Source: Candidatus Jordarchaeia archaeon (lineage in GTDB: Archaea > Asgardarchaeota > Jordiarchaeia > Jordiarchaeales > Jordiarchaeaceae). Taken from it: a DNA stretch of 10,046 nt. The position numbers were made by a program, and so were the translations under genes. The DNA is taken from assembly GCA_029856435.1 (NCBI GenBank), contig JAHQXB010000153.1, forward strand, positions 1-10,046. The letters run 5' to 3'. Within the stretch, counting starts at the first letter, position 1. Each line of letters opens with the position of its first letter. Below, in pieces: positions 1 through 10,046 of the stretch. The notes beneath the pieces were generated by a model. That model did not search any database and had not been told where the DNA came from. It saw only the letters and a list, made by a program, of their open reading frames with translations.

Positions 1-23
1 CTTGCCTTAGCCTGCCTCTGCAT
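1..23 (-). CDS. Possible start of a divergently transcribed gene running off the window (MQRQAKA...), product unknown
   Basis: The minus strand reads GGAGGTG (complement of 31-37), a 7-nt spacer, then ATG (23-21) with the frame open to position 1. Only 7 codons are visible, so no family can be assigned. Confidence 0.3.
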
Positions 24-349
24 CCCTTCCCACCTCCATTTTTCTACACAAAGGTGTTAAAAGATGGGGAGATGGTTTCTCTCAAAGCCAGCCACAAAAA
101 CAGATCCCTACAAACAGGAGTGCTGCCTAAACATATGGTGTAGGGGGCTGGTTTCTAAAAATTTGGGCACAAAAAGATCTTTAGTACCTTTTTTGCGGAT
201 TGCGGTGCAGCTGATTGGTGAGCGGCTGGTTTTTAGGGGTTAGGGTCTTCTTCTAAAAGGAAAAGCGAAAAGGATCCCCTTTAAACAAGGGCGATGATGT
301 TGACTAAAGGTGCAAAAACAAAATTGCCCAACTGGGATTGTTTCTTCAA

Positions 350-385
350 AAAAAGTTTACATGAAAAACTTTTTACATATAAATA
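350..385 (+). promoter_or_regulatory. Candidate promoter region for the mtrA-mtrH / ThyA-like unit: 9-bp inverted repeat next to a TATA-like box
   Basis: AAAAAGTTT (350-358), a 7-nt spacer, AAACTTTTT (366-374), then TATAAATA (378-385), in a very AT-rich stretch (10 G+C in 361-420). Other TATA-like hexamers at about 407-429 make the true promoter ambiguous. Confidence 0.35.
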
Positions 386-501
386 GTTAATTTCAAATGT
401 ACTTGATTTATAATAAACGTCTTATAATTTCTATGTGGTTGAGGCTCGCCTCGTATTAAATAAGTATTGTAGCTCTGTCAATCTATAAAGGGATGTTATT
501 T

Positions 502-1995
502 ATGTCAAAGTGGCCATTCATTGCTGGTGACTATGTTGTTATAAACGAAAAGGCGGCCATCGCCATAGTTACATGTGGGTCTTACGATTTGCCAAAAGAG
601 TTAGCCAAATTGAGTGACAAAATTGCCATTGTGGGTTTCTGTGAGACGGAGAATAGTGGAGTAGCGAAGATTTTACAAAATTTGGCTTCAAATACAAATA
701 TTAGATTCCTCATAGTCTGCGGTGAACGTGTAGTTGGCCATGAACCGGGGCAAACTATTATTTCGCTCTATAATAATGGGATTGATGAAAATTATAGAAT
801 TATCGGAAGTGAGGGTACTATACCTGTTTTGCATCCAAATTATTTCAGGGGAGACGATCCGAATAAATTTGTTAAAAGATTTCAAAGCCAAATCGTTAAG
901 GTGGTGGATGCACGAGGAGAAACAAATGTTCAAAAATTGATGTCTATAATCAATGAACTTAATGCACAAAAAATATCTCCATTTCCTGAGGAGCCGATCC
1001 TTCCATTAACACCCAAAGTTGAATATGATTGGAGTAAAGGGATAAAGAGGTTCCAAGAAGAAAATAAAAGCTTTCTTGATAAGGGTATATCTCTATTAAA
1101 TCCCTTGATATTTACTGGAGAACTAAGAGTTTATGATATATGTGGGATTAAGATAGGCGGGCAGAGGGGGGAGTATCCCGTAGTTTTAGCTGGAACCATG
1201 TTTTATAGAGGAGATAAATTGGTGGTTAATCATAGTGAAGGCGTCTTTGATAAGACTAAGGCTGAAGATCAAATTCGGAAACAGGAGGAGAATTCTTTAA
1301 AATACGAAATTCCCTCAATGGTACACATAGTTGGAGAAACTCCTGAGGCTTTAACAAGATATCTTTTATTTGTTGCAGATATCACAGACTCACCAATAAT
1401 TCTTGATTCGCCAGTTTTGGAAGCGAGAATAGAAGCAATGGGTGTAGCTAAAGATCTGGGTTTAGAGGGTAGAGTTATATACAATTCGGTTAGCGGCGTG
1501 GATAAAAGAGAAAAGGCTATGATTGGCGAAATGGGATGTATAGAATATTCTATAGTTTTGCCCTTTGACGTAAAACTACCTTCAAGAATCAATCGGTTCA
1601 GAGAAATAATTGAATTTATGAAGGGGTTAATCATGAAGCCAATTATTGATCCTGGTGTTTCTATTCTGGGAGCAGGTTCAATAAGTGCTTTGCATGCAGC
1701 TTGGTTATTTAAGAATTGCTATGGTTATCCTGTATGTATTGGCATCCATAATCTGCAATCAAGGCTCTCTAAGAGTATCAGTGAATTAAAAAATCTGGAT
1801 TTTTCTTTTGACTACGCTCTTCCTTCCCTTTATGGAATAGATATTAATCTTTATGGTCCAATAAAAAATGCAGAGGCTATATTCAGAGAGGTGGCGGCTG
1901 TTGAAGCTGCAATTGCAGACGAGAACATAAATACAGTTGGGATTTACCCGAAGCCTCCCCATCCCTATTATGCTTTAAAACTTGGTTGTGAGTAA
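502..1995 (+). CDS. mtrA-mtrH: Fusion of an MtrA-like corrinoid-binding domain and an MtrH-like methyl-pterin methyltransferase domain; soluble, no transmembrane anchor (MtxA/MtxH-like)
   Basis: The N-terminal part matches MtrA motifs: WPFIAGDYVV, AIVGFCETENSG, SNTNIRFLIVCG, VVGHEPGQ (His codon 739-741), IIGSEGTIP. From about nt 1108 it matches MtrH: KIGGQRGEYPVVLAGTMFY, GVFDKTKAE, SPIILDS, GIHN, LYGPIKNA, and C-terminal HPYYAL. The alternative ATG is at 493; ATG 502 has AAGGGA 8 nt upstream. Confidence 0.92.
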   Translation: MSKWPFIAGDYVVINEKAAIAIVTCGSYDLPKELAKLSDKIAIVGFCETENSGVAKILQNLASNTNIRFLIVCGERVVGHEPGQTIISLYNNGIDENYRIIGSEGTIPVLHPNYFRGDDPNKFVKRFQSQIVKVVDARGETNVQKLMSIINELNAQKISPFPEEPILPLTPKVEYDWSKGIKRFQEENKSFLDKGISLLNPLIFTGELRVYDICGIKIGGQRGEYPVVLAGTMFYRGDKLVVNHSEGVFDKTKAEDQIRKQEENSLKYEIPSMVHIVGETPEALTRYLLFVADITDSPIILDSPVLEARIEAMGVAKDLGLEGRVIYNSVSGVDKREKAMIGEMGCIEYSIVLPFDVKLPSRINRFREIIEFMKGLIMKPIIDPGVSILGAGSISALHAAWLFKNCYGYPVCIGIHNLQSRLSKSISELKNLDFSFDYALPSLYGIDINLYGPIKNAEAIFREVAAVEAAIADENINTVGIYPKPPHPYYALKLGCE

Positions 1996-1996
1996 A

Positions 1997-3271
1997 ATGA
2001 GCTTCTATGGTCCTTATTTGATTCGAGCCAGAAATATAGATGTTGCTTGGAGAAGTTGCATTAACACAATCCTCGAAAAAGGAATAAAGGAGATAACTGA
2101 GGATAAAAAACAGGAAACTAGGGAAACTTTTTGTGCTACGATTCATCTAAGTGATTGGCAAAGTGGAAATTTTGTTCCAGTAAACTATATTGGGCTGAGT
2201 AAGGATACGCTCCTTGAGAGCTATATTCCCCAATATATTAGTCCTGAGAAGGGAGAACATGTATATAGCTATGGATGGGCTATGAGAAAAAGATTCACGT
2301 TTAACCAGCTGGATTACATTAAAAATCAGTTAAGTGGTGGGAAAAATGTAGCTTTTGCCCAGTTCTGGAATCCACCAACGGACATTTTAAGCACCAACCC
2401 TCCCTGTATTAACATAGTGCTTTTTCACAAATTAGGCTCAAAAATTCATTCGACTATATATATTAGAAGTAATGATATGGCCCGAGCGTATCCCGACGAT
2501 GTTGCTGGTATTTATACGGTTTTTTTAACAGAAGTTGCAAGTAGATTTGGTGGTAAAAGGGCTTTGGGCACCATAACAACAATTTCGGGGTCGGCGCACA
2601 TATATGAAACTTCAATTAATGAATTAAGACAAAGCTTTTTCGGTTCGCTACCTACCTCCAATTCTAATCCACGAATCAATAATGAGAACTTGGCTGGACC
2701 CATACTTTTAAGATCTCAAAATTTGCGTGAGGTGTTATCGGAATTAGAATACAAGTTTGCAAAGTACTCGGAGCCTCAAGAAGAAGGGCAATTTTACTTA
2801 TATCTCGGGTTTAAGTTAGAGAAAGTAGACGTTAAATTAGTAGAGCTTGAACATCAAGTAGAAGGAATTTTAAATGGAGAGGGGGAATTAGGAAAATGTC
2901 TGAGATTCTACAAAGCTAAAACGGATGAGGGGGAATCTGTTACAATCGATCAAATAAAAATGGCTAAAAGAAAATTAGAGGAATCAAAGCTGAGTAGAAG
3001 AATAGTTATTACTCCTAATAATCCTTGGGAAAAAAAATATGATTTAAACCCTCTGGTTATACAATTTTTGGTAAGGCAGGGACGGCTTTTCACATCGGCG
3101 TTTTTCGCAAACTACTCAATTGAACAAGTCCCATTGGGAATCTTTTTAATTAGAGCAATTCAAAAGGAGATACTGAATGGAAATAAAATCAGTATAGATC
3201 CTACTGCGTTCTTCTTTATGCCCTGTATAAATGACTCAAGGAGTGTAAAGTTCTCAGATATACTCAGTTAA
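1997..3271 (+). CDS. Thymidylate synthase (ThyA)/pyrimidine hydroxymethylase-family protein with two tandem TS folds; domain 1 catalytic-looking, domain 2 degenerate
   Basis: Domain 1 has YSYGWAMR, NQLDYI, FWNP, NPPC (Cys codon 2405-2407), RSND (2465-2476) and SAHIYE. Domain 2 (from about 2696) has GPILLRSQN, LGKCLRFY, IDQI, SRRIVIT and IQFLVRQGRL. ATG 1997 sits 1 nt after the upstream TAA and is preferred over the TTG at 1982 in the ORF track. Confidence 0.85.
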   Translation: MSFYGPYLIRARNIDVAWRSCINTILEKGIKEITEDKKQETRETFCATIHLSDWQSGNFVPVNYIGLSKDTLLESYIPQYISPEKGEHVYSYGWAMRKRFTFNQLDYIKNQLSGGKNVAFAQFWNPPTDILSTNPPCINIVLFHKLGSKIHSTIYIRSNDMARAYPDDVAGIYTVFLTEVASRFGGKRALGTITTISGSAHIYETSINELRQSFFGSLPTSNSNPRINNENLAGPILLRSQNLREVLSELEYKFAKYSEPQEEGQFYLYLGFKLEKVDVKLVELEHQVEGILNGEGELGKCLRFYKAKTDEGESVTIDQIKMAKRKLEESKLSRRIVITPNNPWEKKYDLNPLVIQFLVRQGRLFTSAFFANYSIEQVPLGIFLIRAIQKEILNGNKISIDPTAFFFMPCINDSRSVKFSDILS

Positions 3272-3514
3272 GGGTGAAACATTTTAGAAAAGCGCCCTGC
3301 ATAAATAAATAAAGAATTTTGACTTGTACTTTCTTTTAATGATTGTGAAAAGCACTGTTGGTTAAGGATATATTTAAAAAAAATGTTAGGATATCGTGAA
3401 TATATATAAGTTATGCTTAATAAAAGATATAAACTGCGTAGTGGATACATTATTATTGCTATGTGTGAGATTGGTATTTCTAGTATTCAGTTTATTCATA
3501 GGTGTTATAAAATA

Positions 3515-3521
3515 AGGAGGT
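3515..3521 (+). promoter_or_regulatory. Shine-Dalgarno site of psmA
   Basis: AGGAGGT 9 nt upstream of ATG 3531. A TATA-like TATATATAAG at 3401-3410 in the AT-rich intergenic region is a possible promoter. Confidence 0.7.
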
Positions 3522-3530
3522 AGAAGTGTA

Positions 3531-4262
3531 ATGTTTGCTGCTCCTGGATTGGGCTATGATCGCGCTATAACCATTTTCTCCCCAGATGGGAGGCTTTTTC
3601 AGGTGGAGTACGCAATTGAAGCCGTACGTCGAGGCACCACCGCTATTGGTGTAAGATGTAAAGAGGGCGTGGTGCTTGCAGTAGAGAAGAGGGTTTTAGC
3701 CCTTCAAGACCCCGAGAGTGTAGAAAAAATTTTTGTCATTGATGAGCATATTGGAACCGCCATCGCGGGATTAACAGCTGATGCACGAGTTCTTGTAAAT
3801 CAAGCTAGGATTCAGGCCCAAGTTAACCGTCTCACATACGATGAGCCTATTACTGTTGAAAGTTTAACCAGATACATTGGTGACACTAAACAAATGTATA
3901 CTCAGCATGCTGGCGTTAGACCGTTCGGAGTTTCCTTTCTGATAGCAGGTGTAGATGAACTGGGTCCCAAATTATTTATGACCGATCCTTCTGGGACTTA
4001 CTGGTCTTATTGGGCAGCCGCAATAGGTAGTGGTTCTCAGGCCGCTAAAGAAGTTCTGGAAAAAGAGTATAAGAAAGATATGGGGCTTGAGGATTCTATT
4101 AAACTATCTCTCAAGGCTTTAAATCAGGTGTTAGAGTCTGAACTTGATCCCTCAAAAGTTGAAGTTGCGGTGGTGGATGTTAAATCGAGAATTTTCAGGA
4201 GACTGTCCTCTAGCGAAGTTCAAAGTTATATCAATGAGGTTAGAAAGTCTGGTGGAAGTTAG
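3531..4262 (+). CDS. psmA: 20S proteasome subunit alpha
   Basis: Alpha-subunit signature [21 protein letters not shown], plus [25 protein letters not shown] and DPSG; 243 aa. Confidence 0.98.
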
Positions 4263-4273
4263 GACTGATAGTT

Positions 4274-4996
4274 ATGTCTGACATTCGGGGAGCGAAATGG
4301 GTCGATTTAGGTGATACAGTAATAGCCCGCTACGAATCCCATGGAGAAAGGTTTGAGATCCTTGTTGACCCTAACAAGGCTTGGGATTTTCGCCGCGGTA
4401 AGAATATTGATTTATCAGAGATATTGAAAAGCTTTGATATATTTGAAGACGCCCATAAAGGCCTTAAAGCATCCGAAGATAAACTGCTTAAAGTGTTTGA
4501 AACATTAGATATAAATAAAATTGCGCCTATCATACTAAAGAAAGGGTTTATACAACTCACTACTGAACAGCGCAGAGAGATGATGAACAACAAAAAATTG
4601 CAGATAATTAATATTCTTGCCCGTAACTGTATTAACCCCCAGACTGGACTCCCCCATCCTCCAGCAAGAATAGAACGCGCCATGGAGGAAGCAAAGGTTC
4701 AAATTGACTTGTGGAGAAGCCCCGAAGAGCAAGCAAAAGACATATTAAAAATACTTCAGCCAATAATACCTATAAGAATGGAACTCTTAAAACTGGCTGT
4801 CAAGTTTCCACCTGATTTTTCAGGTAAGGGATATAGCATCGTGGAACGTTTCGGAACAGTCACCAAACAAGAATGGCAAAGTGACGGCTCATGGATTGCC
4901 CAATTGGAGATTCCTGCAGGGCTTAGAGGCAAATTTGTAGAAACAATAAATAATCAAACTAAGGGTAAAGCACAAGTGACATTTATCAAAGAATAA
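4274..4996 (+). CDS. sdo1: Ribosome maturation factor SBDS/Sdo1
   Basis: [55 protein letters not shown] and IPAGL; canonical position after psmA. Confidence 0.96.
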
Positions 4997-5009
4997 AGGG
5001 GGTTTCTTT

Positions 5010-5687
5010 TTGACATTATATTTTAAAAATAGACAAATTGTAGTACCCGGCGAGTTACTCGCAGAGGGAGGTTATAAGCCTGGCGAAGGTACGTTTAGGG
5101 AAGGAAATTGTATCTACTCTTCTGTAGTAGGCTTGGTAGAGGCGAAGGGCAAAATTGTGCAAGTTGTTGCTTTTGAAGGAGCGTACATTCCAAAAGTTGG
5201 TGATGTGGTTATTGGAAAGGTAATAGATGTAAAGATGACTTCATGGAGAATTGACATAAATTCACCATACCAAGCTACAATGCATCCAGTAAACATTTTT
5301 GAAAGGCGTACGGATCCGTTGAAAGAAGACCTTCGCCGGTATTTTGATGTAGGAGATACACTGGTTGCGAAGATAATGGCATTTGATCGGACGCGGGCGC
5401 CTCTGCTTACCACAAAAGAACGGGGGCTTGGCAAACTTCAAGGAGGATACTTAGTAAATATTTTACCCACGAAGATTCCGCGTTTAATCGGGCGGAAGGG
5501 TTCAATGATAAATATGATTAAAAAGGAAACAGGGTGTCAGATTGTTATTGGTCAGAATGGTGTTGTTTGGGTTTCCGGAAAGAGTTTCGAAGACGAGGAG
5601 AGGGTTATTAAAGCTATAAGACAGATTGAGCGGGAGGCCCATACCTCTGGCTTAACTGATAGAGTAAGGGAGTTAATTCATAAGTAA
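5010..5687 (+). CDS. rrp4: Exosome RNA-binding subunit Rrp4 (S1 + KH domains)
   Basis: IVVPGELLA, YIPKVGDVVIGKV, KH motif PTKIPRLIGRKGSMI, GQNGVVW and C-terminal AHTSGLTDRV. TTG start with AGGGGG upstream. Confidence 0.96.
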   Translation: MTLYFKNRQIVVPGELLAEGGYKPGEGTFREGNCIYSSVVGLVEAKGKIVQVVAFEGAYIPKVGDVVIGKVIDVKMTSWRIDINSPYQATMHPVNIFERRTDPLKEDLRRYFDVGDTLVAKIMAFDRTRAPLLTTKERGLGKLQGGYLVNILPTKIPRLIGRKGSMINMIKKETGCQIVIGQNGVVWVSGKSFEDEERVIKAIRQIEREAHTSGLTDRVRELIHK

Positions 5688-5705
5688 ATCTTGTTGGTGG
5701 TCGTT

Positions 5706-6482
5706 ATGGAAGATTTTCATTTTCCTTCGCAGATAAAGTTACTAAATGAAGACAATTTGAGACTTGATGGAAGAAGATTGGATGAACTTCGACCCATTAA
5801 ACTAGAAGTCGGAGTTCTGGCAAGAGCAGATGGCTCTGCGTACATTGAACAGGGAAAAAGTAAGATTCTCGCAGCAGTTTATGGTCCGCGGGAATTACAC
5901 CCACGCCACCTTGCACAACCTGATGAGGCTCTACTACAGTGTATTTATAGAATGGCTACCTTTTCTGTAGAGGAAAGAAAGAGCCCAGCGCCGTCTCGGA
6001 GAGAAACAGAACTTTCAAAAGTTATAACAGAGGCTCTTGCTCCCGCAGTTTTTCTAAAATACTATCCTAGAGCGTCCATAGATGTTTATATACAAGTAAT
6101 ACAAGCCGATGGAGGTACTAGATGTTCAAGTATAACCGCCGCTTCCCTAGCCTTAGCGGACGCTGGAATTCCCTTGCGGGACTTGGTATCTGCTGTTGCC
6201 GCTGGAAAGATAGATGGTAAAATTGCTCTGGATTTAAGTGATTTGGAAGATAAGAACGGCCAGGCGGACTTGCCTGTTGCTATAATGCCTCGCAAAGGGC
6301 TAACTACACTATTACAGATGGATGGTATGATGACCAGAGAGGAATTCATCGAAGCCTACGAACTGGCTGTAAAGGGTTGCCAAAAGATTTACGAAATGCA
6401 AAGGGAAATCTTAATCCAAAAATATATTGATATCCAAAGTGAGGCTTCAGAGGAAGCAGATGAACAGGAAAATGGGGGATAA
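5706..6482 (+). CDS. rrp41: Exosome catalytic subunit Rrp41 (RNase PH fold)
   Basis: [40 protein letters not shown] and DGGTR phosphate/RNA-binding motifs, and the acidic EDKNGQAD motif are intact. ATG 5706 (GGTGGT upstream) is preferred over TTG 5691. Confidence 0.97.
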
Positions 6483-6485
6483 AAA

Positions 6486-7307
6486 ATGCCTCATAGTCTT
6501 ATCTCTGAAATTGAATCAAAGTATATTAGGTCAATTGTAGCTAGAGAAAAGAGGGTGGACGGCCGTGGATTAAGAGAGGTACGTCCGATAACTATTGAAA
6601 CGGGAGTGGTGGAGAAGGCCAGTGGCTCTGCTAGGGTAACTATTGGTAACACAAAGGTTATCGTGGGGGTAAGTGCAGAAATTGGAACCCCCTACCCCGA
6701 TACTCCCAATTCGGGTGTCGTAACTGTTGCTGCAGAGTTTATACCAATGGCTTCTCCCTATTTTGAATCAGGACCGCCCAGCGAAGAAGCTGTCGAACTT
6801 GCAAGGGTTGTCGATAGGGGTATCCGTGAATCTAAAATGGTAGATTTGGACAAACTCTGCATAATTCCCAATGAAAAGGTTTGGATTCTTTTCGTGGACA
6901 TATACATAATTGATCACGGTGGGAATCTATTTGACGCTTCTTCTCTAGCTGGCGTTTGTGCTTTAATTACCACTATGCTTCCAAAAACCGAAATTGAAAA
7001 TGGAAAGGTAAAATTGCTAAGTGAAAAAATGCCATTACCTGTGACCAATATACCAGTTTCATTGACCCTCGCAAAAATAGGTGACCAACTCTGTGTGGAT
7101 CCCATAGAAGAGGAAGAAAATGTTATGGATTGTAGAATTACCATTGTTTATGATGCGAACGGTAACCTAGTAGCTATTCAAAAAGGAGAGCGTGGAGCCC
7201 TAACCCAACAAGATATTTACAACGCCGTAGATATAGCTAGGGATATTACAAAAGAACTTAGAGAAAAATATATTTTACCAATTTTAAAGAGGCAGGAGGT
7301 CTCATAA
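6486..7307 (+). CDS. rrp42: Exosome subunit Rrp42
   Basis: RVDGRGLREVRP, KASGSARV, PYPDTPNSG, FESGPPSEEAVELARVVDRGIRES, DHGGNLFDAS and VDPIEEEE. Confidence 0.97.
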   Translation: MPHSLISEIESKYIRSIVAREKRVDGRGLREVRPITIETGVVEKASGSARVTIGNTKVIVGVSAEIGTPYPDTPNSGVVTVAAEFIPMASPYFESGPPSEEAVELARVVDRGIRESKMVDLDKLCIIPNEKVWILFVDIYIIDHGGNLFDASSLAGVCALITTMLPKTEIENGKVKLLSEKMPLPVTNIPVSLTLAKIGDQLCVDPIEEEENVMDCRITIVYDANGNLVAIQKGERGALTQQDIYNAVDIARDITKELREKYILPILKRQEVS

Positions 7308-7597
7308 TGCCGAGAACTAAGAAGGTAGGTATTACTGGTAGGTTTGGAGCAAGATATGGTACAAAGGTGAGAAAGCGTGTGAAAACTATCTTGGAGGGAC
7401 TGAGTACCTTTCATAAATGCCCCCGGTGTGCAACTAAAGCAGTTAAACGAGTGTCTACTGGAGTATGGTCATGCAGAAAATGTGGACATACCTTTACTGG
7501 TGGAGCTTATCTTCCAGAAACTCCTCTAGGCAAGGAAAAAAGACATATCATAGACACAGTTGCGTTAAGCTCGGAGAAAAATAAGCCACCACAATAA
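7307..7597 (+). CDS. rpl37ae: 50S ribosomal protein L37ae (eL43)
   Basis: RTKKVGITGRFGARYG, zinc ribbon CPRC...WSCRKC, and FTGGAY. It overlaps the rrp42 stop by 1 nt (TAATG). Confidence 0.96.
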   Translation: MPRTKKVGITGRFGARYGTKVRKRVKTILEGLSTFHKCPRCATKAVKRVSTGVWSCRKCGHTFTGGAYLPETPLGKEKRHIIDTVALSSEKNKPPQ

Positions 7598-7767
7598 ATT
7601 TTTCCTATCCTCATAAATATTTGATGCCCCTTCTAGCTTTAGTCTACATAAAAAGGATACAAAAAAGAACATTTTCTATCGAAAATAGGATATTGATTAA
7701 AAATTGTAACAATTTGAGATTACCGATATTTTAGGGCGAGGCGCAAAAAGTATTTGGAGTAAATTTA

Positions 7768-8013
7768 ATGAAATACAATGCAAAAGGCGTTATACAAATT
7801 AATTTGCCTAGGAATTTATTGGAAGTTGCTTTCAGAGCTCTTTTTCCTGAAGTTATTTCCGGTGCTAGCGAGCGTTGTATAGGTAAATTAAAAAGAGATG
7901 GTGACATTATAAGCTTAGAAATTAAGGCTGAGGATACGGTTGCGCTCAGAGCGGCTTTAAACTCGTATCTCAGATGGTTAAAAATAATTTATGACATTAA
8001 CGAACTTGTTTAG
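7768..8013 (+). CDS. pcc1: KEOPS complex subunit Pcc1
   Basis: 81 aa, with ALFPE and the C-terminal IKAEDTVALRAALNSYLRWL signature; usual position before prefoldin beta. Confidence 0.9.
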   Translation: MKYNAKGVIQINLPRNLLEVAFRALFPEVISGASERCIGKLKRDGDIISLEIKAEDTVALRAALNSYLRWLKIIYDINELV

Positions 8014-8024
8014 GAGGCGTGTAG

Positions 8025-8393
8025 TTGTCAGGAAATGAAATTCCCCCACAGGTTCAACATCAAATATCAATGCTGCAGCAATTGCAACAAAAATTGGAAA
8101 TAATTATCACTCAAAGGTCTCAATCTGAAATGCAGTTGAGGGAAACAGAACAGGCTTTAAGTGAACTTGAAAAAATTGAGCAGGGAAGCAGTGTTTACAA
8201 AATGGTTGGAACGTTACTGATAAAAACCCAACCCGAAAAGGTTAAGGAAGAACTTCGGGATAAAAAGGAAACACTTGAATTAAGGGTAAAAACTCTTCAG
8301 AGACAGGAAGAGCGTTCAAGGAAGCAGCTGGAGGAGATGCGGGCAAAGGTTCAGGAATCGCTTCAGCAACGAGGTTTAAGCCCGGCGGGCTAA
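8025..8393 (+). CDS. pfdB: Prefoldin beta subunit
   Basis: EIPPQVQHQI, coiled-coil helices flanking the VYKMVGTLLIK hairpin, and KETLELRVKTLQRQE. TTG start with AGGAGG at 8012-8017. Confidence 0.96.
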   Translation: MSGNEIPPQVQHQISMLQQLQQKLEIIITQRSQSEMQLRETEQALSELEKIEQGSSVYKMVGTLLIKTQPEKVKEELRDKKETLELRVKTLQRQEERSRKQLEEMRAKVQESLQQRGLSPAG

Positions 8394-8394
8394 A

Positions 8395-8685
8395 ATGAAT
8401 GAACAAAAGAAGAGAGATTTGAAAAATTTAATATTGGAGGAACTCGAGGAAGTTTGTATTCTTGCTGAGAATGAAATAAAGAAATATATTTACTCAAAAG
8501 TTCCTAAGAAAGAAGTTAACCAGTTGGAAAGCATGGTTGAATTAGGTTCAGAAGAAAATACGAAGTTAACCATTGAAATAAATCTTGAAGTTGAGTCTTA
8601 ATCTGAACAGGAAAATAAAATGTTAGCAGAAGAGGCACTGAGAGTAGCTATGAAGGCTATAGATGGAAGGCTATTAGGGTTATAA
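8395..8685 (+). pseudogene. DUF3194 (MTH677-like) family gene interrupted by an in-frame TAA at 8599-8601
   Basis: The N-terminal part (ELEEVCILAENEIKKYIYSKVPKKEV...LTIEINLEV) resembles DUF3194. The same frame continues after the TAA as SEQENKMLAEEALRVAMKAIDGRLLGL* (stop 8683-8685), ending 2 nt before the next start codon. The family assignment rests on recognition and position after pfdB. Confidence 0.7.
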
Positions 8686-8687
8686 CA

Positions 8688-9686
8688 TTGATCCTAAATA
8701 CGTTTAAAAACTTCTTCATTAATCATATTCAAAAGATTTTAATTATTTGTCACCAAAACGCAGACCCAGACGCATTGTGTAGTGCTTACGCCATAAAAAA
8801 GCTGGTCGCACACATTTTTCCAGAAATCGAATCCTTAATAGCTGCCGATGATATAAGTAAAGTCTCAAATGGGGTATTAGAGGATCTACAGGTATCTTTA
8901 GCTAAAGATATCACGATTGATATGTTTGACGCCTTTATAATCGTTGACACCAATAATATTGAACAACTAGGTTGCTACCGCTCAGTAGTAAACCTTTTAA
9001 AACCCATACTGCTCATTGACCATCACACACCCCATATATCTACAACCCAATTTACCAAGCACCTAATAATTGATGAGGCATCTACCTCAACTGCCGAAAT
9101 AGTATACAACCTTTTTAAGGAAGCGGGCATAAAACCGAGTCAGGACACTGCTACGGCTTTGCTTATGGGAATAACCTATGATAGTAAACACTTTCTTTTA
9201 GCAAACGCCTCCACCTTTAGGGCCGTCACTGATCTTATAGACGCAGGCGCGGACTACAGCGCGGTAATTGAGAGACTTAGCACTACAATGTCTAGATCAG
9301 AAAGGATGGCAAGGCTGAAGGCTATTAACAGAGCGCAAATACATGATATTAAAAATTGGTTAATTGCCATTTCACATGTAAGTTCTTATGAGGCTAGTGC
9401 CTGCAGAGCACTTATCGAGACAGGAGCAGACATAGCAATAGTGATAGCCAAAAGAAAAGAGGAAATTAGAGTAAGTGCTAGATCCACACAGAACATTTAC
9501 AAAAAAACAGGTATTCATTTGGGAAAACTTATGGAGGAACTGGGCGCCACAATTGAAGGTGTCGGTGGGGGGCACTCAACCGCCGCCGGTTTTAATGGGA
9601 AAAATAGCTATACTAAAGTTATCAAATATTTACTCAAAATAATTGAAGAAAAGTTAGAAAATGCACCACCAGGCCCTCTGGATTAA
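8688..9686 (+). CDS. DHH/DHHA1 family phosphoesterase (NrnA-like nanoRNase/pAp phosphatase or exopolyphosphatase-related)
   Basis: HQNADPDALCS, IVDT, LIDHH, STSTAEIV, GITYDS and C-terminal DHHA1 SARS...GGGHSTAAG; TTG start. Confidence 0.92.
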   Translation: MILNTFKNFFINHIQKILIICHQNADPDALCSAYAIKKLVAHIFPEIESLIAADDISKVSNGVLEDLQVSLAKDITIDMFDAFIIVDTNNIEQLGCYRSVVNLLKPILLIDHHTPHISTTQFTKHLIIDEASTSTAEIVYNLFKEAGIKPSQDTATALLMGITYDSKHFLLANASTFRAVTDLIDAGADYSAVIERLSTTMSRSERMARLKAINRAQIHDIKNWLIAISHVSSYEASACRALIETGADIAIVIAKRKEEIRVSARSTQNIYKKTGIHLGKLMEELGATIEGVGGGHSTAAGFNGKNSYTKVIKYLLKIIEEKLENAPPGPLD

Positions 9687-9740
9687 AAAAGTTAAAATGA
9701 ATTTATTAATGCTGAATGATCACATTTGATTTATTGTTAA

Positions 9741-9768
9741 ATTTTTGCTTTTCTTTTGACTAATACCC
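9741..9768 (+). terminator. Possible archaeal oligo-T terminator after the cluster
   Basis: T-rich tract ATTTTTGCTTTTCTTTTG about 55 nt after the DHH stop codon. Confidence 0.3.
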
Positions 9769-9813
9769 GTTCTTATTTTCTATGCTATCAGGTATAGAGG
9801 GGAGGTTTTCATT

Positions 9814-10046
9814 CTATATAGGCATAGGTAGGTATGCGTTAGCATACCTGCTGTATGCGTAGTGGAGCTGAGGCTTCACAACGTCATATAGCTCCCTCAC
9901 GAGTTCATAGGGAGCCTTCTGCTCGCCCCTGTCTGGAAGCACCCGCCCACAAGAGTCGGGAGGATGTTTTTGTCCCACAATCCCCTCTCGTGGGGAACTC
10001 CCTCCATCTTCAGGTACAGGTTGATTGCAGCGTTCAATTGCCTGTC
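9814..10046 (-). mobile_element. tnpB: 3' end of a tnpB-like gene (IS200/IS605/IS607 family RNA-guided nuclease family), truncated by the window edge, with a probable frameshifted tail
   Basis: The minus-strand frame from 10046 reads DRQLNAAINLYLKMEG..., matching the TnpB C-terminal DRDxNAAxNI motif. This frame stops at 9899-9897; a second frame runs from about 9924 to TAG at 9816-9814. GC is about 56% over 9841-10020, clearly above the AT-rich host DNA next to it. Confidence 0.75.
9830..9849. repeat. Perfect 8-bp hairpin at the tnpB 3' end (candidate omega/reRNA stem or IS right-end hairpin)
   Basis: AGGTATGC (9830-9837), loop GTTA, GCATACCT (9842-9849). Confidence 0.6.

What the first reader, a model, noticed from the sequence alone, without database searches (positions are those of the whole stretch)
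502..3271. Two-gene module coupling a corrinoid methyltransferase (MtrA-MtrH) to a ThyA-like enzyme: candidate cobamide-dependent pyrimidine C5 methylation system
Seen: the two genes are separated by 1 nt (TAA-A-ATG, 1993-1999) and flanked by AT-rich intergenic DNA, so they look like a stand-alone operon; no other mtr subunits are present. Known: MtrH moves a methyl group from methyl-H4MPT (or methyl-H4F) to the MtrA-bound corrinoid. ThyA-fold enzymes activate pyrimidine C5 by Cys attack at C6 and normally use methylene-pterin. Inference: the module may deliver a methyl group from methyl-pterin via methylcobamide to the activated C5, giving dTMP or a 5-methylcytosine nucleotide without methylene-pterin oxidation. 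Alternatively it may supply or recycle the C1-pterin pool for the TS-like enzyme. I know of no biochemical description of such a route. I recall MtrA-like and ThyA-like domains co-occurring in uncharacterised (DUF4346-associated) proteins, which should be checked.
Basis: partly seen in the sequence, partly recalled or inferred. Interest (0 to 1): 0.85.

Follow-up and report, generated by a model that had tools for sequence, protein, structure and literature searches.

The report
B12 methyl-carrier paired with thymidylate synthase
In this Asgard archaeon and four related families, the only recognisable thymine-making enzyme is an odd single-chain "double" thymidylate synthase that always sits directly behind a soluble vitamin-B12-type methyl-carrier protein and is predicted to bind it. 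This points to an untested, possibly B12-dependent, third way of making a DNA base.

Summary
Window 493/502-1995 encodes a soluble MtrA-MtrH fusion. One base later, 1997-3271 encodes a 424-aa ThyA-like protein. Both flanks are about 28% GC.

New here:
- The ThyA-like protein is a tandem of two thymidylate-synthase (TS) folds. Only the N-half keeps the catalytic Cys137 and the R-S-x-D motif. Only the C-half keeps the Ser-Arg-Arg motif.
- The uracil-determining Asn (E. coli N177) is an invariant Asp168.
- In 201 sampled Asgard genomes, the fusion and the long ThyA-like protein occur in the same 18 genomes (5 families). They are adjacent in all 18, and the flanking genes differ between lineages.
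- In the window's genome and five closed or near-closed carrier genomes this is the only ThyA hit. ThyX was not found in any of them, nor FolA or MtrE in the five tested. Dcd, Mer/MetF-like genes and the MtrA cobamide ligands (His83, Glu53) are present.
- Co-folding supports binding (ipSAE 0.91, best control 0.00), through the MtrH domain.
- DPANN/CPR organisms carry MtrA-like-ThyA-DUF4346 fusions, but MtrH was found in only 1 of 121 sampled DPANN genomes and most of their MtrA-like domains lack the cobamide ligands.

Best reading (about 0.4): methyl passes from methyl-pterin to cobamide to C5 of dUMP. No paper I searched describes the pair. The scan has flagged the same module before on other Asgard DNA. 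The chemistry is untested.

The parts
330..492 (+). AT-rich upstream intergenic region (27.6% GC) with TATA-like runs; presumed promoter of the pair
   Evidence: The promoter role is inferred, not tested.
493..1995 (+). Gene 1: soluble MtrA-MtrH fusion (500 aa from the ATG at 493; an alternative ATG at 502 has an AAGGG motif 7-8 nt upstream)
505..999 (+). MtrA-type corrinoid-binding domain (aa 5-169). It keeps Glu53 (E-T-E-N), His83 (G-H, codon 739-741) and the G-T-I-P meander. It has no membrane anchor.
   Evidence: PF04208 2.1e-37. Alignment to PDB 5L8X/5LAA. These residues are invariant in 14 orthologues. Ligand roles come from PMC4915002.
1126..1926 (+). MtrH-type pterin-binding methyltransferase domain (aa 212-478). 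It carries the predicted docking surface for the ThyA-like protein (aa 215-348, 487-490).
   Evidence: PF02007 5.7e-58. Interface. D305, N331, D386 and N420 are shared with stand-alone MtrH; K320 and K/R487 are specific to the fusion clade.
1993..1999 (+). Junction TAA-A-ATG: 1-nt spacer, suggesting translational coupling. Orthologues have 1-2 nt spacers or 4-nt overlaps.
1997..3271 (+). Gene 2: 424-aa tandem TS-fold protein (long ThyA-like), the only ThyA-family hit in the genome
1997..2662 (+). N-terminal TS-fold half (aa 1-222), catalytic-type. Cys137 (2405-2407), R157-S158-x-D160, H201 and Y203 are invariant. Asp168 (2498-2500) replaces the canonical Asn. The Arg-Arg motif is lost (G-G-K-N).
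2678..3268 (+). C-terminal TS-fold half (aa 228-424), degenerate. Cys is replaced by Leu and R-S-x-D is lost, but S333-R334-R335 (R334-R335 = 2996-3001) are invariant.
   Evidence: AF2 pLDDT 91.7. Foldseek to TS E 3e-7. The VIA wide top 7 hits are all TS fold, Z 12-16, with the next hit at 5.6. Invariants.
3272..3530 (+). AT-rich downstream intergenic region (27.8% GC) with T-runs. It separates the pair from the proteasome-alpha/exosome cluster.

Best explanation
The two genes encode a soluble 1:1 enzyme complex that is the cell's only thymidylate synthase.

Inferred mechanism:
1. The MtrH domain takes the methyl group of methyl-H4MPT (or another methyl-pterin) and puts it on cob(I)amide held by the His-on MtrA domain. 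This is the same first half-reaction as in the methanogen Mtr complex.
2. The MtrH domain also docks the tandem TS-fold protein.
3. The tethered MtrA domain then swings its methyl-cob(III)amide to the single active site in the N-terminal TS-fold half.
4. There Cys137 has added to C6 of the pyrimidine nucleotide (most likely dUMP), making C5 a carbon nucleophile that takes the methyl group directly.
5. Proton loss and release of the Cys give dTMP and cob(I)amide.

The pterin is never oxidised, so no dihydrofolate or dihydromethanopterin reductase is needed.

The C-terminal TS-fold half is a dead pseudo-subunit. It supplies the phosphate-binding Arg-Arg pair and makes the enzyme asymmetric, so it fits one MtrAH partner.

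Shown here: gene architecture, strict co-occurrence, sole-TS status, conserved cofactor and catalytic residues, and a predicted complex. Inferred: every chemical step, the substrate and the methyl donor.
For: Linkage
- The full-length MtrAH fusion and the long ThyA-like protein occur in exactly the same 18 of 201 sampled genomes of the phylum (5 families). They are always adjacent on the same strand, with 1-2 nt spacing or a 4-nt overlap.
- Only this pair is conserved across 14 loci with at least 5 different flanks.
- Named carriers are Freyarchaeia/Jordarchaeia, Sif-, Borr- and Atabeyarchaeia.

Sole thymidylate synthase
- There is one PF00303 hit and no ThyX in the window's genome and in 3 closed plus 2 near-closed carrier genomes.
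- Dcd dCTP deaminase is present in 5 of 5, so a dUMP supply exists.
- FolA was found in 0 of 5.

Cobamide and methyl supply
- MtrA His83, Glu53 and the GTIP meander are invariant (roles from PMC4915002).
- The MtrH polar residues D305, N331, D386 and N420 are shared with stand-alone MtrH.
- Mer scores above its cut-off in 4 of 5 genomes and MetF-like genes are present in 5 of 5.
- MtrE and McrA were not found, so the usual acceptor (CoM on MtrE) has no enzyme here.

TS side
- Cys137, R157-S158-x-D160, H201 and Y203 are invariant.
- Both halves have the TS fold: N-half Z 18-22; C-half Foldseek E 3e-7, VIA Z 12-16.
- The Arg-Arg motif is kept only in the C-half.

Complex
- ipSAE is 0.91 in 3 of 3 runs, with a best control of 0.00. 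In calibration this mark was reached by 58 of 80 solved complexes and 2 of 110 mismatched pairs. Contacts agree at 72% or more and partner pLDDT is at least 89. My own alignments were used, so the counts hold only roughly.
- No solved MtrH-TS complex is known to me.
- Interface residues include family invariants: R10, H50, D53, G234 and P235 on one side; D215, K220, D299, K320 and G323 on the other. K320 and K/R487 are specific to the fusion clade.

Precedent for a biosynthetic enzyme drawing methyl from MtrA: the MesA prediction in PMC7857596.
Against: - There is no biochemical evidence of any kind.
- D160, the equivalent of E. coli D169 that binds the pterin and opens the methylene-pterin ring (PDB 1BJG title), is invariant. 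This fits ordinary methylene-pterin chemistry just as well.
- The predicted contact is with MtrH, not MtrA. Corrinoid delivery to the TS site is therefore assumed, and I could not inspect the coordinates.
- MtrA-like domains fused to ThyA in DPANN/CPR mostly lack the Glu, the His and the meander. MtrH was found in only 1 of 121 genomes of that phylum. The MtrA-fold/ThyA association can therefore exist without a methyl-pterin-to-cobamide relay.
- The invariant Asp168 at the Asn177 position is the known cytosine determinant (PDB 1NJC N229D with dCMP; T4 dCH D179N with dTMP). The substrate may not be dUMP.
- Methyl transfer from methyl-cobamide to a carbon nucleophile is rare chemistry.
- The authors of the closed Freyarchaeia genome saw fewer than 10 transcripts for the mtr genes (PMC11291895).
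Confidence: 0.4

Rival explanations
1. This is ordinary reductive methylation with an accessory partner. The ThyA-like protein uses methylene-H4MPT (or methylene-folate) like other archaeal ThyA. The docked MtrAH serves the pterin side rather than donating the methyl group. It might channel or hand over the C1-pterin, or its cobamide might act as the reductant so that the pterin is not oxidised (ThyX-like logic).
For: The pterin-contacting Asp (D160, equivalent to E. coli D169), H201 and Y203 are invariant. The docking is through the pterin-binding MtrH domain. Short archaeal ThyA and the DPANN/CPR fusions sit in plain Dcd/dUTPase-ThyA-Tmk operons. MtrH was found in only 1 of 121 sampled DPANN genomes, and most of the fusions examined lack the cobamide ligands. 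FolA is absent from all five genomes, so some non-classical pterin recycling is needed anyway.
Against: This reading does not explain why the cobamide ligands His83/Glu53 and the meander stay invariant in all Asgard fusions. It does not explain why the pair is inseparable in 18 of 18 carriers, or why Asn177 changed to Asp only in the MtrAH-coupled form. MtrH enzymes bind methyl-pterin, not methylene-pterin (established knowledge of MtrH/MeTr).
Confidence: 0.3
2. The enzyme is a cytosine-nucleotide C5-methylase. The active half methylates dCMP (or CMP) to 5-methyl-dCMP, using either methyl donor. Thymidylate would then arise by deamination, or the product would feed a DNA modification.
For: Asp168 is invariant at the position where Asn-to-Asp turns TS into a dCMP enzyme, and where T4 dCMP hydroxymethylase has Asp179 (PDB titles 1NJC and 6L18). 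The best structural matches of the N-half are dCMP/CMP enzymes: 9IQU/9IQC Z 21.4-21.9 and MilA Z 19-20, against TS at Z 18.5.
Against: It is the only TS-family protein and there is no ThyX. Dcd, which makes dUTP/dUMP, is present in 5 of 5 genomes. A CMP/dCMP-deaminase-family gene (PF00383) was found in only 2 of 5 carriers and not in the window's genome. The Z differences are within the range expected from chain length.
Confidence: 0.15
3. The two functions are unrelated and merely share an operon. MtrAH would be a methylotrophy enzyme (methyl-H4MPT to coenzyme M or another thiol, as suggested in PMC11291895). The ThyA-like protein would be an independent thymidylate synthase.
For: The published suggestion for the fusion is CoM methylation. 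The genome has three more MtrH genes and MttB/MtbC-type methyltransferase systems.
Against: Co-occurrence and adjacency are perfect across five families with shuffled flanks. The complex prediction scores 0.91 against 0.00 for the controls. MtrE and MCR were not found. MtrA-fold domains fused to ThyA arose in DPANN/CPR as well.
Confidence: 0.08

Closest known systems
Short archaeal (methanogen-type) thymidylate synthase, NCBIfam TIGR03283, within the ThyA superfamily PF00303
   Same: It shares the TS fold, the P-C catalytic Cys, the R-S-N-D motif and the S-A-H-x-Y motif. The N-half is about 30-35% identical to the roughly 210-aa Asgard ThyA.
   Different: It scores below the equivalog cut-off (113.9 against 174.55 bits). 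It is a tandem of two TS folds in one chain with one active half. Asn177 is replaced by Asp. The Arg-Arg motif has moved to the dead half. It is obligately paired with MtrAH.
MtrA and MtrH of the methanogen N5-methyl-H4MPT:coenzyme M methyltransferase (PDB 5L8X, 5LAA, 8Q3V)
   Same: The MtrA domain has the His/Glu cobamide ligands and the meander. The MtrH-type pterin-binding barrel is present. The first half-reaction is presumably the same.
   Different: The two are fused in one soluble chain with no membrane anchor. MtrE and MCR are absent from the genome. It scores below the TIGR01111 and TIGR01114 cut-offs. The partner is a TS-fold protein instead of MtrE/CoM.
'Novel MtrAH fusion' clade of Atabeyarchaeia/Freyarchaeia (Valentin-Alvarado et al. 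2024, PMC11291895)
   Same: It is the same protein family and, for CP147778.1, the same genus.
   Different: That paper treats the function as unknown, with CoM as a possible acceptor. It does not mention thymidylate synthase or the neighbouring gene.
MtrA-like-ThyA-DUF4346 single-chain proteins of DPANN archaea and CPR bacteria
   Same: An MtrA-fold domain is physically joined to an archaeal-type ThyA. They sit in Dcd/dUTPase-ThyA-Tmk operons, which links the association to dTMP synthesis.
   Different: They have no MtrH domain, and MtrH was found in only 1 of 121 genomes of that phylum. Most lack the cobamide Glu/His/meander. They keep Asn177 and their own Arg-Arg motif. They carry a C-terminal DUF4346 instead of a second TS fold.
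Corrinoid three-component methyltransferase systems and core methionine synthase MesA (predicted to take methyl from MtrA; Price et al. 2021, PMC7857596)
   Same: The logic is the same: a methyl donor-specific methyltransferase, a corrinoid carrier and an acceptor-specific enzyme. MesA is a precedent for a biosynthetic enzyme fed by MtrA.
   Different: Here the acceptor would be a carbon (pyrimidine C5), not a thiol. The acceptor enzyme has a TS fold.
T4 dCMP hydroxymethylase, TS N229D/N177D mutants, and phage dCMP hydroxylase AfhB (PDB 6L18, 1NJC, 9IQU)
   Same: They share the TS fold. Asp sits at the base-determining position. AfhB shows that short TS folds can work with a non-folate cofactor.
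   Different: Those enzymes act on dCMP in phages or mutants. Here the protein is the sole TS homologue of a cell, and that cell makes dUMP precursors through Dcd.

Membership tests
ThyA superfamily (PF00303) | Pfam model above the gathering score | tested here: met
   43.1 bits against a cut-off of 24.3, residues 88-212
ThyA superfamily (PF00303) | TS fold | tested here: met
   N-half VIA Z 17.4-21.9, about 200 residues aligned, rmsd 1.9-2.8. C-half Z 12.2-15.9.
ThyA superfamily (PF00303) | Catalytic Cys (E. coli C146) and R166-S167-x-D169 | tested here: met
   C137, R157, S158 and D160 are invariant in 20 and in 14 orthologues. This holds for the N-half only.
ThyA superfamily (PF00303) | Asn at the uracil-recognising position (E. 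coli N177 / L. casei N229) | tested here: not met
   Asp168 is invariant. Short Asgard ThyA and the DPANN/CPR fusions have Asn.
ThyA superfamily (PF00303) | Symmetric homodimer in which each subunit lends Arg126'/Arg127' to the other's site | tested here: inconclusive
   The N-half has G-G-K-N in place of S-R-R. The C-half keeps S333-R334-R335 but has no Cys. The whole-chain model has pTM 0.91, but I could not read the coordinates to check the geometry.
Methanogen-type thymidylate synthase equivalog (TIGR03283) | Score at or above the curated cut-off | tested here: not met
   113.9 bits against a cut-off of 174.55
MtrA (PF04208; TIGR01111) | Pfam model above cut-off; cobamide ligands His84, Glu54 and the GAIPF meander | tested here: met
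   128.8 bits against 25. H83, E53 and G108-T-I-P111 are invariant.
MtrA (PF04208; TIGR01111) | Equivalog score; C-terminal juxtamembrane segment and membrane helix | tested here: not met
   121 bits against a cut-off of 249.15. The domain ends near residue 169 and runs on into MtrH.
MtrH (PF02007; TIGR01114) | Pfam model above cut-off; conserved polar residues of the pterin site | tested here: met
   196.8 bits against 22.8. D305, N331, D386 and N420 are shared with three stand-alone MtrH. Their assignment to pterin binding is by analogy.
MtrH (PF02007; TIGR01114) | Equivalog score | tested here: not met
   188.2 bits against a cut-off of 271.4
Membrane MtrA-H complex of methanogens | MtrE (and the other membrane subunits) and MCR present in the genome | tested here: not met
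   MtrE found in 0 of 5 genomes. McrA not found in the window's genome. MtrB, C, D, F and G were not searched.
Corrinoid three-component methyltransferase system | Donor-specific methyltransferase plus corrinoid protein plus acceptor-specific methyltransferase acting together | tested here: inconclusive
   The first two are present and fused. The third would be the TS-fold protein, which is predicted to bind. Activity is not testable here.
dCMP-specific TS-fold enzymes (dCMP hydroxymethylase / dCMP methylase) | Asp at the Asn177 position and a cytosine nucleotide as substrate | tested here: inconclusive
   Asp is present. The substrate is not testable. Genome context favours dUMP.

The most novel reading that the evidence does not exclude
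This would be a third class of thymidylate synthase. It would be a cobamide-dependent, non-redox enzyme complex that moves an intact methyl group from methyl-H4MPT through a Co-CH3 intermediate onto C5 of dUMP activated by a TS-fold cysteine. The enzyme would be a natural single-chain, one-active-site pseudo-dimer. It would be the only route to thymine in several Asgard classes.
Probability: 0.4. Interest if true: 0.95.

Novelty: new variant of a known kind. Interest (0 to 1): 0.8.

Why it matters
Only two ways of making thymidylate are known, ThyA and ThyX, and both use methylene-folate. A complex that methylates dUMP from a methyl-cobamide would be a third route. It would tie DNA synthesis to vitamin B12 and to the methyl branch of the archaeal Wood-Ljungdahl pathway. 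It would also remove the need for a dihydropterin reductase.

The finding bears on an old open question: which C1 donor do archaeal thymidylate synthases use in H4MPT-using organisms?

It gives a function to the "novel MtrAH fusion" of Asgard archaea, which is currently read as a methylotrophy enzyme. It also matters for reconstructing nucleotide metabolism in the archaeal relatives of eukaryotes.

Even if the chemistry turns out to be classical, the protein is a natural tandem TS with one live and one dead half. That makes it a clean model for half-of-the-sites behaviour in thymidylate synthase.

Tried and rejected
- Sequence-level proof of the internal duplication: hhalign of the N-half against the C-half found the expected register but only E 0.048, probability 1%. 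phmmer of the C-half against PDB found nothing. The duplication therefore rests on fold searches.
- Longer fusions (MtrAH plus ThyA in one chain): none found among proteins of 743-2120 aa. This is weak evidence.
- RNA evidence: one true metatranscriptome (X20) has two short contigs at 95-99% identity over 487-850 and 903-1162, and one over 3465-3600. None bridges the junction. The contigs cannot show strand, level or a single transcript, and DNA carry-over is possible. X4 and X5 are probably DNA. I did not use this as evidence.
- Rfam scan of the window at E <= 0.1: no match, so no riboswitch or known RNA.
- Literature: no paper holds MtrH, MtrA and 'thymidylate synthase' together. None mentions DUF4346. 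The Asgard thymidylate paper PMC9931769 has no mention of Mtr, tandem or methanopterin.
- dCMP-deaminase route to dTMP: PF00383 was found in only 2 of 5 carriers, so I judged it unlikely.
- DPANN/CPR fusions as support for a cobamide relay: rejected after finding MtrH in only 1 of 121 genomes and after finding that most lack the ligand residues.
- I could not read the model coordinates. I therefore could not check the geometry of R334/R335 relative to Cys137 or the position of the MtrA domain in the complex.
- The search of protein representatives, the Atlas searches and the metagenome scan were not used.


Full report
**1. Observation**

The window is contig C95 of a 3.54-Mb archaeal assembly that is 97.8% complete.

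ORF1 runs 493..1995 on the + strand, with a second ATG at 502. It gives 500 aa, with Pfam MtrA at residues 5-169 (2.1e-37) and MtrH at 212-478 (5.7e-58).

ORF2 starts at the ATG at 1997, one base after the TAA of ORF1, and ends at 3271. It gives 424 aa and hits PF00303 (3.6e-11, above cut-off) and the methanogen-type TIGR03283 model (6.7e-33, below cut-off).

The flanks 330-492 and 3272-3530 are 27.6% and 27.8% GC, against about 37% in the genes.

Downstream lies the archaeal proteasome-alpha/SBDS/Rrp4/Rrp41/Rrp42/L37ae/prefoldin-beta cluster.

**2. Organism and distribution**

Close homologues are named Freyarchaeota/Jordarchaeia. The closed genome CP147778.1 (SRVP19_Freyarchaeia-1) is in the same genus.

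I searched 201 sampled genomes of the phylum with each protein. Full-length matches to the fusion and to the long ThyA-like protein fall in exactly the same 18 genomes, which span five families. In all 18 the fusion lies directly upstream on the same strand. Two incomplete relatives lack both genes.

A scan of named species genomes found the long form only in Frey-/Jord-, Sif-, Borr- and Atabeyarchaeia, LC30, and one MAG labelled Thermoproteota.

Across 14 loci only these two genes are shared, and the flanks fall into at least five different arrangements. Spacing is 1-2 nt or a 4-nt overlap. This is a self-contained, inherited two-gene unit.

**3. The ThyA-like protein**

An alignment of 20 orthologues shows these residues to be invariant in the N-half: C137 in a P-P-C motif, R157-S158-x-D160, H201 and Y203. 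S333-R334-R335 are invariant in the C-half.

HMMER alignment to solved TS places D168, which is also invariant, on the conserved Asn (E. coli N177 / L. casei N229).

The N-half has G-G-K-N where TS has S-R-R. In the C-half the Cys is replaced by Leu and the R-S-x-D motif is gone.

The AlphaFold model is confident (pLDDT 88.3, pTM 0.91).
- N-half: matches TS-fold enzymes at Z 17-22.
- C-half, folded alone (pLDDT 91.7): matches TS with Foldseek E 3e-7 and TM 0.63-0.69. In a Foldseek-independent search, TS-fold chains take the top seven places (Z 12.2-15.9), and the next hit is at 5.6.

The protein is therefore a tandem of two TS folds. One half is catalytic-type. The other is degenerate but keeps the Arg pair that, in ordinary TS dimers, reaches into the partner's active site (established TS knowledge). 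I could not read the coordinates, so the pseudo-dimer geometry is inferred.

The Asn-to-Asp change is specific to this MtrAH-coupled form. Short Asgard ThyA and the DPANN/CPR fusions keep Asn and their own Arg-Arg motif.

**4. Sole thymidylate synthase**

PF00303 hits only this gene, and ThyX was not found, in the window's genome and in five further carriers. Those five are three closed genomes and two near-closed ones.

- Dcd-type dCTP deaminase is present in 5 of 5 genomes.
- A CMP/dCMP-deaminase-family gene is present in only 2 of 5, and not in the window's genome.
- FolA DHFR was not found in any of the five.

The cell therefore makes dUMP precursors, and this protein is the only candidate to turn them into dTMP.

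**5. The MtrA-MtrH fusion**

The MtrA domain aligns to PDB 5L8X/5LAA at 1e-28. It keeps the cobamide ligand His (H83), its hydrogen-bond partner Glu (E53) and the G-T-I-P meander. All are invariant in 14 orthologues. Their roles are described by Wagner et al. 2016 (PMC4915002).

The domain has no membrane anchor. The MtrH domain shares D305, N331, D386 and N420 with the genome's three stand-alone MtrH proteins.

- MtrA occurs nowhere else in the genome.
- MtrE was not found in the five genomes searched, and McrA was not found in the window's genome.
- Mer is above its cut-off in 4 of 5 genomes, and MetF-like genes are present in 5 of 5. Methyl-pterin can therefore be made.

**6. Predicted complex**

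I co-folded the two full-length proteins using my 14-row alignments.
- Score: ipSAE 0.91 in all three runs, against 0.00 for the best of three controls.
- Calibration: this mark was reached by 58 of 80 solved complexes and by 2 of 110 mismatched pairs. My own alignments were used, so the counts hold only roughly.
- Consistency: the runs agree in at least 72% of contacts, and partner pLDDT is at least 89.

The model supports binding; it does not show it.

The interface joins the MtrH domain (215-348, 487-490) to the first strand, the inter-half linker and the start of the C-half of the TS protein (7-23, 50-53, 214-239, 253-257). It includes residues that are invariant in both families. K320 and K/R487 are specific to the fusion clade.

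The MtrA domain is not in the confident interface. This would fit a mobile corrinoid domain, but it is not evidence for one.

**7. Fusions elsewhere**

DPANN archaea and CPR bacteria carry single chains of MtrA-like, ThyA and DUF4346 (PF14251) domains, and one also has a Tmk domain. They sit in Dcd/dUTPase-ThyA-Tmk-glutaredoxin operons.

In one DPANN phylum, 30 of 121 genomes have exactly one MtrA-like hit, always inside a 315-810-aa frame. In 10 of the 12 loci examined that frame also holds ThyA.

However, MtrH was found in only 1 of those 121 genomes, and weakly. Most of the fused MtrA-like domains lack the Glu, the His and the meander.

These fusions therefore show a repeated physical link between an MtrA fold and archaeal ThyA in dTMP synthesis. 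They do not show a cobamide relay.

**8. Mechanism**

The best-supported reading is a corrinoid relay. MtrH loads methyl from methyl-H4MPT onto the MtrA cobamide. The methyl-cob(III)amide then methylates C5 of the Cys137-activated pyrimidine in the N-half, giving dTMP without oxidising the pterin.

This reading explains several observations together: the inseparable pairing, the retained cobamide ligands, the absence of MtrE/CoM chemistry, the asymmetric one-site TS, and the absence of FolA. The chemistry parallels SAM-dependent C5-pyrimidine methylases, which is an analogy from general knowledge.

Against it:
- D160, the pterin-contacting Asp, is retained.
- The predicted contact is with MtrH, not MtrA.
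- The DPANN/CPR forms lack the cobamide ligands and, almost always, MtrH.
- Asp168 may point to a cytosine substrate.

I put the relay at about 0.4. I am more confident, about 0.75, of the weaker claim that the two proteins form one complex responsible for thymidylate synthesis.

The rivals are:
- classical methylene-pterin chemistry with MtrAH as a pterin-side accessory (0.3);
- a dCMP methylase (0.15);
- unrelated functions sharing an operon (0.08).

**9. Literature and earlier scan notes**

Valentin-Alvarado et al. 2024 (PMC11291895) describe the 'novel MtrAH fusion' in these very lineages. They leave its function open, suggest CoM as acceptor and do not mention thymidylate.

Filée et al. 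2023 (PMC9931769) on Asgard ThyA/ThyX mention neither Mtr nor a tandem enzyme.

No paper holds MtrA, MtrH and thymidylate synthase together.

Price et al. 2021 (PMC7857596) predict that the methionine synthase MesA takes methyl from MtrA. This is the nearest precedent.

The scan has flagged the same module on other Asgard DNA, and related MtrA-ThyA links in DPANN/CPR. I treated those notes as leads only and re-tested their claims here.

From memory, and unchecked: an early study of Methanobacterium thymidylate synthase reported proton exchange on dUMP but no dTMP formation with the methylene-pterins it tried. If correct, the C1 donor of archaeal-type ThyA has never been settled.

**10. Verdict**

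The feature is real, conserved and undescribed as a pair. The domains are known, but the combination, the single-chain one-site TS and the Asn-to-Asp change are new. The proposed B12-dependent thymidylate synthesis is plausible and directly testable, but unproven.

Noticed in passing
window 60-300: There are three degenerate direct repeats about 77 nt apart, each starting GGSNGMTGGTTTYT-like at 67, 143 and 224 and each followed by a CACAAAAA-GATC-like stretch. They lie at the very start of the contig, upstream of the AT-rich promoter region. There is no Rfam match. They may be a decayed repeat array or the cause of the assembly break.
   Followed up: partly
window 3531-9686: This is the classical archaeal 'exosome superoperon': proteasome alpha, SBDS, Rrp4, Rrp41, Rrp42, L37ae, a small ORF, prefoldin beta and a DHH/DHHA1 phosphoesterase, all on the + strand. 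It is ordinary. Only the Freyarchaeia genus has it next to the MtrAH-ThyA pair.
   Followed up: yes
L031 (G000:C43) 488-3033, minus strand: The window's own genome encodes a 519-aa DUF6513-Pterin_bind-DUF4346 protein next to a FolE2-type GTP cyclohydrolase. DUF4346, the C-terminal domain of the DPANN/CPR ThyA fusions, therefore also ends a pterin-biosynthesis (DHPS-like) enzyme. Its role is unknown; it might be a shared docking or pterin-related module.
   Followed up: partly
and tables, family f7 genomes (e.g. G027:C26 26770-27354 and 46657-47577): In the family with the short, roughly 210-aa ThyA, an MtrH-containing gene lies a constant 18-20 kb from thyA on the same contig in many genomes. 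It often sits in an open frame of about 545 aa. This is probably conserved synteny only.
   Followed up: no
model mbecafa21e23c, residues 4-215: The best structural matches of the N-half are the 2025 phage entries 9IQU/9IQC (dCMP hydroxylase AfhB, a flavin-dependent TS-fold enzyme; Z 21.4-21.9). This shows that short TS folds have been recruited to non-folate cofactors before.
   Followed up: no
window 1993-1996: Hot-spring relatives at about 95% identity (runs X4, X5) carry one extra A in the spacer (TAA-AA-ATG). The spacer length is therefore not fixed, while both reading frames stay intact.
   Followed up: partly
L054, L055 (DPANN): A DPANN subgroup of MtrA-like-ThyA fusions keeps an N-G-H motif at the His-ligand position. 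It also has a 12-residue insert after an R-S-H-H motif in the TS domain. It may be a cobamide-competent intermediate form.
   Followed up: no

Follow-up and report, generated by a model that had tools for sequence, protein, structure and literature searches.

Complementary active-site motifs in a tandem ThyA-fold protein of Asgard archaea suggest a single-chain pseudo-heterodimer

Introduction

Thymidylate synthase (TS) ThyA (PF00303, EC 2.1.1.45) is among the best-studied enzymes and the standard example of obligate homodimerisation with active sites shared between subunits. Its 'half-the-sites' reactivity is debated. The phosphate-binding arginines of each active site are lent by the partner subunit. 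Specifically, the S-R-R loop of canonical ThyA crosses the dimer interface to the dUMP phosphate of the other subunit, and an engineered E. coli TS heterodimer composed of a WT chain and an R126E-R127E chain has exactly one functional site (PMC5981203). The mixing of inactive mutants by Maley et al. (1995) is described and cited in that same article. In such one-site heterodimers, the Arg pair is provided by one protomer and the rest of the site by the other. The chains are separate, laboratory-made and able to re-assort.

Several natural members of the family provide further points of comparison. Short single-domain archaeal ThyA proteins (TIGR03283), including those of Asgard archaea, carry Cys, RSxD, HxY, SRR and Asn177 all within one domain of 200-240 aa. 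MtrA-ThyA-DUF4346 fusions, which occur in DPANN archaea, CPR-labelled bins and some Asgard archaea, link a short ThyA to an MtrA-like domain and contain a single ThyA domain with no second TS fold. Cytosine-specific members of the superfamily (T4 dCMP hydroxymethylase, MilA, AfhB and L. casei N229D) carry Asp at the position of Asn177, and none of them is tandem. Outside the family, monomeric herpesvirus dUTPase and the C1/C2 domains of mammalian adenylyl cyclase are pseudo-oligomers with redistributed active-site motifs, in which, by the same evolutionary logic, an inter-subunit site is kept after duplication or fusion while its symmetry mate degenerates. Their folds and chemistries are unrelated to those of ThyA, and they serve as analogies only.

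Here we describe a gene from a Candidatus Jordarchaeia archaeon that encodes two ThyA folds in tandem and splits these motifs between them. Canonical ThyA proteins (E. coli, L. casei, human) have their fold in common with both halves and their catalytic residues in common with the first half. However, they are built from two equivalent subunits with two sites, whereas the tandem protein is one polypeptide with non-equivalent halves and, as inferred below, one competent site. The inferred arrangement is that of the engineered heterodimers, but in a natural, covalent form that is fixed in several Asgard lineages. By sequence, both halves are closest to the short single-domain archaeal proteins and share their short architecture, lacking the segment after E. 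coli residue 225. Like the MtrA-ThyA-DUF4346 fusions, the tandem protein is associated with MtrA, although in this case through an adjacent gene. In our literature searches, we encountered no natural ThyA reported to be tandem, pseudo-dimeric or fused, and no paper that mentions thymidylate synthase along with both MtrA and MtrH. The tandem architecture is unmentioned in a 2023 survey of Asgard ThyA and ThyX, and databases label these proteins simply 'thymidylate synthase'.

Results and Discussion

A tandem ThyA gene lies downstream of an MtrA-MtrH fusion gene

The window analysed is the whole 10,046-nt stretch of contig JAHQXB010000153.1, in which Rfam and tRNA scans returned no matches. All features described below are located on its forward strand. 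The tandem ThyA gene (1997..3271) encodes 424 aa plus a stop, as established from the ORF and its translation (coding 1997-3268). It begins with an ATG at 1997, and the same initial residues are present in homologues. Upstream resides an MtrA-MtrH fusion gene (493..1995; PF04208 2.1e-37, PF02007 5.7e-58), whose stop ends one base before the start of the tandem gene. This fusion gene is found directly upstream of the tandem gene in all 16 of the related loci. No MtrAH gene stands alongside P0054, a divergent tandem gene. The methyl acceptor of the MtrA-MtrH fusion has been called unknown (PMC11291895).

The whole tandem protein matches PF00303 with 43.1 bits, which exceeds the gathering cut-off of 24.3, and its N half alone scores 32.0 bits. 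TIGR03283 matches in two stretches that reach 113.9 bits, below the curated cut-off of 174.55, while single-domain Asgard ThyA forms score 195-228 bits with this profile. An earlier note, prepared without database searches, had identified tandem ThyA folds with complementary motif loss in this gene. This observation is confirmed, and the translation of 1997-3268 locates every motif that had been named exactly where it was claimed to be. For example, the two domains open with GPYLIRARN (aa 5-13, 2009-2035) and GPILLRSQN (aa 234-242, 2696-2722).

Domain 1 retains the catalytic residues but lacks the Arg pair

Domain 1 (aa 1-213, 1997..2635) is a catalytic ThyA fold. It matches TIGR03283 at 1e-27 over profile positions 2-200, and hhalign pairs it with single-domain Asgard ThyA at E 1.4e-28. 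Structure comparison with VIA yields Z values of 19-22 against TS-family structures over a model range of about 4-224, with superpositions of about 200 aa at 1.8-2.7 A, and Foldseek matches to TS structures have E values of about 1e-12. In the homologue alignment, 48 of the 213 positions in this domain are invariant.

The earlier note had proposed that this half keeps the cis elements of the active site (Cys, RSND and HIY) but carries SGGKN instead of SRR, and a MAFFT alignment with E. coli ThyA agrees. The nucleophile equivalent to E. coli C146 is Cys137 (codon 2405..2407), which resides in an invariant PPC motif. The RSND segment (R157-S158-N159-D160; aa 157-160, 2465-2476) is recovered by both HMMER and MAFFT, and its invariant residues R157, S158 and D160 align with E. 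coli R166, S167 and D169. The HIY segment (H201-I-Y203; 2597-2605) provides the equivalents of E. coli H207 and Y209, both invariant, and Y92, which is likewise invariant among homologues, corresponds to E. coli Y94 by MAFFT. The SGGKN loop (aa 113-117, 2333-2347) replaces the D-P-x-S-R-R of canonical ThyA. In the MAFFT alignment, this region has a two-residue gap facing E. coli R126/R127. Its sequence varies across homologues, and an Arg pair is absent from this position of domain 1 in every homologue aligned.

Domain 2 is a degenerate ThyA fold that preserves SRR

Domain 2 (aa 234-424, 2696..3268) is a degenerate ThyA fold that is predicted to be catalytically dead. The proposal of tandem folds would have been refuted if this half did not adopt a TS fold. 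When modelled alone, it forms a full ThyA fold (pLDDT 91.8, pTM 0.89), for which the top Foldseek matches are all TS (E about 3e-7, probability 1.00). VIA gives Z values of 15-16, with 177-180 of 194 aa superposed at 3.0 A, and the aligned region on E. coli TS covers residues 1-225. Profile searches yield the same assignment. Among PDB sequences, the domain 2 profile matches only TS, at an IDQ...SRR...NP motif, and among 1.8 billion representatives it retrieves PF00303 proteins at E values from 3.5e-6 to 1e-3. Comparison with single-domain Asgard ThyA by hhalign gives a probability of 96.5 and an E value of 9.5e-10 over 164 columns.

The preserved motif is S333-R334-R335 (aa 333-335, 2993..3001), which corresponds to E. 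coli S125, R126 and R127 and aligns by HMMER to the SRR of solved TS. It is invariant in 32/32 homologues. Of the 179 positions in this domain, only 10 are invariant, and SRR accounts for three of them. Three other invariant residues, Q356, L358 and R360, have no counterpart in the TS mechanism.

This half had been said to keep SRR while losing Cys, RSxD and HxY. The retention of SRR holds, as does the loss of Cys, which is gone in all homologues. The NPL segment (aa 351-353, 3047-3055) places Leu353 (3053..3055) close to where the catalytic Cys would be expected, and the MAFFT column of C146 is occupied by the following residue, Val354. Every homologue has V, I or L in this column, and none has Cys. 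HxY is also missing, and the equivalents of R166, S167 and D169 are variable. However, the claimed loss of RSxD is not complete, because several homologues have an Arg aligned with R166. The dead pocket itself is lined by unconserved residues.

The complementary pattern is invariant among homologues

An audit against the E. coli motifs reveals that domain 1 keeps the equivalents of Y94, C146, R166, S167, D169, H207 and Y209, whereas domain 2 keeps only those of R126 and R127. By MAFFT, single-domain Asgard ThyA proteins retain this whole set of catalytic residues plus R126/R127. The complementary pattern is identical in 32/32 homologues, which share 41-95% identity and come from several Asgard lineages, and for this reason it is not a product of chance. 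It extends to the more distant relatives P0054 (about 28% identity) and P0055, the former carrying TRR where the others have SRR. Regarding the MtrA-ThyA-DUF4346 proteins, the Arg pair is kept in three of the four sequences inspected (P0042 being the exception), and two Asgard loci of this type (L042 and L043) yielded no match to [SQDG]RR.

A proposed one-site arrangement

The core reading is that the chain contains two ThyA folds, the first with the catalytic residues and the second with the trans Arg pair, leaving one competent site. It is supported by the fold of the lone C half, the profile matches, the invariant motif pattern and a compact full-length model. We estimate a probability of roughly 75% that the tandem protein is a single-chain ThyA-fold pseudo-heterodimer that serves as the thymidylate synthase of this organism, with the packing of the domains, the reach of the Arg pair, the dUMP substrate and the C1 donor all being inferred. 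Domain 1, having lost its Arg-Arg loop, would contribute the nucleophile Cys137 and the cis substrate-binding residues R157, S158, D160, Y92, H201 and Y203. Domain 2 would pack on domain 1 as the partner subunit does in canonical ThyA, and would lend R334 and R335 to bind the nucleotide 5'-phosphate in the domain 1 site, a geometry that is inferred. The outcome would be one active site per polypeptide and a natural counterpart of the E. coli TS heterodimers engineered to have one working site. In this view, an enzyme with two chains and two sites seems to have become one with a single chain and a single site.

If true, the existence of a natural and fixed single-chain form would imply that a single competent site per dimer suffices in vivo. 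For mechanistic studies, which have so far needed engineered heterodimers, it would supply a naturally asymmetric TS, and an unusual thymidylate route would mark several Asgard lineages.

The substrate is inferred to be dUMP, and the case for dTMP formation is only indirect, resting on a sole ThyA in a genome where no ThyX was found. Methylene-pterin is the most likely C1 donor, an inference made because the pterin-binding Asp (D160) is invariant, and the supply of this donor might somehow be linked to the co-transcribed MtrA-MtrH protein. A search for DHFR found none, which leaves the recycling of oxidised pterin unexplained. Furthermore, an Asn-to-Asp change in domain 1 and the conserved MtrA-MtrH partner raise the experimentally tractable question of which C1 donor and which nucleotide are used for thymine in the archaea that have the tandem form.

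Asp168 and the identity of the substrate

Canonical ThyA carries Asn177 at the position that discriminates uracil from cytosine. HMMER alignment to a solved TS and MAFFT both place Asp168 of the tandem protein (codon 2498..2500) at this position. The Asp is invariant in the 32 members and is also present in P0054, whereas Asn occupies the position in all single-domain Asgard ThyA proteins and MtrA-ThyA-DUF4346 fusions examined. The equivalent mutation N229D in L. casei reportedly turned TS into a dCMP methylase, and the PDB entries 1njc and 1nja appear in the structure comparisons of both halves. Moreover, the best structural match of both halves is the phage dCMP hydroxylase AfhB (9iqu), followed for domain 1 by the CMP hydroxymethylase MilA (5b6e). 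These findings could indicate that the same one-chain architecture methylates or hydroxymethylates C5 of dCMP or CMP, with dTMP arising by later deamination or with the product serving another purpose.

Sequence comparison and genomic context stand against this alternative. The top phmmer matches of domain 1 among PDB sequences are ordinary TS rather than dCMP hydroxymethylases, and no specific sequence relationship between the tandem protein and the cytosine-specific enzymes was found. The tandem protein is the only PF00303 match in its genome (97.8% complete), in which no ThyX was found. Five further genomes that carry the tandem form also lack ThyX. Three of these relatives' genomes are single-contig or closed, and in those three the tandem protein is likewise the only ThyA. 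With a sole ThyA and no ThyX, dTMP must come from the tandem protein or from salvage. The dCTP deaminase Dcd, which leads to dUMP and represents the usual archaeal route to this nucleotide, is present in the genome of the Jordarchaeia archaeon and in 5/5 related tandem-form genomes. In contrast, no PF00383 protein (dCMP/cytidine deaminase) was detected in this genome or in three of the five related ones, including both closed Atabeyarchaeia genomes. A route to dTMP through 5-methyl-dCMP and a dCMP deaminase was considered and set aside for lack of a consistent PF00383 deaminase, although it is not excluded. We regard a cytosine nucleotide as an unlikely substrate that nevertheless deserves attention, and the genomic context favours dUMP.

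A possible cobamide-dependent system

A second alternative assigns a different C1 donor. The tandem protein and MtrA-MtrH might together form a cobamide-dependent system for C5-methylation of pyrimidines. In such a system, MtrH would methylate the corrinoid on MtrA with methyl-H4MPT (or methyl-folate) as the methyl source, and the Michael-addition chemistry of Cys137 would pass the corrinoid methyl straight to dUMP, or to dCMP in view of Asp168. Pterin oxidation would not occur in this scheme, and hence no dihydrofolate reductase would be needed. The dead domain 2 would additionally dock MtrA. The latter idea had been raised in the earlier note, which suggested that the dead second site could be free to dock a partner such as the corrinoid domain. 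We found no evidence for such docking. The residues of the dead pocket are unconserved, and the sole support is the conserved MtrAH neighbour. Overall, the cobamide scheme is speculative and we consider it improbable.

Intrachain versus inter-chain pairing of the domains

Because canonical ThyA is an obligate dimer, domain 1 of one tandem chain might pair with domain 2 of another, which would create a swapped homodimer or chain-like oligomer with two sites per dimer. The earlier note had described a Ser/Asn/Pro-rich linker of about 20 aa between the halves, and this is borne out by the translation and by the model. The linker comprises aa 214-233 (2636..2695), and DSSP assigns no helix or strand at 214-235. 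A flexible linker of this length permits either topology. In addition, AlphaFold2 was run on one chain only, so swapping could not have become apparent. However, the full-length single-chain model is compact (pLDDT 92.8, pTM 0.93), with linker pLDDT values of 75-81, which would be unexpected if intrachain pairing were impossible. Furthermore, the linker is nonetheless retained in all homologues despite its variable length and sequence. Inter-chain pairing is very unlikely in our estimation.

Finally, domain 2 could serve only a structural or regulatory role, or only as a dock for MtrA-MtrH, and keep SRR for another reason while domain 1 binds phosphate itself, perhaps as an N-N homodimer. The invariant Q356, L358 and R360, the neighbouring MtrAH gene in 16/16 loci and the unmeasured distance of the Arg pair from the site are compatible with this idea, but we give it even less credence. 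Of the TS catalytic motifs, domain 2 keeps only the one that domain 1 lacks, and keeps it in the IDQ...SRR...NP context of real TS. In an N-N homodimer, both sites would be without an Arg pair. The unconserved pocket is a poor fit to a specific ligand or docking site, and the P0054 gene has no adjacent MtrAH.

Distribution, origin and selection

The tandem form occurs in Jord-/Freyarchaeia and in Sif-, Borr-, Atabey- and Njordarchaeia-type genomes. A homologue search, and a search of the C-half profile against 1.8 billion representatives, recovered no stand-alone version of either half beyond short pieces (P0048, marked as partial by its source, P0049, P0050, P0051 and P0053). These pieces look like contig-end fragments, though not each was checked, and no convincing case of a two-gene version was found among the short matches. 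The ESM Atlas contains generic TS clusters only, without a structure for the tandem protein.

The similarity between the two halves is not evident from their direct comparison. BLASTP of the N half against the C half detects only the GPxLxR start, with an E value of 0.13 and no significant similarity, and hhalign of the two half-profiles against each other gives E values of 0.19-0.24. The internal repeat is visible only via third-party TS profiles and structure. In the phylogenetic tree, the N halves form one clade and the C halves another, with a matching internal order, and the two clades are not sisters. The AU test does not reject a topology that unites the halves as one clade (p 0.42). 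On the basis of these trees, it remains unresolved whether the tandem gene would have originated by duplication or by the fusion of two paralogues. Both halves are under purifying selection, with dN/dS values of 0.04-0.10 for domain 1 and 0.12-0.29 for domain 2.

Domain architecture of the tandem ThyA

The tandem ThyA is encoded within an open reading frame spanning positions 1982–3271 of the forward strand. The upstream MtrA-MtrH fusion gene (493–1995) ends in a TAA stop codon one base before an ATG at 1997, and all homologues share the same first residues, so this ATG is most likely the start codon, giving a predicted product of 424 amino acids. An earlier note had assigned a series of ThyA-related motifs to this product, and a script run on the translation located every one of them at precisely the positions named: SGGKN (2333–2347), the Cys137 codon (2405–2407), RSND (2465–2476) and HIY (2597–2605) in domain 1, followed by GPILLRSQN at the start of domain 2 (2696–2722), SRR (2993–3001) and NPL (3047–3055), all on the forward strand. 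The window comes from an Asgard archaeon of the Jord-/Freyarchaeia group; the closest homologues carry these names, and tandem proteins are entered in databases as 'thymidylate synthase' or 'hypothetical protein'.

A ThyA domain makes up the N half, whose residues 1–226 match TIGR03283, the short methanogen-type ThyA, from end to end (E 1e-27, profile positions 2–200 of 201), and score over the cut-off for PF00303. The full-length protein was modelled with AlphaFold2 from a 32-homologue alignment; mean pLDDT is 92.8 and pTM 0.93, and residues 4–224 of the model align with TS-family structures at Z scores of 19–22 over ~200 residues.

Direct comparison of the N half with the C half detects no significant similarity (BLASTP; hhalign E ~0.2). 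When the C half is scanned alone, it gives weak matches to five different TS models and almost none to others. Searched against all PDB sequences, a profile of 13 C halves finds thymidylate synthases and nothing else, always over the segment IDQ...P-x-SRR-I-x-x-x-x-NP. Against 1.8 billion representatives, the matches of the C-half profile outside its own family are to PF00303 proteins (E 3.5e-6 to 1e-3), including single-domain ThyA, DHFR-TS and an MtrA-ThyA-DUF4346 protein. Comparison with a profile of single-domain Asgard ThyA yields an hhalign probability of 96.5% (E 9.5e-10, 164 columns). Modelled alone, the C half reaches a pLDDT of 91.8 and a pTM of 0.89; its top Foldseek matches are all TS (E ~3e-7, probability 1.00), and structural alignment with TS chains by VIA superposes 177–180 of 194 residues at 3.0 Å (Z 15–16) and spans E. 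coli TS residues 1–225. The proposal of a tandem-ThyA pseudo-dimer would have been refuted by a C half lacking the TS fold, and the Foldseek, VIA and profile matches rule this out. The C half is a ThyA fold, homologous to ThyA.

Complementary catalytic motifs in the two halves

The N halves, the C halves and single-domain Asgard ThyA were aligned with E. coli ThyA (from NC_000913.3), whose numbering is used for catalytic positions. All aligned N halves carry Y94, C146, R166, S167, D169, H207 and Y209, and have a two-residue gap at R126/R127. All aligned C halves keep R126/R127, replace C146 with V, I or L, and vary at the other catalytic positions. Single-domain Asgard ThyA holds the full motif set within one domain. 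The complementary loss described in the earlier note, in which domain 2 lacks the Cys, RSxD and HxY but retains SRR, stands with one adjustment: the Cys is gone from every domain 2 and SRR is kept, but the R166 position is again Arg in several homologues, and the universal loss in domain 2 is that of the Cys.

In the 32-sequence alignment, 48 of the 213 positions of domain 1 are invariant (mean pairwise identity 61%), as are 10 of the 179 positions of domain 2 (39%). S333, R334 and R335 account for three of these ten; the remainder (G234, P235, Q319, P343, Q356, L358 and R360) either belong to core motifs of TS or cannot be tied to a known function. Among the latter, Q356, L358 and R360 (3062–3076, residues 356–360) are matched by nothing conserved in domain 1, and they might contribute to contacts with domain 1 or a binding partner. 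Two much more distantly related tandem proteins, P0054 (28% identity) and P0055, share this layout: P0054 carries Cys, RSND and HxY in its first half and TRR in its second, and P0055 gives the same two-stretch match to TS.

Canonical ThyA shares residues between protomers, the loop with R126/R127 on one chain binding the phosphate of dUMP in the other chain's site, and an engineered E. coli heterodimer of wild-type and R126E/R127E chains has exactly one functional site because these arginines act across protomers (PMC5981203). For half-the-sites activity the same paper cites Maley et al. (1995). The asymmetry of the engineered heterodimer is the same as that built into the tandem ThyA. The simplest inference is that the chain folds into an intramolecular pseudo-dimer, with one site, in domain 1, to which domain 2 would lend R334/R335, although a ThyA-dimer orientation and the Arg-to-phosphate distance remain unconfirmed. 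The pTM of 0.93 for the two-domain chain suggests that AlphaFold gives the domains one definite relative orientation. Positions expected to line the dead pocket of domain 2 show no conservation in the alignment with E. coli ThyA, and the further suggestion that a corrinoid domain docks on this dead site is neither supported nor excluded by the present results.

Origin and maintenance of the second domain

Comparison of close and moderately close relatives gives dN/dS values of 0.04–0.10 for domain 1 and 0.12–0.29 for domain 2; judged by these ratios, the second domain is maintained rather than decaying. In the tree, the N halves group into a clade of their own (support 98), as do the C halves (87), and the internal branching order of the two clades matches, which indicates that the halves were joined once, before these lineages split, and have been co-evolving since. 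The N and C halves are not sisters in this tree. An AU test does not reject a tree in which both form one clade (p 0.42), so internal duplication and fusion of two paralogues are both still possible. A Gly-Pro start is invariant in both halves and absent from single-domain forms, and this shared sequence feature mildly favours duplication.

Cellular role and substrate

No second PF00303 match and no ThyX were found in the source genome (3.54 Mb, 97.8% complete). Among 150 sampled Asgard genomes, those bearing the tandem form mostly have it as their sole ThyA-type match, as is the case in three single-contig genomes. Two genomes of the same genus as the source have a second, single-domain match of 111–115 bits beside the tandem gene (G047:C121:10178-10759 and G082:C536:2249-2836), which may be a true paralogue or bin contamination. 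ThyX was not found in five tandem-bearing genomes examined, the three single-contig ones included. Archaea usually obtain dUMP through dCTP deaminase, and this enzyme was found in the source genome and in all five tandem-bearing genomes. Because the tandem form is mostly the sole ThyA-type match, ThyX is lacking and dCTP deaminase is present, we take the tandem ThyA to be the functional thymidylate synthase in these archaea, its activity being inferred from genome content.

An alternative is that the substrate is (d)CMP. Asp168 (2498–2500) occupies the position of E. coli N177, the uracil-selecting residue (HMMER against solved TS; MAFFT), and an Asn-to-Asp change there switches the preference of canonical TS to dCMP. 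This Asp is present in all 32 homologues and in P0054, always preceded in tandem ThyA by another acidic residue (D/E-D); single-domain Asgard ThyA and MtrA-ThyA-DUF4346 fusions have Asn. Furthermore, a phage dCMP hydroxylase ranks first among the structural matches of each half, and the next for domain 1 is the CMP hydroxymethylase MilA. However, dCMP deaminase was not found in the source genome or in three of five relatives, and we consider a (d)CMP substrate unlikely.

As to the methyl donor, D160, the Asp that binds the pterin, is invariant, which speaks for a methylene-pterin of the classical kind. No DHFR was found; corrinoid-fed pyrimidine methylation is an attractive but untested reading of this observation together with Asp168, the MtrAH neighbour, the MtrA-ThyA-DUF4346 fusions and the unassigned methyl group of MtrAH, and we regard it as improbable.

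A third Asgard ThyA form (loci L044–L047, family f9) has open frames of 333–360 amino acids and keeps SRR, Cys and Asn. The TIGR03283 match spans ~900 nt in these loci because of an insertion of ~100 amino acids that follows the Y94 region and precedes the IDQ/SRR helix.

Genomic association with MtrA-MtrH

In 16 of 16 related loci (L002–L017), from genomes of Frey-/Jord-, Sif-, Borr- and Atabeyarchaeia type, the gene immediately preceding the tandem ThyA is the MtrA-MtrH fusion. Genes 3' of the tandem ThyA are common to close relatives only, and MtrA-MtrH is kept even where these differ. The P0054 gene (L051:5001-6251), on an archaeal contig and flanked by genes for desulfoferrodoxin and ribosomal S19/L22, has no MtrAH neighbour, so the tandem architecture is not strictly dependent on it.

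In other archaea, an MtrA-like domain is fused straight to single-domain ThyA and DUF4346. Such triple-domain proteins are a second, independent physical link of MtrA-like domains with archaeal ThyA. Proteins combining MtrA-like, ThyA and PterinBD-DUF4346 domains are encoded by two Asgard genomes, at L042:994-2328 (+) and L043:1186-2619 (-), and are also present in bins labelled DPANN or CPR; the group includes P0042, P0044, P0047 and P0060, and P0044 has a thymidylate kinase domain in addition. The paper on Asgard MtrAH fusions states the fate of the methyl group as unknown and never mentions thymidylate (PMC11291895). The words tandem, fusion, Jord and Njord are absent from a 2023 study of Asgard thymidylate synthases (PMC9931769), and literature searches yielded no relevant account of a ThyA that is tandem, pseudo-dimeric or fused.

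Downstream, an AT-rich 260-bp spacer with T-runs (3272–3530) separates the MtrAH-ThyA pair from an archaeal proteasome-alpha / SBDS / Rrp4 / Rrp41 / Rrp42 / L37ae / prefoldin cluster (3531–8393), and MtrAH and ThyA probably form a separate transcription unit, as far as sequence can indicate. Open-ended reading frames occupy both strands at the right edge of the window (9814–10046).

Follow-up and report, generated by a model that had tools for sequence, protein, structure and literature searches.

Thymidylate synthases of the ThyA family carry an asparagine (Asn177 in E. coli, Asn229 in L. casei) that is among the best-studied specificity switches of enzymology. ThyA dimers also lend an Arg-Arg pair to the active site of the partner subunit. 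A natural dCMP methyltransferase (EC 2.1.1.54) is known from phage XP12. Aspartate occupies the position of Asn177 in T4 dCMP hydroxymethylase (D179), a parallel drawn correctly in a preliminary description of the DNA studied here, and likewise in MilA and in phage 5-hydroxy-dCMP synthases; in these cytosine-type homologues it recognises cytosine and protonates N3 (PMC6400193, PMC13326640). For archaeal thymidylate synthases, much less is known about the one-carbon donor (PMC9012536). In the corrinoid protein MtrA, His84 ligates cobalt (PMC4915002), and the fate of the methyl group in the MtrAH fusion of Asgard archaea has been called 'uncertain' (PMC11291895).

Here we describe a two-domain, 'D-type' thyA-like gene and its MtrA-MtrH partner, located in a window of 10,046 nucleotides of a Candidatus Jordarchaeia archaeon (the whole stretch of DNA analysed; contig JAHQXB010000153.1). 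Features are listed in Table 1.

Table 1. Location of genes, domains and residues in the window.
Feature	Position	Strand	Basis
MtrA-MtrH fusion gene, corrinoid domain and pterin-binding methyltransferase domain	493..1995	+	Pfam and PDB matches
His83 of the MtrA domain, equivalent of cobalt-ligating His84	739..741	+	'vvghepgq' / 'vqghitgq' alignment to 5l8x
thyA-like gene, two-domain 'D-type'	1997..3271	+	PF00303 and TIGR03283 scores
N139-P-P-C142: catalytic Cys (2405-2407) and Asn139 at the E. coli L143 site (2396-2398)	2396..2407	+	'tnppc' / 'malppc' alignment
Motif RSNDMARAYPDDV, equivalent to E. coli R166-I178 (RSCDVFLGLPFNI)	2465..2503	+	Ungapped phmmer alignment
Arg168 (2483-2485) and Asp172 (2495-2497), charged, clade-specific	2483..2497	+	Clade alignment
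Asp173 (GAT), pyrimidine-specificity position Asn177 / Asn229	2498..2500	+	phmmer and clade alignment
H206-I-Y208, equivalent to E. coli H207/Y209	2597..2605	+	Invariant in clade alignments
Degenerate ThyA half-domain, C-terminal	2837..3268	+	hhalign and AF2 structure search
S338-R339-R340, Arg-Arg pair	2993..3001	+	Invariant in 43/43; aligned to SRR of archaeal ThyA

The thyA-like gene and its catalytic residues

The mechanical open reading frame (1982-3271, plus strand) opens with a TTG at 1982 and specifies a protein of 429 amino acids (P0001). Translation likely starts at the ATG at 1997, one base past the upstream TAA; the product then has 424 amino acids, as in the homologues, which begin with MSFYGP. 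Residues 93-217 of P0001 matched the ThyA fold (PF00303) with 43.1 bits against a gathering threshold of 24.3. The methanogen-type ThyA equivalog TIGR03283 scored 113.8 bits, which is under its curated cut-off of 174.55.

AF2 modelled the full-length protein with a pTM of 0.93 and the N-domain with a pLDDT of 92.9. When compared by VIA-align, the N-domain model superimposed on TS, MilA and 9iqu with Z values of 18-22 and an rmsd of 1.8-2.7 Å over about 200 residues. The best structural matches were enzymes acting on cytosine nucleotides (9iqu, Z 22.2; MilA, Z 20.4), with TS at about 19; compact size alone may account for the small margin. All ThyA catalytic residues tested were present and invariant, namely C142, R162, S163, D165, H206 and Y208 (E. 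coli C146, R166, S167, D169, H207 and Y209). The last two we take to make the contacts with the 3'-OH of deoxyribose that H207 and Y209 make in established ThyA structures.

A clade-specific aspartate at the pyrimidine-specificity position

Codons 2465-2509 read in frame as RSNDMARAYPDDVAG. In a phmmer search against the PDB, 'rsndmaraypddvag' aligned without gaps over 'rsgdmglgvpfnias' of herpesvirus thymidylate synthases, with Arg, Ser, Asp and Pro identical, and the second Asp (D173) fell on the Asn of PFNIA, i.e. on N177 of E. coli and N229 of L. casei. The Asn that is required at this position of a dUMP-specific thymidylate synthase (EC 2.1.1.45) was absent. The gapless placement of an Asp at the Asn177 position, proposed in the preliminary description, was thus confirmed by the PDB search, and equally by a profile-anchored alignment of 200 relatives (46 members of a two-domain Asgard clade and 154 others). 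How common Asp is in this clade, a question raised there, could be read from the column itself: Asp was found in 46 of 46 clade members, and Asn in 149 of the 154 other archaeal-type relatives.

Across 10 loci, codon 173 was either GAT or GAC, and the adjacent codons were saturated with synonymous changes. Together with the split in the alignment column, this shows that Asp173 is neither a chance event nor an alignment artefact. The D-type clade was monophyletic (support 1.0), and its stem measured 0.68 substitutions per site. Since ordinary archaeal thymidylate synthases, including fusions of about 470 amino acids, keep Asn, Asp173 is a derived, clade-specific and strictly conserved residue. 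One of the Asn-type relatives of about 470 amino acids is fused to thymidylate kinase, which suggests that the family was ancestrally dTMP-making. Four distant relatives beyond the clade (P0139, P0161, P0177 and P0190) also carried Asp.

Two neighbouring positions were charged in all 46 clade members, with Arg at position 168 and Asp or Glu at position 172; both were variable in Asn-type relatives. The invariance of Asp173, Arg168 and the acidic residue 172 argues for function and not for mere tolerance. It therefore weighs against the idea that the enzyme is an ordinary methylene-pterin thymidylate synthase that simply tolerates Asp, with MtrAH co-transcribed for a separate methyl-transfer job. 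The complete set of classical ThyA catalytic residues would suit such an enzyme, and work by Liu and Santi in 1993 is said to have found that Asn229 of L. casei mainly excludes dCMP, many substitutions retaining dTMP synthesis.

The position equivalent to L143 of E. coli was Asn in 31 and Asp in 15 of the 46 clade members. Homologues that hydroxymethylate or hydroxylate are described as pairing such a residue with Asp at the N177 position (PMC13326640). In these enzymes an acidic side chain at the L143 site lets water in or permits reactions other than methylation. The pairing would fit a hydroxymethylase or methylase of (d)CMP serving a modified DNA or RNA base or a metabolite in the style of phages or nucleoside-antibiotic producers, with thymidylate coming from elsewhere. 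However, Asn-type archaeal relatives were equally polar at the L143-equivalent, which makes this residue a family trait, and H206/Y208 suit a deoxyribonucleotide substrate. As a discriminator between methylases and hydroxymethylases, the L143 water-exclusion rule of the phage enzymes was uninformative here, given the equal polarity in Asn-type relatives.

A degenerate second ThyA half

The C-terminal half of the protein contained neither the Cys, nor RSxD, nor the Asn/Asp. It was matched by hhalign to the profile of short, Asn-type archaeal ThyA proteins (probability 98.1%, E 1.2e-13, 102 columns), and no match was obtained with the N-domain of its own clade (probability 1.1%). Modelled alone by AF2, it reached a pLDDT of 87.3. 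In a structure search over 48,161 chains, done without Foldseek, the top seven matches all belonged to the TS family. The best of them was Brucella ThyA (Z 11.7, rmsd 2.4 Å, 136 residues), and the first match after these seven had a Z of 7.3.

Where the Arg-Arg pair is expected, the N-domain has GKN, and the pair is kept in the C-terminal half. Loss of the pair from the one half and its retention in the other, dead half suggest that the D-type chain is a pseudo-dimer with one active site. The N-terminal half would provide the complete catalytic apparatus except for the Arg-Arg pair, and the fused C-terminal half would supply the latter.

The D-type enzyme in the thymidylate pathway

The 97.8%-complete genome that holds the window (G000) contained a single PF00303 match, and ThyX was not found in it. 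Among 201 sampled Asgard genomes, D-type ThyA was the sole thymidylate-synthase candidate in 15, three of which are closed, single-contig genomes (G038, G012 and G023). ThyX was found in none of these 15 and in 95 others of the sample. The gene, vertically conserved in cellular genomes of five GTDB families, is a housekeeping gene. Further, G000 encodes a dCTP deaminase (148 bits, cut-off 92.8) and an archaeal dUTPase (172 bits, cut-off 130). The dCTP-deaminase family was found in five of five further D-type genomes, and these genomes carry two or three dCTP-deaminase/dUTPase-family paralogues. Thymidylate kinase (Tmk) was present in 14 of the 15, including G000, and was not found in G060 (95% complete). 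Neither thymidine kinase nor FolA was found in the five genomes checked. A CDA-fold or dCMP-deaminase-type gene (PF00383) was detected in G038 and G020, i.e. in two of six genomes, and was absent from G000, G006 and the closed genomes G012 and G023.

Since the enzyme is the sole candidate, no ThyX or thymidine kinase was found, and dCTP deaminase, dUTPase and Tmk are present, it must fill the dTMP supply step of the organism, as judged from the genomes and with an unrecognised deaminase or synthase still conceivable. The source of this dTMP is most simply dUMP. The same findings do not support two suggestions of the preliminary description: that a phage- or antibiotic-like activity sits oddly beside housekeeping genes, and that the label 'thymidylate synthase' may be wrong.

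Several other routes to dTMP were rejected. Against thymidine salvage stands the thymidine kinase that was not found in five genomes. A loss of Tmk would have hinted at a triphosphate-level route, but Tmk is retained in 14 of 15 genomes. A dCMP deaminase route is unlikely as a general solution, PF00383 being present in only two of six genomes. A second, Asn-bearing ThyA-like paralogue that occurs in G046 and G071 was considered as the 'real' synthase; it is absent from G000, G038, G028 and G060.

The pathway genes also bear on the modified-base or metabolite enzyme introduced above. Neither a further thymidylate synthase nor a thymidine kinase from which thymidylate could come was found, closed genomes included. 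The vertical conservation over five families, and the lack of adjacent genes for glycosyltransferases, kinases or antibiotics, likewise speak against it, and we consider such an enzyme highly improbable.

On sequence alone, either dUMP or dCMP would be compatible as the methylated nucleotide. A dCMP methylase would bypass dUMP, and thymidylate would arise when 5-methyl-dCMP is deaminated, or when a paralogue of the dCTP-deaminase family deaminates 5-methyl-dCTP. The invariant Asp173 is the known cytosine determinant, dCMP/CMP enzymes are the top structural matches, and the two or three paralogues per genome as well as the CDA-fold deaminase of G038 and G020 offer candidates for the second step; some deoxycytidylate deaminases accept 5-methyl-dCMP. 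However, the CDA-fold deaminase was not found in four of the genomes, two of them closed, and no deaminase was linked to the module at nine loci. In addition, canonical dCTP deaminase and dUTPase already give dUMP, for which the cell would then have no need, and thymidylate kinase is retained. We therefore regard a dCMP methylase as unlikely.

Strict pairing with an MtrA-MtrH gene

The gene directly upstream encodes an MtrA-MtrH fusion protein (Pfam E-values 2e-37 for MtrA and 6e-58 for MtrH; PDB matches to MtrH, MtgA and MtrA). In G000 a gap of 1 nt separates its stop codon from the thyA ATG, and across genomes the two genes abut or overlap. The fusion gene was found directly upstream of D-type thyA in 15 of 15 genomes and in none of the 186 other sampled genomes. 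Comparison of nine loci revealed no third conserved gene (deaminase, reductase or kinase) beside the module; the flanking genes had housekeeping functions and differed from locus to locus. In 40 MtrA-MtrH orthologues, His83, the TEN Glu and the GTIP motif were invariant, as were the motifs of the pterin domain. In some relatives an MtrA-like domain is fused to ThyA.

A complex of D-type ThyA and MtrA-MtrH was predicted from our own alignments with an ipSAE of 0.92, the best control giving 0.00. Of solved complexes, 58 of 80 attained this mark, and of mismatched pairs 2 of 110. Three runs had at least 98% of contacts in common, the pLDDT of the partner was at least 89, and the interface lay on the MtrH domain. 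The prediction supports binding of D-type ThyA to MtrA-MtrH.

A conventional synthase beside an unrelated methyltransferase is difficult to reconcile with this predicted interface, with the perfect co-occurrence of two abutting or overlapping genes, or with the MtrA-like domain fused to ThyA in relatives. Moreover, the FolA that would recycle dihydropterin was not found in the five genomes checked. We judge this explanation to be distinctly improbable. A literature search revealed no link between the ThyA/MtrAH module and thymidylate, and queries on DUF4346, on AfhB (a dCMP hydroxylase of phages) and on thymidylate synthase in combination with MtrA gave nothing relevant.

Proposed function of the module

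Taking all evidence together, we lean towards a remodelled ThyA that is the sole thymidylate-forming enzyme of its organism, forms an obligate pair with MtrA-MtrH and most likely acts on dUMP. The MtrA-MtrH protein would carry a C1-pterin in its MtrH domain and a cobamide in its MtrA domain, and would most likely pass the one-carbon unit on to the ThyA-bound nucleotide. Such a partner points to a C1 supply other than 5,10-methylene-tetrahydrofolate, the donor and reductant of EC 2.1.1.45 enzymes. Asp173 would have replaced the uracil-selecting Asn within the same remodelling as Arg168 and the acidic residue 172. With dUMP as the most likely substrate and dTMP as product, Asp173 might be protonated, or might activate the pyrimidine ring more strongly to suit an altered C1 chemistry. 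We know of no precedent for Asp at the N177 position paired with a uracil substrate. To our knowledge, every TS-fold enzyme tested so far that has Asp there acts on cytosine, which counts against dUMP.

Thymine is probably supplied by an undescribed route with a vitamin-B12-type methyl carrier. A more specific proposal, possible if rather doubtful, is that MtrAH and D-type ThyA constitute a cobamide-dependent thymidylate synthase resembling methionine synthase. A methyl and not a methylene group would pass from methyl-H4MPT or methyl-H4F via MtrH to the cobamide of MtrA and on to C5 of the Cys-activated nucleotide; the Asn-to-Asp exchange, Arg168 and Asp/Glu172 would be adaptations to a weaker methyl donor or to dCMP as acceptor. 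If true, no pterin would be oxidised and no dihydrofolate reductase needed, and the proposal would identify both the missing methyl acceptor for the MtrAH fusion of Asgard archaea and the source of the C1 unit for an archaeal thymidylate synthase.

The occurrence of a sole TS-type enzyme with a cytosine-type Asp contradicts the textbook Asn177/229 rule, and this can mean one of two things: a remodelled active site lets Asp serve dUMP, or Jord-, Frey-, Njord- and Atabeyarchaeia and relatives obtain thymine by way of 5-methyl-cytosine nucleotides. That the gene is strictly paired with one for a corrinoid/pterin methyltransferase offers a concrete and testable answer concerning both the methyl fate in MtrAH and the donor from which archaeal thymidylate synthases take their one-carbon unit. 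From the cytosine-type interpretation of the preliminary description, the position of Asp and its role in cytosine enzymes are retained; a side activity and a wrong label are not. At the level of the pathway the automatic annotation 'thymidylate synthase' is probably correct, but it conceals an enzyme that may differ in substrate, cofactor and quaternary structure.

Comparison with known systems

The closest sequence family is the short archaeal ThyA (TIGR03283 / PF00303), which shares with the D-type protein the fold, the PC Cys, RSxD, SAHxY, Glu48 and a compact core of about 210 residues without long folate-binding insertions. The D-type protein differs by Asp in place of Asn, loss of the Arg-Arg pair from its N-domain, fusion to a dead second half, the obligatory MtrAH neighbour and a score below the equivalog cut-off.

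T4 gp42, Streptomyces MilA and the phage 5-hydroxy-dCMP synthases (9iqu / 9iqc) have the TS fold and Asp at the Asn177-equivalent, and include the best or tied-best structural matches. They are homodimers of viral or antibiotic-cluster origin that operate beside a separate host thymidylate synthase, whereas D-type ThyA would be a single-chain pseudo-dimer, represents the family alone in a cellular genome and has a corrinoid protein as its counterpart.

The engineered ThyA variants N177D (E. coli) and N229D (L. casei) are dCMP methylases and likewise have Asp in a methylating site; PDB 1njc, the N229D enzyme with dCMP, was among the N-domain matches. These mutants have lost most of their dUMP activity, which a D-type organism could not afford unless dTMP were made via 5-methyl-dCMP, and they use methylene-tetrahydrofolate as C1 donor without a partner protein.

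Finally, MetH and the MtrA-H and MtgA systems combine a pterin-binding TIM-barrel with a His-ligated corrinoid module, and a comparable methyl relay to a third, substrate-activating module may exist here. We know of no described corrinoid system with a ThyA-fold nucleotide acceptor. By this purely functional analogy, the acceptor in the D-type system would be a pyrimidine nucleotide bound in a ThyA-fold module, and not a thiol as in MetH-type systems.

A ThyA-like protein with aspartate at the specificity position

By fold, score and catalytic residues, the ThyA-like protein encoded in the window (P0001) is a member of the ThyA superfamily. Similarity to thymidylate synthases lies in residues 1-225, with 43.1 bits for Pfam PF00303 and 113.8 bits, below the cut-off of 174.55, for NCBIfam model TIGR03283 ('thy_syn_methano'). 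The nearest database proteins (95-97% identity) are named Candidatus Jordarchaeaceae. The true start of the gene is probably the ATG at 1997, which lies 1 base past the TAA of the upstream gene and yields 424 aa, matching the homologues. Residue numbers refer to P0001; for the 424-aa form 5 is to be subtracted.

Features of the window discussed in this section
Feature	Position	Strand	Description
MtrA-MtrH fusion gene (MtrAH)	493-1995	+	upstream of the thyA-like gene
thyA-like ORF	1982-3271	+	429 aa, P0001
Specificity motif (codons)	2465-2509	+	reads RSNDMARAYPDDVAG
Asp173	2498-2500	+	GAT; over Asn of PFNIA, i.e. E. coli N177 / L. casei N229 (phmmer)
Conserved archaeal housekeeping run	3531-8393	+	proteasome alpha subunit, SBDS, exosome Rrp4/Rrp41/Rrp42, L37ae, prefoldin beta
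DHH/DHHA1 phosphoesterase	8688-9686	+	NrnA/RecJ-like, 332 aa; weak equivalog scores

When all PDB chains were searched with phmmer, RSNDMARAYPDDVAG gave an ungapped alignment to RSGDMGLGVPFNIAS of thymidylate synthases of known structure, with matches at Arg162, Ser163, Asp165 and Pro171. The specificity column was inspected in a query-anchored alignment of 200 relatives gathered with two large protein searches. Asp was present in all 46 members of one clade, which is monophyletic (support 1.0, stem of 0.68 substitutions per site) and comprises proteins of 387-434 aa with names from Jord-, Frey-, Njord- and Atabeyarchaeia and 'Promethearchaeota'. The 154 relatives outside this clade had Asn (149), Asp (4) or a gap (1). 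Over ten loci the Asp173 codon is GAT or GAC, and the adjacent Arg and Ser codons vary among four to five synonymous forms; constancy of the residue amid synonymous divergence of its neighbours indicates, at the sequence level, that Asp173 is kept by selection. The Asp proposed in the preliminary description is thus confirmed by the gapless alignment, its presence throughout the clade and codon conservation. The short archaeal ThyA proteins and the ThyA fusions of ~470 aa all carry Asn, so that Asp is not a feature of archaeal dUMP enzymes.

Several other relatives were noted. Four distant archaeal-type ThyA proteins outside the Asgard clade (P0139, P0161, P0177 and P0190) also have Asp at the specificity position. 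A canonical-type homologue with Asp from another Asgard genome (RSNDLLYGLPYDV; L005:1354-2082, G032:C209), whose ORF runs off the contig end, is the more classical candidate for dCMP modification; its genome also contains a second ThyA and ThyX.

Genomic context of nucleotide metabolism

PF00303 has a single match in the host genome (3.54 Mb, 97.8% complete), and ThyX was not found there. In a sample of 201 Asgard genomes, each at least 80% complete, ThyA-type genes occur in 104 and ThyX in 95. By motif, the ThyA proteins of the retrieved loci fall into three types: short with Asn (~215 aa), longer with Asn (~340 aa), and two-domain with Asp. Exactly 15 of the 201 genomes have the Asp type. 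They are distributed over five GTDB families, include three single-contig genomes (G038, G012 and G023) and all lack ThyX. An additional Asn-bearing ThyA-like paralogue is present only in G046 and G071.

Genes for a dCTP deaminase (148 bits with TIGR02274, cut-off 92.8) and an archaeal dUTPase (172 bits with NF002598, cut-off 130) are present in the host genome, and the dCTP-deaminase family was detected in five further Asp-type genomes. Thymidylate kinase is encoded in the host and in 13 of the 14 other Asp-type genomes; the one without a match, G060, is 95% complete. Neither thymidine kinase nor FolA-type dihydrofolate reductase was found in the five genomes searched. As dUMP is produced and dTMP consumed, with the P0001-type gene the sole candidate for the step between them, the Asp-type thyA is a housekeeping gene and not a phage-like extra. 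The phage- or antibiotic-type side activity envisaged earlier was therefore not borne out, and a modification enzyme unconnected with thymidylate is highly improbable.

The extra gene of G046 and G071 (L047:1523-2302, G046:C121; L048, G071:C536) is highly divergent, with the motif RSLDLAKK...N. The two genomes belong to one genus, and since the gene is absent from the host genome and its closed sister genome, it may be a mobile or viral accessory.

Pairing with a corrinoid/pterin methyltransferase

The Asp-type ThyA is obligatorily paired with MtrAH, a fusion of a corrinoid domain and a pterin-binding methyltransferase domain. Full-length MtrAH orthologues (E 1e-158 or better) were found in exactly the same 15 of 201 genomes, always immediately upstream of the Asp-type thyA and on the same strand; the remaining matches in this sample cover the MtrH part only, with identities of at most 42%. 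The search for a third conserved gene around the pair, made in nine loci, yielded none. Features described for MtrA are retained in the MtrA part: the His that ligates cobalt (His83, corresponding to His84), the TEN-motif Glu and the GxIP segment, none of which varies among 40 orthologues. Solved structures matched by the MtrH part are those of MtrH itself and of MtgA, a methylcorrinoid:tetrahydrofolate methyltransferase.

Complex prediction of MtrAH with P0001 gave an ipSAE of 0.92 (best of three controls, 0.00). Of 80 solved complexes 58 attain this mark, as do 2 of 110 mismatched pairs; these counts are only approximate as calibration because the prediction used alignments made for this analysis. 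The runs had at least 98% of contacts in common, with a partner pLDDT of at least 89, and placed MtrH-domain residues 215-348 and 487-490 against ThyA residues 12-28, 55-58 and 219-262. The model supports binding of MtrAH to P0001 but does not show it. Beside this strict pairing and predicted interface, it appears improbable that P0001 is a conventional enzyme and MtrAH merely an unrelated neighbour. Distant Asn-type relatives have ThyA fused to MtrA-like and DUF4346 'pterin-binding' domains, in one case with thymidylate kinase as well.

These fusions of ~470 aa (P0049-P0057 and about 100 representatives; the kinase-bearing one is P0054) have names from DPANN archaea and Candidate Phyla Radiation bacteria. 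By eye, several have Ser in place of the cobalt-ligating His of MtrA, and their MtrA-like domain may for this reason not bind cobamide in the usual way. At least 10 genomes with short Asn-type ThyA (family f7, e.g. G164:C59, G027:C26 and G079:C14) have a stand-alone MtrH homologue on the thyA contig, at a conserved distance of ~18-20 kb from that gene. The housekeeping run downstream of the thyA pair in the window is not kept beside it in other lineages.

Domain architecture and residues accompanying Asp173

ThyA dimers lend an Arg-Arg pair to the partner's active site. In the alignment, the N-terminal domain of P0001 has lost this pair and reads GKN in its place. The C-terminal ~140 residues constitute a second, degenerate ThyA core: the C-domain family aligned with short archaeal ThyA in hhalign (probability 98.1%, E 1.2e-13, 102 columns), with SRR over SRR; the motifs with Cys, RSxD and Asn are missing. 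Among 43 sequences, S338-R339-R340 do not vary. Folded alone (pLDDT 87.3) and compared with 48,161 chains without Foldseek, the C-domain had TS-family proteins as its top seven matches (best, Brucella ThyA: Z 11.7, rmsd 2.4 A, 136 residues); the first match after these had Z 7.3. For the full-length chain the model is compact, with high confidence (pLDDT 92.9, pTM 0.93). Most simply, P0001 would be a single-chain pseudo-dimer that has one active site of composite make-up.

Arg168 is invariant in the Asp clade and position 172 is Asp or Glu throughout; both positions vary in Asn-type relatives. The equivalent of E. coli L143 is Asn139 in P0001 and Asp in 15 clade members. In phage enzymes, an acidic residue there means hydroxymethylase (PMC13326640). 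This rule was set aside for the P0001 family because the site is polar in Asn-type relatives too.

Acceptor, methyl donor and comparison with known enzymes

dUMP is the acceptor that we favour by a modest degree, with dTMP as the product. MtrAH would be the one-carbon source, whether it presents a pterin or passes a methyl group on via its cobamide. With dUMP as the acceptor, Asp173 would need to be protonated and imitate the Asn amide, its pKa being raised by the acidic residue 172; alternatively, it would be a stronger ring activator for a weaker methyl donor. The paper describing the Asgard MtrAH fusion leaves the fate of the methyl group uncertain and never mentions thymidylate (PMC11291895).

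The main competing explanation, which we regard as rather unlikely, is methylation of dCMP, with thymidylate formed by deamination of 5-methyl-dCMP or 5-methyl-dCTP. A cytosine nucleotide is the substrate of every characterised TS-fold enzyme with Asp at this position (PMC6400193, PMC13326640), and in structural comparison the highest Z values belong to a phage dCMP hydroxylase (9iqu, 22.2) and to MilA (20.4), with TS at ~19. However, the deaminase that this route needs is not consistently present: a cytidine/dCMP-deaminase-fold gene was found only in G038 and G020 of six genomes and is absent from the host (G000), G006, G012 and G023. It would also leave the dCTP deaminase/dUTPase route purposeless, and thymidylate kinase is kept.

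The literature search found no publication in which thymidylate synthesis is connected with a P0001-type enzyme, with its Asp or with the MtrAH fusion. P0001 departs from the dUMP-specific family in two traits that define it, lacking the Asn and falling short of the equivalog score. Nor does P0001 share the context of cytosine-modifying TS homologues, which act alongside another synthase in viruses or biosynthetic clusters; it is best classed as a thymidylate synthase variant not described before.
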